A DNA stretch of 64,000 bases. It comes from Acidimicrobiales bacterium. Lineage in GTDB: Bacteria; Actinomycetota; Acidimicrobiia; Acidimicrobiales; Aldehydirespiratoraceae. Of this stretch, positions 1 through 64,000 are shown piece after piece (positions within the stretch are counted from its first letter, which is position 1; each line of letters opens with the position of its first letter). The translations under genes and the position numbers were made by a program. The notes beneath the pieces are model-generated. The model did no database searches. It saw nothing but the letters and a program-made list of their open reading frames with translations, and was not told where the DNA came from. The stretch covers positions 2,965 to 66,964 of the forward strand of contig JBDNJK010000084.1 of NCBI GenBank assembly GCA_041687805.1, written 5' to 3'.

Positions 1-41
1 CGCACCTCCGCATTCGTCCCTCGCCCACAGCGAAAGAGCCG

Positions 42-833
42 GTGATGACTGAGCCGATACCCTCCGTCGATCCTCACCTGGTCGAGTTCGCCGTCGAGTT
101 GGCTCGCTCCGCCGGAAGGCTCACGCTCGATTGGTTTCAATCTGCATCATTGACCGTCGATCACAAAGTTGATGGATCACCCGTCACGGCTGCCGATCTG
201 GCAGCCGAGACTCATATTCGCGACCGCATCGCTCAACGATTTCCCGACGATGCCATCATCGGTGAGGAACATCCCGACACCACCGGCACATCCGGGCGCA
301 CCTGGGTCATAGATCCGATCGACGGCACCAAAGCGTTCACCAAGGGTGTGCCGCTCTACAGCAATCTCATAGCGCTGATCGATGCTCACGGCCCGGCGAT
401 TGGGGTAATCAATCTTCCGGGGCTTGATGAGACAGTGGCCGCCGGACGCGGCCTTGGATGCACCCATCAGGGACAGCCCTGCCGGGTGAACGATCACGCC
501 ACCATCGACGGTGCCTACATCTGTACCAGCGAGACCGGCTACTGGCCAGGCGAGACGCTAGATCGAGTGCTCAAAAGCCCCGCTTCACTACGCACCTGGG
601 GAGATGCCTACGGCTACGCGCTTGTCGCAACAGGTCGGACGGAGGCCATGATCGACCCCCAAGTATACCCGTGGGACATTGCACCGATGTCGGTGATCAT
701 CCCCGAGGCAGGCGGGAGGTTCACCACAACCGACGGCAGCGCCGAATGGCGCGGCGGGTCGGGTGTGGCCACCAACGGCGTGATCCACCAGCAGATTCTC
801 GACCTGCTCAGCGGAGCCGGAGATCCTCGGTAG
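42..833 (+). CDS. hisN: Inositol monophosphatase family protein, probable histidinol-phosphatase
   Basis: IMPase motifs GEE, WVIDPIDGTK and WDIAP; DGSPVTxAD and RTWGDAYGY segments are typical of the HisN branch. Confidence 0.75.
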   Translation: MMTEPIPSVDPHLVEFAVELARSAGRLTLDWFQSASLTVDHKVDGSPVTAADLAAETHIRDRIAQRFPDDAIIGEEHPDTTGTSGRTWVIDPIDGTKAFTKGVPLYSNLIALIDAHGPAIGVINLPGLDETVAAGRGLGCTHQGQPCRVNDHATIDGAYICTSETGYWPGETLDRVLKSPASLRTWGDAYGYALVATGRTEAMIDPQVYPWDIAPMSVIIPEAGGRFTTTDGSAEWRGGSGVATNGVIHQQILDLLSGAGDPR

Positions 834-839
834 TTGCTG

Positions 840-1790
840 CTAGCGGACCATGGCCGCGATGGCCGGGGCATCAGACTCGATCAGATTGATCTGCTCCATA
901 CGATCGCCGAAGCGGGTCGCATCACCAATGTCTTTGGCGTAGGTCGCCTTGCGACGTGCAACCCGGCCGGTCACTTCGCCCGGATCAGAAGTTCGACCCA
1001 TGTACTGCGACTCAAGCCCTTCCTTGAGCATGAGCAACGACTCCGACCGAAGCTGAGAGATTCTCGACTCTGTCACACCGAGAAACTCGGCCAAGTCCTG
1101 TGAGGATCGACCTTCGAGGAAGTAACCGATGACCACCGTGCGGTGACGCTCAGGAAGCAGCGAGATGGCATCTCTGAGGTAGGAATGAAGTTCACGAGTC
1201 TCGAGTTCTTCGGACGGCTCGACGGCGCAATGATCGACCAACACGTCGACGAGCGTGAGGTCCTTCTCGACCCCATCGGAAGTCTCATGTTCGAGAGCAA
1301 GTACGACACTTTTAAACATGCGATCCTGCAGACGATGCAGTTCGTCGCTATTCATTCCGAGGGCCTCAGCTATTTCTTCCTTGCTCGGAATACGACCGAG
1401 TTGAGTGGCGAGGCTCTGCTCGGTGTTTTCGAGCTTGCGAGCGAGGTTGCGCACCGAGCGGGGCGCCCAGTCGGCGGCCCGCACTGAGTCGAGAATGGCA
1501 CCGCGAATACGCTGAGCGGCGAAACGTTCGAATGGCACACCGCGGCTCGCGTCGTAGCGACGAGCCGCCTCTACCAAGCCAAGTGCACCGGCTCGGGCGA
1601 GATCGTCACGGTCCACGTGACGGGGAAAGTGAACCGCCACCTGAAACACAACGTGCTTCACCAGCGGAAGGTTGGCTTCGATCATCTCGGCCAATTCTGG
1701 CTCAATCGAACCTGCGCCGGATTGCGGCCTCTGGTTCGTTCGCTGAGCTCTGCGCCCTCTGACTGGTTTAACCGTGTCGCCCTTGTTCAT
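840..1790 (-). CDS. FliA/WhiG-family (sigma-28) RNA polymerase sigma factor
   Basis: GLVEAARRYD...F..FA..RIRGAILD.VR..DW.PRSVR (region 2) and LGVTESRISQL (region 4). Confidence 0.9.
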   Translation of the reverse strand: MNKGDTVKPVRGRRAQRTNQRPQSGAGSIEPELAEMIEANLPLVKHVVFQVAVHFPRHVDRDDLARAGALGLVEAARRYDASRGVPFERFAAQRIRGAILDSVRAADWAPRSVRNLARKLENTEQSLATQLGRIPSKEEIAEALGMNSDELHRLQDRMFKSVVLALEHETSDGVEKDLTLVDVLVDHCAVEPSEELETRELHSYLRDAISLLPERHRTVVIGYFLEGRSSQDLAEFLGVTESRISQLRSESLLMLKEGLESQYMGRTSDPGEVTGRVARRKATYAKDIGDATRFGDRMEQINLIESDAPAIAAMVR

Positions 1791-1859
1791 CGCCCTGATG
1801 TCTTCCTGTTAGTGCCGGGGCTCGGACTCCATTTGTTCGAGCTTCTAGCAGCGACGGAT

Positions 1860-1887
1860 ACTTCGGCAGGTTCTGAACTCGACTTTA
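1860..1887 (-). promoter_or_regulatory. Putative sigma-28 promoter upstream of the sigma-28 gene itself
   Basis: Minus strand reads TAAA-N16-GCCGAAGT, matching the FliA/WhiG consensus, 70 bp upstream of the ATG. Confidence 0.6.
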
Positions 1888-1931
1888 GAGATTCGTCGAA
1901 AAAGATCTCAAAACCCTTGAATAGGCGGATA

Positions 1932-2921
1932 TCAGGTGAAGATCGACAAACCCTCGAACTTCATGGCGTGCAGCCCACGGGCACGAAGATCACGCAGCAT
2001 GAGTAGCGGCTGGTCGACCTCAGCCAACCCATACGCTCCCGGGCCGCACCGTCCTGCCAGCACATGAACGGCCGCAGTCGCAGCAACCGCTCCAGTGGCC
2101 ACCGCAGGCCGATCTACCGCGCCAGTCACAGACACTCGCCGTTCATTACCGATCAGGCCACGGATCTCGACGCGAACAGCTCCCGTGCCACCCTCAGGAT
2201 GCGGCTTCCAGAGCATCGGGAGAGGCGAAGTCAGACGATCGCGGCGTGTCGCCGAAACTCTCGCCGTCACTCTCGACACCCTCGGGAACGCCGGAACCAG
2301 CAGGAGTGCGTCGGGCAGTCCGCCGCGATAGCAATCGCGTCCTCCGATCGGATCAGGGAACCACACCAACTCTCGCCCCGACCCACCCGGGCGACGCTTC
2401 CAACGCCCATCTCTCCAGTCGACGCTGCTCGAACTCAACGCCCGGTGATGCTGACGAGCACAGGCCGGCCCACCCGCACCGACCTTGGCCACGTGAATTT
2501 CTTCGACCTTGTCGAACTCCGCGGCACCGTGGCGAGCCAGTAGACAGCTCATGCCGGGCATGAAACCCGCGCCCACCAGCACCGGAACGCCGTGATACCT
2601 CGCCTCTTGGTCGATGGCCAACAACCGGCGGACTTCCGACAGATCGTCAGACGTTGCGACCGCCGGAATGCCGGCTTCGACAGCCATGCGCACCCAACGC
2701 AGTTGAGTTCCTGAAGGGGTGGCAACGATCACCACTGCTACGTCCGGGTTGATCCCAGATGCATGGCCGGCCTCGACTCCAGCCCCCAACGATCTTGCAA
2801 CTCTGCCCGTCCGATCCTGATTTGAATCGAAAATCTCGACAGTCGAAACCCCTGGCGATGATCGAAGCTGACGAGCTATTCGAGCTCCAGTCGCTCCCGC
2901 GCCCACCACCATCACCCTCAT
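1932..2921 (-). CDS. NAD(P)-binding oxidoreductase, saccharopine dehydrogenase-like
   Basis: N-terminal Rossmann motif VVGAGATG; GAGFMPG segment. Confidence 0.65.
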   Translation of the reverse strand: MRVMVVGAGATGARIARQLRSSPGVSTVEIFDSNQDRTGRVARSLGAGVEAGHASGINPDVAVVIVATPSGTQLRWVRMAVEAGIPAVATSDDLSEVRRLLAIDQEARYHGVPVLVGAGFMPGMSCLLARHGAAEFDKVEEIHVAKVGAGGPACARQHHRALSSSSVDWRDGRWKRRPGGSGRELVWFPDPIGGRDCYRGGLPDALLLVPAFPRVSRVTARVSATRRDRLTSPLPMLWKPHPEGGTGAVRVEIRGLIGNERRVSVTGAVDRPAVATGAVAATAAVHVLAGRCGPGAYGLAEVDQPLLMLRDLRARGLHAMKFEGLSIFT

Positions 2922-2941
2922 GTCGGAGTCACCTCAGCCAC

Positions 2942-3094
2942 TCAGCGCAGATCTTCGCCACGGAGCTCGCGCCAACCGCCAGTTTGGGGCGGCACGCCGC
3001 CGCCTCCCCGCACGCGAATAGCCGCCGCCACAGCAATACCGGCTCCAATGGCCACAACACTGCGACGAATCAGAGTAACCAGTCCACCACCCAT
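2942..3094 (-). CDS. Small (50 aa) single-TM hypothetical protein
   Basis: GGAGG RBS before the ATG at 3094; hydrophobic VVAIGAGIAVAAAI; co-oriented with its neighbours. Confidence 0.55.
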   Translation of the reverse strand: MGGGLVTLIRRSVVAIGAGIAVAAAIRVRGGGGVPPQTGGWRELRGEDLR

Positions 3095-3135
3095 GGTTTC
3101 CTCCGGTTGGTCGGGGTAACTCAGCACACGGAACG

Positions 3136-3209
<74 letters not shown>

Positions 3210-3223
3210 GTGAGGCGATCACG

Positions 3224-4042
3224 CTACCGGTCGTCGGTGGTGGTCGCCACCTCCGGATCGTCATCTCCAACGAAGTCTCCGGGCATTGGGATCGAGCTCG
3301 TCGACGCCGCTGGGAGCGGTGTTTCGGCCTCCGGCTGAGCTGGAGCCGCGGTCGGCTCGTTGCCCTGGGCAACCGAGCGCCTCAGCAGGCCAGGACGAGG
3401 CCTGAGACGCTTCGGCCTAGGACGAGCAGTCTCCTCTTCGACGACAGTGAGACGAATGCCGCCGGTGACGTCGCTGATGAGATTGAAAAGCACGGCCATG
3501 AGCACTGTGAACCCCGCTCCGGCGACGACGAGAACTAGGCCACCCACCGCGCTGGCGCGAAAGATCTGATCAGCGTTGAAGGCAAAACTGTCGAGCGCGA
3601 AGAGCTTCTGGATGAAGTTCTCGATGTTGTCGATGGTGCCCGACCCAACGGCCAGGCTCCAGAGGATCACACCGGCGATGAGAATGATTCCCCACAAACA
3701 GAAATAGAAGATGAGCGACATCTTCAACACCGACCAAGGCTCGATATGGCGAACCAAGCGGCGTACGCGCCTGGCGCGAAGCTTTCCGGCCATGTGCCGA
3801 TCAATGAGCGCGGGTCGCGATACGGCGGCGACCTTGACCACCGGCACCGCTACGGGTGCGGGCACGTCGGCAACTGGCGGGACCTTTTTGACTGGATCTG
3901 GTTCATCAGATTCATCCAAAGAATCACCAGATGCCGGAGGCATGACCCAGTCATCGCCGGTTGCCGTCCGGAACAGTTCTTCTTCTTGCTCGGGCAGGTT
4001 CGTCATCACTCGCGTTCGGCCGACCTCAGGCGGGTCTGGCAC
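3224..4042 (-). CDS. DUF3566-type membrane protein
   Basis: RHIEPWSVLKMS and LFNLISDVTGGI motifs, TM helices, conserved position after gyrA. Start placed at a GTG 6 nt after a TACACT -10 (leaderless). Confidence 0.8.
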   Translation of the reverse strand: MPDPPEVGRTRVMTNLPEQEEELFRTATGDDWVMPPASGDSLDESDEPDPVKKVPPVADVPAPVAVPVVKVAAVSRPALIDRHMAGKLRARRVRRLVRHIEPWSVLKMSLIFYFCLWGIILIAGVILWSLAVGSGTIDNIENFIQKLFALDSFAFNADQIFRASAVGGLVLVVAGAGFTVLMAVLFNLISDVTGGIRLTVVEEETARPRPKRLRPRPGLLRRSVAQGNEPTAAPAQPEAETPLPAASTSSIPMPGDFVGDDDPEVATTTDDR

Positions 4043-4118
4043 ACCGCGAGTGTATGCCACAGCGACCAGCGGGCCTCCTCACCGGGTCGGTGAGACCATC
4101 ACGCGATGGGTGGACGCC

Positions 4119-4469
4119 CTATTCGTCGGCGCGGGCAATCCACTGCACGTCTGCGGTGGCCCTGGCGGCCGCAGTGGCCTCGCCCACTCTTACTTCCACA
4201 TCGGCGGTGCCGTCGCTTAGCTCGAAGCCAACCAACTCCCCGCCGTTGCCCGAGGCCATCTCCTCGGCTGCTACGCGTCCATCGACCGCGCCGGCCAGAG
4301 CGGCAGCATCAGCCGCTGTGCGGGCACGTGCGAAGTCGTCGAGCGCTGTTCCGAGCCTCATCAGCACAACCAGCGACACGACCGTCAGCATCACAACCAG
4401 GGCCATAAGGGGAACCACTTGTCCGGATTCCCGGCCCGACATTGGACGTTTGACACCGAAATAATTCAC
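4119..4469 (-). CDS. TadE/TadG-like pseudopilin (Rv3654c-like)
   Basis: ESG/Q prepilin-like motif plus hydrophobic helix and ARARTAADAAALAGA; GGAGG RBS before GTG at 4469. Confidence 0.7.
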   Translation of the reverse strand: MNYFGVKRPMSGRESGQVVPLMALVVMLTVVSLVVLMRLGTALDDFARARTAADAAALAGAVDGRVAAEEMASGNGGELVGFELSDGTADVEVRVGEATAAARATADVQWIARADE

Positions 4470-4525
4470 GAGCTTCCTCCACTTCTGAAACTGCAAGGGG
4501 GGGGAAGTGGGAAAAGTCGTATGCC

Positions 4526-7042
4526 TCAGGGGGACGCGGTGTCGTCGTCTGTATCAGCATCGTCTGTGTCAGCGAGGTTTTCCTCGTTGAGCTTGACCAA
4601 AGCGATCGACGCAACGATGTCGTCTTCATCGGGGCTGATTACCTTGACCCCGCTCGCCGAGCGACCCTGCACCGAGATGTCGGAGGTTCGGGTACGCATC
4701 AACACGCCGGCTCTGGTGACAGCAAGCACTTCGTCGTCTTCCTCGACGATGAGAGTGCCGATCACCTCGCCACGGCCTTCCATGACCTTGATCCCTCGCA
4801 CGCCCATGCCACCGCGACCCTTTCGCGGGTACTCCTCGACATTCGTTCGTTTGCCATAACCGGCCTCGGTAATGTGCAACAGGGTGGTGCCGTCGCGGGC
4901 GATGTCGCAGCCAACGACACAGTCGCCATCTTTCTTGAACCGAATTCCCTTGACCCCGGCGGCGTTTCTTCCCATCTCCCGAACTTCGCTCTCGTTGAAG
5001 CGGATGGTCTGACCGAGCCTGGATGACAACAAAATATTGTGGATGCCGTTGGTGGGTACCACCTCGACTAGTTCGTCGTCGTCGTTGAGTTTCACCGCAA
5101 TCAGGCCAGCCCTCAGCGAAGAGTCGTAGGCGTTGAAGCGAGTCTTTTTCACCCGGCCACGCGCTGTTGCGAAGAAAAGGTAGCGATTGGTCTCGTAGTC
5201 GCGCGTGTCGATGATCGCCCTGATCGTCTCGCCATCCTGCAACGGCAGAAGGTTGACGATGGCCATACCGCGCGCCGTGCGCGAGGTGACGGGAATCTCA
5301 TGGGCCTTGAGGCGATAGACGCGCCCTCTCGACGAGAAGAAGAGCAGATACGAATGTGCGGTGGTCTGGATCAGGTGGGTGACCGTGTCTTCGTCCTTGA
5401 GACGAGCGCCGGCCACTCCCCTGCCACCTCGACCCTGAGTGCGGAAGTCCTCGGCTGGAACTGTCTTCACGTATCCCGAGGCAGACATGGTGAAGACCAG
5501 ATCGTCGTCGTCGATCAGGTCTTCGATGTCGAATTCGCCAGGATCTATCTCAAGGCTCGAATGGCGGGGTTCGCCGAATTTGTCATCGATCGCTGTGATC
5601 TCGTCGGTGATCACGCCACGCAGTTTGTTGTCGTCGCCAAGAATCGACTCGAGTTCGCTGATCACAGCTCGTTTGTCGGATGCTTCACCCTCGAGCGTCT
5701 CGCGACCAAGCCGGGTAAGGCGCACCAACTGCATCTCAAGGATGTGGTTTGCCTGAATTTCGGAGAACTCGAATGGCGCTGCCATGAGAGACGTACGTGC
5801 CATGGCCCGATCGGCGCTGGCTCGAATCGCGGCGATGATCTCGTCGATCAGGTCAAGCGCCTTGATCAGGCCTTCGAGAATATGCAGTCGCTTCTGGGCC
5901 TCATCGAGTCGGTATTGCGAGCGACGAGTGACAACCTCGATCTGGTGCTTGACGTATGCAACCAACGCGTCGCGCAAGGTGAGGGTGCGAGGCACGCCTT
6001 CGACCAAAGCCACCATGTTGATGGCAAAGCTCGACTGCAGTTGGGTGTACTTCCAGAGCTTGTTGAGCACCACGTCGGGGTTGGCATCACGCTTAAGGGT
6101 GACAACGAAACGTGTGTCGTCGCCGGCAGACAGGTCGTTGACGTTGGAGATCCCGTCGAGCACGCCCGATTTAACCAACTCAACGATCTTGCGAGCAACC
6201 GCTCCCACCGACACTTGGTAGGGCATGGCGGTAACGACCAGGCTGGTTCGTCCCTTGACCTCGGTGATGTCGACGTTGGCACGCATCTTCACCGAGCCAC
6301 GCCCGGTGCGGTATGCCGACTCGATACCGACGCGGCCGAGAATCTTGCCGCCAGTGGGGAAATCAGGCCCTCGTACGAACTCCATGAGGTCGTCGGTGGT
6401 GGCAGAGGGATTGACCAGCAGATGCTTTACCGCCCCGATCACCTCACCCAAATTGTGGGGCGGGATGTTGGTGGCCATACCCACCGCGATGCCCTGCGAC
6501 CCGTTGACCAGAAGGTTTGGGAACCGCGAAGGCAGCACCGCTGGCTCAGTGAAGTCACCCGAGTAGTTGTCGATGAAGTCGACGGTGTCTTCGTCGATGT
6601 TGGCCAGCATCTGCATTGCCAACCGGTCGAGCCGGGACTCGGTGTATCGAGCCGCAGCCGGGCGATCTTCGGGCGAGCCGTAGTTGCCGTGGAAGTCGAT
6701 TAGTGGGTGACGCAGCGAGAAAGGCTGAGCCATACGAGCCAGCGCTTCGTAGATGGCGGAGTCTCCGTGGGGGTGGAAACGCGCCATGACATCGCCAACA
6801 ACGCGAGCACATTTCACGTAGTTGCGGTCGGGTCGGAACCCTTGGTCGAACATCGACCACAGGATCCTGCGGTGAACTGGCTTGAGACCGTCACGGGCAT
6901 CAGGTAGGGCCCTGCTGATGATGACCGACATGGCGTAATCGAGGAAGGAGCGTTCCATCTCCTCCTGGATCTCGATCAGCGCATGAGTCTCTTCTTCATC
7001 GCCGGGTTCGGTATCGACGTCGATTGGTGGGACATCACTCAT
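4526..7042 (-). CDS. gyrA: DNA gyrase subunit A
   Basis: DGLKPVHRR, HPHGDSAIY, AAARYTE and an intact GyrA-box QGRGGRG. Confidence 0.98.
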   Translation of the reverse strand: MSDVPPIDVDTEPGDEEETHALIEIQEEMERSFLDYAMSVIISRALPDARDGLKPVHRRILWSMFDQGFRPDRNYVKCARVVGDVMARFHPHGDSAIYEALARMAQPFSLRHPLIDFHGNYGSPEDRPAAARYTESRLDRLAMQMLANIDEDTVDFIDNYSGDFTEPAVLPSRFPNLLVNGSQGIAVGMATNIPPHNLGEVIGAVKHLLVNPSATTDDLMEFVRGPDFPTGGKILGRVGIESAYRTGRGSVKMRANVDITEVKGRTSLVVTAMPYQVSVGAVARKIVELVKSGVLDGISNVNDLSAGDDTRFVVTLKRDANPDVVLNKLWKYTQLQSSFAINMVALVEGVPRTLTLRDALVAYVKHQIEVVTRRSQYRLDEAQKRLHILEGLIKALDLIDEIIAAIRASADRAMARTSLMAAPFEFSEIQANHILEMQLVRLTRLGRETLEGEASDKRAVISELESILGDDNKLRGVITDEITAIDDKFGEPRHSSLEIDPGEFDIEDLIDDDDLVFTMSASGYVKTVPAEDFRTQGRGGRGVAGARLKDEDTVTHLIQTTAHSYLLFFSSRGRVYRLKAHEIPVTSRTARGMAIVNLLPLQDGETIRAIIDTRDYETNRYLFFATARGRVKKTRFNAYDSSLRAGLIAVKLNDDDELVEVVPTNGIHNILLSSRLGQTIRFNESEVREMGRNAAGVKGIRFKKDGDCVVGCDIARDGTTLLHITEAGYGKRTNVEEYPRKGRGGMGVRGIKVMEGRGEVIGTLIVEEDDEVLAVTRAGVLMRTRTSDISVQGRSASGVKVISPDEDDIVASIALVKLNEENLADTDDADTDDDTASP

Positions 7043-7058
7043 TTACGGAACCAGCCAT

Positions 7059-9149
7059 TCAGAAATCGAGGTTTCGTACTTCGCGGGCGTTGGTGACGAT
7101 GAAGTTGCGTCGCAATGACACGTCGTCGCCCATCAGAATCGAGGTGACCTCGTCGGCCAGAGCTGCTTGCTCGACCTCGATCCTCAACATGCTGCGCGAG
7201 GCGGAATCCATGGTGGTGGATTTCAATTCGTCCCAATCCATCTCGCCTAGGCCTTTGAGACGCTGGAAGTCTTTGCTGTAGTTGGGACGCTCGGCAAGGA
7301 ACTCGTCCTTGGCGACATCATCCTTCAGGTAGACCGTGTTGTTGGTGGAGAGTTTGGTGGAATACAGCGGCGGCTGAGCGATATAGATGTAGCCGGCCTC
7401 AACCATCGGGCGCATTTGTCGGTAGAAGAACGTGAGTAGCAGGGTGCGGATGTGGCTGCCATCGACATCAGCATCGGCCAGCAAAATGATCTTGTGGTAG
7501 CGGGCCTCTTCGATGTTGAACTCATCACCAAATCCGGCACCGATGGCGGTGATCAGGGCCTGGACTTCGTTGTTTTTCAACATTTTGTCGACGCGGGCCC
7601 GTTCGACGTTGAGAATCTTGCCGCGGATCGGAAGGATCGCTTGGGTTTCGGGGTCGCGGGCGCGCACCGCCGACCCGCCTGCCGAATCGCCTTCCACTAT
7701 GAACAACTCGCGAAGCACGGGATCTTTGGCCGAACAATCCTTGAGTTTGTCGGGCATTCCTGCTCCATCGAGGAGCGACTTCGATCGGATCGCCTTGCGG
7801 GCATCAGCCGCGGCCATGCGTGCCCTCGAGGCGCTGAGCCCCTTACCGACTATGCGTTTGGCTTCATTGGGGTGCTCTTCGAGCCATTCGGCAAGCTTCT
7901 CGTTGGTTACCTTCTCAACGAGTGACCTCATGGAAACGTTGCCCAGTTTCGATTTGGTTTGACCCTCGAACTGTGGCTCACCGATACGTACGCTGATGAT
8001 CGCAGTCAGACCCTCGCGAATGTCTTCGCCTTGGAGGTTGGGCTCCTTCTCCCTGAGCAGTCCTTTCTCGCGGCAATAGGCGTTTACGGTGCGGGTGAGC
8101 GCCGTGCGGAAGCCTTGCTCGTGCATGCCGCCCTCGATAGTGGCGATGCCGTTGGCGAAGCTGTGAAGGCCGTCGGAGTTGAAGCCGGTGTTCCATTGGA
8201 AGGCGACTTCCACCTCGTGGGCATTGTCGACAATGTCTTCGCTGCCGGAGAAAAAGCCGACTTCGGAGAAGAGCGCCTCCTTGGAAGCGTTGACGTGCCT
8301 GACGAAATCAATGATGCCGCCGTCGTATTTGAAGACGGTCCATCCATCTGCACCGCTGATCGTATCGACCGGGGCTTCGTTACCCCGATCTGATGACTCA
8401 TCATTTGACGACTCGTCAGAATCAGGCTCGGCTTCTGTCGGCTCTGCCGGCAGGTCACCGTCGAGCATGGGGGGCGGGGTCTTTGCATCTGGCCGGAGAT
8501 CTCGAATTCTGATCTCGAGTCCACGATTGAGAAACGCCATCATCTGGAATCGCTCGAGAAGCGTCTTGAACCGAAACACGATCTCATCGAAGACCGTCGG
8601 ATCGGGCCAAAATCTCACTGTCGTGCCGGTTCGGGCCTCGCCATTCACAACGGGCGCCTCGCCAATCGGTGTGAGTTTCTCCGACAGCTCGCCGCCGTCG
8701 ACAAATGCCATCGCATACCGGCTGCCGTGACGATCGATCTCCACCTCAACTCGACTCGACAAGGCGTTGACCACAGACACGCCGACACCATGAAGACCAC
8801 CCGAGACCTTGTAACCCTGTCCACCGAACTTGCCACCCGCGTGCAGCACGGTGAGCACCACCTCGGCAGCGCTCATATCGGGAAATTTCGGGTGTCTTTT
8901 AACCGGTATTCCACGGCCGTTGTCGACTACTTCACAACCGCCATCGGCGAGAATCGTGATGTCGATACGACTGCAATATCCGGCCATTGCTTCATCGATC
9001 GAATTATCGACCACTTCCCACACCAGATGGTGAAGGCCAGTGATGCCGGTGGAGCCGATGTACATACCCGGGCGGCGACGAACTGCCTCCAGCCCTTCCA
9101 GGACAGTGATGTCGTGGGCTCCATATGAAGATTCGCTCTTGGAGGTCAA
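7059..9149 (-). CDS. gyrB: DNA gyrase subunit B
   Basis: LEGLEAVRRRPGMYIG, GGLHGVG, EGDSAGG, PIRGKILN and DADVDG motifs; TTG start. Confidence 0.98.
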   Translation of the reverse strand: MTSKSESSYGAHDITVLEGLEAVRRRPGMYIGSTGITGLHHLVWEVVDNSIDEAMAGYCSRIDITILADGGCEVVDNGRGIPVKRHPKFPDMSAAEVVLTVLHAGGKFGGQGYKVSGGLHGVGVSVVNALSSRVEVEIDRHGSRYAMAFVDGGELSEKLTPIGEAPVVNGEARTGTTVRFWPDPTVFDEIVFRFKTLLERFQMMAFLNRGLEIRIRDLRPDAKTPPPMLDGDLPAEPTEAEPDSDESSNDESSDRGNEAPVDTISGADGWTVFKYDGGIIDFVRHVNASKEALFSEVGFFSGSEDIVDNAHEVEVAFQWNTGFNSDGLHSFANGIATIEGGMHEQGFRTALTRTVNAYCREKGLLREKEPNLQGEDIREGLTAIISVRIGEPQFEGQTKSKLGNVSMRSLVEKVTNEKLAEWLEEHPNEAKRIVGKGLSASRARMAAADARKAIRSKSLLDGAGMPDKLKDCSAKDPVLRELFIVEGDSAGGSAVRARDPETQAILPIRGKILNVERARVDKMLKNNEVQALITAIGAGFGDEFNIEEARYHKIILLADADVDGSHIRTLLLTFFYRQMRPMVEAGYIYIAQPPLYSTKLSTNNTVYLKDDVAKDEFLAERPNYSKDFQRLKGLGEMDWDELKSTTMDSASRSMLRIEVEQAALADEVTSILMGDDVSLRRNFIVTNAREVRNLDF

Positions 9150-9165
9150 ACTTGCCGAGTCCTTT

Positions 9166-9193
9166 TCCGAATTATCGGGTCCGAATTATCGGG
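9166..9193. repeat. 14-bp tandem duplication (TCCGAATTATCGGG x2) in the gyrB leader
   Basis: Two exact adjacent copies, each a CCGA-N4-TCGG palindrome. Confidence 0.85.
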
Positions 9194-9345
9194 CGATGCA
9201 GGCCCGTATTTCGTGGTCATCTCGCGACCATGGGCAGTGCACCGCGAGTGGCGAAGAAATACTTCGCCGGATGGGTCGGGTAGCTCGTTGAGCGATGTTC
9301 GACAGGCCCTCTCACGGTGGCGCAATTCTACCACCAGAGGTGTGA

Positions 9346-9684
9346 TTATCCGCGGCTGTCGACCCTTACGCGAATGTCGGTGATGGTTGACGTTTTTGTG
9401 ATCTCACCAACCCGAGAAACAACCTCATTGTGAAGCCATTTCAGCTCTGCCGCCCAGGCCGGATCATCGGCGGCGACGATGATCACATCGCCTTCGATCG
9501 CGGTAGGTCGCGAGTGGGCGGCCAGATCGACACCGACGATTTCGTCCCACCTCCCGAACACCGTCGACAGCACATCGGTGGACGGTGCGCGCAACGTTCC
9601 GAGAAGGTGCTCGATAGCAGCCGAAATGCTTCGCGGTTGCGTGTTCCCCCGACGTTTCATCTTACTCCACTGTGATTGTGCCAC
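9346..9684 (-). CDS. DUF721/DciA family protein
   Basis: W.EIVG..LAAH..P and WAAEL motifs; position between recF and gyrB. Confidence 0.85.
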   Translation of the reverse strand: MAQSQWSKMKRRGNTQPRSISAAIEHLLGTLRAPSTDVLSTVFGRWDEIVGVDLAAHSRPTAIEGDVIIVAADDPAWAAELKWLHNEVVSRVGEITKTSTITDIRVRVDSRG

Positions 9685-10738
9685 GTTCCACCCTCATCAC
9701 ATGAGCGGGCTTTGCTCCCGGCGGCAACCCAGAAGCCGCCGTCAACAGACTCTGTGACTGCGGCAGCGCGTCCAGCAGCGCTCCGGCGCGGCCCGGATCT
9801 AGCTCCGAGAAGACGTCATCGAGCAGGAGCACCGGAGACCAACCAGCGCTACGGCTAACAGCATCAACCGCCAGACGCATCGCCAGGGCCAGAGATCTCT
9901 GCTCACCTTGTGAGGCGTGGGTTCGTGCCGGCACGCCGCCTATCGACAAGTCGAGTTCGTCACGGTGAGGACCAATAGTCGATACTCCACGCCTCAAATC
10001 GACTTGGCGAGACTCGGCCAAAGCGTCAGACAGGTCTCCCTCCCAGCTCGACAAGTATTCGATCCGAACCTCCGCGGCGCGTCGGGCGACATTGTCATAT
10101 GAGGCCCGAAGTTGAGGTCGGATCTCATCAAGCAGCTCCAAACGAGCCCGTCGAACCGATTCACCCACCTCGGCCAACTTCGAATCCCACACATCGAGCG
10201 TGTATTCGGCGTCGGCATCCAAACGCCCGCCAGAAGAACGCAGCAACGCGTTGCGCTGCTTCAGAACCCGCTCCAAATCCGATCTGAGAGCATCGTGGCG
10301 GCGATGCCTCCCGACAAGAGCGTCGTCGATCCAGCGCCGTCTGAGAGCCGGTCCGACCTTGACAAGAGACAGATCGTCGGGAGAGAACACGGTGACTCGA
10401 ACTACGCCAAGAAGGTCGCGGTTGCGTTGGACCCTCTGACGATTGATCTGAACGCGATTTCGCCCGATACGTGGTAGCTCGGCCTCGACCAGTTGTTCTC
10501 GTCCATCGTCGGATTGCACAGTTGCTCTCATCACCGCCGAATCGGCGCCGATTCGGATGAGAGCATCGTCGGAAACACCACGGAAACTGCCGGCACCAGA
10601 TAGCCAACCGATCGCTTCGATCAGATTCGACTTTCCCTGCCCGTTCTCACCCACGATGGCGGTGAGTCCAGGTCCGAGCTCCACGTCGGCCAGGTGATAG
10701 TTGCGAAAGTTTTCGAGATGAAGAGCGCGCACCAACAC
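9662..10738 (-). CDS. recF: DNA replication/repair protein RecF
   Basis: NFRNY, GENGQGKSN, GPHRDE, SQGEQR and LLLDDVFSELD motifs. Confidence 0.97.
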   Translation of the reverse strand: MLVRALHLENFRNYHLADVELGPGLTAIVGENGQGKSNLIEAIGWLSGAGSFRGVSDDALIRIGADSAVMRATVQSDDGREQLVEAELPRIGRNRVQINRQRVQRNRDLLGVVRVTVFSPDDLSLVKVGPALRRRWIDDALVGRHRRHDALRSDLERVLKQRNALLRSSGGRLDADAEYTLDVWDSKLAEVGESVRRARLELLDEIRPQLRASYDNVARRAAEVRIEYLSSWEGDLSDALAESRQVDLRRGVSTIGPHRDELDLSIGGVPARTHASQGEQRSLALAMRLAVDAVSRSAGWSPVLLLDDVFSELDPGRAGALLDALPQSQSLLTAASGLPPGAKPAHVMRVERGTITVE

Positions 10739-10752
10739 CGCGTGGCGGCCGG

Positions 10753-11853
10753 TCAGCTCACCCGCACCGGCATGAGGAGATAGAGAAAGTCTTCGTCCTC
10801 GACCGAGCGAAGCAAGGCAGGTTTGAGTTCGTCGACGGTTTCCAGGGTGATCTCATCGCCCGGAGCCACCTCAATGCCGTCGATCAGATACTCAGGGTTG
10901 AACGCAACGGTGAGGTCTTCGCCTTGATACGCAGCAGGCATCGATTCGTGGGCCTGCCCAACGTCCTGGGTAACGGCCACCAATTCAAGACCATCAGATG
11001 ACATCGAAAGACGAATGGGTGTGGATTCCTGAGCCATGAGGCGCACTCGCTTCACCGCTTCGAGCAACGCACCGCGATCAATCGTGAGTCGATTGGGGTG
11101 ATTGGTCGGAATCAAACCTCGGTAGTTGGGAAAATCGCCTTCGATCAATCGAGTGGTGACTGACACGTTGGCGACCTCGAAGCTGGCTTCCTGGGTGCCC
11201 AATCTCAAGGTGAGCTCCTCGGAGTCACCGATCAGGCGACTCAGCTCCAACAAAGATTTGCTTGGTACCAAGACCTTCTGTCCCTCGCCGAGAATTGATG
11301 TTCCGGCCAGATCACACACCGACAAGCGGTAGGAGTCGGTCGAGACCAGTCGGAGACCGTCGTTTTCGGCAGCCATCAAAACACCGGTGAGAATCGGCCT
11401 GGCATCATCGGACGACGCCGACTTGACCACCTGCTGGAGCGCTGATCGAAACGCCGCACCATCGAGCGTGACGGCATCACCCTCTGGAGCGCTGATCTCA
11501 GGAAAATCATCAGCCGGAATGGTGCGAATCGCGAACTCTGAGGGAGCTGACACGATGCTGAGCTCGTCGTTCTCCATCGTGACTTCCACCGCGCCTGGCC
11601 TCAAGGACCGCACAACATCAGTGATCAGCTTGGCCGGAGCCACCACAACGCCATCCTCGGCGCCAGCCACCGTGGTCTTGGCTGTGATGGTGAGATCGAG
11701 ATCGCTGCCGGTGACCGTGAGGAGATCACCGGACAACACGAGGTGTAATCCGGACAACACCGGAAGAACGCCACCTCTCGTACTCACGGCGTGTCCCGCT
11801 GAGATGAGGGCGTTCTGCAGGATGTCTCGTTCGCAGCGAAACTTCATACCCAT
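10753..11853 (-). CDS. dnaN: DNA polymerase III beta clamp
   Basis: RPILTGV, STDSYRL, RLIEGDFPNY and C-terminal LLMPVR. Confidence 0.97.
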   Translation of the reverse strand: MGMKFRCERDILQNALISAGHAVSTRGGVLPVLSGLHLVLSGDLLTVTGSDLDLTITAKTTVAGAEDGVVVAPAKLITDVVRSLRPGAVEVTMENDELSIVSAPSEFAIRTIPADDFPEISAPEGDAVTLDGAAFRSALQQVVKSASSDDARPILTGVLMAAENDGLRLVSTDSYRLSVCDLAGTSILGEGQKVLVPSKSLLELSRLIGDSEELTLRLGTQEASFEVANVSVTTRLIEGDFPNYRGLIPTNHPNRLTIDRGALLEAVKRVRLMAQESTPIRLSMSSDGLELVAVTQDVGQAHESMPAAYQGEDLTVAFNPEYLIDGIEVAPGDEITLETVDELKPALLRSVEDEDFLYLLMPVRVS

Positions 11854-12093
11854 GGTGCTGTTACTTCTTCCGGTTGTATGTAATCCAAGTAATAGAAGTT
11901 CATAGGGCTTGTGGATTGTGGATTATGGCCGCTTTGGCTTGCAATGACAACGATCGCGTTTCCCCAAGATCTCCAACGTGTGTCACAGGTTGGGCTGTCT
12001 GAGAAGCCGGGTGGTGGATGGAGGCACAGTTGTGCTCCTCGCGTCCACGGCCCGGGAGCAGGCTTTCCACAGATGTTTCTACAGAGGTTGAAC
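11854..12093. other. Replication origin oriC (dnaA-dnaN intergenic region)
   Basis: Tandem DnaA-box-like TGTGGATTG/TGTGGATTA at 11910-11925, then a GC motif and an AT-rich trio-like tract toward dnaN; further degenerate boxes such as CTTTCCACA. Confidence 0.8.
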
Positions 12094-13494
12094 TCATGAC
12101 GGATGATTGAGTCGGTGTTGAAGCTCGGTCACCTTGTCGAAGATCTTCTGTCGCTCCCCCATCCGAGCCTCAATCTTGCGCACCGCATGCATCACCGTGG
12201 TGTGATCGCGGTTGCCGAATGATTTACCGATCTGGGGATAGGACATGTCGGTGCTGTTACGCGTGACATACATCGCGATTTGGCGAGCATCCACGAGAGG
12301 CCTCTGGCGACTCCCACCGGTGAGCTGATCGACTGTGAAGCCGAACATGTCGGCTGTGTGGTCGATGATCAGTGAGGCAGTGACAGGAGGCTTTGCGGAT
12401 TTGCTGATGAGGTCGGCCAGCACCATCGAGGCCAAGTCGGCTGTGAGATGCTCATGAGTGAGGTTGGAAAATGCCGTAACCTTTATGAGCGCTCCCTCAA
12501 GTTCGCGTATGGAGTCGGTGATGTTCTCGGCGATGAACGAAAACACCTCACTGGGTATCTCGAGGGTTTGAGATCCGGCCTTCTTGTGAAGGATTGCCAA
12601 CCGAGTTTCCAGGTCTGGTGGTTGGATATCGGTGATCAACCCCCACTTGAACCGACTACGAAGTCGATCTTCGAGAGTCGGAATGGCATCGGGTGTGCGA
12701 TCAGATGACAACACAATCTGTTTGTTGTTCTGGTGTAGCTCGTTGAATGTGTGGAAGAACTCTTCTTGGAAGCCGTCCTTGCCTTCCATGAATTGAATGT
12801 CGTCAACCAACAGCACGTCGTTCTCGCGGTACCTGCGCTTGAAGTCGGGCAGGTTGTTGGTTCGAATAGCTTCGACGAACTCGTTGAGAAATGTCTCAGA
12901 CGAGACGTAACGAACCTTCGACTCTGGGTAGTGATGGCTCACGTAGTGGGCGATGCCTCGTAGAAGGTGAGTCTTGCCAAGGCCGGAATCTCCGTAGATG
13001 AACAACGGGTTGTAGCTCATCGCCGGTGTTTCGGCTACAGCGAGTGCCGCGGCATGAGCGAAACGATTTGAGGGGCCAATCACGAAATGCTCGAACGTGA
13101 ATTTTTCGTTGATGCTTTCGCGGTTGAGCCCGTTGATCACAGCTGGCGGCGGTTTGACTCCGTAGCTGAGGTCGGGGGCGGGGACGTCGAACGCAACGTC
13201 GTCCCAGTCGGTTTGGATCTCAACTCTTACCTTGCACGGGTTGTCTGACTCATCGATCGCGTCCTGGACCAAGCCCATGTAGCGACCTTCGATCCTTTCC
13301 TTTTGAAGGCCATTGGGTACTACAAGTACCAAGTCGCCTTCGTCGAAGGCGACCGCACGAGCCCCGCTGAACGTTGTGTTCCATACCGCGTCGCTCACTT
13401 GGGAGCGAATAGATTCCGAACAATTACCCCACAGCCGGTCGGCGTCCTCGGATTCTCCCACTCGTATCAATCCTGTCTCCACAGTGTCGTCCAC
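12094..13494 (-). CDS. dnaA: Chromosomal replication initiator DnaA
   Basis: YNPLFIYGDSGLGKTHL, LLVDDIQF, QEEFFHTFN and RDHTTVMHA motifs. Confidence 0.98.
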   Translation of the reverse strand: MDDTVETGLIRVGESEDADRLWGNCSESIRSQVSDAVWNTTFSGARAVAFDEGDLVLVVPNGLQKERIEGRYMGLVQDAIDESDNPCKVRVEIQTDWDDVAFDVPAPDLSYGVKPPPAVINGLNRESINEKFTFEHFVIGPSNRFAHAAALAVAETPAMSYNPLFIYGDSGLGKTHLLRGIAHYVSHHYPESKVRYVSSETFLNEFVEAIRTNNLPDFKRRYRENDVLLVDDIQFMEGKDGFQEEFFHTFNELHQNNKQIVLSSDRTPDAIPTLEDRLRSRFKWGLITDIQPPDLETRLAILHKKAGSQTLEIPSEVFSFIAENITDSIRELEGALIKVTAFSNLTHEHLTADLASMVLADLISKSAKPPVTASLIIDHTADMFGFTVDQLTGGSRQRPLVDARQIAMYVTRNSTDMSYPQIGKSFGNRDHTTVMHAVRKIEARMGERQKIFDKVTELQHRLNHPS

Positions 13495-13506
13495 AGGTGT
13501 GGACGA
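13487..13506. promoter_or_regulatory. Inverted DnaA-box pair over the dnaA start
   Basis: TCGTCCACA-GG-TGTGGACGA; other degenerate boxes lie nearby. Confidence 0.6.
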
Positions 13507-13889
13507 GGTAAGGCAAGTTCTTTGTATTCCAATCGTTTACGGGCCGGGCCAACCTCGCTCGACATCGTCCACCGATGGGTTGGCGAACGTAGCAGTGCTG
13601 TGGACAGCCGCAACTCGGAGATTTGCGACGTATCAAAACCCCTGCTCAGAGGGTCTATTTAACGATGTAATTACATTATTGGAAGATCCATTACACTATT
13701 GTCGTTCTCGGCCTACTTATTGCTTGATCGATAAACATCAGCGAGCGCTTATATTGTCGCATTGTGCGTCGTGGTTGCCGCGGTGATGATCCGACCATAC
13801 GGTTATGCGCTGACGTCAACGGTTTCCATACCCCCGAAACCGAATTTTGCCTTCGCCGGTGTCCTGTCGAAGGCCTTCCGGAGGAAGAC

Positions 13890-14024
13890 ATGAAGCGCCC
13901 CTACCAACCCAACACCCGCAAGCGGAGCAAGAAGCATGGCTTTCGCTCCCGGATGAGCACACGCGCCGGCCGTGCTGTGCTTCGGTCCCGTCGCCAGAAG
14001 GGCCGCGCCCGTCTTTCGGCGTGA
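13890..14024 (+). CDS. rpmH: 50S ribosomal protein L34
   Basis: [21 protein letters not shown]...RR.KGR.RLSA; GGAGG RBS. Confidence 0.97.
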
Positions 14025-14356
14025 TCAAAAGTCTTTCGGATCGCCGTTCGTTTCAACGGCTGCGATCGCGTGGAGTGAAATGTGGTCGAGGTCCCATAAG
14101 GATCGTCCACCTATCCATTCCTGGTGATCCAGTACGAGTAGCGTTTGCCATTCCCCGATTGGTGGGTGGCGCAGTGGTCAGGAATCGGATCAGGCGACGG
14201 ATCAAAGCCGTGCTACGAGAGTTGTCCATGAAATCAGCAGGTTCATTGCCTGGAGGCGACTACCTCATTCGGATCACCGCGCCTCTTGATCGCTTCGATC
14301 ACAACGCACTGACTCGAGCGATTACCGAACTGGTTTCTGAGAAGAGGCTGGCATGA
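14021..14356 (+). CDS. rnpA: RNase P protein component
   Basis: RNR motif [12 protein letters not shown]; GTGA overlap with rpmH. Confidence 0.9.
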
Positions 14357-14595
14357 CGCCGGCGGCTCGTCTTTTGCGCAAGGCAGCACGTGGTTACCAA
14401 CGGCTGTTTGCCGGTCGGCCGTCGCCGTGTCGTTACGAGCCATCGTGCTCCACCTATGCCATCGAGGCCGTGGAGACACATGGCGCGTTCAGGGGCGGAT
14501 GGTTCGCAACAAAACGAATTTGCCGGTGTCACCCTTGGGGTGGCCACGGTTGGGACCCAGTCCCTGAAGCCAGGGAGCATCAATGTTCAACCTGA
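14353..14595 (+). CDS. yidD: Membrane protein insertion efficiency factor YidD
   Basis: [11 protein letters not shown]...HG...RICRCHPW...DPVP. Confidence 0.93.
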
Positions 14596-15767
14596 TTTTC
14601 GACAGCATCGCAGGATTGGTGGCGTGGTTCTATTCGATATGGCCGTCATACGGCATGTCGGTGGCCTTCCTCACGTTGGCGGTGATGGTGTTCGTGACGC
14701 CGCTCACGCTGAAGAGCACCAAATCGATGCTGCAGATGCAAAGGCTTCAGCCAGAACTGAAGGCGATTCAGGCTCGTTACAAAGACGATCGCCAGAAGAT
14801 GAACGAAGAGTTGATGAAGTTCTACCAAGAGAACGGCATCAATCCCTTGGGCGGCTGTCTGCCGATGATCATCCAAATGCCTGTGTTCTTGGTGTTGTTC
14901 AGAGTGGTACGCGGCCTCACCCGCCGTGCCACTGATGTTGGTCAACAGTTTGGTTGGACGGCGGGCCATGGCAACGGAGCGAGCACCATAGCGTCGAGCG
15001 AACGTGTGTTCGATCCAGACAACGTGAGTCTTACCAGCAAGCTCTACGAGAATCTGCATACCCATACTGAGATGGTGTCGTGGGGGATCGATCTCTCACG
15101 TTCAGCTCAAGATGTGATGCGTGAGAGCATCGTCTCCGCGCTCCCCTACTTCGTACTCATCGCCATTGTGCTGGTGAGTAGCATTTACCAACAGCGACAG
15201 ATTCAAGGCCGCAACACCGGTTCTCAGGTCAACTCGCAACAGCAGATGATCATGAAGATCATGCCGTTCATGCTGCCGGTGTTCAGCTTCACAATGCCGG
15301 CGGCGTTGGTTGTGTACTTCGTCATCTCAAACGTCTACCGGATTGGCCAGCAGGGATACATCACGCATTCCCTCTACAGCGGAGAAGAAAGTCTCGGCGC
15401 CCAGATCGCCAAGCAGCGCAAATCCGATTCCAGTGATTCAAAGGGCTCGGGGGCCAAAGAGGCCAAGAGTTCCGCCGAGCAGTCGAAGTCGTCGCGTGGC
15501 GGATCGACGTCGGGCAATAAGGACCTGTCTGCCAAGCGACTCCGGAGCGACCGTGCTCCCAAGGAGCAGCCGGAGAAGTCCAAGACCAAGAAGGCAAAGC
15601 CGACGAAACCGAAGGCGAAGGGTAGCCGTCGCTCCCCCGCCGCCGGCGGCAAGTCGGCGAGTCGCAAGGATCGACAGGGTGGCCGTACCGGCAAAGCGCC
15701 AACACGTGCCAAGGGAGGTCGGACGACCGACCCAGGAAGCCCACAACACCGCAAACGAAAGAAGTAG
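14583..15767 (+). CDS. yidC: Membrane protein insertase YidC with a long basic C-terminal tail
   Basis: [23 protein letters not shown] and YFVISN motifs. Confidence 0.93.
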
Positions 15768-15837
15768 GACTTGTCGTCGTGGACCCCAGGTGGTCCCGAC
15801 CTTCACGACGAGTTCGATTAACCAGGGAGGAAATATT

Positions 15838-16752
15838 GTGGATTGGGTAGAAGGTATTGGGATCTCCGTTGAGGAGGCCAAGAGCATGGCGCTCGAGGCA
15901 CTTGGAGTTCACGAAGATGATGCCGAGTTCGAAGTTTTGGCCGAGGCAAAGTTGGGTTTGTTCAATCGAGTAAAAGAAAAGGCTCGGGTTCGTGTCCGAG
16001 TAAAACCGGCGACGCCAAGGGCAAAGGACGACCGTAGGCGTCGTCGCAGCCGTTCAGGCAGTAAAGATTCGCACGAATCATCGAATAGGGGAGAGAAGTC
16101 CTCTAACAACGGCGGAAGGAACCAACGGAAGTCTTCCGATTCTCGACCTCAAACGGATCATAAATCCGATGAGTCGGCGCCGAAGAAGAAGTCCGGCGGG
16201 CAGCAAGGCAGGAATCGCAAGAAGGACGACGGCAGGGACGCTGCCCCCAACTCCAAGGATGAGAATATGGAAACAATGACACTTGTCGAGCAGGCCGATG
16301 TGGCCGAGGCATTTGTAACTGGTCTGGCTGCCGAGTTCGGGCAGACAGTGACGTTCGAGCGGCGGGATGTCGACGAAAATGAGATTCGAATCACGGTCAA
16401 CGGAGACATTCTGGGCCGAATGATTGGTCGTCATGGCGCTACCGCCAACGCCATCGATGAGCTGGTCCGCACGGTTCTCCAGCGTCAGGCCGGGGGTGGA
16501 CGCGACGGTCGAGTGAGAATCGATATCGGTGGTGTGGCCAGTCGTAGAGAAGATGCGCTTCGTGCGTTCTGCGTCAAGATCGCCGCTCAGGTACGTGAAT
16601 CTGGCAAGGAAGTTGCTCTGGAGCCGATGAGGGGATCGGACCGCAAGGTTGTCCATGATGCCATGACATCAGAGGACGGTGTCGGCACTATTTCCGAGGG
16701 CGAAGACCCCAATCGCAGGGTTGTTGTAGTTACTGCAGGTAATGACGACTGA
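15838..16752 (+). CDS. jag: Jag/EloR RNA-binding protein (Jag_N, KH, R3H)
   Basis: GGAGG RBS before GTG at 15838; IGRHG KH loop; R3H motif RKVVH; SEGEDP.RRV. Confidence 0.9.
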   Translation: MDWVEGIGISVEEAKSMALEALGVHEDDAEFEVLAEAKLGLFNRVKEKARVRVRVKPATPRAKDDRRRRRSRSGSKDSHESSNRGEKSSNNGGRNQRKSSDSRPQTDHKSDESAPKKKSGGQQGRNRKKDDGRDAAPNSKDENMETMTLVEQADVAEAFVTGLAAEFGQTVTFERRDVDENEIRITVNGDILGRMIGRHGATANAIDELVRTVLQRQAGGGRDGRVRIDIGGVASRREDALRAFCVKIAAQVRESGKEVALEPMRGSDRKVVHDAMTSEDGVGTISEGEDPNRRVVVVTAGNDD

Positions 16753-17377
16753 CGACTTCCTGTCGAAGCTCGATCTGGCATGGAAGCCGGCTCGAGCGAT
16801 GGGTGCCCTTGGCGGCGCCTCAGTTGCAGAATTGTGTGATCATGCGGCCGGGTTCATCCCGGCCGCTTTTCGCGTCGACTCCCCCACTAACTGCCTCGAT
16901 ATCGGCACAGGAGTCGGTCTGCCAGGCATTTTCTTGGCATTTGCCCTCCCCGAAAGCCGCTGGACATTACTGGACGCCAGTGAGCGGCGTTGTGAGATCG
17001 CGGCCCAGGCCGTCTCTGCTGTAGGTGTCGACCATCGTGTAGAGGTGGTTCATGGTCGTGCCGACGTACTCGCTCGTTCTAGTACGTCTCGACAAGGGTT
17101 CGATTTCGTGGTGAGCCGACTGTTCGGACCTATGTCGGAGACGATTGAGTGTGGTATGCCCTGTGTGAAGGTTGGCGGATCGCTCGTGGCGTCGTGTGCG
17201 GATGAGATGGTTGTGGCTTGGCAGAACGCTAGCTTGGCGGCCGTTGGCGGTCATTATGTTGGGTCATGGAAGTCTGACAGTGGTGTGTATGTTCGAGTCG
17301 ATGGTGTCAGTGGGCTAGAGGATCGGTTTCCTCGCCGGCCGGCAGCTCGCCGTCGCTCTCCCCTGTTTCCGCTCTGA
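16742..17377 (+). CDS. rsmG: 16S rRNA m7G527 methyltransferase
   Basis: LDIGTGVGLPG, LLDAS.RR and VVSR motifs; position before parA. Confidence 0.85.
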   Translation: MTTDDFLSKLDLAWKPARAMGALGGASVAELCDHAAGFIPAAFRVDSPTNCLDIGTGVGLPGIFLAFALPESRWTLLDASERRCEIAAQAVSAVGVDHRVEVVHGRADVLARSSTSRQGFDFVVSRLFGPMSETIECGMPCVKVGGSLVASCADEMVVAWQNASLAAVGGHYVGSWKSDSGVYVRVDGVSGLEDRFPRRPAARRRSPLFPL

Positions 17378-17386
17378 TATCCCGCT

Positions 17387-17412
17387 CGAGTTGTTTCACG
17401 TGAAACAACTCG
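17387..17412. other. parS centromere site inside a 26-bp perfect palindrome
   Basis: CGAGTTGTTTCACGTGAAACAACTCG contains the consensus TGTTTCACGTGAAACA, just upstream of parA. Confidence 0.95.
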
Positions 17413-17509
17413 GAGCCGGAACGCCAAACCGATAAACCCTGTCGATGGTCCTTGCAACTCGTCGATACATCGGGAAGGATTACGCGATTACCTGAAAGGT
17501 AGACGCTTA

Positions 17510-18310
17510 GTGTCGGAGGCTCACGAAAGTATGTCCAATCATTCCGGCCCGCGCATTTTCGCGGTAGCCAATCAGAAAGGTGGGGTGGGGAAGACCACAA
17601 CCACCGTGAATCTCGGTGCAACCATCGCCGATCTCGGCAAACGAGTCATGGTGATCGATCTCGATCCCCAAGCGAATGCCACCACCGGCCTTGGCTTGAA
17701 TCCCAGACAGCTCGACAACTCGATGTATGACGTGCTCCTCCAGGATTTGCCAATGGAAGATGTCGTCGAACCATCAGAGGTCAAAAATCTATTCGTGGCC
17801 CCGGCGAATCTCAATTTGGCAGGAGCCGAAATCGAGTTGGTGCCTGCATTCAGTCGAGAGCGAAAGCTCAAGGCGGCGATTGAGTCGGTAGCAAACGACT
17901 ACGACGTCTTTTTGATCGACTGTCCCCCATCGCTTGGGTTGTTGACCATCAATGGCCTGACCGCAGCCACCGAGGTACTGGTTCCGATTCAGACGGAGTA
18001 TTACGCGCTGGAGGGCCTTGGCCAACTACTGCGAAACGTCAACCTGGTGAAGCGTGATCTGAATCCCACACTGGAAATCAGCACCATTGTTCTTGTGATG
18101 TTCGATGCACGTACCAAGTTGTCGAGTCAAGTTTCGGCTGATGTGCGGGAACATTTCGGCGACAAGGTGTGTCGTCAGGTGATTCCCCGCTCGGTTCGCC
18201 TCAGCGAGGCTCCGAGTTTTGGACAGCCCATCACCATCTATGACCCGACATCTCGAGGGGCGATAGCGTATCGAGAATTGGCAAAGGAGATCATCAATGG
18301 CGCGTCGTAG
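17510..18310 (+). CDS. parA: Chromosome partitioning ATPase ParA/Soj
   Basis: NQKGGVGKTTT, DLDPQANAT, IDCPPSLG and EAPSFG motifs; start could be the ATG at 17531. Confidence 0.96.
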   Translation: MSEAHESMSNHSGPRIFAVANQKGGVGKTTTTVNLGATIADLGKRVMVIDLDPQANATTGLGLNPRQLDNSMYDVLLQDLPMEDVVEPSEVKNLFVAPANLNLAGAEIELVPAFSRERKLKAAIESVANDYDVFLIDCPPSLGLLTINGLTAATEVLVPIQTEYYALEGLGQLLRNVNLVKRDLNPTLEISTIVLVMFDARTKLSSQVSADVREHFGDKVCRQVIPRSVRLSEAPSFGQPITIYDPTSRGAIAYRELAKEIINGAS

Positions 18311-19190
18311 CGGTCTCGGCAAAGGTCTGAGCTCTCTCATTCCGGCTGATTTGGAGGGGGAAGGGGCCGTATACCGTGAGCTCGATATCGATTCGGTGGT
18401 CCCCAACAGGTACCAGCCGCGCGAACACTTCGACGAGGAGTCACTCAGTTCACTTGCTGCGTCGATCTCCGAGATAGGCGTAATCCAACCGATCGTGGTT
18501 CGTGAAGCCGACGGCGGCGGATACGAACTGATAGCGGGGGAGAGGCGGTGGCGCGCGGCGCGACGTGCCGGCATTCCTTCGATCCCGGCTTTGATACGTG
18601 GGGTCGATGATCTTGCCAGCCTGGAGACGGCGGTCGTCGAGAACCTGCATCGTCAAGATCTCAACGCACTTGAGGAGGCCTCGGCTTATCAACAGCTGAT
18701 CGAAGATTTCGGCCTTACCCAAGATTCCGTGTCCAAGAGGGTCGGTAGATCGCGTTCTGCGGTGGCCAACTCGATTCGTTTGCTACAACTACCTCCGTTG
18801 GTGCAGCAGTTGGTGATTGAATCCCAGATCTCGGCGGGACACGCACGGGCCCTGTTGGCCACACCGGATCGTGAACTACAGGAATCGATCGCCAAGAGGA
18901 TCGTTACCGAGAGTCTCACCGTACGACAGGTCGAGGAGCTGCTACGTGACGATGCCAGCGACCCGCAACCGGCAATTGAAATACCAGAAACGGATGACAA
19001 GCCACCCATACCGCGGGAGCTCCCAGAAGCTGGTGTGCTGGAATTGGAAGAACTTCTGTCTGCCCGGCTCGATACCAGGGTGAAAGTGAAGCTGGGGAAG
19101 GGCACCGGCCGACTGATGGTCGAGTTCGCCGATCTTGATGATCTGGAACGGATTTATCGAATTATCACTCCGCCAGGAACAGTCGTATAA
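18297..19190 (+). CDS. parB: Chromosome partitioning protein ParB
   Basis: GLGKGL, PNRYQPR, GERRWRA and ENLHRQDL motifs. Confidence 0.96.
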   Translation: MARRSGLGKGLSSLIPADLEGEGAVYRELDIDSVVPNRYQPREHFDEESLSSLAASISEIGVIQPIVVREADGGGYELIAGERRWRAARRAGIPSIPALIRGVDDLASLETAVVENLHRQDLNALEEASAYQQLIEDFGLTQDSVSKRVGRSRSAVANSIRLLQLPPLVQQLVIESQISAGHARALLATPDRELQESIAKRIVTESLTVRQVEELLRDDASDPQPAIEIPETDDKPPIPRELPEAGVLELEELLSARLDTRVKVKLGKGTGRLMVEFADLDDLERIYRIITPPGTVV

Positions 19191-19206
19191 GAGTGGTCAG
19201 ATTCGG

Positions 19207-19224
19207 ATGTGACATATGTCACAT
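19207..19224. promoter_or_regulatory. Perfect 18-bp palindrome matching the CRP/GlxR-type site TGTGA-N6-TCACA
   Basis: ATGTGACATATGTCACAT. Confidence 0.6.
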
Positions 19225-19243
19225 TAGGTTGAGGCTCAAGTAG

Positions 19244-19275
19244 TTATCCACCCCTATGGATAAGCCTGTGGATAA
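19244..19275. promoter_or_regulatory. Cluster of three DnaA boxes downstream of parB
   Basis: TTATCCACC, TATGGATAA and TGTGGATAA (the last is a perfect reverse complement of TTATCCACA). Confidence 0.75.
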
Positions 19276-19281
19276 CGATAT

Positions 19282-20262
19282 TTAGTATTCGTGGAGGGGA
19301 TCAGCACACCATTGGGTGACAGCGCTGCGAAGACCGGCGACTATCGACGCCGACCTTTCCACGACCAAGGCTGGTGGCCCGACCCGACACCAGATCGCCG
19401 GCATACGGGTCTCGCGCAGGATCGGTAGGCGCAGCCCCGACACCGGCAGGTCGGTGTCGAGAACTTCGCTCAATTTCTCGGCACAACACCCGGCCAGCGA
19501 TCGTCCCCCGGCTGATTCGAATCCCTCGGTGGCGAAGAAGGCCACCGAGTGATCGGCGGTGGCCAAGGTCACGCCCATATAAACCCCGCCCTCCCAGGAG
19601 TTGGCCGACTTGGCTTGAGTCGACAGATCCGGGTGGTGCAGCGTCAACACATCGGCGCCGTCGACCCGAAGCCGACGCGCCAAGCTGTCGACGACGGCCG
19701 GCAGTCCACCCGGCTCACCGATTACGAAGCGCCGGCCCCCGACGCTGCCGGTAAGGCTTCTCAACGACTCATTGGCGCGAACTTCGGCCACGGTCTTGGA
19801 GCCGGCCGTTCGGCCACGGAGGTGGGCGAGGCAGGTGACGGTGTCTCGGCCGAGGGCGCCGTCTGGAGTCAAGGCTTGGTTTCTCTGAAAGTCGCGGAGT
19901 GCAGCCTCGGTATCAGGGCCGAAAATTCCGTCGACCCAGCCGGCGTCGAATCCGAATGAGCCCAACTGCTGTTGCAACTGGGTGACGTCGTCGCCGCGGA
20001 ACATCGGCGACCGAAGGTAGATCATTCTGTCACCGAGTTGATGATCTGCTTCGATCAATGCGGTCCAAGTCTGGCGACCACAGATTCCATCGACGACGAG
20101 CCCTCGTCGAGTCTGAAACTCGCAGAGAGATTCCGCCGTGGACGAATCAAACACGTCGAGATCGGTCAGGCCTTCGGCCCCCATGGCTATCAATCGCCTG
20201 TGGAGGTCGTGGACCGAGGGACCCAGGTCTCCGAGTCGGAGCGGAAGTCCTGGAGTTGTCAT
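19282..20262 (-). CDS. CwlM-like protein: two peptidoglycan-binding domains plus a degenerate amidase domain
   Basis: FQ..RGL.VDG.CG..TW and GDDV..LQ..L...GF...DGIFG motifs; ILRETRMPA; position next to trxA. Confidence 0.75.
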   Translation of the reverse strand: MTTPGLPLRLGDLGPSVHDLHRRLIAMGAEGLTDLDVFDSSTAESLCEFQTRRGLVVDGICGRQTWTALIEADHQLGDRMIYLRSPMFRGDDVTQLQQQLGSFGFDAGWVDGIFGPDTEAALRDFQRNQALTPDGALGRDTVTCLAHLRGRTAGSKTVAEVRANESLRSLTGSVGGRRFVIGEPGGLPAVVDSLARRLRVDGADVLTLHHPDLSTQAKSANSWEGGVYMGVTLATADHSVAFFATEGFESAGGRSLAGCCAEKLSEVLDTDLPVSGLRLPILRETRMPAIWCRVGPPALVVERSASIVAGLRSAVTQWCADPLHEY

Positions 20263-20352
20263 GTAGCGGCAATCCAAGTCGGTGTCATCGAATACGAATC
20301 GTACAACCCTGGGACGGCGCGAAACGACCGGCTCAGCGAGGGAGAATCGGGC

Positions 20353-20679
20353 TCAGATGAACTCGGAGATGTCGTCGAGAAGGGCCTGCTTGGGCTTGGC
20401 TCCGACAACCCTCTTCACAGGCTTGCCATCCTTGAACAAAATAAGAGTGGGAATGCTCATGACCTCGAAGCGACGGGCCACGCCCTGGGCTTCATCAACG
20501 TTGAGCTTGGCGATTCGCAAAGAGCCGGACTTTTCGGTGGCGATCTCTTCGAGCACGGGAGCGATCATCTTGCAGGGCCCGCACCATTCGGCCCAGAAGT
20601 CGACGAGTACGGGCTCAGAGGAACCGCCAATCTCCTCATCGAAGGTGGCGTCGGATAGGTGGGTGATTACGGCGGACAT
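20353..20679 (-). CDS. trxA: Thioredoxin
   Basis: WCGPC active site. Confidence 0.97.
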   Translation of the reverse strand: MSAVITHLSDATFDEEIGGSSEPVLVDFWAEWCGPCKMIAPVLEEIATEKSGSLRIAKLNVDEAQGVARRFEVMSIPTLILFKDGKPVKRVVGAKPKQALLDDISEFI

Positions 20680-20743
20680 TTGTGGTCCCTTCCTAGACAG
20701 GCACGTAAGTGCATCGTGGTCAACAACACTCGACGGGGTATTG

Positions 20744-21724
20744 CTATTCCGAAGTGGCCTCTACATTTGGATTGTTTTCGAGCCAGCGCTCGGTCTCGAT
20801 CGCGGCCATGCAACCAGATCCCGCCGCGGTGATCGCCTGGCGGAAGTAGTCGTCCTGCACATCGCCACAGGCAAACACGCCATCGACGTCGGTGCGGGTC
20901 GAGTCTGGACGGGTGACGAGATAGCCGTTGTCCTTCAACTCCAACTGCCCCTTGAACAAGTCGGTGTTGGGCCTGTGCCCAATGGCGATGAACACGCCGG
21001 TTACCGGTAGCACGGAGGATTCGCCCGTCTGAGTGTCGGACAGGCGCAGCCCGGAGATCGATGACTCACCCTCGTAACCATCGACGATCGAGTTCCAGCG
21101 AAACTCGATCTTCTCGTTGGCAAAGGCGCGGTCGCGCATGATCTTGGAGCCACGAAGTTCGTCACGGCGGTGAACGATCGTTACCTTGCTTGCAAATCGC
21201 GAAAGGAATTGGGCTTCTTCAAGCGCTGAGTCACCGCCGCCGATCACGGCAATTTCCTGATCGCGGAAGAAGAATCCGTCGCAGGTCGCGCATGTTGACA
21301 GGCCATGGCCGATCAACTCTGCCTCGCGATCAAGACCCAGCATGAGCGATTGGGCACCGGTGGAGATGATGACCGTGTGGGCACGGTTGGTGGGTTCTGC
21401 AGTGTTGGGATCACCAACCCAGATTTCGTATGGTCGAGCCGAGAAGTCGACGCGAGATACCTTCACTGTCTGTATTTCGGCGCCGAACCGCAGTGCCTGA
21501 TTCCGGAAGTTCTGCATCAACTCCGGACCCATGACACCCTCGGGAAATCCGGGGAAATTCTCGACGTCGGTGGTGAGCATCAACTGACCGCCGGGCTGAT
21601 CGCTGGTCGAGCTCGGCTCACCCTCGAGAACGAGCGGCGACAGATTTGCTCGAGCCGCGTAGATGGCGGCGGTGAGTCCGGCGGGACCGGATCCGATGAT
21701 GATGACCTCGCGTACATCACTCAT
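20744..21724 (-). CDS. trxB: Thioredoxin-disulfide reductase
   Basis: GSGPAG, CATCDG, GGGDSA.EE and GDVQD motifs. Confidence 0.97.
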   Translation of the reverse strand: MSDVREVIIIGSGPAGLTAAIYAARANLSPLVLEGEPSSTSDQPGGQLMLTTDVENFPGFPEGVMGPELMQNFRNQALRFGAEIQTVKVSRVDFSARPYEIWVGDPNTAEPTNRAHTVIISTGAQSLMLGLDREAELIGHGLSTCATCDGFFFRDQEIAVIGGGDSALEEAQFLSRFASKVTIVHRRDELRGSKIMRDRAFANEKIEFRWNSIVDGYEGESSISGLRLSDTQTGESSVLPVTGVFIAIGHRPNTDLFKGQLELKDNGYLVTRPDSTRTDVDGVFACGDVQDDYFRQAITAAGSGCMAAIETERWLENNPNVEATSE

Positions 21725-21786
21725 GATGACTCCTAGTTATTGTCTGGTCTTCCAACCGTGCTGGGCACTCAGCGATTCCCGTTTGA

Positions 21787-22233
21787 TCAGACAAATGCGT
21801 CGACGATCGCCACCACAACCACTGAGGTGATTATGACGACGTCGATTATCACCGCGAGATAGAGCTTCTTCGGTGATCCGGAACCGCCTCGAGAGGCCCA
21901 TGCGCCCAAGCCGAGGATGGTGAGCAGACTGCCGATGAACAAGTGAGCCGACCAGGTGGCATCGCCAACACCAGCCCCGATCGGAAGATAGGCGTCGGCC
22001 AACCGCACCATGATCACGATGGCGAGAACAGTGGAAGCGATGGCCAGAACGAGCGCCACGAGGCCGTAGACCAATGCCCGAATCGCAATCAGGGCGTTGT
22101 CGGTGGTGTATCCCTTGACCCTGTCGACCAGGTCGGCGACCTTGTCTGCCGCCTGTTCGGGCCAATCGTCGGGGCCAATCGATATGCCCCTCTTGGTGGA
22201 GGTCGAGTTGTCAGCGCCCCGGTCGTCGGCCAT
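21787..22233 (-). CDS. Hypothetical membrane protein (about 3 TM helices)
   Basis: Hydrophobic segments; ATG at 22233 lies 8 nt after a TAGGAT -10. Confidence 0.65.
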   Translation of the reverse strand: MADDRGADNSTSTKRGISIGPDDWPEQAADKVADLVDRVKGYTTDNALIAIRALVYGLVALVLAIASTVLAIVIMVRLADAYLPIGAGVGDATWSAHLFIGSLLTILGLGAWASRGGSGSPKKLYLAVIIDVVIITSVVVVAIVDAFV

Positions 22234-22307
22234 GGCGTGGGATCCTACCGCTGTACCCCGGTCGTCGCCCCTACCAGCGGCAGCGGTGTCGACTGTTCGG
22301 CTATTGC

Positions 22308-23183
22308 TCAGGGCGCGACACTGATTTGGCTGACGCTGACACAAGCTGTGGCGTCGACCAACAATGCAATAAAGCGGCCCGGCTCCAACTGGATCAATGC
22401 GACCAAGTTGGTTGTGCCGTTCATCGAAACCAGGCTGAAATCGGTGAACGATTCGGGCATCGGCGGGGAGTTCAGCAGAGCGCTGTGGGATGCAAACTCG
22501 GCGAGCGCATCCGCGCACAGCGTTGTGATTTCGGGCTGCAATAGCATTGCCCGCGAGCTCGTGGAGTCTCTTGGGTCGGATGCGACCGCCGCCGCCAACT
22601 CCTCTTGCAACGCCTGAACATCGATCGCGTCGGGAAGTAGTGCCGGCAACGGATCAAACGAAGCGGTGTCTACTGGTGGCAACTCCGGAGGCATTGACGA
22701 ACCAGCGGAGTCGGCCGCGGCGGGGGAGAATGACTCCGGTGCGAGAGCGCTTTCGGCCAGAGCTTGATCGTCGCTGGTTGCTGTATCTGCGCGGGCATTT
22801 TCCGTGGGGAACGAGGTGGCGGCGGAATCGGACTCGCCTGATGAGTTGCCGATTGATCTGATGATGGGCACCGCCAAGGCCAATATGACCACGGCGGCTG
22901 CCGCCGTGAGGATCTGCGGCATTCGCGAGCGTCGGGCAATGGAGAGGTCGGTGACGTTGGCAGGAACCTGCCCGGCACCGATGGCAGCTGAGATCATCTG
23001 GTCGATAACATTGGATTCGAGCGGCGGCACGGGGTCGGTCATGAGCGCGGCAGTGGCCCTCAACTCCGATGCTCTTTGCATCCAGATCGGATTTGATTCA
23101 ACCCGCGCCACCTCAGACGGGGATCCCTCGCCATCGAGGTAGGACGAAATGATTTCGTCGTCTGGTGCGGATGCGTCGATCAT
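22308..23183 (-). CDS. Probable anti-sigma factor (single TM)
   Basis: ISSYLDGE...E.ARVE N-terminus, central TM helix, ATGA overlap with the ECF sigma gene. Confidence 0.7.
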   Translation of the reverse strand: MIDASAPDDEIISSYLDGEGSPSEVARVESNPIWMQRASELRATAALMTDPVPPLESNVIDQMISAAIGAGQVPANVTDLSIARRSRMPQILTAAAAVVILALAVPIIRSIGNSSGESDSAATSFPTENARADTATSDDQALAESALAPESFSPAAADSAGSSMPPELPPVDTASFDPLPALLPDAIDVQALQEELAAAVASDPRDSTSSRAMLLQPEITTLCADALAEFASHSALLNSPPMPESFTDFSLVSMNGTTNLVALIQLEPGRFIALLVDATACVSVSQISVAP

Positions 23184-23767
23184 GGCTGTGTGTTCTGACG
23201 TTGCGATTGGGGTGGGTGGTTCCCGGAAATCAGGTCTGAGAGGCGAGATCTACCTCTGGAGATTCGCGATCGGACCGTGCCTGGTGCGATATTGATGACT
23301 TCGGCGATTTCCGCGTAATCGAGACCAGCGAGGTCGCGCAACACAACAGCCACCCGAAACTCTTCGGGGAGTTGCGATATGGCAGCGTCGACATCCACCT
23401 TCGCGCTAACGATCTCGGCCGGGTCCCGCGGCTTGGAGGAGGCCACGAAACTTTCGTTGTTGCGGTCGTCTGACAAACCTGGGACGGGTCGTCTTGCGCG
23501 ACGGCGCAGCTCGTCCAGGCAGGCGTTGGTGGCCACGCGGTAGGCCCATGTGGAGAAACGGGCTCGTCCGTCGAAACGGGCCAGGCCCTTCACTATTGCG
23601 ATCAGCGCTTCCTGGGTGGCGTCAAGCGCATCGGCGTCGTTGCCGGCGATGCGACGACAAATTGCGTAGATCATCGGCTGGTGGTTGCGCAGCAACTGAT
23701 CGAGGGCGCGGCGGTCACCTCTCTGGGCTGCTGTGATCAGCGTCGATTCATTGGCCGATTCAGTAAT
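23180..23767 (-). CDS. ECF sigma factor, SigM-like
   Basis: DA.DATQE, FSTWAYRVATNACLD and GTVRSRISRGR. The frame stays open upstream of TTG 23695 through LITAAQRGDRRALDQL to ATT 23767, so the start is uncertain. Confidence 0.85.
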   Translation of the reverse strand: MTESANESTLITAAQRGDRRALDQLLRNHQPMIYAICRRIAGNDADALDATQEALIAIVKGLARFDGRARFSTWAYRVATNACLDELRRRARRPVPGLSDDRNNESFVASSKPRDPAEIVSAKVDVDAAISQLPEEFRVAVVLRDLAGLDYAEIAEVINIAPGTVRSRISRGRSRLSDLISGNHPPQSQRQNTQP

Positions 23768-23843
23768 GCGCGGACCCTACCTGATGCCACTCATCCGGTG
23801 AGTCGATACCGGTGGCGGAGAATCGACCGGGTATCCATCAGGG

Positions 23844-24683
23844 TCAAGCTGGGACCTGGAACGCGATTCCCATCACTCGTGGCCCGCCGTGGGCGCCGAT
23901 AACGGCACCGATCTTGTCTACTCGGGTGACCTCGTGAGGGACCGATGAGTCGAGCATGGCTAGAAAGTCGTCGATGTCGGGGGCTTCGCCGTGCATAACA
24001 GCGAGATTCTCGACGGCGGAAAATTCAGCGAGTTTGTCTCTCAGCCACATGAGTGACTTGCGGCGAGTGCGCTGCCGGCCCGCTTCCTCGACTTCGCCTG
24101 AGGAAATGTCGATGATCGGCTTGATCGAGAGGATCGACCCGAGAAGAGCTTGGGCGCCTCCGATGCGGCCGCCCTTTTTGAGGTTGTCGAGCGTGTCGAG
24201 AGCTCCGAAAACTCGTGTGCGTCGTGTCATCGATTCGACTGTGTCGATGATTGTTTTGATGTCTGCTCCGTCGGCCGCGAGTTGGGCGGCCGCGAGCACC
24301 ATTGTTCCCAATCCGGCGGTGATCGTGCGACTATCGATCACCCGAATGTCGGCATCAATCGAGTCGGCTGCGGTGACCGCGGATTGCATGGTGGCCGACA
24401 GGCCCGCCGACAGGTTGATGCACACGATTGAATCGGCACCCGCCTCGAGCTGAGACTCGAAGGCTTTGGCGAAACGCCCAGGGGATGGTGCTGAGGTCTC
24501 GGGTAGCTCCGGCGAGCGTTCGAGCCGGTAGTAGAAGTCTCCAACGGTGAGCTCTTCGCGGTCGACGAACTCGTTGTCGCCGAATCTGATCGACAGCGGC
24601 ACCACTTCGATGTTCAATTCCTCGATCTCGGTGCCGCGCAGGTCGCACGAACTGTCGGTGACGATTCTGACAGTCACGGTCAT
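23844..24683 (-). CDS. DegV/FakB fatty-acid-binding protein
   Basis: IVTDSSCDL, TSAPSPG, L.KGGRIG, IKPI and IGAHGGP motifs. Confidence 0.92.
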   Translation of the reverse strand: MTVTVRIVTDSSCDLRGTEIEELNIEVVPLSIRFGDNEFVDREELTVGDFYYRLERSPELPETSAPSPGRFAKAFESQLEAGADSIVCINLSAGLSATMQSAVTAADSIDADIRVIDSRTITAGLGTMVLAAAQLAADGADIKTIIDTVESMTRRTRVFGALDTLDNLKKGGRIGGAQALLGSILSIKPIIDISSGEVEEAGRQRTRRKSLMWLRDKLAEFSAVENLAVMHGEAPDIDDFLAMLDSSVPHEVTRVDKIGAVIGAHGGPRVMGIAFQVPA

Positions 24684-26644
24684 TCCTCCAGGTAGTAGCG
24701 GTCGTCTTGAGAATTGTCGCCCGGCGACTCGTCGAAGCTAGCAGTGCTTCTGCTTCTCCTCATGCGCCGGATCGTGCGGGCCCACCACGAGAGGAGAATG
24801 AGAAGCGAGATGATCGAGATGACGAGGCCGAGTCCGGAGATAGCGGTGGACCTCACGTTGACGTTTCCGCGGGCCAACTCGAGACGACCGTCGGGTGAAC
24901 TGAGCAGTGTCGTGACGCGTGCGTCCCCCGATGTTGGTGCTTCGACCCGGATCGTGAGCGGGTTGTCTCCAGGGGAGAGCGTGATGACTCGGTGCTCACC
25001 GTCTGGGAATCGAAGCTTCTCGGATCGGATGAACAGATCGACGGTGATGGGCAGGGTCTGATCGTTGCGTATCAGCAATGGCAGGTCGGCCGTGCGTGAG
25101 GCGAGAGTGACCCGGTCGCCTTCGACAACACTGATGCCACGAGTGCCCTGGTCGATGGCATCGAATACCTGTGACGTGTAATCGGACATTCCGTCGGGTT
25201 GGAGGCTGCTCGACACTGCGGCCTCTATCAACCGGCGGAGAGGAGCGGTTGGTGCATCATTTCCGGGGACCATCGATGAGTACGAATCGATGGCCGACTC
25301 GGTGATTGCCAGGTCGGCAGATGCGGCCGTGAGATCGGGGGGATTCTGTGACACAAGGACACCGCGAGCGACCGCGCCCAATGTGGTGCGGGCTACTGGA
25401 AGCGCCAGGGCTTGGTCGAGGGTGGTCAAGTGAAGGTGCGGGCTGGAGGTGATCCCGTCGATGAGCCCGTCGAGAGCGGTGGGGTCGAGATCGGTGATGT
25501 CGATGACTGTGGCGCCAGACACTTCGAGGTTGTCGGCGTCGAGGGCGAGTTCTACAACGGCGTGTTGGGCCGACAGTTCGGGGTCGGGTCCCGACAATGT
25601 GACCAGCATCGAATCGTCGGTGGTCATGGCTGAAATGGCGACGCCGTTGTTGTCGAGGAGACTCACCGGCCGATGGCCCTGGCGAGATGATGAGGTGAGC
25701 AGAATTTGGTCGGGTGATGCCAGCAATGCTGTCGCGCCGGCGGATCTGAGTAGCGAGAGCGTTTGGGGAGTTGAGTCGGGGTCGAGTTGCACGATGCCAG
25801 TGGGGGAGCTCGCCAGTTCTGATTCAGTCGACGCTCGGCCAGCCGCGTATTGGCTGATCACGGTTTCTGGGGCGCCGGCTGAACGCCACCCTTCTTCGTC
25901 GATATCGACCCAGGGTTCCAGGAGGTATTGGCGGCTGGCGAGGGCGGCGCGCAGAGCACCACCGGCGACGGTGTCGGCGCTGAAGGCCTCGAGGGTCTCG
26001 GCGTTGATGCGAACCCCGATTGGTGTGTCGGGCCTGGCCTCTAGAAGCTCGGCGGCTGCCATGACGGAGTCGGTGTCGACTGCCGTATGGAGATCCGGCT
26101 GCAGGGCCAGTGGCTGACGGATGTCGTACACGAATGCCACGCCGAGGTCGTGACCGATCGTCGGATTCGCTGATGCCACAAGGATGTGGGTGACCAATCG
26201 GTCGAGGACGAGTTCTTCCGACATCAAATCGATCACGACGGTGATTGCGCCGGGGTCTCGGCGAAGAAGCTTACCGATCTCGTCATCTGGCATCACCACA
26301 GACACGACTCTGCCAGATCCGATTCGTGCCGCCTCCAAATCGGTGATTTCGAAGAAGGCAAGCAGGTTGGTGTCGATATTCGGGCTGGATATCGAGTCGG
26401 CGACCTCGTCGCGTGTGGTGATCGGAGCAATGATCCTCACCGCCAGGCGGGCGTCAGCCGGGGCACCCGAAATTCGGAGATCAATCGCGGCGGGAAGATC
26501 TCCCATCCAGGTTGATTGGGCGACCAGGTCGAGTTGTCCACCTGACATGGCGGTCGCAGCCCGCGGTGTGGTTGGGATCAACACTGTGGTGAGTACGAAT
26601 GCTATGAGAATCGTGGATAAGCCCCACGCGGCGGAGCGTTTCAA
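24680..26644 (-). CDS. Secreted/membrane-anchored protein, DUF6049-like
   Basis: Signal peptide, C-terminal TM helix, TL.S...LP..I.N..P..V Ig-like segment; typical actinobacterial origin-region position. Confidence 0.6.
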   Translation of the reverse strand: MKRSAAWGLSTILIAFVLTTVLIPTTPRAATAMSGGQLDLVAQSTWMGDLPAAIDLRISGAPADARLAVRIIAPITTRDEVADSISSPNIDTNLLAFFEITDLEAARIGSGRVVSVVMPDDEIGKLLRRDPGAITVVIDLMSEELVLDRLVTHILVASANPTIGHDLGVAFVYDIRQPLALQPDLHTAVDTDSVMAAAELLEARPDTPIGVRINAETLEAFSADTVAGGALRAALASRQYLLEPWVDIDEEGWRSAGAPETVISQYAAGRASTESELASSPTGIVQLDPDSTPQTLSLLRSAGATALLASPDQILLTSSSRQGHRPVSLLDNNGVAISAMTTDDSMLVTLSGPDPELSAQHAVVELALDADNLEVSGATVIDITDLDPTALDGLIDGITSSPHLHLTTLDQALALPVARTTLGAVARGVLVSQNPPDLTAASADLAITESAIDSYSSMVPGNDAPTAPLRRLIEAAVSSSLQPDGMSDYTSQVFDAIDQGTRGISVVEGDRVTLASRTADLPLLIRNDQTLPITVDLFIRSEKLRFPDGEHRVITLSPGDNPLTIRVEAPTSGDARVTTLLSSPDGRLELARGNVNVRSTAISGLGLVISIISLLILLSWWARTIRRMRRSRSTASFDESPGDNSQDDRYYLEE

Positions 26645-27348
26645 AGGAGCTGTCTTTGCAGGACGGTGAGTTGCATCGTTTCAGACTGGAATCCGAGACG
26701 GTGATAGAGGTCGAGCGCTCGCCCGTTGGTCTTCTGGGTGTTGACCCACACATGCTCGACGTGATGCCGCTTGAGCCAACGAAGAGAATCGTGGACCAAC
26801 GCGGTTCCCAGCCCTTGGCCCTGTTGGTCGGGGGCTACGGCAAGCCGTTGGAGATATCCGTGGTGACCTGCCCGCCCGGTGATGGCGTAGGCGATGATGC
26901 CGTCGTTACGCGCCACGCGGAGACGACTCGTGGGGGTGGCGGTGAGAGCTTCATGGAGTCCGCTGTCGTCGAGCTGCCAGAACGAATCGAATGCCGTCTG
27001 GTCGATTCGGAGTAACTCTTGGTGGTCGCTTTCGCGGCCTTTGGTCAACGCTGGATCCTGTCGCCTGCGGCGCGGAACCTGGTTTGCCAGGTCGTGACGA
27101 AGCAAGTGGAGGTGTTCCCGGTCGGTGAACCCGTCTCGGTGCATGGCGGTGCATTCGCCTGCGCCGACCGCGCCCGTGATGATCTCGGTGAAGCCGTCGT
27201 CGACGAGGCGCGCTCTAGCCGCCGACAGTGCGAGCGGATCGAGAGTTGAGGCGGGAGACAGCGGCACCAAGTAGGCGATGTGGGGGTTGCCCCGCCACAC
27301 ACCACACCTGAATCTGGCTGAGCCGACGTTGATGGGATACAGCACCAT
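26641..27348 (-). CDS. GNAT family N-acetyltransferase
   Basis: LAV.P..QGQGLG and N..A..LY.RLGF motifs. Confidence 0.85.
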   Translation of the reverse strand: MVLYPINVGSARFRCGVWRGNPHIAYLVPLSPASTLDPLALSAARARLVDDGFTEIITGAVGAGECTAMHRDGFTDREHLHLLRHDLANQVPRRRRQDPALTKGRESDHQELLRIDQTAFDSFWQLDDSGLHEALTATPTSRLRVARNDGIIAYAITGRAGHHGYLQRLAVAPDQQGQGLGTALVHDSLRWLKRHHVEHVWVNTQKTNGRALDLYHRLGFQSETMQLTVLQRQLL

Positions 27349-27395
27349 GTTCGACCCAACGATACGCCGGTGCGCTCGACGGGTACGCTCCGCGC

Positions 27396-28427
27396 GTGCT
27401 GTTGGTGGTGACTGACAAAAGATTCTTCGACCACGACTCGGGTCCGTCGCACCCGGAGAGACCGGAGCGACTCGCCGCCGCGCTCGACGGAATTGAGTTG
27501 GCCGGTGCCATCGAAGCCGTAGCCATGCGAACTCCCAGGATCGCTGACAGGGCCGAGATTATGGCCGTTCATGAGCTTGCGCTGGTTGAACAGATACGAG
27601 GTTTGGCCGCGGCGGGAGGTGGTCGAATTGATGCCGACACATCGATGGGCCCGGCCAGTTTCGACGCGGCGTGCCGAGCGGCTGGAGCGGTGTTGACTGC
27701 CGTGGAGGAGTTGTCGAACGACTCACCAGATCGGCTCGATGTCGACAGCGCCTACTGCGTGGTGCGACCCCCAGGGCATCACGCCACACCCGACGCGGCC
27801 ATGGGTTTTTGCCTGTTCAACTCGGTGGCTATTGCTGCACGGTCGCTCACGAGGTTGGGGCAGAAGGTGGCGATTGTCGATTTCGACGCTCACCACGGCA
27901 ACGGAACACAGGCTGCGTTCGTGGACGACCCGTCGGTCTTCTATACCTCGATCCATCAGTCGCGGCTATATCCCGGAACCGGTGGGGCATCGGAGATGGG
28001 CGCCGGGCCGGGCACCGGATTCACCATCAATGTCCCGTTGCCTGCGGGGGCCACCGGCGATGTCGCACTCATGGCGATCGACGACGTGATCGGGCCGGCG
28101 GTGGATGCCTTCAATCCGGATTGGATGCTCATCTCGGCTGGTTTCGACGGGCATCGCGATGATCCTCTGACCCAGCTGATGTTCAGCTCCGGCGACATCG
28201 CCGATTTTATGGCCAGGCTGATCGGGCTGGTCGGCCCGCGCCGCGTGGTGGCGGTGTTGGAAGGCGGCTACGACCTGGAGGCGATCAGGCGATCGTCGGC
28301 AGCGGTGGTTGGTTCGCTGGTCGGGAAGAGTTGCCGGCCTGAACCTTCTACATCGGGTGGTCCTGGCTCAGACGTCGTCGACTCCGTGAGGCGGCTGCGT
28401 CTCGATTGGCTGGACCGCTATGCCTGA
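27396..28427 (+). CDS. Histone deacetylase family (AcuC/APAH-like) amidohydrolase
   Basis: HPE.PERL, RPPGHHA, GFCLFN, DFDAHHGNGT, SAGFD and LEGGY motifs. Confidence 0.93.
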   Translation: MLLVVTDKRFFDHDSGPSHPERPERLAAALDGIELAGAIEAVAMRTPRIADRAEIMAVHELALVEQIRGLAAAGGGRIDADTSMGPASFDAACRAAGAVLTAVEELSNDSPDRLDVDSAYCVVRPPGHHATPDAAMGFCLFNSVAIAARSLTRLGQKVAIVDFDAHHGNGTQAAFVDDPSVFYTSIHQSRLYPGTGGASEMGAGPGTGFTINVPLPAGATGDVALMAIDDVIGPAVDAFNPDWMLISAGFDGHRDDPLTQLMFSSGDIADFMARLIGLVGPRRVVAVLEGGYDLEAIRRSSAAVVGSLVGKSCRPEPSTSGGPGSDVVDSVRRLRLDWLDRYA

Positions 28428-29730
28428 CAGCACGATGTCTGAAAACCCCACGCCTGACGGCTGGCTCTCGGCCAGGTTGAATGAATCACTAGACGTGGCC
28501 ACACCACTCGCTCAGTTGTTTGAAGCCGCGGGGCATCACCTCTACTTCGTGGGTGGTGTGGTGCGCGACAGCCTGCTCGACATCAGCCGCGCCGAAAATG
28601 ATCTTGACGCCACCACCGCGGCGCGTCCGGCCGAGATCAAGGCGTTGGTGTCTCAACTTGCCGACGCGGTGTGGACCCAAGGCGAGCGCTTCGGCACGAT
28701 CGGCTGCCGTATAGATGGGCACATTTACGAAATCACGACCCACAGGGCTGAGAAATATCAACCTGGTTCACGCAAGCCGGTTGTGGCTTTCGGGGAATCG
28801 CTCGACGAAGACCTTTTGCGACGCGATTTCACGATCAATGCGATGGCTGTTGATGTGATTGAGCGACAACTGATCGACCTTTACGGTGGTGAGGCGGATC
28901 TACGTGATCGTGTTCTTCGTACCCCGCTGGATCCAATCGTGAGTTTTTCCGACGATCCGTTGCGGATGTTGCGGGCGGCGCGGTTCCGTGCCGGCTACAA
29001 CCTCCAACCCGTGGCGCCGCTTGTCGCGGCGCTCTCGTCGATGACCGATCGCCTTGAGATTGTTTCGGCGGAACGCAAGCGGGACGAGCTCGAGAAGATG
29101 TTGATGTTGCCGAGCCCCACCCCGGGCTTGGAGATGCTGTTCGAATCAGGTCTGTTGGCCAAGGTTCTACCCCATCTCTCGGTTCGAGATGTTGGCCAGG
29201 TCGACACCATTGGAGCCCGGGTTGCGGCTGTCAACGCTGCGCCTGCTCATCGCTGGGCGGCGCTCTTCAACAACGCCGATCTGGCGTCGCGGCAGTTGGG
29301 TGAATTGAAGGTGCCCGGGGCGGTCGTTGCCGATGTAGTGACGATTCTGCGTATGGCGGCCCGCGTCGATGAGATCGATCCGACCACAGCGTCAGCGGTC
29401 CGACGACTCGCGGCGATGGGGAATGCAAGAGTCGTGCTGGAGGACGCCATCGGTTGGATGCGACGTAGGGCGACGGCAACCGGGTCGACGATCGAACCCT
29501 TCGACCTGCTTGCTGACACGTTGCAAAACCTCCGCTCCAGCGAACCCGATCTCGATTCCCCAGATGTCGGCCTCGATGGCAATCAGATCTGTGACGAGCT
29601 GGGGATAGAGCCGGGCGTCGATGTGGGACGTGCCGTCGCGTGGCTTCGACAAATCAGGATCAACGAAGGAATTGTGCCGGGCGAGCAACTGCGCCCCCGC
29701 TTGTCGCAGTGGTGGTCGACCCACTCCTGA
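28420..29730 (+). CDS. CCA tRNA nucleotidyltransferase / poly(A) polymerase family
   Basis: VGGVVRD, DLD, DLLRRDFTINAMA, DDPLRMLRAARF and SAER motifs. Confidence 0.9.
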   Translation: MPDSTMSENPTPDGWLSARLNESLDVATPLAQLFEAAGHHLYFVGGVVRDSLLDISRAENDLDATTAARPAEIKALVSQLADAVWTQGERFGTIGCRIDGHIYEITTHRAEKYQPGSRKPVVAFGESLDEDLLRRDFTINAMAVDVIERQLIDLYGGEADLRDRVLRTPLDPIVSFSDDPLRMLRAARFRAGYNLQPVAPLVAALSSMTDRLEIVSAERKRDELEKMLMLPSPTPGLEMLFESGLLAKVLPHLSVRDVGQVDTIGARVAAVNAAPAHRWAALFNNADLASRQLGELKVPGAVVADVVTILRMAARVDEIDPTTASAVRRLAAMGNARVVLEDAIGWMRRRATATGSTIEPFDLLADTLQNLRSSEPDLDSPDVGLDGNQICDELGIEPGVDVGRAVAWLRQIRINEGIVPGEQLRPRLSQWWSTHS

Positions 29731-29751
29731 ACCCGGGCCAATAGCCTGGTC

Positions 29752-30393
29752 TCAGACCCCGAGCTTGCGACCTCGAGCGAGAAGCGTGACCGGCTGCGGT
29801 CCGTTTGTGTGTGGCTCGAGTAGCAGGTCGACAACAAAGTTGGCGCGGCCCATGGAGGTGACAACATCTTCAGCGGTGTGAACCCACCTTCCGTCGATAG
29901 GACCCTTGTCGATCCATGAATGTGCGTTGAGTAGTGAATTGTCGGGGTCCGCACAAAGCGAAGCCGGGTGGGGGACAGACAGCGCTATGTGTCCGCCGGG
30001 GCACAGCACACGGTGGGCTTGGCGCATGACCCTGTCGAGGTCGGCGGTGAACGACAGCGACGACACTGAGATCACCAGGTCGACCTGGTCGGCTCTCATG
30101 AACGCCAGTTCAGCCGGTTCGGCCTGATGAAACTCGACGGTGACTTCCTGATGGGAGGCGAGGGTTCGGGCCATGTTGATTTGCAGGACGTCGCCGTCGA
30201 CCGCTGTGACGCGTGCGCCACGTGCTGCCAGACCAACAGCTGCGTGTCCGGCGCCGCACCCGAGTTCGAGCACTCGACGGCCGGAGACTTCGCCTAGTAG
30301 CCGATGGTCGGTGTCGGGGCCGGTGCCGGCTCCAAGCTCGACGTAGTCGAGTGGACGTTTGGCATCGGGCCCGCGGGTGTTGTAGATGGTCAT
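29752..30393 (-). CDS. Class I SAM-dependent methyltransferase
   Basis: VLELGCGAG and RVL.PGG motifs. Confidence 0.85.
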   Translation of the reverse strand: MTIYNTRGPDAKRPLDYVELGAGTGPDTDHRLLGEVSGRRVLELGCGAGHAAVGLAARGARVTAVDGDVLQINMARTLASHQEVTVEFHQAEPAELAFMRADQVDLVISVSSLSFTADLDRVMRQAHRVLCPGGHIALSVPHPASLCADPDNSLLNAHSWIDKGPIDGRWVHTAEDVVTSMGRANFVVDLLLEPHTNGPQPVTLLARGRKLGV

Positions 30394-30468
30394 GGGGCAA
30401 GTCTGTCTCGGTTGATCGACTGTGGGGTGGAGGCCATCATCACGTCCGACTCGTCTACCATCTCCGCC

Positions 30469-30855
30469 ATGATCCCCGGACCTGTTGGTTCTACGAGTAG
30501 CGCCGTCGCCTCAGTCGACTATCGGCTGGTCCGCGCGGCAACCTTGCAGTCTTGGCGCGATGGAGATCTCACCAGCAGCCAGATCTGTGATGCTCAGGCG
30601 GAGTTGCGTCGCAACGCCGAGTTCTGCGGCACCCCGACCGAGCGGGAATGTCCGGTCTGTGAGGCGGATCAACTGGTGGACGTCACCTACGTATTTGGCC
30701 CGCGCTTACCCAAGCACGGCCGCTGCCTCACCACCCTCAAAGAACTACGACGTCTTGAGCAGCGCGCCGCCACCTACAAGCGCTACGTGGTCGAGGTGTG
30801 CAACACGTGCGGCTGGAACCATATGACCCTCTCCAACACTGTCGGTGGTGTCTGA
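30469..30855 (+). CDS. DUF5318-type Zn-ribbon protein
   Basis: VDY.L.R, CDA..EL, CPVC and YVVEVC..C.WNH motifs; leaderless ATG 7 nt after TACCAT. Confidence 0.8.
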   Translation: MIPGPVGSTSSAVASVDYRLVRAATLQSWRDGDLTSSQICDAQAELRRNAEFCGTPTERECPVCEADQLVDVTYVFGPRLPKHGRCLTTLKELRRLEQRAATYKRYVVEVCNTCGWNHMTLSNTVGGV

Positions 30856-30946
30856 GGCCCGCTGGTTGAGTTGGCTTCCGAAAACAATTAGCATTCTCGG
30901 TACCGCCGGCAGCCTCTGTGCGCTGGACGGGAAAGGACACACCACG

Positions 30947-31798
30947 ATGAGCAATCTCACTGTTCCGGCCATCGGCGCACGCAAGGTCGCCAACGGTGCC
31001 GAGCCTCTCGTAATGGTCACTGCGTACGACGCACCGGGTGCTCGTGTGGCCAGCGAGGCAGGCGCCGACATCATCTTGGTGGGCGACAGTCTGGCCATGG
31101 TGGTTCTCGGTTACGAAGACACCCTTCAGGTCACCATCGACGACATGGCACACCACGTTGGCGCCGTGGCCCGCGCCAAACCCGATTCGCTGATCGTTGG
31201 CGACATGCCATGGATGAGTTTCCATGTGTCGCCGGATGAGACGGTTAGAAACGCGGCGAAGCTGATTCGCGCTGGAGCGCAGTCGGTCAAGTTGGAGGGT
31301 GGCCGCAAGCGTCTTCCGATGATCGAACGTCTGATATCAGCCGAGATACCAGTCATGGGCCATATCGGCCTCACTCCGCAATCGGTCAATGCCATGGGTG
31401 GTTTCAAGGTCCAGGGAAAGCAGGCTGAGGCTGCTCGCAAGTTGGTTCAGGCCGCCAAGTCGCTCGCCCACGCGGGTTGCTTCGCGATTGTGCTCGAGGG
31501 CGTGCCGGTGAGGGTGGCCGAAATGGTCACCGAAGCAGTCGACGTGCCGACCATCGGCATCGGTGCCGGCCCCCACTGTGATGGACAAGTGCTCGTCTAT
31601 CACGACGTTCTCGGTATAGAGGATCGTTTCCTTCCGAAGTTCGTGCGACGCTACGCGGATGTTAAGTCGGTTTCGGTCGATGCCATGTCTGCCTTTGCCG
31701 CCGACGTTCGATCCGGTGCTTTTCCCAGCGACGACGAGTCATACCACCTGGCCGATGATCAGGCCGATGCGTTGGGTCTATACGGATCTGACTGCTGA
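30947..31798 (+). CDS. panB: 3-methyl-2-oxobutanoate hydroxymethyltransferase
   Basis: MVTAYD, LVGDSL, VKLEGG, GHIGLTPQ and TIGIGAG..CDGQVLV motifs. Confidence 0.96.
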   Translation: MSNLTVPAIGARKVANGAEPLVMVTAYDAPGARVASEAGADIILVGDSLAMVVLGYEDTLQVTIDDMAHHVGAVARAKPDSLIVGDMPWMSFHVSPDETVRNAAKLIRAGAQSVKLEGGRKRLPMIERLISAEIPVMGHIGLTPQSVNAMGGFKVQGKQAEAARKLVQAAKSLAHAGCFAIVLEGVPVRVAEMVTEAVDVPTIGIGAGPHCDGQVLVYHDVLGIEDRFLPKFVRRYADVKSVSVDAMSAFAADVRSGAFPSDDESYHLADDQADALGLYGSDC

Positions 31799-31874
31799 GA
31801 TGAGTGGGTCGCTGAAGTAGTATTTGGCGGCCGACGAGTCGCCAACTAGGCGTCGCGGTGGGAGAAGACACGCC

Positions 31875-33173
31875 ATGCTCACCGATGAACTTGCTCTCAG
31901 TCGTGCCCCGAGGATTCACACTGAACTACCGGGGCCACTGGCACGCGCGGTTATACAACGCGACAAACGGGTTGTAAGTCCAGCGCTCGGCCGGGTCTAC
32001 CCACTGGTGGTAGATCATGCGTCGGGGATGTATGTGCAAGACGTCGACGGAAATCGTTTCCTCGACCTCAACGCCGGTATAGCGGTCACTTCCACGGGCC
32101 ATTGCCACCCTGATGTTGTGGCGGCGATCGAGTCTCAAAGCCGTGCGTTCCTTCACTACTGTTCTAGCGACTTCCATGTGCCCGTCTACACCGACGTGTG
32201 TGAACGGCTCGCCCGGCTCTCACCAATGTCCGACGAGGTCGATGTGTATCTCGGAAATTCCGGCGCTGAGGCGGTGGAGTCGGCTTTGAAGTTGGCGCGT
32301 TACGCAACCGGTCGCCCCAACGTGATCGCTTTCTACGGCTCGTTCCATGGTCGCACCGCCGGGAGCCTCTCGCTCACTGCCAGCAAGGCAAAATATCGCT
32401 CAGGTTTCGGTGCGTCTCCGTCAGGTGTGCTTCACGCCCCTTACGCCGGTTCGTCGGGTCTCACGGGCGCCGCCTACATCGAATCGGTTCTGTTCCGTCA
32501 TGTCACTGAACCCGGCGATGTGGCCGCGATTGTGGTCGAACCGATTCAGGGTGAGGGCGGCTACATCGTGCCTCCCGATGGTTGGTTGGCCGACCTGCGG
32601 GCACTGTGTGATCGCTACGGGATTCTCCTGGTTGCCGATGAAGTGCAGTCCGGAGTCGGCCGCACCGGTTCGATGTGGGCGATCGACCCGAGCGGGGTGG
32701 AGCCTGATCTCATGTGTGTCGGGAAGGGCCTGGCCAGCGGGTTGCCGCTGTCGGCTCTGGTCAGCCGTCGGCGCTACTCGACTTGGGGGGTCGGTAAGCA
32801 TGGCTCAACCTTCGGCGGTAATCCGGTTGCTTGCGCTGCCGCGGTTGCCACTCTCGATCTGGTTGAGAATTCGTTGATGAACAACGCCGCATCGGTGGGT
32901 GAGCATCTGCTCGGCCGTCTGAGAGAGTTGGCCGAGACACAAGCCCTCATCACCGGCGTGCGGGGCAAAGGCCTGATGATCGGGGTCGAGTTTGTGGACG
33001 GTGTCACCGCACACGACGTGGAGCAGGCGGCATTTCATGAAGGTGCGCTGGCCCTGACGTGCGGCGAGAGAACCGTGCGTTTGGCACCGCCTCTGATCAT
33101 CAACACCCAGCAGGCCGATCTGGCGGTCGAATTATTCGCGACGGCGTGCCGCCGGGTGCTCGAAGCCGGCTGA
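31875..33173 (+). CDS. Class III PLP aminotransferase (4-aminobutyrate aminotransferase-like)
   Basis: NSGAEAVE, FHGRT, EPIQGEGG, DEVQSG.GRTG, GK and STFGGNP motifs. Confidence 0.88.
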   Translation: MLTDELALSRAPRIHTELPGPLARAVIQRDKRVVSPALGRVYPLVVDHASGMYVQDVDGNRFLDLNAGIAVTSTGHCHPDVVAAIESQSRAFLHYCSSDFHVPVYTDVCERLARLSPMSDEVDVYLGNSGAEAVESALKLARYATGRPNVIAFYGSFHGRTAGSLSLTASKAKYRSGFGASPSGVLHAPYAGSSGLTGAAYIESVLFRHVTEPGDVAAIVVEPIQGEGGYIVPPDGWLADLRALCDRYGILLVADEVQSGVGRTGSMWAIDPSGVEPDLMCVGKGLASGLPLSALVSRRRYSTWGVGKHGSTFGGNPVACAAAVATLDLVENSLMNNAASVGEHLLGRLRELAETQALITGVRGKGLMIGVEFVDGVTAHDVEQAAFHEGALALTCGERTVRLAPPLIINTQQADLAVELFATACRRVLEAG

Positions 33174-33180
33174 GCGAGTT

Positions 33181-33849
33181 TCAGATACTCAACAGCGATT
33201 TAACGGTTCGCACTGCCGACACGGCGTTGGGCGCGTAGCCGTCGGCACCTATTTGGTCGGCGTATTCCTGGGTGACAGGCGCGCCGCCCACGATGATCTT
33301 CGTATTACCTCTCACGCCGGCTTCATTGATGGCATCGATGGTGGTGGCGAGTTCGGGCATGGTGGTGGTGAGGAATGCGCTGAGCCCGACCACGTCGGGG
33401 TTGTGCTCCTTGATCGCCTCGACGAACTGGATCGCCGGCACGTTGATTCCCAGGTCGATCACTTCGAATCCGGCGCCTTCAAGCATCACATCGCAAAGGT
33501 TTTTCCCGATGTCGTGAATGTCGCCGGCGATGGTGCCCATCACGAACACCCCCACCCGTGCGGACGCGGCATCGGCGAGTAGTGGACGCAGCACGTCCAT
33601 GCACGCCTGCATGGCACGGGCCGATATGAGCATCTCAGGCAGGAAGATTTCGCCGGATTCAAATAACCTGCCCACCTCTTCGAGCGCCGGGATCATGGCG
33701 TCGAACAACAAGGTGAGCGGATCGGTGCCGTTTTCCAGTCCGCTGCGGGTGGAGGTCAGGGCCTGATCGGCGTTGCCTGCCAGCACTGCGTCGTAGAGAG
33801 CGTCGAGCAGAGAGTCGTAGTCGTTGCTTGGGGGATTTTCGCCGGTCAT
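33181..33849 (-). CDS. Methyltransferase cognate corrinoid (B12-binding) protein
   Basis: Cap domain (VG..FE.GE.FLPE) plus GDIHDIGKN, GLSA..TTT and VGGAP. Confidence 0.9.
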   Translation of the reverse strand: MTGENPPSNDYDSLLDALYDAVLAGNADQALTSTRSGLENGTDPLTLLFDAMIPALEEVGRLFESGEIFLPEMLISARAMQACMDVLRPLLADAASARVGVFVMGTIAGDIHDIGKNLCDVMLEGAGFEVIDLGINVPAIQFVEAIKEHNPDVVGLSAFLTTTMPELATTIDAINEAGVRGNTKIIVGGAPVTQEYADQIGADGYAPNAVSAVRTVKSLLSI

Positions 33850-33868
33850 CTCGGTGTCCTGGCTTTGC

Positions 33869-35017
33869 TCAGTGTGAGTATTCGTCGACGGCGTCGACCA
33901 TAGCGATGATATTTTTTGCGGGAACGTCGTCCATCACGGTGTGAACCGACGACAGCATGTAGCCGCCGCCTGGTCCGAGAATGTCGATCACCCTGCGCAC
34001 TTCAGAGCGGATTTCCGCTGGCGTGCCGTGGGGGAGTATCCGCTGGGTGTCGATGGCACCGCAGAAAACAACCTTGGTGCCGTAACGTTCTCGTAGCGCT
34101 TCGAGGTTCGACATCTTGCCAGCGGAGGTCTGGATCGGGTTGAGAATGTCGATTCCCATGTCGACGAACTCGTCGATGAGGGGGAATACATCGCCATCGG
34201 TGTGAAACATCACCTTGGCATTGGTGCGTGCTTTGATGAAGTCGATCCAATCAGCGTGGATCGGCTTGAGCACACGCCGATACATGTCTGGCGACATGAG
34301 CAGGCTCTCTTGGGTGCCGAGATCGTCGCCGATTTTGATGATGTCGACGTTGGGGCCCAACTCGTCGAGAAAATGTCCCATGAGTTGCTTGCACACACCT
34401 TGGAGCTTCCAAAGGAGTGCCTCGGCAAATTCTGGGTAGAGGGCCATGTTCATGAGGAACGTGTCCATGCCCTGCATGGCGAACGCTCGCTCCAGCGGAA
34501 ACAGGAGCCACGGGGTGGCCACGATGGCGAACTCATTGTCGTCGGCGAGTTTTTGTGCCTGCCCTGCAACATGGGCGACCCGCGTTGGATCGTCCATGTC
34601 GGGCCAGTCGTATGACTCGATTTCGTCGACGGTGTTTGCTGCGGCGAGAGGGTGAACCATTGGGAACCACTGGCCTGGCTTGATCTCCGACGCTCCGGAT
34701 CCCCACGAATCGATGTAGTCGGCGTGATCTGGTCGGCTGCGATTGCGCTCCATGACCGACGCTGGTTCGAGGTCGAGCACGCCCCTCACATCTGAGTGGA
34801 GACGACGCATGGTGGTCTCGTCGATTTCGGCGGTGCCGAGCTCCGGCCAGTCGTAGAGATAGTTTTCGGGCGCTTCGATACCGAGCAGGTTCTTGAGGTC
34901 GCGGTACGGCTTCATCTTGATGCCGGTGGCATTGCTTACGCCGAGCAGGATCGGAGCCCGATCGCTCTCTTCGTGGTTGACGGCCGCCAACACCCGTTCA
35001 CGAGATGAAATAGTCAT
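33869..35017 (-). CDS. Uroporphyrinogen decarboxylase family protein (MtaA/CmuA-like)
   Basis: SRERV..A..H...DR.P, DDLG.Q, HTDG, G.IDTQ and GGGY motifs. Confidence 0.8.
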   Translation of the reverse strand: MTISSRERVLAAVNHEESDRAPILLGVSNATGIKMKPYRDLKNLLGIEAPENYLYDWPELGTAEIDETTMRRLHSDVRGVLDLEPASVMERNRSRPDHADYIDSWGSGASEIKPGQWFPMVHPLAAANTVDEIESYDWPDMDDPTRVAHVAGQAQKLADDNEFAIVATPWLLFPLERAFAMQGMDTFLMNMALYPEFAEALLWKLQGVCKQLMGHFLDELGPNVDIIKIGDDLGTQESLLMSPDMYRRVLKPIHADWIDFIKARTNAKVMFHTDGDVFPLIDEFVDMGIDILNPIQTSAGKMSNLEALRERYGTKVVFCGAIDTQRILPHGTPAEIRSEVRRVIDILGPGGGYMLSSVHTVMDDVPAKNIIAMVDAVDEYSH

Positions 35018-35184
35018 GATTCACTCCCAACTGAACCGTCATGCTCGCGGCCTGATGCCGACATCGGAAGGGCCGATTGTCACACCCCATTGTCATAGTG
35101 GCCACATGACGTTCTCACCTGTAGCCTTTGCAGGTCTTTCAAACAGACACTTGCCTTCGGACACTCCGAAGGTTGACAACCGAA

Positions 35185-35236
35185 ATCCCCTGCCCCGGGA
35201 AAGGGGCCCCGGTGCTCCGGGTCCACAGGAGGTGAG
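35185..35236 (+). promoter_or_regulatory. Probable S6:S18 autoregulatory leader RNA
   Basis: CCCCTG pairs with CAGGAGG (the SD) around an internal GCCCC-GGGAAA-GGGGC hairpin, directly before rpsF. Confidence 0.65.
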
Positions 35237-35239
35237 CTC

Positions 35240-35584
35240 GTGAAGCGAGCATATGAATTGATGATCATCATCGACCGCGATATCCCAGATGCCGATATCG
35301 CCGAAGTGATGACACGAACCGAAGGAATGGTCACCGAAGAAGGTGGCACCATTGCGTCGACCAACAATTGGGGTCGTCGCCGGTTCGCCTATGAGATCAA
35401 CCACAAACTCGAAGGCACCTACGTGGTGTGGGAGGTCGTCACCGAGACGGCAGGGCTCCCCGTCACCGAACGTCAACTTCGTCTCGCGGACGACATTGTC
35501 CGCCACAAGCTGTTCCGTCTGCCCGAAAAAGAAGCCACTCGTCGTGGCCTGTTGGGTGAGGCAACGCCGGTCGAGGCCGGCTGA
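35240..35584 (+). CDS. rpsF: 30S ribosomal protein S6
   Basis: YELMII and WGRRRFAYEI...EG.Y motifs. Confidence 0.96.
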   Translation: MKRAYELMIIIDRDIPDADIAEVMTRTEGMVTEEGGTIASTNNWGRRRFAYEINHKLEGTYVVWEVVTETAGLPVTERQLRLADDIVRHKLFRLPEKEATRRGLLGEATPVEAG

Positions 35585-35599
35585 TCCGGAGGTATTGAA

Positions 35600-36061
35600 A
35601 TGGGATTCGACAACACCGTCACCGTCGTGGGAAACGTAACCCGCGATCCCGAATTGCGATTCACACAAGGCCAGATGGCCATCGCCACTTTTGGTGTGGC
35701 CTGGAATAAAAAGAAGCGCGAAGGCGAGGATGAAGTCTCGTTCTTTGATGTCACTTGTTTCCGTCAACTGGCAGAGAATGTGGCCGAGTCGATAACCAAG
35801 GGCACTCGCGTGGTGATCTACGGCACCTTGCAGCAGCGCAGTTGGGAAAACAACGAGGGTCAACGACGTTCCAAGGTCGAGATTCTCGCTGACGACGTTG
35901 CGCCGAGTCTCAAGTGGGCATCCGCACAGATTTCCCGTAATGAGTACAAGGGTGGCGGTGCCGATCAGGGCTCACGCCCACAGGTGTCCAACCAGTCACA
36001 AGATGGCGGTCAGGCTCCTGAGGCAGCACCCGCCTACAACCTCGACGAAGAACCGTTCTGA
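35600..36061 (+). CDS. ssb: Single-stranded DNA-binding protein
   Basis: VGNVTRDPELRFT; acidic DEEPF C-terminus. Confidence 0.96.
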   Translation: MGFDNTVTVVGNVTRDPELRFTQGQMAIATFGVAWNKKKREGEDEVSFFDVTCFRQLAENVAESITKGTRVVIYGTLQQRSWENNEGQRRSKVEILADDVAPSLKWASAQISRNEYKGGGADQGSRPQVSNQSQDGGQAPEAAPAYNLDEEPF

Positions 36062-36137
36062 AGTCCGGCAAAGCCGAGATTTCAACCACATTGAAAAGAT
36101 TTGACTGGCCGGACGAGTCCGGCCGAAAGGGAAGAAA

Positions 36138-36614
36138 ATGGCCAAGGTAAAGAAGCGGGGCAAGTCCTCAAAGGACAACGGCCGCCGCGGCAAGAAAAAG
36201 ATAAGCATTCTCAAGACCGAGAAGATCCAGTACGTCGATTGGAAGGATTCCAATCTTCTGCGTCGGTTCATGTCGGAGCGCGCCAAGATCCGTGCCCGTC
36301 GTGTCACCGGCAACACAGTTCAGCAGCAGAAGATGTGCGCTGATGCCATCAAGGTTGCTCGTGAGATGGCGTTGGTCCCCTACGCCAACCGGGTCACCAC
36401 CCAGCGCAGCGGTCGTGGCGACCGTGGCGACCGTGGCGACCGTGGCGACCGTGGCGATCGCGGCGACCGTGGCGATCGTGGTCAACGCGCCGACGGCCCA
36501 GCACCACGCCCGAGCGCACCGCCGCCACGCGACGACGAGAAGGCTGTCGAGCCTGATGTGTCCACCGCGGCTGATGTGTCCACCGAACAAAGCGCGGAGG
36601 TCAGCGAGTCGTGA
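36138..36614 (+). CDS. rpsR: 30S ribosomal protein S18 (zinc-free type) with a long C-terminal extension
   Basis: [21 protein letters not shown]...Q...AIK.ARE.AL.PY. Confidence 0.94.
36414..36476 (+). repeat. 9-bp tandem repeat (CGYGGCGAY)x7 encoding (RGD)7 in rpsR
   Basis: Seen directly in the sequence. Confidence 0.9.
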
Positions 36615-37057
36615 AGATCGTACTTCGTAACGACGTGAGCGGCCTCGGCCGCAAGGGCGATGTTTGTGATGTGGCCGAGGGCTACTTCCGCAATTTCCTC
36701 AACCCGAATCAGTTGGCCTTCAAGTCCACAGCCGCCAATGCTGGCCAGGCCGATGCCATGCGTCGCGCCTCGGCGCTTCGTAATGCCGCCAGCAGAGCGG
36801 AGGCCGAAGAGGTTGCCACCAAGCTGGTTCCGATGGTGATCTCGATCGCCGCCAAGGCCGGTGAAGGTGGACGTCTGTTTGGTTCCGTCGGGTCATCCGA
36901 CATCGCCACTGCCGTAGAGGAACAAAGTGGTGTGGTTATCGACCGCCATGACCTCATCCTCGAGACGGCAATCAAGGATCTCGGCCAGGCAATTGTGATG
37001 TGCAAGCTCCATCCTGACGTGGAGTTTCCAATCACGGTCGAAGTCGTCGAATCGTGA
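36611..37057 (+). CDS. rplI: 50S ribosomal protein L9
   Basis: LG..GD...V..GY.RNFL, GRLFGSV and LHP.V motifs. Confidence 0.96.
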
Positions 37058-37062
37058 CAGTT

Positions 37063-37095
37063 GGGCCGGCGCCGCTTGGTGCCGGCCCGATTGTT
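37063..37095 (+). terminator. Hairpin terminator after rplI
   Basis: GGGCCGGCGCC-GCTT-GGTGCCGGCCC followed by a weak T-rich tail. Confidence 0.6.
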
Positions 37096-37200
37096 CACGC
37101 TGTTGTCCCCAATTACTTCACCGTTTCTGCCATGGTTGTCCACAGAGACTTGGGATGAAATCCCCCTATAAACCTCGGGTATCCACTGGTGTCCCACAGG
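37091..37200. promoter_or_regulatory. DnaA-box cluster upstream of dnaB
   Basis: TTGTTCACG, TTGTCCCCA, TTGTCCACA (37136-37144, a perfect actinobacterial box) and GTATCCACT. Confidence 0.65.
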
Positions 37201-37246
37201 CCAATCAGGGCAGGCTCGATGGGTCTCGGGGAGCAGTGAGGAATTC

Positions 37247-38605
<1,359 letters not shown>

Positions 38606-38654
38606 TCTGAGCCCTACCGTTAGGCGACCGACACCTTGGCTAGCGTCATGGTGG

Positions 38655-39359
38655 ATGAGTCGGGCCGTCAGAGTGATCGTGGGTGTGGTGCTCGGTTTTA
38701 TCGCGGCGCTATTGATCGGCTTGTTGTTCTTTTCTGGCGACTCATCGAAGGCACCGACGGTGTCAGAGGGTCGTCCCGTCGAGACAACGTTTCCTGCTGT
38801 CGATCACGACCCGACGGCTGCTGCCGATTTGGTCGTGACTTGGCAGGCGTGGCGGATGGGCACGTTTGTTGTCGATGGCACCTGGACTCGCACTCTTGAC
38901 TCTGGTGGGCCGCCGCTCAGCGGCGCGGTTCACATTGTGCAGAGTCCTCCCAGACGAGTTGTTGAGCGGCTGGGGTCGACCGTGGAATTGTTCGATGGCT
39001 CGGTTGCGGCATGTGACGCAAGTTCGGCCGACGAGGCGACTGCTCCTCCATGTGTGGCAGGAGAGAGCGGCCTCACGTATCAGCAGCGGATCGACGCTGA
39101 GTTGGCGTTGGTGCGTGGCTACGTGCAGGGCGATGAGCGGATCTACGACGTTGGGCGGGGACTGATATCAGGGTGTTTCCGAGCCGAGTTGGTGGTGACC
39201 ACGCTCGGGTCGCCGTGGGGGAGATGGGCCGAGTTTTGTTTCGACTCTGGATCTGGCGCGCTGCTGTCGAGCCGGATTCGTCGCCAGTCGGCGGTCGACG
39301 TGGAAGTCGATGCGGTGACCAACTCCGTGGTGACCGAGGCCGACTTTCCTGCTCGGTGA
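38655..39359 (+). CDS. Hypothetical membrane-anchored protein
   Basis: N-terminal TM helix; leaderless ATG 8 nt after TAGCGT. Confidence 0.6.
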   Translation: MSRAVRVIVGVVLGFIAALLIGLLFFSGDSSKAPTVSEGRPVETTFPAVDHDPTAAADLVVTWQAWRMGTFVVDGTWTRTLDSGGPPLSGAVHIVQSPPRRVVERLGSTVELFDGSVAACDASSADEATAPPCVAGESGLTYQQRIDAELALVRGYVQGDERIYDVGRGLISGCFRAELVVTTLGSPWGRWAEFCFDSGSGALLSSRIRRQSAVDVEVDAVTNSVVTEADFPAR

Positions 39360-39376
39360 CCAACAAGGGGCTAGTT

Positions 39377-39502
39377 GAGAGGAGGCGGAGGTCGAATGAG
39401 TGCGCCAGCACCCTAGAAAAGTACTGGTAGCGATGTATTGGAGGGAGTATTCGACCCCCGCCCCTACTCTCTGTGCCTGGCGGGGGCGATTCCGCCAGGC
39501 TC
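39377..39502 (-). ncRNA. Putative sigma-28-dependent structured small RNA
   Basis: 9-bp 5' hairpin plus a 21-bp outer stem and 10-bp inner stem whose five mismatches are all G-U on the minus strand only; upstream CTCAA-N16-GCCGATAG. Confidence 0.6.
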
Positions 39503-39507
39503 TACCT

Positions 39508-39536
39508 CTATCGGCGCGCGCAGAGTGGTCGTTGAG
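39508..39536 (-). promoter_or_regulatory. Putative sigma-28 promoter for the sRNA
   Basis: Minus strand reads CTCAA-N16-GCCGATAG. Confidence 0.6.
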
Positions 39537-39588
39537 TAGATTTAGCGCATTGTTCGATAATTTGGTTTTCCGCACGCGGAGGTGACGG

Positions 39589-39798
39589 GTGTTTCTTGGT
39601 CAAGATCTTCTGGTCTGGTTGGTATTGGCGATCGGTGGTGCCATGGCCGCCGGCAATTTGATGGCGCTCGTTCGGCCTCCTGAGAAGAGGATTGATGAGA
39701 CTGATCTGACGCGCGCACCGTTGGTTCGCAGCATCGTGTTCATCGTGGTGGGATCAGTTGCTTCGATCTGGGCGATTGCCAGCTTGATCAGCGGCTGA
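39589..39798 (+). CDS. Small 2-TM membrane protein
   Basis: GGAGGTGA RBS; two hydrophobic helices. Confidence 0.7.
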   Translation: MFLGQDLLVWLVLAIGGAMAAGNLMALVRPPEKRIDETDLTRAPLVRSIVFIVVGSVASIWAIASLISG

Positions 39799-39834
39799 GA
39801 TTCCGAGCGACTGAGAAATCGGTCGCGAGAACGT

Positions 39835-40593
39835 TCAGGTTCCCCATTTGGGTTGCCGCTTGTCGTTGAACGCAGCGGCTGCCTCGATGTAGTCGTCCTC
39901 ACCCATCATTTGGTTGAGGCGATGGTTGGCGTCATTCACCGATGAGGCGGGGTCGAGGCTGATCGTGTCGAGTGCGATTTGGCGTTTCGTGGCTCGAAGG
40001 GAGTTGGGGCTCACATTGGCGACGATGCTGTCGGCGTATTCGAGTGCTTCGTCGAGAGTTCGCCCAGCGGTGGTCACCCGGTTGACCAGGCCGATGAGGC
40101 GCGGAAGCAGCCACGAGAGGCCGAATTCGGCGGGCAGGTTGAGCCTGCCGTGGGCAGTCGTGAACTTTGCTCCGTCGACGGCGAAGCGAACGTCGCACCA
40201 GCAGGCGAGTGCCAGACCGACGCCAGCCACACCTCCGTTGATCGCCGCGATGGTCATCGTTTCGAGGCCGAGGAAATAGCTGAAGTCGGCGTCAAATTCC
40301 GATCTGATTCCGTAGCCGGGGTTGGCGAGGTCGGGCGGCGTGCCGGGGTCGTAGCCGCCGCGCTCGGCATGGCCGCTCAGGGCCTTACCGTCGGCGCCGG
40401 GGCAGAACGTGCGCCCGGCGGGGTCTCCGGTTATCACCACGATTCTCACCGAAGCGTCGTTCTCGGCGCGTTCAAGACAATGGCGCACCTCGGTGTGCAT
40501 GCGGCCGGTCCAGGCGTTGTGGCGTTGGGGTCGAGAGAGCGTGATTATCGCGACTTGGTAGCGGGACTCGAATTGTGTCGTGTGAAGGTCCAC
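39835..40593 (-). CDS. Enoyl-CoA hydratase/isomerase, apparently with an internal in-frame deletion (possible pseudogene)
   Basis: TL.RP...NA, FC.GAD and AAING..AG.G motifs; LLPRLIG runs directly into LVNRV. Confidence 0.75.
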   Translation of the reverse strand: MDLHTTQFESRYQVAIITLSRPQRHNAWTGRMHTEVRHCLERAENDASVRIVVITGDPAGRTFCPGADGKALSGHAERGGYDPGTPPDLANPGYGIRSEFDADFSYFLGLETMTIAAINGGVAGVGLALACWCDVRFAVDGAKFTTAHGRLNLPAEFGLSWLLPRLIGLVNRVTTAGRTLDEALEYADSIVANVSPNSLRATKRQIALDTISLDPASSVNDANHRLNQMMGEDDYIEAAAAFNDKRQPKWGT

Positions 40594-40659
40594 TTTGATC
40601 TCGCGGGTTGATGGGGGTGCCGGTTTTCTGCGCGCATCGAGACGTTAGGGTGCCCCACG

Positions 40660-42576
40660 ATGTTGAGTCGTGTTGGTCGTGATGTGTGGCGCTCCGTCGT
40701 GGTTTGTTCGGTCATGCTCGCGTCACTGATTCCCTTGGCATCGCCTGTCGCGGCTCAAACGCATTTGCAGCTTCACAACACCGACTTGGTGGTCAACGCC
40801 GCAACTCATTTCGATGTCGATCCAGCTGCCGGGGTCGTGGCGGTACACACCGACTACCTGCTGTCGAACACCTCAACGGAGCAACGACTCACCGAGTTCG
40901 ACGAGTTGCTTCTCGATGTTGCCAGTGATGTGTCTGCTACGTCACGAGGCCAGACACTGGACGTCTTGAGGATTGGAGCCGCTGACGGACTGGCGACTTG
41001 GAGGATCCAGCTGCCATCGGCGTTGCGGCCTGGACGCGATGTCGAGCTCAGTCTCACATGGTCGATAGCCGGCGGCGACCCGGCAAGTGGTGCGTATGAA
41101 ACGCTCATCAATGCTGCGTACGTCTCGTTTCCTGTGGTGGCGGTCGGCGGGCCGGGGGGCGAACACTCAGTGGACGTCACCCTTCCGCGGGGGTTTCGGA
41201 TAGTTGATGCGCCAGGGTTGACATCCACCCCAAGCTCCGATGCGGTAGTGCTCTCCGACTCCGGGTCGCTCGACACGTATGCGCCCGTCACCGTGGTAGC
41301 GACGAATCCCTCGGCTCTGGTGCCCCGTCGGGTCGCTGATTTGGATGTGGCTGTCGACCTTCTTGGTTGGCCGGGCGATGCCAAATGGGCAAACGAAGTG
41401 ACAGATGCTGTCGGCACAATTTTCCCGCAGCTCACCGAATGGCTTGGTATGTCACCGGTGGAGACACTCGAAATTCGCGAGGGGTCGCCCGATATCTACC
41501 CCGAACTGACTCCCGGGATGGTGGTGGAAGGCGGAACGTCATTGCTGGTCGATTGGTCACCGGACCTTGGCCTGCTGGGGCGGCAGCTCGCTGCCGTGTG
41601 GCTCAACGGATCACTTCCGGAGATCGATTGGGTTGCTGCGGCCGCCGCCGATGTCTTGGGCACCAGGGCAGCTCAGGTGTTCGATCCGCTCGTCGAGGGT
41701 CCTGCCGCGGACGCTGCGGATTCCAATGCCGTGGCATACGGAGTCGTCGACTCGCTGGTGGGTGAGATTGGGGAGAGTGAATTCTCGCAGGTCATGTCCT
41801 TAGTCGCGGACGGTGCCTTTACCTATCCTGGCCCGGGAGCCGAGACAATTGGACCGTTACCTGTCGACTGGCGAACACTTCTCGACAACTTGGAGGGCGT
41901 CGGTGGCAGCACGCAGGCGGCAAATCTGTTTCGTCGCATCGAGACCGATCCAGCACACTTGTCGGCTCTCGACAAGAGGGATTCGGCCCTGATCGACCTT
42001 CAGTCATTGGAAGATCTGGCTTCTGGTTGGGCGCTCCCGATATGGATTCGCCTGCCCTTGGCCAGGTGGGACTTTGGCACGTTCGAGGCCCGCCTGCCTG
42101 TCATTGAAAATACGTTGTCTCAGCGAGACGCTCTCAGCGACGAGGCTCTGGCTGCGGAAATCGATCTCGGTGATTTCGTCAGAGTCGCGTTTGAGAGTGA
42201 GTCGCACGGAATGACCGTCACTGATGCGGCCATTGCCGATCAAGTGTCGGCGCTTGATCGAATAGTTGAGGCTGAGCGTGTAGTCGATTCGAATTCCGGC
42301 TTGATCTCTTGGATCGGACTCATAGGAACCGATGTCGCCGCCAAACAATCAGGGATCCGTGCTTCGTTCGAGTCGGGCTCGTTCGACACGACTCGTGAGT
42401 TGTCCGACGACTTGGTCTCCACGATTGAGGGGTCCAATGCCGCGGGAGTCTTGCGGGTGTTCATACCTGGCGCGATCTTGCTGCTTGTCGGGTTGGGTGC
42501 TGGAGATCTGGTGAGGCGCCGACAGGGACGGTCAGGCAGCGCTGCTGTCGAAGAGATGAGAGAATCGGGTACGTAG
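40660..42576 (+). CDS. Secreted/membrane-anchored protein with a degenerate gluzincin-like (M1/MA peptidase) fold
   Basis: Signal peptide, beta-rich N-terminal domain, C-terminal TM helix; no HExxH. Confidence 0.55.
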   Translation: MLSRVGRDVWRSVVVCSVMLASLIPLASPVAAQTHLQLHNTDLVVNAATHFDVDPAAGVVAVHTDYLLSNTSTEQRLTEFDELLLDVASDVSATSRGQTLDVLRIGAADGLATWRIQLPSALRPGRDVELSLTWSIAGGDPASGAYETLINAAYVSFPVVAVGGPGGEHSVDVTLPRGFRIVDAPGLTSTPSSDAVVLSDSGSLDTYAPVTVVATNPSALVPRRVADLDVAVDLLGWPGDAKWANEVTDAVGTIFPQLTEWLGMSPVETLEIREGSPDIYPELTPGMVVEGGTSLLVDWSPDLGLLGRQLAAVWLNGSLPEIDWVAAAAADVLGTRAAQVFDPLVEGPAADAADSNAVAYGVVDSLVGEIGESEFSQVMSLVADGAFTYPGPGAETIGPLPVDWRTLLDNLEGVGGSTQAANLFRRIETDPAHLSALDKRDSALIDLQSLEDLASGWALPIWIRLPLARWDFGTFEARLPVIENTLSQRDALSDEALAAEIDLGDFVRVAFESESHGMTVTDAAIADQVSALDRIVEAERVVDSNSGLISWIGLIGTDVAAKQSGIRASFESGSFDTTRELSDDLVSTIEGSNAAGVLRVFIPGAILLLVGLGAGDLVRRRQGRSGSAAVEEMRESGT

Positions 42577-44046
42577 TTCGTTCTTGAGCACCTTGCCCAT
42601 GGTGTTTCTGGGTAGTTCAGCCACCACCTCGATGGCTTTGGGGTGCTTGAATCTGGCGAGATGATCACCTAGGTGGCGTTCGATGTCTTCGTGATTGATT
42701 TCCGTGCCGTCGGCTAGGACCACGACTGCCACCACCGCTTCGCCAAAGTCATCGTGAGTGATCCCGATCACCGCCGATTCGTGCACGCAGTCGGCGCGAT
42801 CGAGCACCGCCTCGATCTCCATGGGGTGAATGTTCTCGCCGCCGCTGATGATCATGTCGCCGGCTCTGCCTTCGAGCGTGAGTCGGCCGGCAGCGTCGAG
42901 GCGCCCGATGTCGCCGGTCGAGAACCAGCCGCCGTCGCTATGGGATTTTGTGGTGGCGTCGGGTTTTCGCCAGTAGCCGGCGCATAGATGCGGGCCACGT
43001 ATCTCGACCATACCGTTGACATCGGTTTCGGCTGCCTGACCGGTCTTGTCGCTCACCCTGACTTCGTAGCCGTTGAGCGGGAACCCGACAGTGCCGGCGA
43101 CTCGTTCACCATCGAAGGGATTTGATGTGATGATTCCCGCCTCGCTCATCCCGTAGCGTTCGCAGAGTTGGTGGTCGGTGCGCGCCGAGAACGCGTCGAA
43201 CGCGGCCGAGGTTAGGGGCGCCGAACCGGAGGTGAACAGTCGCATTTCGGCGCAGAGTTTGGCGTCGAATCTTGGATCGGCCATGAGCCGCGAGTAGTGG
43301 GTTGGCACTCCCATCATCACTGTCGACTCGGGGATGAGGTCGATCACTGCGTCGACAGAGAATCTGGGTAGGAGATGTATTGGTATTGCACCGAGCATGG
43401 CGCAGTGGAGCGCTACGAACAGGCCGTGGACGTGAAAGATAGGCAGCGAGTGAAGCAGCACGTCGTCGGGGGTGAAATTCCACGTGGAATACAGCGCCTC
43501 GGCGTTGTGGCGAAGATTGGCGTGGGTGACCATCGAACCTTTGGGCCGCCCGGTGGTGCCGGAGGTGTAGACGAGTGCGGCGAGATCGTGCTCATCGCGA
43601 TCGACGACCGCTAGCGGTGCTGCCGACTCTGCGGCAGACGTGAGCGTGCCGGACCCGTCGGCGTCGAGAGTGAGCACTTTGGCCGTCGAGGCCAGCGCGG
43701 CGATTGCTTGGGCGCGCTCGGTGGGGCAAACAATCACCGCCGGTTCGCAGTCGGCGATGAAGTATTCGACCTCGGCAAGGGTGAACGAAGGGTTGAGCGG
43801 CACGTGCACGGTGCCGGCCCCGAGACAGGCGAGATACAGGGCCACGGCGGTCGCCGACTTGTCGACCTGCACCAGCACGCGATCGCCAGGATGCGCCCCC
43901 ACCGATGCGAGCGCGCCGCTGAGGTGATCGGCCAAGTCGAACAACTCGGCGTAGTTGAGTGTGGGCCCGCCTGGGACCACAAGGCAGGGAGATCGGAGCC
44001 TGGCTGCGGCGCGTAGTTGCAGGACCGCAGCGAAGTTGTTGTTCAT
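42532..44046 (-). CDS. matB: Malonyl-CoA synthetase-like acyl-CoA ligase
   Basis: YTSGTTGRPKG, H.LPIFHVHGLFVA, SGSAPL, ERYGMSE and LPRNTMGKV.K motifs. Confidence 0.8.
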   Translation of the reverse strand: MNNNFAAVLQLRAAARLRSPCLVVPGGPTLNYAELFDLADHLSGALASVGAHPGDRVLVQVDKSATAVALYLACLGAGTVHVPLNPSFTLAEVEYFIADCEPAVIVCPTERAQAIAALASTAKVLTLDADGSGTLTSAAESAAPLAVVDRDEHDLAALVYTSGTTGRPKGSMVTHANLRHNAEALYSTWNFTPDDVLLHSLPIFHVHGLFVALHCAMLGAIPIHLLPRFSVDAVIDLIPESTVMMGVPTHYSRLMADPRFDAKLCAEMRLFTSGSAPLTSAAFDAFSARTDHQLCERYGMSEAGIITSNPFDGERVAGTVGFPLNGYEVRVSDKTGQAAETDVNGMVEIRGPHLCAGYWRKPDATTKSHSDGGWFSTGDIGRLDAAGRLTLEGRAGDMIISGGENIHPMEIEAVLDRADCVHESAVIGITHDDFGEAVVAVVVLADGTEINHEDIERHLGDHLARFKHPKAIEVVAELPRNTMGKVLKNELRTRFSHLFDSSAA

Positions 44047-44183
44047 ACCGTGCATATCAAACCAGGGCAGAGGGTCTACCAAGAGGGATACCAGCGCCAA
44101 TTCGCGCGGCCAAATTCTGTGAGCCCATCACACCCAACTACCCTCACAGCCCGTAGCAGCCAGGCAACAGTTGGAGTCGGTCG

Positions 44184-44849
44184 ATGTCTCAAGCCTCACT
44201 AACCCGCCAGGGCGATGTGTTCGTTATCGATTTCGGCGACGACGACAACATGACTTCAATTGCGTGGATCGACGACATGAACTCGATGCTGGATGAGGTA
44301 GCGGCAGCCGATGGCCCCAAGGCGCTGGTGACAACCGGCCGTGGTAAGCACTATTCGAATGGCCTTGATGTCGGTTACATGTCAGCCAACCAGGAATCGG
44401 CAGGTGGCTACGTGCATCGTGTGGAGGGTGTGCTCGCTCGGCTGTTGACGTTTCCTGCTCCTACGGTGGCGGCGGTGAACGGTCACGCGTTTGGTGCTGG
44501 TGCGTTCGTGGTTGCTGTGCATGACCATGCGGTGATGCGTGAGGACCGCGGGTTTGTGTGTTGGCCCGAGGTGCATTTGGGTATGCCGTTCACGAAGGGC
44601 CTCACGGCGATCATGCGCGACATGTTGCCGACGGCCACCGCGCATGAAGCGATGATCACCGGTCGTCGTTATGGCGGCCCGGAGGCCGTGGCTGCAAGGA
44701 TAGTGGGCGCCTCCGCCTCGCTCGATCGACTGGTTGAGGCCGCTGTTGGGATGGTCGAGCCGTTGACGGCGACGGCTGGAACCAACCTTGCGGGTCTCAA
44801 GAAGTCGTTGCACTACGACACGTGGCAGGCGCTTAACGCCGGAACCTGA
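44184..44849 (+). CDS. Enoyl-CoA hydratase/delta-isomerase family protein
   Basis: YSNGLD, AVNGHAFGAG and PEV.LG motifs. Confidence 0.85.
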   Translation: MSQASLTRQGDVFVIDFGDDDNMTSIAWIDDMNSMLDEVAAADGPKALVTTGRGKHYSNGLDVGYMSANQESAGGYVHRVEGVLARLLTFPAPTVAAVNGHAFGAGAFVVAVHDHAVMREDRGFVCWPEVHLGMPFTKGLTAIMRDMLPTATAHEAMITGRRYGGPEAVAARIVGASASLDRLVEAAVGMVEPLTATAGTNLAGLKKSLHYDTWQALNAGT

Positions 44850-44853
44850 CCGC

Positions 44854-46074
44854 TCAGTTGCGGGCCACGTCTTTCCACGGGATTGCCTTGTCGACACGAG
44901 GCTCGCCTGGCAGCCCGAGGATCTGCTCGCCGAGGATGTTGCGCATGATCTCCGATGTGCCGCCCTCTATCGAGTTGGCACGGGCCCGCAGGAACGCATA
45001 CCCGATCGAACCTGACCCACCGGAAAGATCGACACCGCCCGGGCGACGGTAGGTGTAGTCGAATCCGACCTGACCGGCCATGCCCTGCATCTCGATGCAC
45101 ATCGAGAAGACGTCTTTGTTGAGCTCGGATCCGATCATCTTGCCGACCGAGCCCTCCGGGCCAGGCTGACCCTTGCGAGCGTTCTGACCGGCGCGAATAT
45201 TGGTGAGCCGCAACACCTCAGCGTCGACCCACAGCTTCATCACCTGAGCACGACGTGATTCGGTCTTCTTGGCCTCGGGAAGCTTGTTCCAAATGTCGAC
45301 AAGCATCGCGATCGGTCCGGTGCCCCGCTTGGGGACGCCGCCACCGCCCCCGCCGATGGCGGTGCGTTCGTTCATGAACGTGGTTAGTGCAGCCCGCCAG
45401 CCTTCGCCACGGGCCCCGATGCGCAGGTCGTCGGGAATCCGCACGTCGGTGAGGTAGACCTCGTTGAACTCGGCCTCGCCGGTGATCTGACGCAACGGCC
45501 GCACCTCGACACCGGGGGCGTGCATGTCGAGCGCGAAATAGGTCATGCCCTTGTGTTTGGGCATGTCGGGGTCGGTGCGGGTTACGAGCATGCCCCAGTT
45601 GGCGATGTGGGCCAGCGTGTTCCAGACCTTCTGACCGTTGACCAACCACTCGTCGCCGTCTTCCACCGCTTTGCAGGCCAGACCAGCAAAGTCGGAGCCG
45701 GCACCGGGTTCGGAGAACAGTTGGCACCACTTATCCTCGCCGGTGAACATCGGACGCAGGAAACGGTTCTTCTGCGCTTCGTCGCCGTGGGTGAGGATGG
45801 TCGGTCCGGCCAACGCAGCGAAGAATGTGGACGGATCCATCGGCGGCGCACCTGCCTCACGCACACGCTTGTCGACCACACGCTGAAGCTGGGGCCGCAC
45901 TCCGAGGCCGCCGTGACCTGCTGGCGACTGAACCCATGCCAGCCCCCGATCGAATTGATGTCCGCGGAACTTTTCGTAGGATTCGGCTGCCGGATCGTGC
46001 TCGGCCAGAAGAGCATCGAGAGCCGATTCGACCGCGGCTAGTTCGGTGTCGTTGGAAGTTGAAGTCGATGTCAT
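44854..46074 (-). CDS. Acyl-CoA dehydrogenase
   Basis: WCQLFSEPGAGSD, NGQKVW, EFNEVYL and IEGGTSEI.RN motifs; start placed at ATG 46074. Confidence 0.92.
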   Translation of the reverse strand: MTSTSTSNDTELAAVESALDALLAEHDPAAESYEKFRGHQFDRGLAWVQSPAGHGGLGVRPQLQRVVDKRVREAGAPPMDPSTFFAALAGPTILTHGDEAQKNRFLRPMFTGEDKWCQLFSEPGAGSDFAGLACKAVEDGDEWLVNGQKVWNTLAHIANWGMLVTRTDPDMPKHKGMTYFALDMHAPGVEVRPLRQITGEAEFNEVYLTDVRIPDDLRIGARGEGWRAALTTFMNERTAIGGGGGGVPKRGTGPIAMLVDIWNKLPEAKKTESRRAQVMKLWVDAEVLRLTNIRAGQNARKGQPGPEGSVGKMIGSELNKDVFSMCIEMQGMAGQVGFDYTYRRPGGVDLSGGSGSIGYAFLRARANSIEGGTSEIMRNILGEQILGLPGEPRVDKAIPWKDVARN

Positions 46075-46216
46075 GGTGTCAGTCTGGCTGACAAAACATC
46101 TCACGGTCCAGACGGCCGGGTTATCCATAGGCCCGTTGATCTGGAGTATCTTCAGCCGATGGAGGATTTGGCACGTCCAGGTACGTGATTTCTGCGCCGG
46201 AGAGAGGTGGTGGCCG

Positions 46217-48316
46217 GTGATATCCAGTATTCCTGACGTGTCGGTTATATCGATCACCGCCGTGATTCGAGATGTGATCTGGTCGGGCTCGCCCGATATG
46301 TCAAAGATCGACTTCGTGAACCCTGCCTTCGAACAACTATGGGGTCGCACGCCTGAGGAACTCTACGAATCGGCACAGGTGCTGTTTGATGGCATACACC
46401 CTGACGATCGCGACCAGGTACGCGCCGTATTGCAAGAGAATCTCGATGCCGAGTGGATAGTGCGGTGCCGGCTCGTCAGACCCGACGGTTCAGAGATTCG
46501 AATCGAGGCCCACGGGTTCGCTCCAGTTGAAGAGAGACGTCACGGTGTCTGTCGCGACATCACGGAACCGGTGACCCGACAGCGAGAGTTGGAGGACAAC
46601 CTGAAGCTGTCGGCTGAGATGGGCCGAACGGCGAAGATCGGCGGATGGGACCTCGACGCCGAGACATCGCAAGTCAACTGGACCGATCAAGTTTTTGAAA
46701 TATTCGAAATGCCGGTGGCTGCCGCTCCTCCGCTTGACGGCGCGATCAATCTCTACCATCCGGATGATCGGGAGATCATCAGCGCTGCTGTGCAGGAAGC
46801 GCGGGAGAACGGAACTCCATACGATCTAGAGCTTCGTGTTCAGACCGCAAAAGGAAATGAGATTCATGTTCGCACGATGGGCCGAGCCGAAGTTGAGAAT
46901 GGGCGGACGGTGAAGCTGTGGGGAACCCTTCAAGACATCACTGCCCGGAAGGTGGCTGAGGCGGAACGGTCCCATATGTCGCGGTTGATTTCTGAGATGA
47001 GTCAACTCACAAAAACGGGTGTGTGGGAATACATTTTTGAAACCGGAGCTGTCACGTTCAGCGATGAACTCAACAGAATCTTTGAGATACCGGACGGCGA
47101 ACCCCCGCCCCCGTTCGAAGACCAATTGAGTCTTCATAATCCGGCGGATCATCCCGTCATACGGGAAGCGTTCCAGAGAGCGATCAAACATGGCGAGCCA
47201 TACGATCTGGAACTACGCGTGATCACCACCAAAGGGAATCATCGGTGGGTCCACACCATTGGTCGGCCTGAAGTCGTTGACGGCAAGACCGTCAGGCTGT
47301 GGGGCTCGATGCAAGACATCACCCAGCGCCGACTCAACGAGGAAGCTTTGGCGAAGAGCGAAATTCGTCGCTCGACGGTGGTAGGTGCCGCTCCCGACAG
47401 CATCGTGTTGCTGGATCAGGCTGGCATCGTTGAAGAGTGGAATCATGCAGCTGAAGTCATGTTCGGCTACTCAGCTGAGGAGGCCATCGGCAACGCTGTG
47501 GCTGACCTGATCATCCCGGAGAAATACCGGAGCGCCCACACCAAGGGCCTTGCGGAGTTCGCACTCACGGGCGACGGTCCGGCATTCGGTTCAATGATCG
47601 AAGTGGAAGCGCTCAGGGCTGATGGTTCGACGGTTCCAATTGAGTTGGCCATTCAGGGATCCGAAGATGGAGGCAAGAAGTTTGCTGTGGGGATCATGCG
47701 AGACGTGTCCGAGCGGGTCGACAACGAACGGCGTTTGCTCATGGTCTTCGAACAACTCGTTGGTGCAATGGCCCGGACGGTTGAAAACCGTGACCCATAC
47801 ACCGCCGGTCACCAGATGAGAGTGCGCGACCTCAGCGTGGCGCTTGCCGAGCAACTGGGGTTTAGCCCTGATGAGATTCGCGGCATCACCTATGGCGCGA
47901 TGATTCACGACATTGGAAAGATGGCGGTGCCAGCCGAGATCTTGAATCGGCCGGGAAAGCTCTCCACTCTCGAGTTCGAGATGATCAAGAGCCACCCTGT
48001 GGTTGGAGCTGAGATCATCTCCGATGTGGCTTTTCCGTGGCCGGTCGGTTCGGTTGTGCTGCAGCATCATGAACGCCTCGATGGATCTGGCTACCCATAC
48101 GGGCTGAAGGCCGGCGAAATTTCGAACGAGGCGCAAATCGTGGCCGTGGCAGATGTGGTCGAGGCCATGAGTTCACATCGTCCCTATCGGGCGGCGTTGG
48201 GGATTGACGCTGCGTTGGCTGAAATCTCCAAAGGTCGAGGCATCACATTCGACACGGATGCCGTCGACGCCTGCATCGGCTTGTTCCGCGACGGCCAGTT
48301 CACGTTCGACAACTAG
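46217..48316 (+). CDS. Multi-PAS HD-GYP cyclic-dinucleotide phosphodiesterase
   Basis: Four PAS/PAC units; RDPYTAGHQ, HDIGK, HHERLDGSGYP and HRPYR motifs; GTG after a GAGG RBS. Confidence 0.9.
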   Translation: MISSIPDVSVISITAVIRDVIWSGSPDMSKIDFVNPAFEQLWGRTPEELYESAQVLFDGIHPDDRDQVRAVLQENLDAEWIVRCRLVRPDGSEIRIEAHGFAPVEERRHGVCRDITEPVTRQRELEDNLKLSAEMGRTAKIGGWDLDAETSQVNWTDQVFEIFEMPVAAAPPLDGAINLYHPDDREIISAAVQEARENGTPYDLELRVQTAKGNEIHVRTMGRAEVENGRTVKLWGTLQDITARKVAEAERSHMSRLISEMSQLTKTGVWEYIFETGAVTFSDELNRIFEIPDGEPPPPFEDQLSLHNPADHPVIREAFQRAIKHGEPYDLELRVITTKGNHRWVHTIGRPEVVDGKTVRLWGSMQDITQRRLNEEALAKSEIRRSTVVGAAPDSIVLLDQAGIVEEWNHAAEVMFGYSAEEAIGNAVADLIIPEKYRSAHTKGLAEFALTGDGPAFGSMIEVEALRADGSTVPIELAIQGSEDGGKKFAVGIMRDVSERVDNERRLLMVFEQLVGAMARTVENRDPYTAGHQMRVRDLSVALAEQLGFSPDEIRGITYGAMIHDIGKMAVPAEILNRPGKLSTLEFEMIKSHPVVGAEIISDVAFPWPVGSVVLQHHERLDGSGYPYGLKAGEISNEAQIVAVADVVEAMSSHRPYRAALGIDAALAEISKGRGITFDTDAVDACIGLFRDGQFTFDN

Positions 48317-48332
48317 CAGGCCATCGAGACCT

Positions 48333-50591
48333 TCACTGCCTCGACATCTCGGCGCGCATCTCAGCCTCTCGAGCTTCGGCGTCGCGGCGTGACAGGAGAG
48401 CGATCTCAACTTTGTGGAGCTGGCCCGCGAATCGAAACGGGCTGTCGTACTCCTGGCTGACCGGTGAGCCGGCGTCGTAGCCAACGCTGGTTCCCACCGA
48501 CGAGATGGTGCCCATCAACCAGGGGATCTTTCCGGTGGCAACGACATCGCCGTCGACCGAGAGCGAAACTGAAGCGCTGCGGTCGTTTTGGCGCAGAACT
48601 TCGACGCGGACTGTTTTCACGTCGGACGAGAGTTGCGAGGGCGATTTCACGATCGTGTGGTCATCGAAGGCGTTGTAGTCGAACACCAGATGATCCTGCT
48701 TCACGAACAGCGAGATGCCCGAATTCTGGGTGCCGGTGGCGTAGAGAACACCGTCATCCCCGGGTTGCCAAGTGACTTCCGCGGTCATGTTGAAGCTGCG
48801 GCCACCGATGGGCGCACCGGCTTGTGCGGGCATTGGAGCCATGGGTGGGCGGTAGACGTAACGACGATCGACCGGATGTGGTGAGTTGGGCCGGAATCTG
48901 GTGCCGAACAACTCCACGAGTCGATCGTCGAGAGGCAACACGCCGTGACGGTCGGCTTCGTCCCACCAGAGTTCGATCAACTCGGCCAGCTTCTCGGGAT
49001 TGACGTCGGCCAGATCGTTGCACTCCGACGGGTCGACATCCACGTGGTAGAGCTCCCACTTGTCGTTCTCAAAATCGGTGCCGCTTTCGTGACGAGTGAC
49101 AGCCTTCCAACCGTCGTGCCACATGCCCCGATGCCCGACCATCTCGAAATACTGCGACTCCTTACGGGTGGGCTCGTCGGCCCCCTCGAAGGTGTATCCA
49201 AATGAAGTGCCGGTCACCGGCATCTGTTCGAGCCCACGAAACACCGTCGGCGCTTCCACGTCGAGCAGCTCGTAGACGGTGGCCACCACGTCGTTCACAT
49301 GATGGAACTGACTACGCAGTCCACCGGCCTCGGCGATTCCGTCGGGCCAATGGACGATCAGGGGAACATGCACACCGCCCTCGTGGGTATTTTGTTTGTA
49401 CCACTTGAACGGCGTGTTGCCGGCCTGCGCCCAACCCCACGGATAATTGGAATGGCTGTGAGGTCCGCCAATCTCGTCGAGGTGCTTCACCGCTTCATCG
49501 GGTGTCTCCAGAATCCCGTTGAAGAACTTCATCTCGTGGAGGACCCCAAACGGTCCGCCCTCCTGGCTGGCGCCGTTGTCGCCGAGCACTGTGATGATCG
49601 TGTTGTCGAGTTGGCCCATCTCTCGCAGCGAGTCGACGAGCCGGCCGATCTGGTCGTCGGTGTGGTCGAGAAACGCGGCGAATGCCTCTTGCAGACGGGC
49701 GGCCAACAGGCGTTGGTTCTCGGCCATGTCATCCCACGCGTCGACGCCCGGGTTGCGAGGCGACAGAGCGGTGTCGGCCGGCAACAGACCCATCTCGATC
49801 TGACGGGCGAACCACTGCTCGCGTGTCACGTCCCAACCCTGATCGAACATGCCCCGGTATTTGACAAGGTACTCAGAAGGGGCCTGGTGAGGTGCGTGCG
49901 TGGCGCCGAATGCGCAATACAGAAAAAACGGCCGATCGGGCCTGACTCCTCTGGAATCGTGGATGAACTCGATGGCCTTGTCGACGAGGTCCTCGCTCAC
50001 GTGGTAGCCATCGGCCGGGCTGGCCGGTGGATCAACCATGTGGTTGTCGTAGGTGAGCGACGGGCTGAACTGGTCGGTCTCACCGTCGAGAAAGCCGTAG
50101 AATCGGTCGAAGCCGCGCTGTAGAGGCCACTGGCCCATCGGCCCGGCCGCCGAACACTGCTCCATCGGAGCCAGGTGCCATTTGCCCACAGCGAGAGTCG
50201 CATAACCCTCGGCTTGGAGAACCTCGGCAACGGTGGCCGCATGATTGGAGATGTGTCCGGTCATGTGGGGAAAACCGGTGTTGAAATTCGATACGGCGCG
50301 CATCCCGACCGAGTGGTGGTTGCGGCCTGTGAGCAGCGCGGCGCGAGTAGGTGAACACAACGGTGTCACATGGAAGTTGGTGTAACGCAGCCCTCCGCTG
50401 GCCAGGGCATCGATATTGAGTGTGTCGATATTCGATCCGTAACACCCGAGCTGAGAGAAGCCGAGGTCGTCGAGCAACACGATCACCACGTTGGGTTTGT
50501 CGACCCCGGGATGAGGCAACTCCTCGAACGACGGCTCTGAATCGGCGAGCGTTCGACCGATCTTGCCTGCAAAGTTTCCGAACTGAGTCAC
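48333..50591 (-). CDS. Arylsulfatase (Cys-type)
   Basis: LLDDLG, CSPTRAALLTG, GKWH and DNGAS.EGG motifs; GGAGG RBS before GTG 50591. Confidence 0.92.
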   Translation of the reverse strand: MTQFGNFAGKIGRTLADSEPSFEELPHPGVDKPNVVIVLLDDLGFSQLGCYGSNIDTLNIDALASGGLRYTNFHVTPLCSPTRAALLTGRNHHSVGMRAVSNFNTGFPHMTGHISNHAATVAEVLQAEGYATLAVGKWHLAPMEQCSAAGPMGQWPLQRGFDRFYGFLDGETDQFSPSLTYDNHMVDPPASPADGYHVSEDLVDKAIEFIHDSRGVRPDRPFFLYCAFGATHAPHQAPSEYLVKYRGMFDQGWDVTREQWFARQIEMGLLPADTALSPRNPGVDAWDDMAENQRLLAARLQEAFAAFLDHTDDQIGRLVDSLREMGQLDNTIITVLGDNGASQEGGPFGVLHEMKFFNGILETPDEAVKHLDEIGGPHSHSNYPWGWAQAGNTPFKWYKQNTHEGGVHVPLIVHWPDGIAEAGGLRSQFHHVNDVVATVYELLDVEAPTVFRGLEQMPVTGTSFGYTFEGADEPTRKESQYFEMVGHRGMWHDGWKAVTRHESGTDFENDKWELYHVDVDPSECNDLADVNPEKLAELIELWWDEADRHGVLPLDDRLVELFGTRFRPNSPHPVDRRYVYRPPMAPMPAQAGAPIGGRSFNMTAEVTWQPGDDGVLYATGTQNSGISLFVKQDHLVFDYNAFDDHTIVKSPSQLSSDVKTVRVEVLRQNDRSASVSLSVDGDVVATGKIPWLMGTISSVGTSVGYDAGSPVSQEYDSPFRFAGQLHKVEIALLSRRDAEAREAEMRAEMSRQ

Positions 50592-50670
50592 ATGACCTCC
50601 AACCCAACTGGCCGTTTTCGTCACGGCCGGGCATGCTGACCCTACGCAACCCCGAGCGACGAGGTGAAAT

Positions 50671-51711
50671 GTGAAGATCTCGATGGCCATCAACTACATG
50701 GGCGACCCTGTAGCCGCCGCGGCTGAGGCCCATGATCTCGAAAGTGCAGGCGTTGATGTTGGCTGGGTGGCCGAGCTCTACAGCTTTGATGCTGTGAGCA
50801 TCCTCGGGTATCTCGCCGCCAAGACCGACACCATGGAACTCGGTTCAGGAATCTTCCCGGTCTACTCCCGCACGCCAACCCTCACCGCCATGACCGCGGC
50901 CGGTCTCGACGCAGTGTCGGGTGGACGATTCATCCTCGGACTTGGCGCTTCAGGGCCTCAGGTCATCGAAGGTTGGCACGGCGTGCCTTACGACCGTCCG
51001 CTGGGTCGTCAGCGCGAGATCATCGACATTTGCCGCAAGGTATGGCGTCGTGAAAAGGTCGTTCATCACGGCCCCAGCTACGACCTGCCGTTGCCGGAAG
51101 ACCAGGGCACGGGCCTCGGCAAACCTCTAAAGCTGATCAACCATCCCGTTCGTGAAGCAATCCCGATCTACATCGCATCGCTCGGGCCCAAGAACGTCGC
51201 GATGACAGCCGAACTGGCCGACGGTTGGCTGCCGGTCTTCTACCATCCAGAGAAGGCCGCCGATGTCTGGGGTGACGCCATCGCCGCCGGCAACGCCAAA
51301 CGTGACGCCTCGCTACCGCCGATGGAAATTGTTGCCGGCGGCACGTTGGCCATCACCAACGACGCCGAGGAAGCCCGCACGATTCGCGATCAGGGTCGCT
51401 TCTTCACCGCTCTCTACGTGGGTGGCATGGGCGCCAAGGGCAAAAACTTCTACAACAACATCTTCCGCAAATACGGCTACGAAGATGCTGCCGCCACCAT
51501 CCAAGATCTTTTCCTGTCGGGAAAGAAGGAAGAGGCAATGGCTGCTGTACCGCAGGAATTCCTCGACTCCACTGCGCTGGTTGGCGACGAAGGCTGGGTA
51601 CGCGAAAGGGTCGAGGCCTACCGCTCTTCGGGAGTCACCCACCTCTCGGTTCAGCCAGTGGGCGCCAACGGGCTGGAACTAATCGAGAAGGTGAAGGGCT
51701 GGATCAGCTGA
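50671..51711 (+). CDS. LLM-class (probable F420-dependent) oxidoreductase
   Basis: WVAE.Y.FD, SGGRF.LGLG.SGPQVIEGWHG and ADGW.P motifs. Confidence 0.88.
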   Translation: MKISMAINYMGDPVAAAAEAHDLESAGVDVGWVAELYSFDAVSILGYLAAKTDTMELGSGIFPVYSRTPTLTAMTAAGLDAVSGGRFILGLGASGPQVIEGWHGVPYDRPLGRQREIIDICRKVWRREKVVHHGPSYDLPLPEDQGTGLGKPLKLINHPVREAIPIYIASLGPKNVAMTAELADGWLPVFYHPEKAADVWGDAIAAGNAKRDASLPPMEIVAGGTLAITNDAEEARTIRDQGRFFTALYVGGMGAKGKNFYNNIFRKYGYEDAAATIQDLFLSGKKEEAMAAVPQEFLDSTALVGDEGWVRERVEAYRSSGVTHLSVQPVGANGLELIEKVKGWIS

Positions 51712-51720
51712 CTTAGCTGC

Positions 51721-52800
51721 TCAGTACTTGCCCATGATGGGTCGAAATTCAGCGTCGTCAGGGTTGATGAGGCTGAAATCCTTCTCGGTGAAGAGTCGAA
51801 CGCACGCGTCGACGATTGATGCTTGGTAGAGAGTGCCGCGATGCGAGGTGATCTCTTCCAGCGCGGCCTCGATACCCAGCGCCGGACGGTAGGGGCGATG
51901 CGAGCACATCGCTTCGACCACATCGGACACGCCGATAATCATGGCCTCTTCAGAAATGTCGCCGTCACGAAGCCCGTCGGGGTAGCCCGACCCGTCGAGA
52001 CGTTCATGATGGTGAAGAATCATTTCGCCCACAGGCCACGGGAACTCGATACTTTCCACGGTGTCGTAGCCGGCTCGTGGGTGCTGCTTCACCATGGCAA
52101 ATTCAACCTCGGTCAACTTCCCACTTCGATTCAGGATCTCGCCCGGGATGCCTGATCGGCCGATGTCGTGGAGCAAACCTCCGAAATAGATCCCCTCGAC
52201 ACGTTCGATGGGGTAGCCCAACTCTTCGGCTATGGCGCGACCTAGCTCTGCGACCCGGTTTTGGTGGCCTGCCATCAAACGATCACTCAGATCAACGCTG
52301 ATACTGAGCGCTCGCACTGTCCCGACGAGAATCTCTCTGAGATGAAGATCAGCTTCTTGAAGTTCTTCCCGTCTACGGACCGAATCCGTAATGTCGTGAA
52401 CCGAGCCGACCAAGTGGGTGCAGGTTCCGTCGGGGTCGAAGACGGGCGAAACAGCGACGTGGCCGATTCTCTCCTCGCCTGAATAGACCGACGATTCCTC
52501 CCACTCGACCGTCTCGCCGGTGGCGATCGCCTGGAGGTAATTGGCCCGAACCGTCTTGAGCGAGGGCGGAGGAATGACCTCATCGATGGTCTTCCCGACT
52601 ACCTGGGCCTCGCTCAGGCCGGTTGTGTTGAGGAATGGCTTGTTGACCGACAGGAATCGAAACACGCCATGAGGTTCGACGCCAATGTAAAAGAGGGCAT
52701 CACCGATCACATCGAAGATCAGAGGTATGTGTTGCCGGTGTTGATCTCGATCTTCAGCGGTGTCGGCACGCTTGGCGCGGCTCCTGCTGAACAAGGTCAT
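51721..52800 (-). CDS. PAS-HD-GYP phosphodiesterase
   Basis: PAS domain followed by AGHQ, HDIGR, HHERLDGSGYP and HRPYR. Confidence 0.88.
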   Translation of the reverse strand: MTLFSRSRAKRADTAEDRDQHRQHIPLIFDVIGDALFYIGVEPHGVFRFLSVNKPFLNTTGLSEAQVVGKTIDEVIPPPSLKTVRANYLQAIATGETVEWEESSVYSGEERIGHVAVSPVFDPDGTCTHLVGSVHDITDSVRRREELQEADLHLREILVGTVRALSISVDLSDRLMAGHQNRVAELGRAIAEELGYPIERVEGIYFGGLLHDIGRSGIPGEILNRSGKLTEVEFAMVKQHPRAGYDTVESIEFPWPVGEMILHHHERLDGSGYPDGLRDGDISEEAMIIGVSDVVEAMCSHRPYRPALGIEAALEEITSHRGTLYQASIVDACVRLFTEKDFSLINPDDAEFRPIMGKY

Positions 52801-52807
52801 ACATCAC

Positions 52808-52834
52808 CGATCGGCTAGCGAATGAACTACTTGA
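52808..52834 (-). promoter_or_regulatory. Putative sigma-28 promoter for a leaderless PAS-HD-GYP transcript
   Basis: TCAA-N15-GCCGATCG, with the ATG 9 nt after GCCGAT. Confidence 0.6.
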
Positions 52835-53324
52835 AGTTTACCGCAGGCAGTTGGCTGAGCGCGACCAGAGCCTGTTCTAGGTTCTTCTTCAGAAAGCGTT
52901 TGCCACCGGCCTTCAACAGCGCGTCGAAAACCGGGCTGGGATCGAAACCCATCGTGTAGGTGACCCGTGTTCTCTCGTCAGAAATGGCCTGAATCTCGAC
53001 CAACTCGTTGAGTGATCTGAAAGCGCCGATGGAAGCTTCGTAGACGGTGAAGCCCCAAGCTTTGCCGGGCTCCCACACGTTGAATTCCTCGTCGAGGCTT
53101 ATTCGTCGGTTGACGTGGACCCGGCGACGCGACCCCATGCCATCTCGCTGCTCGCCGAGTCGCTCCACTTTGTGAATGGCGCTAAACCACTCGGGCCACG
53201 ACTCATGGTCGCAGAGCGCATCGAAGACCTCGGTGGGGGTAGCCAGCATTTCGCGTGCTGCGCTCACCCTCACCGGGGCCCTCTGAATCCATTCCGGGGG
53301 CTGGGTTTTCACACTCTTGGCCAT
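52827..53324 (-). CDS. SRPBCC (polyketide cyclase/START-like) family protein
   Basis: P.EVF..L.D.E.WPEW, G.GS.R and WEPG motifs. Confidence 0.8.
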   Translation of the reverse strand: MAKSVKTQPPEWIQRAPVRVSAAREMLATPTEVFDALCDHESWPEWFSAIHKVERLGEQRDGMGSRRRVHVNRRISLDEEFNVWEPGKAWGFTVYEASIGAFRSLNELVEIQAISDERTRVTYTMGFDPSPVFDALLKAGGKRFLKKNLEQALVALSQLPAVNFK

Positions 53325-53366
53325 CTCTGTGCCTCCGGGCATCTACTGAATCAAACGGGCGCCGAA

Positions 53367-53951
53367 TCAGCCCGCGAAGTTGGCGGCCACGAACTCCCAG
53401 TTGATGAGATTCTCGATGAACGTGTCGACGTAGGCCGGACGGGCGTTCTGATAGTCGAGGTAGTAGGCGTGCTCCCACACGTCGATCGTGAGCAGCGGCA
53501 TCTGGCCATGCTTGATGGGGGTATCGGCATCGTCGGTCTTCACGATCGATAGGCCGTCGTCGCCCTTCACCAGCCAGGTCCAGCCAGACCCGAAGTTGCC
53601 GACCGCGCCGGCCTTGAACTGGCTCTTGAACTCGTCGGCCGAACCAAAGCTCGCGTTGATCGCTGCGCCAAAATCACCGGTTGGGTCGCCGCCACCACCG
53701 GGGGTCATGCACTTCCAGTAGAAGCTGTGGTTCCAGACCTGAGCGGCGTTGTTGAACAAGCCTCCAGGACCGGCCGCGGCGATGATCTCTTCGAGCGACG
53801 AATCAGCCTGAGCGGTGCCCTCGATGAGTCCGTTGAGGTTCTTCACATAACCGGCGTGGTGCTTGCCGTAGTGAAAGCCGATGGTTCGTTCGCTGATGTG
53901 GGGAGCGAGCGCGTTGTCGGCGTAGGGAAGAGCGGGAAGTTCGATGGCCAT
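53367..53951 (-). CDS. sodB: Superoxide dismutase, Fe-type signature
   Basis: LP.LPY...AL.P, HYGKHH, FNNAAQVWNH, FGSGW and DVWEHAYY motifs. Confidence 0.88.
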   Translation of the reverse strand: MAIELPALPYADNALAPHISERTIGFHYGKHHAGYVKNLNGLIEGTAQADSSLEEIIAAAGPGGLFNNAAQVWNHSFYWKCMTPGGGGDPTGDFGAAINASFGSADEFKSQFKAGAVGNFGSGWTWLVKGDDGLSIVKTDDADTPIKHGQMPLLTIDVWEHAYYLDYQNARPAYVDTFIENLINWEFVAANFAG

Positions 53952-54045
53952 GGTTTCTCCTGGAGTTTTGCTGTCTTGGATTCCGCGGAAAGACCAAACT
54001 AACGGGCGCGGCGAGGCAGCGCACTACGCCCTTGGTGTGAGGTGA

Positions 54046-54753
54046 TCAGCCGCCTGCGAGTGATGCGCGCCACCCGATCAAGAATTCGATCAGGTCGTGT
54101 TGCGTGAACCCAGGAGCTACCCCTATCAACACAACAACGTTTTCTGTCAGCGAAGCGAACCAGGTGCCTCCACTCAAGCCCTCTGTCGGAGGAGTCACGG
54201 TGGCGAGCATGACGGTGCGGCGGAGGTTGGGATCGTCGGCGCTTAACTCCGGATTCCAGCGACTGATTGCCTGGCGCAAATAGTTGCGGCCGTCATTGCT
54301 TGCTCCGGCAAATACGAATACGTCGGCGACTGGGGCTCCGTTGGGGCCGATCAATTCCCGAGCACGGAACGGTTGGGTGCTCTCAGCCCAATCGACGTTC
54401 ATCTCGCCAGCCGGGGTTGGAGTCGTGGCCGAACGGTACGGGCCGAAACTCCATGGAGTTGGCACGGCCGCGGTCGCGTTGTTGATCATCACCACATCGG
54501 CAGTGAAATCCACATCGCCGAGAAGTTCGCCGGTCACCACGCTCACGGCCTGGCTCTGCCAAGTGGCGAGGTTCTGCTGAACTGATCGCTCAATTCCGGC
54601 GACCGCCTGATCTTCGGCCCTGACTGGCGCTGATTCGGGAGTGGCGGTGATCAGATTCCAAGCAAACATCGCACTGGCGGCGGTGGCAGCCATGGTGATC
54701 ACGGCCACCATGACAATACGAATCGCCCTCCAAAGCGCGTGATCAGAGCCCAC
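54046..54753 (-). CDS. Hypothetical protein with an N-terminal TM helix
   Basis: Open 235-aa frame with a hydrophobic N-terminus; preceded by CTCAT-N16-GCCGATCG. Confidence 0.6.
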   Translation of the reverse strand: MGSDHALWRAIRIVMVAVITMAATAASAMFAWNLITATPESAPVRAEDQAVAGIERSVQQNLATWQSQAVSVVTGELLGDVDFTADVVMINNATAAVPTPWSFGPYRSATTPTPAGEMNVDWAESTQPFRARELIGPNGAPVADVFVFAGASNDGRNYLRQAISRWNPELSADDPNLRRTVMLATVTPPTEGLSGGTWFASLTENVVVLIGVAPGFTQHDLIEFLIGWRASLAGG

Positions 54754-54825
54754 CTGTCCCGATCGGCAAATGTCTACCGGATCATGAGGACAAGTTTCCG
54801 AATTTCACTCGACCCGAGCGGCGGG

Positions 54826-56175
54826 TCAGATCTGTTCGAAGTAGCGGCGCTTTTCCCAGTCGGTGACTGACTGGTCGAAGGCGTCGCATTCCTTGGCGAA
54901 GAACCAGCCGTAGTGATCGACAACCTCATCGCCGAGCAGGCGTCGGGCCTCGGTGCTGGCTGAGAACCGCTCACTGGCCTCACGAAGCGTCGATGGAACG
55001 GTGGGAACGTCGGCTGAGGTGTAGGCATCGCCGCTGAACTCGGCGGGCGGTTCGATCTTGTTGGCGATGCCATCAAGGCCGCTGGCCAGAGCTGCTGAAT
55101 AGGCGAGATAGGGGTTGACGTCGGCGCCAGGAATACGGCATTCGATTCGCAGGCTCGGGCCCGATCCAACGATACGAAACCCGGCGGTGCGATTGTCGGT
55201 CGACCACGCAATGCCGGTGGGTGCCCACGACTGCGATTGATAGCGCTTGTAGGAGTTGACCGTGGGCGCGTAGCACGGCATCAAATCGGGCGTGTGTCGC
55301 ATCCAGCCTCCGAGAAACCAACGAAACACGTCGCTTCGCCCGGCCTCTTCGGCGGAGCCGGCGAACACGTTGCCGTTGTCGTCCCACAAGCTGAGATGAA
55401 TGTGGCAACTGCTTCCCGGCTGGTCGGCGTGAGGCTTGGCCATGAACGTGACGCTCACCCCCTGCGAGTCGGCGAGCTCCTTCATGGCCTGCTTCATCAT
55501 CACGTGACGGTCGGCCATGTCGAGCACTTCGGAGTATCGAATGTTGAGTTCGTGCTGGCCTATGGCGGCCTCACCCTTGGAGTTCTCGACAGGAATGTCG
55601 GAGTCGCGCAACGCCCGTCGGGCCGCTCCCACATAGTCCTCAACGCGTGCCCCCTGAAGCAGGTGATAGTCCTCCACATACCAACCGGCGGCTTCGAGAT
55701 CTGTATAACCCTTGTCGTGGGCTTCGCGGTAGGTGTCGCGATACAAGAAAAACTCGAGCTCGGAAGCAGCCTTGGCCGTGAAGCCCGACGCCGCGGCGGC
55801 ATCGAGTTGGCGGCGCAGGATCGACCTCGGTGCGACGCCAACATTGGAATGTGAGCCGTCGTCGACCACATCACACAACACGATGACGGCGCGGTCGGTC
55901 CAGCCGCAGCGACGCATGGTGGACAGGTCGGGCACCATGTGGAAGTCGCCGAAGCCGCTCGACCAATTGGAGTAGGCGTAACCGTCGACCGGCGCCATGT
56001 CCATGTCGACAGTGAGTAGATAGTCGCAGGCGTGAGTGCCCTCTTGAATCGTGTCGAGAAAGAAGTCGGCGTCGGATCGTTTGCCCAGCAACCGGCCGTA
56101 ATGGTCGGTGAAGCCGAGGATCACAGTGTCGATCTCGCCCAACTCGACGGCTTGGCGTAGTTCTTCGGGAGTCAT
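54826..56175 (-). CDS. Glutamine synthetase-like gamma-glutamyl-amine ligase (GlnA4/PuuA-like)
   Basis: ASELEFF, E...GQHE, TFMAKP, GSSCH.H.S, NSYKR and RIECR.PG.D.NPYL motifs. Confidence 0.85.
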   Translation of the reverse strand: MTPEELRQAVELGEIDTVILGFTDHYGRLLGKRSDADFFLDTIQEGTHACDYLLTVDMDMAPVDGYAYSNWSSGFGDFHMVPDLSTMRRCGWTDRAVIVLCDVVDDGSHSNVGVAPRSILRRQLDAAAASGFTAKAASELEFFLYRDTYREAHDKGYTDLEAAGWYVEDYHLLQGARVEDYVGAARRALRDSDIPVENSKGEAAIGQHELNIRYSEVLDMADRHVMMKQAMKELADSQGVSVTFMAKPHADQPGSSCHIHLSLWDDNGNVFAGSAEEAGRSDVFRWFLGGWMRHTPDLMPCYAPTVNSYKRYQSQSWAPTGIAWSTDNRTAGFRIVGSGPSLRIECRIPGADVNPYLAYSAALASGLDGIANKIEPPAEFSGDAYTSADVPTVPSTLREASERFSASTEARRLLGDEVVDHYGWFFAKECDAFDQSVTDWEKRRYFEQI

Positions 56176-57365
56176 CGAATTGTCTTTCCGGAGGAGGCCG
56201 CGCCGACATTACCCGCGCACGCTGCGTCGAATACTCGAGTGGCGAACTCCAAGGTAAACTCGATCGGGTTACCGCCGGCCGATGGGTCGATCACTGCGGC
56301 TGCGGCAATCTGGGCGGTGGAGGCTGCATCGACCCCGAGTTCGACCAGCGTGTGGGGAACGTCCATCGACTCGCGCATGGCAAGCACGTGGGCCAGGAAG
56401 CCGTCGAAACCTCCAGCGAAACCGACGTAGCGGGCGAGTGACTCGATCACCGGCTCGATTGCTGACCGGTTGGCGGTGAGCACGTATGGCATCACCACCG
56501 CGTTGGTCATGCCGTGATGGGTATTGAACACGGCACCAATCGGATGGGCCAGCGCGTGCATCCCGCCGAGACCCTTTTGGAATGCCACGGCGCCCATGGC
56601 CGCAGCGGCCATCATGTGGCCGCGGGCCACGATGTCGGTGGGATCCTCCACCACCTTCGGCAGATTCTCGATGACCAAGCGAGCCCCTTCGAGGCCAATG
56701 CCATGCGACATCGGGTGATAGCTCGGAGCACACAACGCTTCGAGCGAATGTGACAACGCATCGATGCCGGTGCCCACCGTGAGCATTCGGGGGAGGCCGA
56801 CCGTGAGTTCCGGGTCGCAGATAACCGCCACCGGCAACATCTTGGGATGGAACACGATCACTTTGCGGTGAGTCGACTCGTCGATCACCACACCCGCTCG
56901 ACCGACCTCGCTGCCGGTGCCGGCCGTTGTGGGCACGGCGATCACGGGAGCGATCGCATCGGCATCGGCACGGGTCCAGTTGTCGCCGATGTCCTCGAAA
57001 TCCCACACCGGACGGGTCTGGCCGACCATCAACGCGATGGTTTTGCCGACATCGAGAGCGGAGCCACCGCCGACCGCGATCACGCCGTCGTGCCCGCCCT
57101 CTCGATACATCTCAACCCCAGCGGTCACGTTGGCCTCGACCGGGTTGGGCTTCACCTCGCTGAACAGGCCGTGCGCTACACCCGCGGCGGTCAGCACCGC
57201 ACGGATGTCGACAATCGCGGGCAGTTCGACCATGCCGGGGTCGGTCACGATCAGCGGACGCTTGATCGGCACTCCGGCACACACCTCGGCCAGTTCTGAA
57301 ATGCGACCGGCGCCGAAACGGATCGGAGTGGGATAGCCCCAATTGGCAATGGGAGCAGTGGTCAT
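56172..57365 (-). CDS. Iron-containing alcohol dehydrogenase
   Basis: GGGS.LD.GK, PTTAGTGSE, DAL.H and H.LAH...HHG motifs. Confidence 0.92.
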   Translation of the reverse strand: MTTAPIANWGYPTPIRFGAGRISELAEVCAGVPIKRPLIVTDPGMVELPAIVDIRAVLTAAGVAHGLFSEVKPNPVEANVTAGVEMYREGGHDGVIAVGGGSALDVGKTIALMVGQTRPVWDFEDIGDNWTRADADAIAPVIAVPTTAGTGSEVGRAGVVIDESTHRKVIVFHPKMLPVAVICDPELTVGLPRMLTVGTGIDALSHSLEALCAPSYHPMSHGIGLEGARLVIENLPKVVEDPTDIVARGHMMAAAAMGAVAFQKGLGGMHALAHPIGAVFNTHHGMTNAVVMPYVLTANRSAIEPVIESLARYVGFAGGFDGFLAHVLAMRESMDVPHTLVELGVDAASTAQIAAAAVIDPSAGGNPIEFTLEFATRVFDAACAGNVGAASSGKTIR

Positions 57366-58765
57366 GATTGACCTCCGGTTGGGTCGAGTCGAAGATGGTA
57401 CGACTTGACGCGAGTGAGCATTCCGTAGCCGAGCGACGAGAGCGTGATGCCTTTGCCGGTGTCTTTCACACCGGTCCAGGCGAGCGATGGATCGAGGTAG
57501 TCGGCTCGGTTCATGAACACGGTGCCGGTCTGCAGGCGTGCGCCGATGGAACGAACGGCGTCAGCGTCGGCCGTCCAGATCGAGGCAGACAATCCGTAGA
57601 CGCTGTCGTTCATCATCTCGACCGCCTCGTCATCTGAGTCGACCGGCATTACACCGACAATCGGCCCGAACGTCTCTTGCGTCATCACCGACATTTGGTG
57701 GTCGACATCAACGAGGATCTCAGGAGAGAGGTAAGGCGAACCTTGGCTGTCGGCCCAATCACCGGTTTCGCCCACAAGGCACCGTGCCCCGGCGGCCGTG
57801 GCATCGCCGAGTTGGCGACGCACGTTGTCGGCAGCGTGGCCCGACACCATTGGTCCGATGGTGGTTGTGGCGTCGGTCGGGTCTCCCAACGTGAGGGCCC
57901 GGCCCTCGGCCACCATGGCATCGACGAACTCGGTGTAGATCGGGCGTGCCACGTAGACCCGTTCGATTCCGCAGCACGACTGGCCGGAATTGAAGAAGGC
58001 GCCGTCGGCCACGTTGGCGGCAGCAAATGCGATATTCGCGTCGGCGCGAACGTAGGCCGGGTCCTTGCCCCCCAACTCGAGCCCGACATCGGTGAAGCTG
58101 CCGGCAGCGGCGCGCTCGATGGTGCGACCACCCTCCACCGAGCCTGTGAAGTTCACCCGGTCGAACCGTTTGTCGGCGAGCGCCCGCCCGACCTGATCGT
58201 GGCTGAGGACCAGGTTGGTGAACACCCCGGACGGGATCCCGGCCGCGTCGGCGGCCTGCTGAAGACGCTCGCCGACCACAAGTGTCTGGCTCGCGTGTTT
58301 CAGGACCACGGCATTGCCGGCCATCAATGCCGGGACGATCGAGTTGACGGCCGTGAGGAGCGGATAATTCCACGGGGCAATCACCAAGACAAGCCCGAGC
58401 GGCTCGCGGGAAATCCAGCGGTCGAACCCGTCGAGAGGGTCGCTCACCACAGGAGCGAGGCTCGATTCGGCGATAGAGATCATGTGATGGCCACGCTCGG
58501 CGAAGCCCTGGAGTTCGCCGGCACCGAACTTCACGGGCCGGCCCATCTGCCAAGCCAACTCGGTCACGATCTCGTCGTTCATGTCAGTGAGCGCGTTCAC
58601 TAACGCTGTGCACGCGACAGCACGCTCGGCAATGGTCGCTGCTGCCCAACTCTGCTGAGCGGCGCGGGCCGACACCAATGCGGCATCGAAGTTCGAGTCG
58701 GTGCAAACGGCGCGTGTGGTCCAGATCGATCCGTCTACGGGGGTGGTGATCGAGACTTCAGTCAT
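57362..58765 (-). CDS. Aldehyde dehydrogenase
   Basis: PWNYP, FTGS, LELGGKD, NSGQSC and ETFGP motifs. Confidence 0.93.
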   Translation of the reverse strand: MTEVSITTPVDGSIWTTRAVCTDSNFDAALVSARAAQQSWAAATIAERAVACTALVNALTDMNDEIVTELAWQMGRPVKFGAGELQGFAERGHHMISIAESSLAPVVSDPLDGFDRWISREPLGLVLVIAPWNYPLLTAVNSIVPALMAGNAVVLKHASQTLVVGERLQQAADAAGIPSGVFTNLVLSHDQVGRALADKRFDRVNFTGSVEGGRTIERAAAGSFTDVGLELGGKDPAYVRADANIAFAAANVADGAFFNSGQSCCGIERVYVARPIYTEFVDAMVAEGRALTLGDPTDATTTIGPMVSGHAADNVRRQLGDATAAGARCLVGETGDWADSQGSPYLSPEILVDVDHQMSVMTQETFGPIVGVMPVDSDDEAVEMMNDSVYGLSASIWTADADAVRSIGARLQTGTVFMNRADYLDPSLAWTGVKDTGKGITLSSLGYGMLTRVKSYHLRLDPTGGQS

Positions 58766-58865
58766 GACAGTCGCTTTCGTTCAGGCAGAGAGAAGCTACT
58801 CCCGGTTGCCGTGATGAACCTGAGTCGGAGGGGCGGCACGTATGCGTCGTTTAGAATCGGCCACG

Positions 58866-59813
58866 ATGACTGACTCGTCCAATCCGCAGCCCCTCGGCGG
58901 CAACGAGATGCCCAGGTTCGCCGGGCCCGGCACGTTCATGCGCCTGCCAGGCCGTGCCGATCCCGCCGACCTAGACGTGACAGTGGTTGGCGTGCCCCTC
59001 GACATCGGCGCGTCCAACCGGCCCGGGGCTCGCTATGGCCCGCGGTCCATCCGCTCAGAGTCGGTGTTGATCCGTCCTTACAACATGGCGACGCGTGCGG
59101 CTCCGTTCGACAGTCTTCGCATCGACGACTGCGGCGACGTGGCCATCAACACGTTCAACCTCCTCGATTCTGTGGCTCGAATCGAAGCCCACTACGACGC
59201 GCTTCTGACCGACGACGTGATCACCGCCACGATGGGGGGCGACCACACGATCGTGCTGCCGATACTGCGGGCCATGGCTCGCAAGCACGGACCGGTCGGG
59301 GTTGTCCACGTCGATGCCCACACCGACATCAACGACTCGATGTTCGGCGAGCAAATTGCCCATGGAACACCGTTCCGCAGGGCGGTCGAAGAAGGGCTAC
59401 TCGACTGCCAACGAGTAGTGCAGATCGGGGTGCGAGGCACCGGCTACGAGGCCGACGATTTCGACTGGTCTCGACGGCAGGGGTTTCGGGTGGTGCAGGC
59501 CGAGGAATGCTGGCACCAGTCGCTTGATCCGCTGATGGCGGAAGTTCGCGAACAAGTCGGCGGAGGGCCGGTCTACCTGAGCTTCGATATCGATGGCCTC
59601 GACCCGGCCTACGCGCCTGGCACCGGCACCCCGGAAATCGGCGGGCTCACAACCATTCAGGGCATGGAAATCATTCGTGGCTGCCGTGGACTCGATCTGG
59701 TGGGAGCCGACCTTGTAGAGGTGTCACCCGCATATGACACGTCGGGCAACACGTCGCTCTTGGCAGCCAACCTGCTCTACGAAATGCTGTGCGTGCTACC
59801 CGGCGTCGACTGA
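58866..59813 (+). CDS. Ureohydrolase: agmatinase / guanidinobutyrase (GbuA-like)
   Basis: QPLGGNEMPRF N-terminus; GGDH, DAHTD, HGTPF, SFDIDGLDP..APGTGTPE and EVSP motifs. Confidence 0.9.
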   Translation: MTDSSNPQPLGGNEMPRFAGPGTFMRLPGRADPADLDVTVVGVPLDIGASNRPGARYGPRSIRSESVLIRPYNMATRAAPFDSLRIDDCGDVAINTFNLLDSVARIEAHYDALLTDDVITATMGGDHTIVLPILRAMARKHGPVGVVHVDAHTDINDSMFGEQIAHGTPFRRAVEEGLLDCQRVVQIGVRGTGYEADDFDWSRRQGFRVVQAEECWHQSLDPLMAEVREQVGGGPVYLSFDIDGLDPAYAPGTGTPEIGGLTTIQGMEIIRGCRGLDLVGADLVEVSPAYDTSGNTSLLAANLLYEMLCVLPGVD

Positions 59814-61343
59814 TCAGCGGAGCTGGTCGCCCCACACCGTCTCGTCGCGAATCTGGCCTTTGAGCACCTTGCCTCCGGCGTTGCGGGGGAGAGGCTCTGT
59901 TCGAAATGAGATGAACTGAGGGACTTTGAAATCGGCGATCTCGCCGAGCGTCCATTGGCGAATCTCGCTGGCATCGGGCGTTGAGCCAGGGGCCGGCACG
60001 ATCACCGCACCAACCTTCTCGCCCATCATCGTGTCGGGAACCGCGATCACCGCCACCTCGAACACGTCAGGGTGGCCGACCAGCGCATTCTCCACCTCGA
60101 CCGAATAGACGTTCTCGCCGCCACGATTGACCATGTCTTTCTTGCGGTCGACGATCTGAACGAAGCCGTCGTCGTCTATGCGTGCCAAGTCGCCGGTGTG
60201 GAGCCAACAATCGACGAAAGTATCGGCCGACTGCTCGGCCTTGTTCCAATATCCCGACACCACGTTCTGGCCCCTCACCAGAAGCTCACCGACGCCGGTC
60301 TCGGGGTCGGGCTCGTCCAGGTCGAGTTCCACCACGGGTGCACTGAACCCGACGGTCTCGGGGCGGGCGTCGCAGAACGTGTCCGGCAAAAACGTGGAGA
60401 CAGACGAGGTCTCCGTCAGCCCGAATCCGTTGCCGAGCAGCGCTCCCGGGAACTCTTCGCGCAGGCGCTCGATGATCTCAGGAGCCATCGGCGCGCCGCC
60501 ATAGGTGACGCATCGCACGTTGCTCACGTCGAACTCGCCGAAGTTGGGCTGGTTCATCGCCAGCCAGAAGATCGCCGGCACCGATGTGACCATGTTGATG
60601 CGCTCGTCGACAATGGCGTGCAGAAATGCCTGCACCTCGAACTCGGGCATGATCACCGTGGTACCACCCGAATAGATGGTGGCGAGAAGCTGGCTGTTGC
60701 AACCGGTGGCGTGAAACAACGGTACGGAAACGAGGTTGCGCTGCGGAAGTTCGGCCTCGGCACCGATCACACGCTGGCAAGACTCACAATTGGCCAAGAA
60801 GTTCTCGTGGGTGGTGATAGCGCCTTTGGGGAACCCCGTTGTGCCGCTGGTGTAGAAGATCCCGGCGAGCTCAGTGATGCGAAGATCATCGACTGCCATT
60901 GGCCCGCCATCGGGTAGCCCGCTACCGGCGTCGATCACGACCTTGGCGCCAGAGTCGGTCACCACATAGTCGATTTCGGGTTCACTGAAACGGGTGTTGA
61001 CGGGCACGCACGCCGCCCCCGCCATCAATATGCCGAAGAACGCGTAAGCCCAGTCATTTCCGTTCACAAGATTCAGCGCTACACGATCGCCACGCTCAAT
61101 TCCGGCATCACGGAGACCGCCGGCCACGCGGCTGCTGCGATCCCAGAAGTCCTGATACGACACCCGCTCGCCGCCCAATTCGACGAGAGCCTCCCCGGTG
61201 GGGTCGGCATCCACCTTTGATTTCAGCATCGCAACGAGCGAGTCGGGGAGATTGCTGTAGCCGAGGGTGCCGTCGGAACGACGCTCGACGCCCTCCATAT
61301 CGAACGGCATCAACCGCGGCGTATGGCCCTGTTTCACGATCAT
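59814..61343 (-). CDS. Long-chain acyl-CoA synthetase / AMP-binding enzyme
   Basis: YTSGTTGFPKG, GFGLTET, HTGD, RGGENVY and LPRN.GGK motifs; GGAGG RBS before ATG 61343. Confidence 0.9.
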   Translation of the reverse strand: MIVKQGHTPRLMPFDMEGVERRSDGTLGYSNLPDSLVAMLKSKVDADPTGEALVELGGERVSYQDFWDRSSRVAGGLRDAGIERGDRVALNLVNGNDWAYAFFGILMAGAACVPVNTRFSEPEIDYVVTDSGAKVVIDAGSGLPDGGPMAVDDLRITELAGIFYTSGTTGFPKGAITTHENFLANCESCQRVIGAEAELPQRNLVSVPLFHATGCNSQLLATIYSGGTTVIMPEFEVQAFLHAIVDERINMVTSVPAIFWLAMNQPNFGEFDVSNVRCVTYGGAPMAPEIIERLREEFPGALLGNGFGLTETSSVSTFLPDTFCDARPETVGFSAPVVELDLDEPDPETGVGELLVRGQNVVSGYWNKAEQSADTFVDCWLHTGDLARIDDDGFVQIVDRKKDMVNRGGENVYSVEVENALVGHPDVFEVAVIAVPDTMMGEKVGAVIVPAPGSTPDASEIRQWTLGEIADFKVPQFISFRTEPLPRNAGGKVLKGQIRDETVWGDQLR

Positions 61344-61424
61344 CTGTCGACCTCCAGTCGAAGGACTTCTACCGCTGGCTGGAGGCGAGCGCCAACTCAG
61401 TCGGGCTTCGTGGCCCAACGCTGG

Positions 61425-61475
61425 GTCAGCTCGAGCGCAACGTCAACTCCAATGCAAGGTCAACTCCAGCGCAAA
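61425..61475. repeat. Three imperfect 17-bp tandem repeats
   Basis: GTCAGCTCGAGCGCAAC / GTCAACTCCAATGCAAG / GTCAACTCCAGCGCAAA. Confidence 0.6.
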
Positions 61476-62239
61476 GTCAGTGGCAGTGACATCGTCTCGC
61501 CGGGTTGCAGTATTTTGCAGCCATCGTGATTGAAGGCATTAGGGATGCCGGTCTGGGGCTCCACGCACAAGGCGTGTGATGTCTCGTCGTAGACGACCCA
61601 AGTCTGGGTGGGCGACTCGAAGGTGAGCGAGAAACCGTCGCTCCATGTGACGACTGGGGGAGAGGCGACGCCGTCGAAGCAGTCGTCCCACGGTCCCGGC
61701 GGCACGTCGACCCGCTCGCCGGTTGGCAGCCCGTTGGCCCCTCGTTGCCAGATGGCCTTGGGGCTGAACGAGAGCTCGGCGTCGTCGCCGTCGATCGTCT
61801 TACGGATCACGGGATGCCACCCGACCGCCGCTGGCATCGCCACGTCGCCCGCGGTCACCGACACTGTGATGGTGAGGTGGTCCGACCGGAGATCGGCCTC
61901 GACGCGAGCAGTGCCGCCGAAGGGCCACGGATCACTCAGGTTCAGTGTCAGCGCGCCGTCGCCCGTGATGGTCCAGTCTCTTTGGATGCCCACGCCATGG
62001 ATGGCGTGCTGGCCGAAGTTGATCGGCATCGCGTAGTCGGCTCCGTTAAAGCTGAACTTGCCACGTCCGAGCCTGCCCACCCACGGCACCATCGGAAAAC
62101 ACCCGTACAGCAGAGGAACATCTGTTTCGGGAACCAGAAGCTCGCGTCCGTCGACACACAGCGAACGCAGCCACGCCCCCCGCCGATCAAACCTGGCCGT
62201 AACCCCGTCAGCCACAAGATCAAGTCCTCGTTGGTCCAT
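61460..62239 (-). CDS. Aldose 1-epimerase family protein
   Basis: FPMVPW.GR, HAIHG, GWHP, WDDCF and CVEPQT motifs. Confidence 0.85.
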   Translation of the reverse strand: MDQRGLDLVADGVTARFDRRGAWLRSLCVDGRELLVPETDVPLLYGCFPMVPWVGRLGRGKFSFNGADYAMPINFGQHAIHGVGIQRDWTITGDGALTLNLSDPWPFGGTARVEADLRSDHLTITVSVTAGDVAMPAAVGWHPVIRKTIDGDDAELSFSPKAIWQRGANGLPTGERVDVPPGPWDDCFDGVASPPVVTWSDGFSLTFESPTQTWVVYDETSHALCVEPQTGIPNAFNHDGCKILQPGETMSLPLTLRWS

Positions 62240-62277
62240 ACAGATGGTCTAGCTTCATCACCACACAAACACCCCTC

Positions 62278-62333
62278 CTGTTTTTGTGAACCCTCGATGC
62301 TGCCCACGCAGCACTCAGGGTTCACAAAAACAG
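62278..62333. repeat. Long intergenic palindrome (REP/MITE-like)
   Basis: 17-bp perfect IR CTGTTTTTGTGAACCCT / AGGGTTCACAAAAACAG enclosing TGCTGC-CCAC-GCAGCA. Confidence 0.7.
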
Positions 62334-62355
62334 TTGGAGGGGGGAGAGGCGAGCG

Positions 62356-63330
62356 ATGAAACTGCGATGGGGAGTCATGTCGACGGCGAAGATTGCTCGG
62401 GAGATGGTGATCCCGGGGATTCGGTCGGCCGCGAATGCTGAGTTGAGAGGCATCGCATCGCGTGACGCCACGTTGGCTCGTCGAGTGGCGGATGAAATGA
62501 ACATCCCAAACGCGTATGGCAGCTACGAGGATCTCTTGGGTGATCCCGAGATCGACGCCGTCTACATTCCGTTGCCGAATCACATGCATCTCGAATGGAC
62601 CGAGCGCGCCGCCCGGGCAGGCAAGCACGTCTTGTGTGAGAAGCCGCTGGGGCTCACCGCTGCCGAGGCTGCTCATATGCATGAGGTTTGTGACGCAGAG
62701 GGTGTCGTCCTGATGGAGGCGTTCATGTATCAGTTCCATCCCCAGTGGCAGATGGTGCTTGAGATGGTGAAGTCGGGCAGGATCGGTGAGGTTCGGTCGG
62801 TCCAGTCATGGTTCTCGTACTTCAATGACGACCCGGCCAATATTCGCAACGTGGCTGCCTGTGGTGGCGGCGCGCTGATGGACGTCGGCTGCTACTGCAT
62901 CCACTTGTCCCGTCGGGTATTTGGCGGCGACCCCGTCAGCGCGGTCGGGACCATGCAGCGTGATCCAGATAGTGGCGTCGACGTGCTCACTTCCGCGATG
63001 CTCGAGTTTGAGGGTGGAATGGCAGATTTCACCGTAGGAACGAGGATCGAGCCAGACCAGCGTGTCCACATATATGGCTCCGAGGGTCGTATCGAGATCG
63101 AAATCCCGTTCAACATCCCAGCCGACCGACAAGGCAAGATCAGGGTGACTTCTGGTCGAACCTCACCGTCGGATCCTCAGACCGAGACCGTCATGACCTC
63201 GGCCGCGGATCACTATGGCCTCGAAGTCGAGGCATTCGGCCGCACCGTTCTCGGCTCGGAACCGTTGATCCAGACCACTGCCGACAGCATTGCCAACATG
63301 AAAGTGATCGAGTCGATCGCCGCCGGTTGA
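62356..63330 (+). CDS. Gfo/Idh/MocA family oxidoreductase
   Basis: WGV.STAKI, AGKHVLCEKP and GGGALMDVGCY motifs. Confidence 0.92.
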   Translation: MKLRWGVMSTAKIAREMVIPGIRSAANAELRGIASRDATLARRVADEMNIPNAYGSYEDLLGDPEIDAVYIPLPNHMHLEWTERAARAGKHVLCEKPLGLTAAEAAHMHEVCDAEGVVLMEAFMYQFHPQWQMVLEMVKSGRIGEVRSVQSWFSYFNDDPANIRNVAACGGGALMDVGCYCIHLSRRVFGGDPVSAVGTMQRDPDSGVDVLTSAMLEFEGGMADFTVGTRIEPDQRVHIYGSEGRIEIEIPFNIPADRQGKIRVTSGRTSPSDPQTETVMTSAADHYGLEVEAFGRTVLGSEPLIQTTADSIANMKVIESIAAG

Positions 63331-63336
63331 TTGACC

Positions 63337-64000
63337 TCAGCCGTCGACGGCCTCAAGCCAGCGGATCAGGTCGGTGGTGACCTCGTCGCGGTTGGTCTCG
63401 TTGAGTGTCTCGTGGCGAGCTTCGGGGTAGAGGTTGGCGGTGACTCGCTCCACGCCAAGTGCGGCGAGATTGGTTGCGAGGGCGCTAACGGTCTCCCCAA
63501 ACCCGCCGACTGGATCTTGCAGGCCCGACATCACCAGCACCGGCACGTTGGTCGGGATTTTGGCCTCCGACTCAGGGTCCCATGCGTCGACCATGCCGTG
63601 GATCATGTCGGCCACGAACCCGTTGGAGAGGGGTACATCTGAACCACACCAGGGGTCATCCATGTATTTGCGCACCTCTTCGGCATCGCGGCTCAGCCAT
63701 TCGAAGCCGGTCGCATCATCGCCGGTGAATGGCTCGTTGAAGCCCGCAAACATGGCGTCGAACAGTTCGCTCGGTGAATCAGGGTCGGCATCGGCGATCG
63801 AATCGAGTAGCGGGAGCAACTCGTCGGATCCCTCGAGCCCGTGGGAACTGCCACTCAGGACCACGCCGCTCAGATCGGTTCCCCAGCGTTCGATGTAGCC
63901 CTGCGCCACCATCGATCCCATGCTGTGTCCGAACAAGACGATTCTGGCATCGGGATGCTGATCGTGGATCAGGTCGGTGACAACCGACGCGTCTCCGATC
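63337..64000 (-). CDS. Alpha/beta hydrolase (lysophospholipase-like), 5' end beyond the window
   Basis: GHSMGS nucleophile elbow; G..DPV and RHE.LNE motifs. Confidence 0.85.
   Translation of the reverse strand, partial: IGDASVVTDLIHDQHPDARIVLFGHSMGSMVAQGYIERWGTDLSGVVLSGSSHGLEGSDELLPLLDSIADADPDSPSELFDAMFAGFNEPFTGDDATGFEWLSRDAEEVRKYMDDPWCGSDVPLSNGFVADMIHGMVDAWDPESEAKIPTNVPVLVMSGLQDPVGGFGETVSALATNLAALGVERVTANLYPEARHETLNETNRDEVTTDLIRWLEAVDG

Follow-up and report, generated by a model that had tools for sequence, protein, structure and literature searches.

A putative small RNA family of the Acidimicrobiales behind a conserved FliA/WhiG-type promoter

The locus and its predicted fold

The window, that is the whole stretch of 64,000 nucleotides that was analysed, contains an intergenic gap of 229 bp between two plus-strand ORFs (stop at 39359, start at 39589), in which a putative small RNA gene lies on the minus strand (Table 1). 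A promoter motif, a short hairpin and a long hairpin had been placed in this gap by an earlier, sequence-only reading; the gap and all three elements were found again at the same positions. The locus gives a full-length match to the covariance model built for the RNA, R1 (137.2 bits, E = 3.3e-25).

Table 1 Features of the small RNA locus and genes discussed with it (window coordinates)
Feature	Position	Strand	Remarks
FliA/WhiG-family sigma factor gene	840..1790	-	encodes 316 aa; distance to the RNA 38 kb; candidate sigma
Convergent gene	38655..39359	+	234-aa membrane-anchored protein; no Pfam/NCBIfam family
Small RNA gene (putative)	39372..39503	-	covariance-model limits, 131 model positions
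Outer stem, 3' arm	39377..39397	-	followed by a C/U-rich tail, no U-tract; 18 nt to the convergent stop codon
Apical stem-loop	39405..39427	-	10-bp inner stem here (39427-39418 with 39414-39405)
Internal loop, 5' side	39428..39448	-	single-stranded ACUCCCUCCAAUACAUCGCUA; unpaired in the MFE structure; proposed seed
Outer stem, 5' arm	39449..39471	-	pairs with 39377-39397 in the MFE structure (21 bp, 2-nt bulge)
Hairpin 1	39475..39500	-	perfect 9-bp stem, 8-nt loop AAUCGCCC (39491-39484)
Predicted 5' end of the RNA	about 39499-39503	-	expected 5-9 nt downstream of the -10 element
-10 element	39508..39515	-	GCCGATAG; 16-nt spacer from the -35; family consensus GCCGAT(A/G)
-35 element	39532..39536	-	CTCAA; family consensus cgCTCAAG
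Divergent gene	39589..39798	+	conserved 69-aa protein; two predicted membrane helices, no family

The minus strand folds with -67.4 kcal/mol (z = -5.98), and none of 200 shuffled sequences was as stable; for the plus strand the values are -63.3 kcal/mol and z = -3.66, with one shuffle as stable. The minus-strand MFE structure consists of 42 pairs, five of which are G-U and read A-C on the opposite strand, as had been remarked from the sequence. In this structure the 5' side of the internal loop reads ACUCCCUCCAAUACAUC at 39448-39432, and the complete stretch 39428-39448 contains an anti-Shine-Dalgarno-like CUCCCUCC and a second UCGCC motif. A search for a U-tract terminator at the RNA locus came up empty on both strands, which leaves the 3' end of the RNA fixed no further than the base of the long hairpin at 39377.

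Searched against Rfam 15 at the gathering threshold, the whole window yielded a tRNA at 3136-3209 and nothing else, in agreement with the earlier reading, which recognised no named family in the RNA. At E ≤ 10, the region 38000-41000 returned chance-level matches to PK-BYV (16.8 bits, with a gathering score of 50) and GlsR5 (13.9 bits, with a gathering score of 100). The RNA is present as a single copy in its own genome, in which the remaining sequence matches do not exceed 22 nt. One match of 18 nt on contig C93 was set aside as chance, being inside a plus-strand ORF and involving the variable stem of hairpin 1.

The product of the convergent gene was modelled with AF2 (mean pLDDT 86.7). With Foldseek the model matched LolA chains (E = 4.5e-7, target-normalised TM-scores up to 0.59), and the predicted fold resembles those of LolA, LprG and RseB. 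A role of this LolA-fold protein as an RsiG-like anti-sigma factor was considered and rejected, as inspection by eye indicated few residues before the membrane helix and an extracytoplasmic, β-rich domain. For the divergent gene, a tblastn match to the 69-aa ORF was obtained in 79 loci. In five of five genomes that lack the RNA, this ORF is present and directly follows dnaB. In 62 distinct sequences upstream of the ORF no conserved complementarity to the RNA was found, which discards the ORF as a conserved target. A type I toxin-antitoxin pair formed with this ORF was rejected on the same absence of conserved upstream complementarity and on the persistence of the ORF in all five genomes without the RNA.

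Distribution, covariation and conserved loops of the RNA family

Of the 151 Acidimicrobiales genomes searched, 36 gave full-length matches to R1. In a sample of the class, eight of 151 genomes were positive, all eight belonging to the Acidimicrobiales and none to other orders, and in a sample of the phylum the own genome was the only one among 151 (0 of 150 others). Assembled genome contigs contributed 46 matches in 43 of the 80 loci listed, and the titles of the matching loci mostly name Acidimicrobiales, Acidimicrobiia or Microthrixaceae; metagenomes contributed 91 matches, which cover all 80 contigs listed. Relatives carry one to three copies of the RNA, all at one locus. Multiple copies, in tandem, are limited to one family of the order, the RNA being single-copy elsewhere, own genome included. 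In the tandem arrays the extra copies sit beyond the 69-aa ORF, each with its own promoter. The many scattered copies per genome that characterize a dispersed repeat of the REP or MITE type were not found, and the sequence-only reading was right in not treating the element as a repeat.

Judged by titles, the literature on Acidimicrobiales sRNAs holds nothing on such an RNA, and the main text of an ncRNA discovery paper covering 50 genomes mentions neither Acidimicrobiia, Actinobacteria nor dnaB (PMC11109978). By these comparisons, the putative RNA represents a family not described before, which within the sampling is confined to the Acidimicrobiales.

Covariation was examined in three alignments: A1, with 36 sequences aligned by plain MAFFT; A2, with 63 matches; and A4, with 91 metagenome matches. 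A2 and A4 were fitted to the model and are therefore biased towards the modelled structure. All three helices covary, with about 96% of the cells paired as against 38-50% in controls with slid partners. In A1, 95.8% of the cells were paired (38.9-48.1% with partners slid), and double-sided changes occurred in 15 of 33 pairs, a number reached by none of 500 shuffles. The proportion of paired cells was 95.6% in A2 and 96.0% in A4, with double-sided changes in 30 and 23 of the 33 pairs, respectively. Such changes affect eight (A1) or all (A2) of the nine pairs of helix 1, 14 (A2) or all (A4) of the 15 modelled pairs of the outer stem, and all seven pairs modelled across the family for the apical stem (helix 4, A2). 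The apical stem-loop is invariant in close relatives, and is maintained by compensatory changes in distant members. The discrete, structured minus-strand RNA gene that had been proposed is thus strongly supported by covariation. Insertions and deletions of lengths not divisible by three, as well as the covarying stems, argue against a coding role. G-U pairs are frequent at several positions of A2 (e.g. GU:33, UG:29). Because these pairs favour it, the minus strand is taken as the folded one, and it is also the strand that carries the promoter in nearly all copies.

The loops show the opposite pattern to the stems. The core UCGCC(C) of the hairpin-1 loop is nearly invariant. The internal loop has the family consensus ACUCCCUCCAACGCAUCGCCA; in the 63 matches, its UCCCUCCA and CGCAUCGC reach a conservation of at least 95%, in contrast to the variable stems on either side. 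UCGCCC and CUCCCUCCA..CGCAUCGC, both C-rich and single-stranded, show almost no variation. Conservation of the exposed loop, which the sequence-only reading had put forward as a check, was borne out, CUCCCUCC and the C-rich hairpin-1 loop being the most conserved unpaired parts.

The promoter and the co-occurring sigma factor gene

The motif TCAA-N15/16-GCCGATA occurs once in the window, at the RNA locus, where 0.06 occurrences are expected, and was seen in six of 100 shuffled windows. A further hit at window position 18676 (-) was rejected, since it lies inside plus-strand genes. The promoter was excluded from R1 and hence was not selected for by the search. It is nevertheless found upstream of the newly detected order-level matches as well, and the -10 element ends 4-6 nt ahead of model position 1, a fixed distance across the family. 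In 92 aligned family promoters, the C of the -35 TCAA is present in 83, its second A in 83 and the following G in 75; in the -10 element CG is invariant and A is found in 86. The two-block motif fits 92 of 97 distinct upstream sequences. Upstream of the metagenome matches it fits 75 of 82 sequences, against two of 82 in a control window placed 200 nt further upstream, and TCAA is present in 69 of these 75. The other seven misfit the motif (e.g. L315, L268), and in a few lineages the RNA lies behind a different, sigma-70-like promoter.

The consensus sequences given for WhiG promoters in a recent preprint are T(A/C)AA-N16-GCCGATAA for WhiG2 and CTCA-N16-17-GCCGA for WhiG1 (10.64898/2026.01.14.699351). 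The RNA promoter matches in both blocks and in the spacing. At least one of the two published queries is passed by 147 of 177 distinct upstream sequences, whereas 134 and 124 of 20,000 random 60-mers from the own genome pass (about 0.7%). Separately, T[AC]AA-N15-16-GCCGA (one mismatch tolerated outside CGA) is found in 143 of the 177 (65 with N16 alone), and the CTCA-N16-17 query in 113. The sigma-28/WhiG type assigned to the promoter from sequence was supported in that it is kept upstream of almost every copy though absent from the search model.

The same architecture is encountered at protein-coding genes. Among 19 upstream regions of flagellin genes in relatives, 10 have CCTCA(T/A)-N16-GCCGA at a constant position. 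In five relatives the strict motif gave 27 matches, against 15 for the reversed pattern; Pfam searches with 20 of the 27 downstream ORFs identified a PilB-like ATPase, two NIT-HAMP proteins, one GGDEF protein, one HD_5 protein, and others. In the own genome, matches to a promoter PWM are weakly enriched (7 against 2 at a score of at least 20; 138 against 76 at a score of at least 14) and the top ones are mostly inside coding frames. Two intergenic candidates precede genes for a PAS/GAF-GGDEF protein and a metallophosphoesterase, annotated by eye from their translations.

The sigma factor encoded at 840-1790 scores 206-207 bits with TIGR02479 (FliA_WhiG), above the cut-off of 189.6. It scores below the cut-off of the WhiG equivalog NF004935 (190.8 bits, cut-off 343). 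Among 61 relatives, the RNA is present in 27 of the 41 genomes with an above-cut-off TIGR02479 match and in none of the 20 without. When orthologs of at least 60% identity are counted, 26 of these relatives have both the RNA and the sigma factor gene, one has the RNA only, three the sigma gene only and 31 neither. In the order sample of 151 genomes, with an ortholog threshold of E ≤ 1e-70 and counts that ignore phylogeny, both are found in 32 genomes, the RNA only in four, the sigma gene only in 14 and neither in 101. One of the four RNA-only genomes (G101) is 99% complete, and the 14 sigma-only genomes include an unpublished one (G077), without which they are 13. Three sigma orthologs contain in-frame stops; two of them are in genomes without the RNA (G047, G110), which is not so for the third (G064). 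In most genomes, one conserved region near the origin contains both the RNA and the sigma gene, at a distance of 34-68 kb. Because the two loci are linked and the counts are not corrected for phylogeny, the association may in part be due to common ancestry.

Since several FliA/WhiG paralogues coexist, the sigma factor of this promoter cannot be assigned from its sequence alone. The one encoded at 840-1790 is the most likely reader, because its orthologs share the presence and absence of the RNA. The conserved promoter and the co-occurrence with this sigma gene together make the RNA a good candidate regulator in the programme of that sigma factor. The sigma-28 link drawn by the sequence-only reading stands in so far as the genome encodes a FliA/WhiG-family sigma factor whose ortholog co-occurs with the RNA; it has to be amended in that this is a paralogue distinct both from the flagellar-cluster copy and from the highest-scoring WhiG-like copy. 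A flagellar programme was too narrow a frame, as flagellin is found in nine of the 61 relatives and not in the own genome (80.6% complete).

Candidate role and alternative explanations

It is considered rather probable, with room left for other readings, that 39372-39503 (-) is a stand-alone sRNA gene with a FliA/WhiG-type promoter, trans-pairing seeds and a function as a layer of a WhiG-like regulon. A regulatory RNA of about 125-135 nt would be made from its own promoter, cTCAAG-N15/16-GCCGAT(A/G), presumably read by a FliA/WhiG-family sigma factor, most likely the paralogue at 840-1790. It is predicted to fold into a 5' hairpin and a long hairpin, with stems kept by compensatory changes. 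Candidate seeds are the UCGCCC of the hairpin-1 loop and the CUCCCUCCA..CGCAUCGCC of the internal loop, which could pair in trans with G-rich mRNA sequences, typically Shine-Dalgarno regions. The RNA would then act as a post-transcriptional layer on a WhiG-like lifestyle regulon comprising type IV pili, c-di-GMP turnover, signalling and, where present, flagella. A target scan of the own genome with the two loop regions as seeds gave nothing above the reversed-seed control: with the RNA's own opposite strand set aside, the top energies, -31.7 and -38.7 kcal/mol, fell inside or close to the range of the reversed seeds (-30.1 and -33.7 kcal/mol).

A bolder extension, which we regard as doubtful, is that the RNA, the LolA-fold protein and the third FliA/WhiG-type sigma paralogue form a co-inherited Acidimicrobiales module. 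The sRNA would be the most conserved direct target of the sigma factor and possibly its main output, and its anti-Shine-Dalgarno loops would shut down mRNAs at a lifestyle switch (pili, c-di-GMP, envelope). Such a module would be the first sigma-28-family regulon of the Actinomycetota acting chiefly through an RNA.

The LolA-fold gene is also central to an alternative in which the element acts in cis, as an antisense RNA and two-way terminator that ends the transcript of this gene, pairs perfectly with its 3' UTR and controls its stability, with no targets in trans. The two are close neighbours: in 57 loci the LolA-fold gene adjoins the RNA, in the window its stop codon is 18 nt from the base of the long hairpin, and in some relatives (L014, L015) RNA and gene abut. 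In five of five genomes without the RNA, the LolA-fold gene is absent too, both being missing between dnaB and the 69-aa ORF, so that gene and RNA seem to be gained and lost jointly. The plus strand, moreover, folds well too. However, a pure cis pair would leave the loops unconstrained, whereas they are nearly invariant order-wide while the stems change. The tandem extra copies beyond the 69-aa ORF are not antisense to the LolA-fold gene, every copy retains its own promoter, the G-U pairs point to folding of the minus strand, and a two-way terminator is at odds with a U-tract being found on neither strand. Action purely in cis is accordingly thought unlikely.

Near-invariance of the loops is, on the other hand, compatible with a protein-binding site as well, and a decoy RNA could titrate, through its UCGCC loops and the internal loop, an RNA-binding regulator or, like 6S RNA, the RNA polymerase holoenzyme. 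Hardly any variation is seen in about 25 nt of the internal loop and in the hairpin-1 loop, which both contain (A/U)UCGCC, and the target scan was empty. In outline, the long hairpin with its large internal loop is reminiscent of 6S RNA, and 6S RNA (RF00013) was detected in none of five genomes of the order. This silence of the 6S model says little, because it gave no match in an actinobacterial control genome either. Against a decoy, the RNA is absent from 115 of 151 genomes of the order, unlike the housekeeping 6S RNA; its length of about 130 nt and very asymmetric loop differ from the 6S architecture, with no 6S match at E ≤ 10; and no candidate partner protein was identified. We judge this explanation improbable.

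Least plausible, and held to be distinctly improbable, is a real RNA whose promoter is read by another sigma factor, of ECF type or of another group 3 class with a CGAT-containing -10 element, the FliA/WhiG link reflecting only ancestry and linkage: some actinobacterial ECF promoters do have CGAT-like -10 elements, the co-occurrence counts ignore phylogeny for loci 34-68 kb apart in one chromosome region, and there are exceptions both ways (four RNA-only and 14 sigma-only genomes). Against this, the promoter agrees with the published WhiG consensus in both blocks and in their spacing, and relatives have the same architecture ahead of flagellin genes, which are classical sigma-28 targets. The RNA is also absent from all 20 relatives that lack an above-cut-off FliA/WhiG match, and two of the three sigma orthologs with in-frame stops are in genomes without it.

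As a putative trans-acting sRNA of a WhiG-like regulon, the RNA can be compared with several known systems. Like it, 6C RNA (RF01066; B11 in mycobacteria) is actinobacterial, about 100 nt long, and has conserved C-rich unpaired loops on stable hairpins. The locus and promoter type of 6C differ from those of the Acidimicrobiales RNA. The C-rich loops of 6C are reported to pair with several mRNAs (PMC6486639). Unlike in 6C, the second C-rich stretch is not in a terminal loop here but belongs to the large internal loop of the long, bipartite hairpin. The 6C model had no match at E ≤ 10 in the region 38000-41000 and none at E ≤ 0.01 in 40 relatives, own genome included; a Corynebacterium glutamicum control was matched, below the cut-off. 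An identity with 6S or 6C RNA was rejected, as neither model gives support at the locus or in the relatives and genomes of the order searched, the 6S model being weak for the phylum.

The CiaR-dependent csRNAs of streptococci and the Qrr RNAs of vibrios are multi-copy, regulator-specific RNAs that share the same dedicated promoter and seed. The present family resembles them in its tandem or nearby paralogous copies with the same promoter and a conserved anti-Shine-Dalgarno-like seed; it differs in that multiple copies are found in only one family of the order, and there is no homology.

The sigma-28-dependent sRNAs of Escherichia coli reportedly are FliX, MotR, UhpU and FlgO. They are made under the flagellar sigma factor, derive from mRNA untranslated regions and feed back on the flagellar programme post-transcriptionally, as described for this proteobacterium (PMC10578931). 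The Acidimicrobiales RNA, in contrast, is predicted to be a stand-alone gene with its own promoter, with no known relation in sequence or structure, and most genomes that carry it show no flagellin.

The WhiG preprint (10.64898/2026.01.14.699351) predicts regulons of type IV pili, c-di-GMP enzymes and signalling, and the genes behind the motif in relatives of the present genome fall in the same functional classes. The search in that preprint covered at most 200 bp upstream of protein-gene start codons, and the terms 'sRNA', 'small RNA' and 'acidimicrob' have no occurrence in its main text (10.64898/2026.01.14.699351). As this putative family illustrates, RNA targets escape regulon predictions that are confined to the promoters of protein genes.

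Members of the Acidimicrobiales occur abundantly in lakes, soils, oceans and wastewater, and few have been cultured. By literature titles and Rfam, no regulatory RNA has been described for the order. The family presented here combines a clearly covarying structure with a defined promoter class, a candidate sigma factor and more than 170 distinct natural variants of the promoter, which are rarely available together. Two questions can thereby be put to a direct test: what the additional WhiG/FliA-type sigma factors control in non-sporulating, mostly non-flagellated actinobacteria, and whether that control has an RNA arm.

The stretch of DNA itself is present in two of the three listed DNA runs of one lake-water metagenome study.

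Structure and distribution of the RNA

Sequence comparison establishes a gene for a structured RNA, on the minus strand of the gap between the 234-aa and 69-aa ORFs. The promoter motif, both hairpins, the internal loop and the G-U bias claimed in a sequence-only reading were all found as placed. The minus strand folds at -67.4 kcal/mol (z -5.98; equalled by 0 of 200 shuffles), the plus strand at -63.3 kcal/mol (z -3.66). Five of the 42 pairs of the minimum-energy structure are G-U, which would be A-C mismatches on the opposite strand. In all 64 kb of the window, TCAA-N15/16-GCCGATA has one match, at this locus, versus 0.06 expected. No terminator for the RNA was found at the locus.

Features of the RNA locus, its neighbours and the candidate sigma factor
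Feature	Position	Strand	Remarks
Intergenic gap, 229 bp	between ORF end 39359 and ORF start 39589		houses all elements of the RNA locus, on the (-) strand
Promoter-like motif	CTCAA 39536-39532, 16 nt, GCCGATAG 39515-39508	-	
Hairpin 1	39500-39475	-	perfect 9-bp stem, loop AAUCGCCC
Long hairpin, outer stem	39471-39449 with 39397-39377	-	
Long hairpin, inner stem	39427-39418 with 39414-39405	-	
Large asymmetric internal loop, 5' side	39448-39432	-	ACUCCCUCCAAUACAUC
234-aa protein gene	38655-39359	+	N-terminal membrane helix, four invariant cysteines
69-aa ORF	39589-39798	+	two predicted membrane helices; no Pfam or NCBIfam family
FliA/WhiG-family sigma gene	840-1790	-	TIGR02479 206-207 bits, cut-off 189.6

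The RNA matches no known family: a search of the region against Rfam 15 (E ≤10) returned two chance-level matches and nothing else, and the whole window gave the tRNA alone at gathering thresholds. Nor is it a dispersed repeat, which the sequence-only reading had considered fatal to its proposal, as BLAST found one copy in its own genome (2.1 Mb in 124 contigs, 80.6% complete), the remaining matches being ≤22 nt. Among 60 relatives, BLAST homologs were present in 6 of 6 members of the genus, and beyond it in several genera of the same family and a few further families of the order; two or three copies are often clustered within a few hundred bases.

In A1, a MAFFT alignment of 36 copies with a consensus of three helices, 95.8% of the cells hold standard pairs, versus 38.9-48.1% after shifting the 3' partners by 1-3 columns. 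Both sides have changed at 15 of 33 pairs, and the observed values were reached by 0 of 500 column shuffles. A covariance model, R1, was built from the RNA alone, without upstream sequence. Full-length matches were obtained in 36 of 151 genomes sampled evenly from the order; the class sample gave 8 of 151, all 8 belonging to the same order, and the phylum sample of 151 gave the own genome only.

Two wider scans used a search pattern made from the conserved loops, stricter for metagenomes. At least 120 stretches were retrieved from 185,579 species genomes, with R1 matches in 43 of the 80 listed (46 matches), the titles of these loci being mostly Acidimicrobiales, Acidimicrobiia, Microthrixaceae or Acidimicrobiaceae; listed loci without R1 match were discarded as chance pattern matches in other phyla. 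The JGI metagenomes yielded 89 stretches, with R1 matches in all 80 listed (91 matches). Four loci with a full-length RNA in an Acidimicrobiales-type setting (L137, L089, L092, L098) come from MAGs titled Gammaproteobacteria, Acidobacteriota, Acidobacteria or Actinomyces, which points to mislabelled or mis-binned contigs.

The alignments fitted to R1 are 95.6% paired with both-side changes at 30 of 33 pairs (A2, 63 matches) and 96.0% paired with such changes at 23 of 33 (A4, 91 metagenome matches), figures less independent than those of A1 because model fitting favours the structure. The apical stem, invariant in close relatives, shows compensatory changes at 7 of 7 pairs in distant members (A2). 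The unchanging parts are single-stranded: UCGCC(C) in the hairpin-1 loop, and UCCCUCCA then CGCAUCGC in the internal loop. The search for homologs and covariation proposed with the sequence-only reading revealed a conserved, covarying family with constant loops.

Tandem paralogous copies, two or three, occur within one family of the order (L007, L008, L010-L019, L021), and tandem copies are also seen on metagenome contigs (L243, L246, L249, L256, L266, L281, L300, L303, L308, L309). Each has its own promoter, and some are interleaved with the 69-aa ORF. The RNA is present once in its own genome and in every genome outside that family.

Promoter and candidate sigma factor

Genome comparison associates the RNA, confined to one order in the genomes sampled, with a conserved sigma-28-family promoter and with one sigma paralogue. 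As R1 lacks upstream sequence, conservation of the promoter is an independent test. The same two blocks were found at the same distance upstream of the new order-level R1 matches, and the two-block pattern fits 92 of 97 distinct upstream sequences from genomes. The family consensus, cgCTCAAG, 15 or 16 nt (counted from TCAA) and GCCGAT(A/G), ends 4-6 nt before R1 model position 1. The search rules of a WhiG regulon study (exact -35; GCCGA with at most one mismatch, none inside CGA) are passed by 147 of 177 distinct RNA upstreams, versus 0.6-0.7% of random 60-mers from the own genome, which bears out the sigma-28/WhiG-type assignment. The consensuses presented in that preprint are T(A/C)AA-N16-GCCGATAA for WhiG2 and CTCA-N16-17-GCCGAACT for WhiG1 (10.64898/2026.01.14.699351). 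The separate promoter of every copy in tandem arrays argues for independent small transcription units and against a leader or riboswitch, as no gene lies downstream on that strand.

In the metagenome set, the pattern is present in 75 of 82 distinct upstreams, versus 2 of 82 for a control window lying 200 nt farther from the RNA. The 7 of 82 without it, some with a sigma-70-like promoter instead, count against the favoured reading, in which a FliA/WhiG-type holoenzyme would transcribe the RNA. At L315:2438-2573, L268:401-535, L056 and L061, a sigma-70-like TTGnnn-N17-nATACT replaces TCAAG/GCCGAT; such promoters in a few lineages suggest a change of regulator.

The sigma factor encoded in the window scores under the WhiG equivalog cut-off. 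Relatives hold up to three FliA/WhiG paralogues: one that scores about 270-286 bits, the window-gene ortholog (about 200 bits) and, in flagellated genomes, a third located in the flagellar cluster. Of 61 relatives, 41 have a FliA/WhiG match over the cut-off and 20 do not; the RNA occurs in 27 of the former and in 0 of the latter. Window-gene orthologs are set apart by a clean identity gap (≥60% versus ≤49%). In the 61 relatives, RNA and ortholog are both present in 26, the RNA alone in 1 (G041, 73% complete), the ortholog alone in 3 and neither in 31, these being raw counts of genomes not independent of one another. The corresponding numbers for the 151 genomes of the order are 32, 4 (73, 78, 87 and 99% complete), 14 (including G077, flagged as unpublished) and 101; the two samples are not independent because 25 genomes are shared (G000, G007, G017, G037-G045 and others). 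A caveat on the co-occurrence is that in most genomes sigma gene and RNA share one origin-proximal region, at a distance of 34-68 kb. It is possible that a different sigma factor reads the promoter. In G035, which has two RNA copies, the window-gene ortholog is the only FliA/WhiG paralogue. Orthologs with in-frame stop codons were seen in two genomes without the RNA (G047:C5:20212-21063, G110:C15:21944-22852) and in one with a weak RNA match (G064:C6:91911-92732).

Neighbouring genes and mode of action

The conserved order is dnaB, 234-aa ORF, RNA(s), 69-aa ORF. In 130 stored loci, many of them end-cut, tblastn found the 69-aa ORF in 79, the 234-aa ORF in 57 and dnaB in 37. In five genomes without the RNA, where R1 with filters off reached 9.5 bits at best, dnaB is directly followed by the 69-aa ORF, and the 234-aa protein was found at no place in the genome; presence and absence of RNA and 234-aa gene therefore appear to be linked. 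The 234-aa protein belongs to no Pfam or NCBIfam family. Its confidently predicted model (pLDDT 86.7) resembles the lipid-binding half-barrels LolA, LolB, LprG and RseB (Foldseek E 4.5e-7; target-normalised TM-scores mostly 0.33-0.59). One homolog, L021:2159-2755 (-), contains an in-frame stop codon.

The 69-aa ORF is kept beside dnaB across the order (79 loci) with or without the RNA, and is therefore a real small protein gene. A toxin-antitoxin pair was rejected on account of this independence and because no conserved RNA-complementary site was found in the regions upstream of the ORF. A sigma-70-like promoter facing it, TTGAGT-N18-GATAAT (39532-39561 (+); 9 of 12 matches, 0.1 expected), uses for its -35 hexamer the DNA that serves the RNA promoter as -35 on the opposite strand, so that the two divergent promoters could compete. 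Positions 840-4060 encode a 278-aa membrane protein, a tRNA, an oxidoreductase-like ORF and the sigma factor, which we take to resemble origin-proximal actinobacterial backbone; taken together with rpsR-rplI-dnaB at 36-38.6 kb, this stretch presumably puts the RNA close to the region of the replication origin.

It is presumed that the invariant C-rich loops pair in trans with G-rich mRNA segments, such as Shine-Dalgarno sequences. A seed scan of the own genome found no targets, which counts against this reading, as does the failure to find a terminator. The RNA could possibly be a protein-binding decoy. It could also serve the convergent LolA-fold gene as antisense RNA and terminator, but invariant loops on covarying stems are the pattern expected of a seed-bearing RNA, not of a purely cis-antisense element. 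The nearest functional analogues, to neither of which homology was found, are the sigma-28-dependent small RNAs described in E. coli (PMC10578931) and 6C RNA. In other actinobacteria, the C-rich loops of 6C RNA are reported to act in trans on mRNAs (PMC6486639), and the present RNA may resemble it in mode. Small RNAs and Acidimicrobiia are unmentioned in the main text of the WhiG regulon preprint (10.64898/2026.01.14.699351), and a literature search for 'Acidimicrobi' with 'sRNA' gave nothing relevant by title. As a gene, the locus is well supported: it represents a small RNA family that is new and has its own alternative-sigma promoter.

Other genes behind the same motif

Nine of the 61 relatives were found to have flagellin; in the own genome (80.6% complete) none was found. 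In 19 flagellin-upstream regions from nine genomes, each reaching about 45 nt into the gene, CCTCA(T/A)-N16-(G/C)CCGA lies at a constant place in 10, ending about 105-180 nt before the end of the region. Fourteen regions have motif matches on the sense strand and two on the antisense strand; four of the 14 were rejected as promoters, as they sit in the coding end of a preceding flagellin gene.

In five well-assembled relatives, the strict CTCAAG-N14/15-GCCGAT gave 27 matches versus 15 for the reversed pattern; some, inside long frames, may be chance. A Pfam scan of 20 of the 27 downstream ORFs, chosen by eye, included a PilB-like ATPase of type IV pili (start codon 9 nt past the -10 box), two NIT-HAMP sensors, a GGDEF cyclase, an HD_5 protein, a GAF protein, a cell-wall amidase and an ECF sigma factor; 9 of the 20 had no Pfam family. 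These functions agree with the classes that the preprint (10.64898/2026.01.14.699351) predicts for WhiG regulons in other parts of the phylum. Start codons 7-11 nt past the -10 box at L224, L231, L215, L233, L239 and L240, all from relatives, suggest leaderless mRNAs in this regulon. In the own genome, outside the window, an intergenic TCAAT-N..-GTCGATGA (G000:C101 (-), near 28285) is followed after about 10 nt by the start of a large protein with PAS/GAF and GGDEF-like segments, read by eye from the translation, possibly a sigma-28-type target tied to c-di-GMP.
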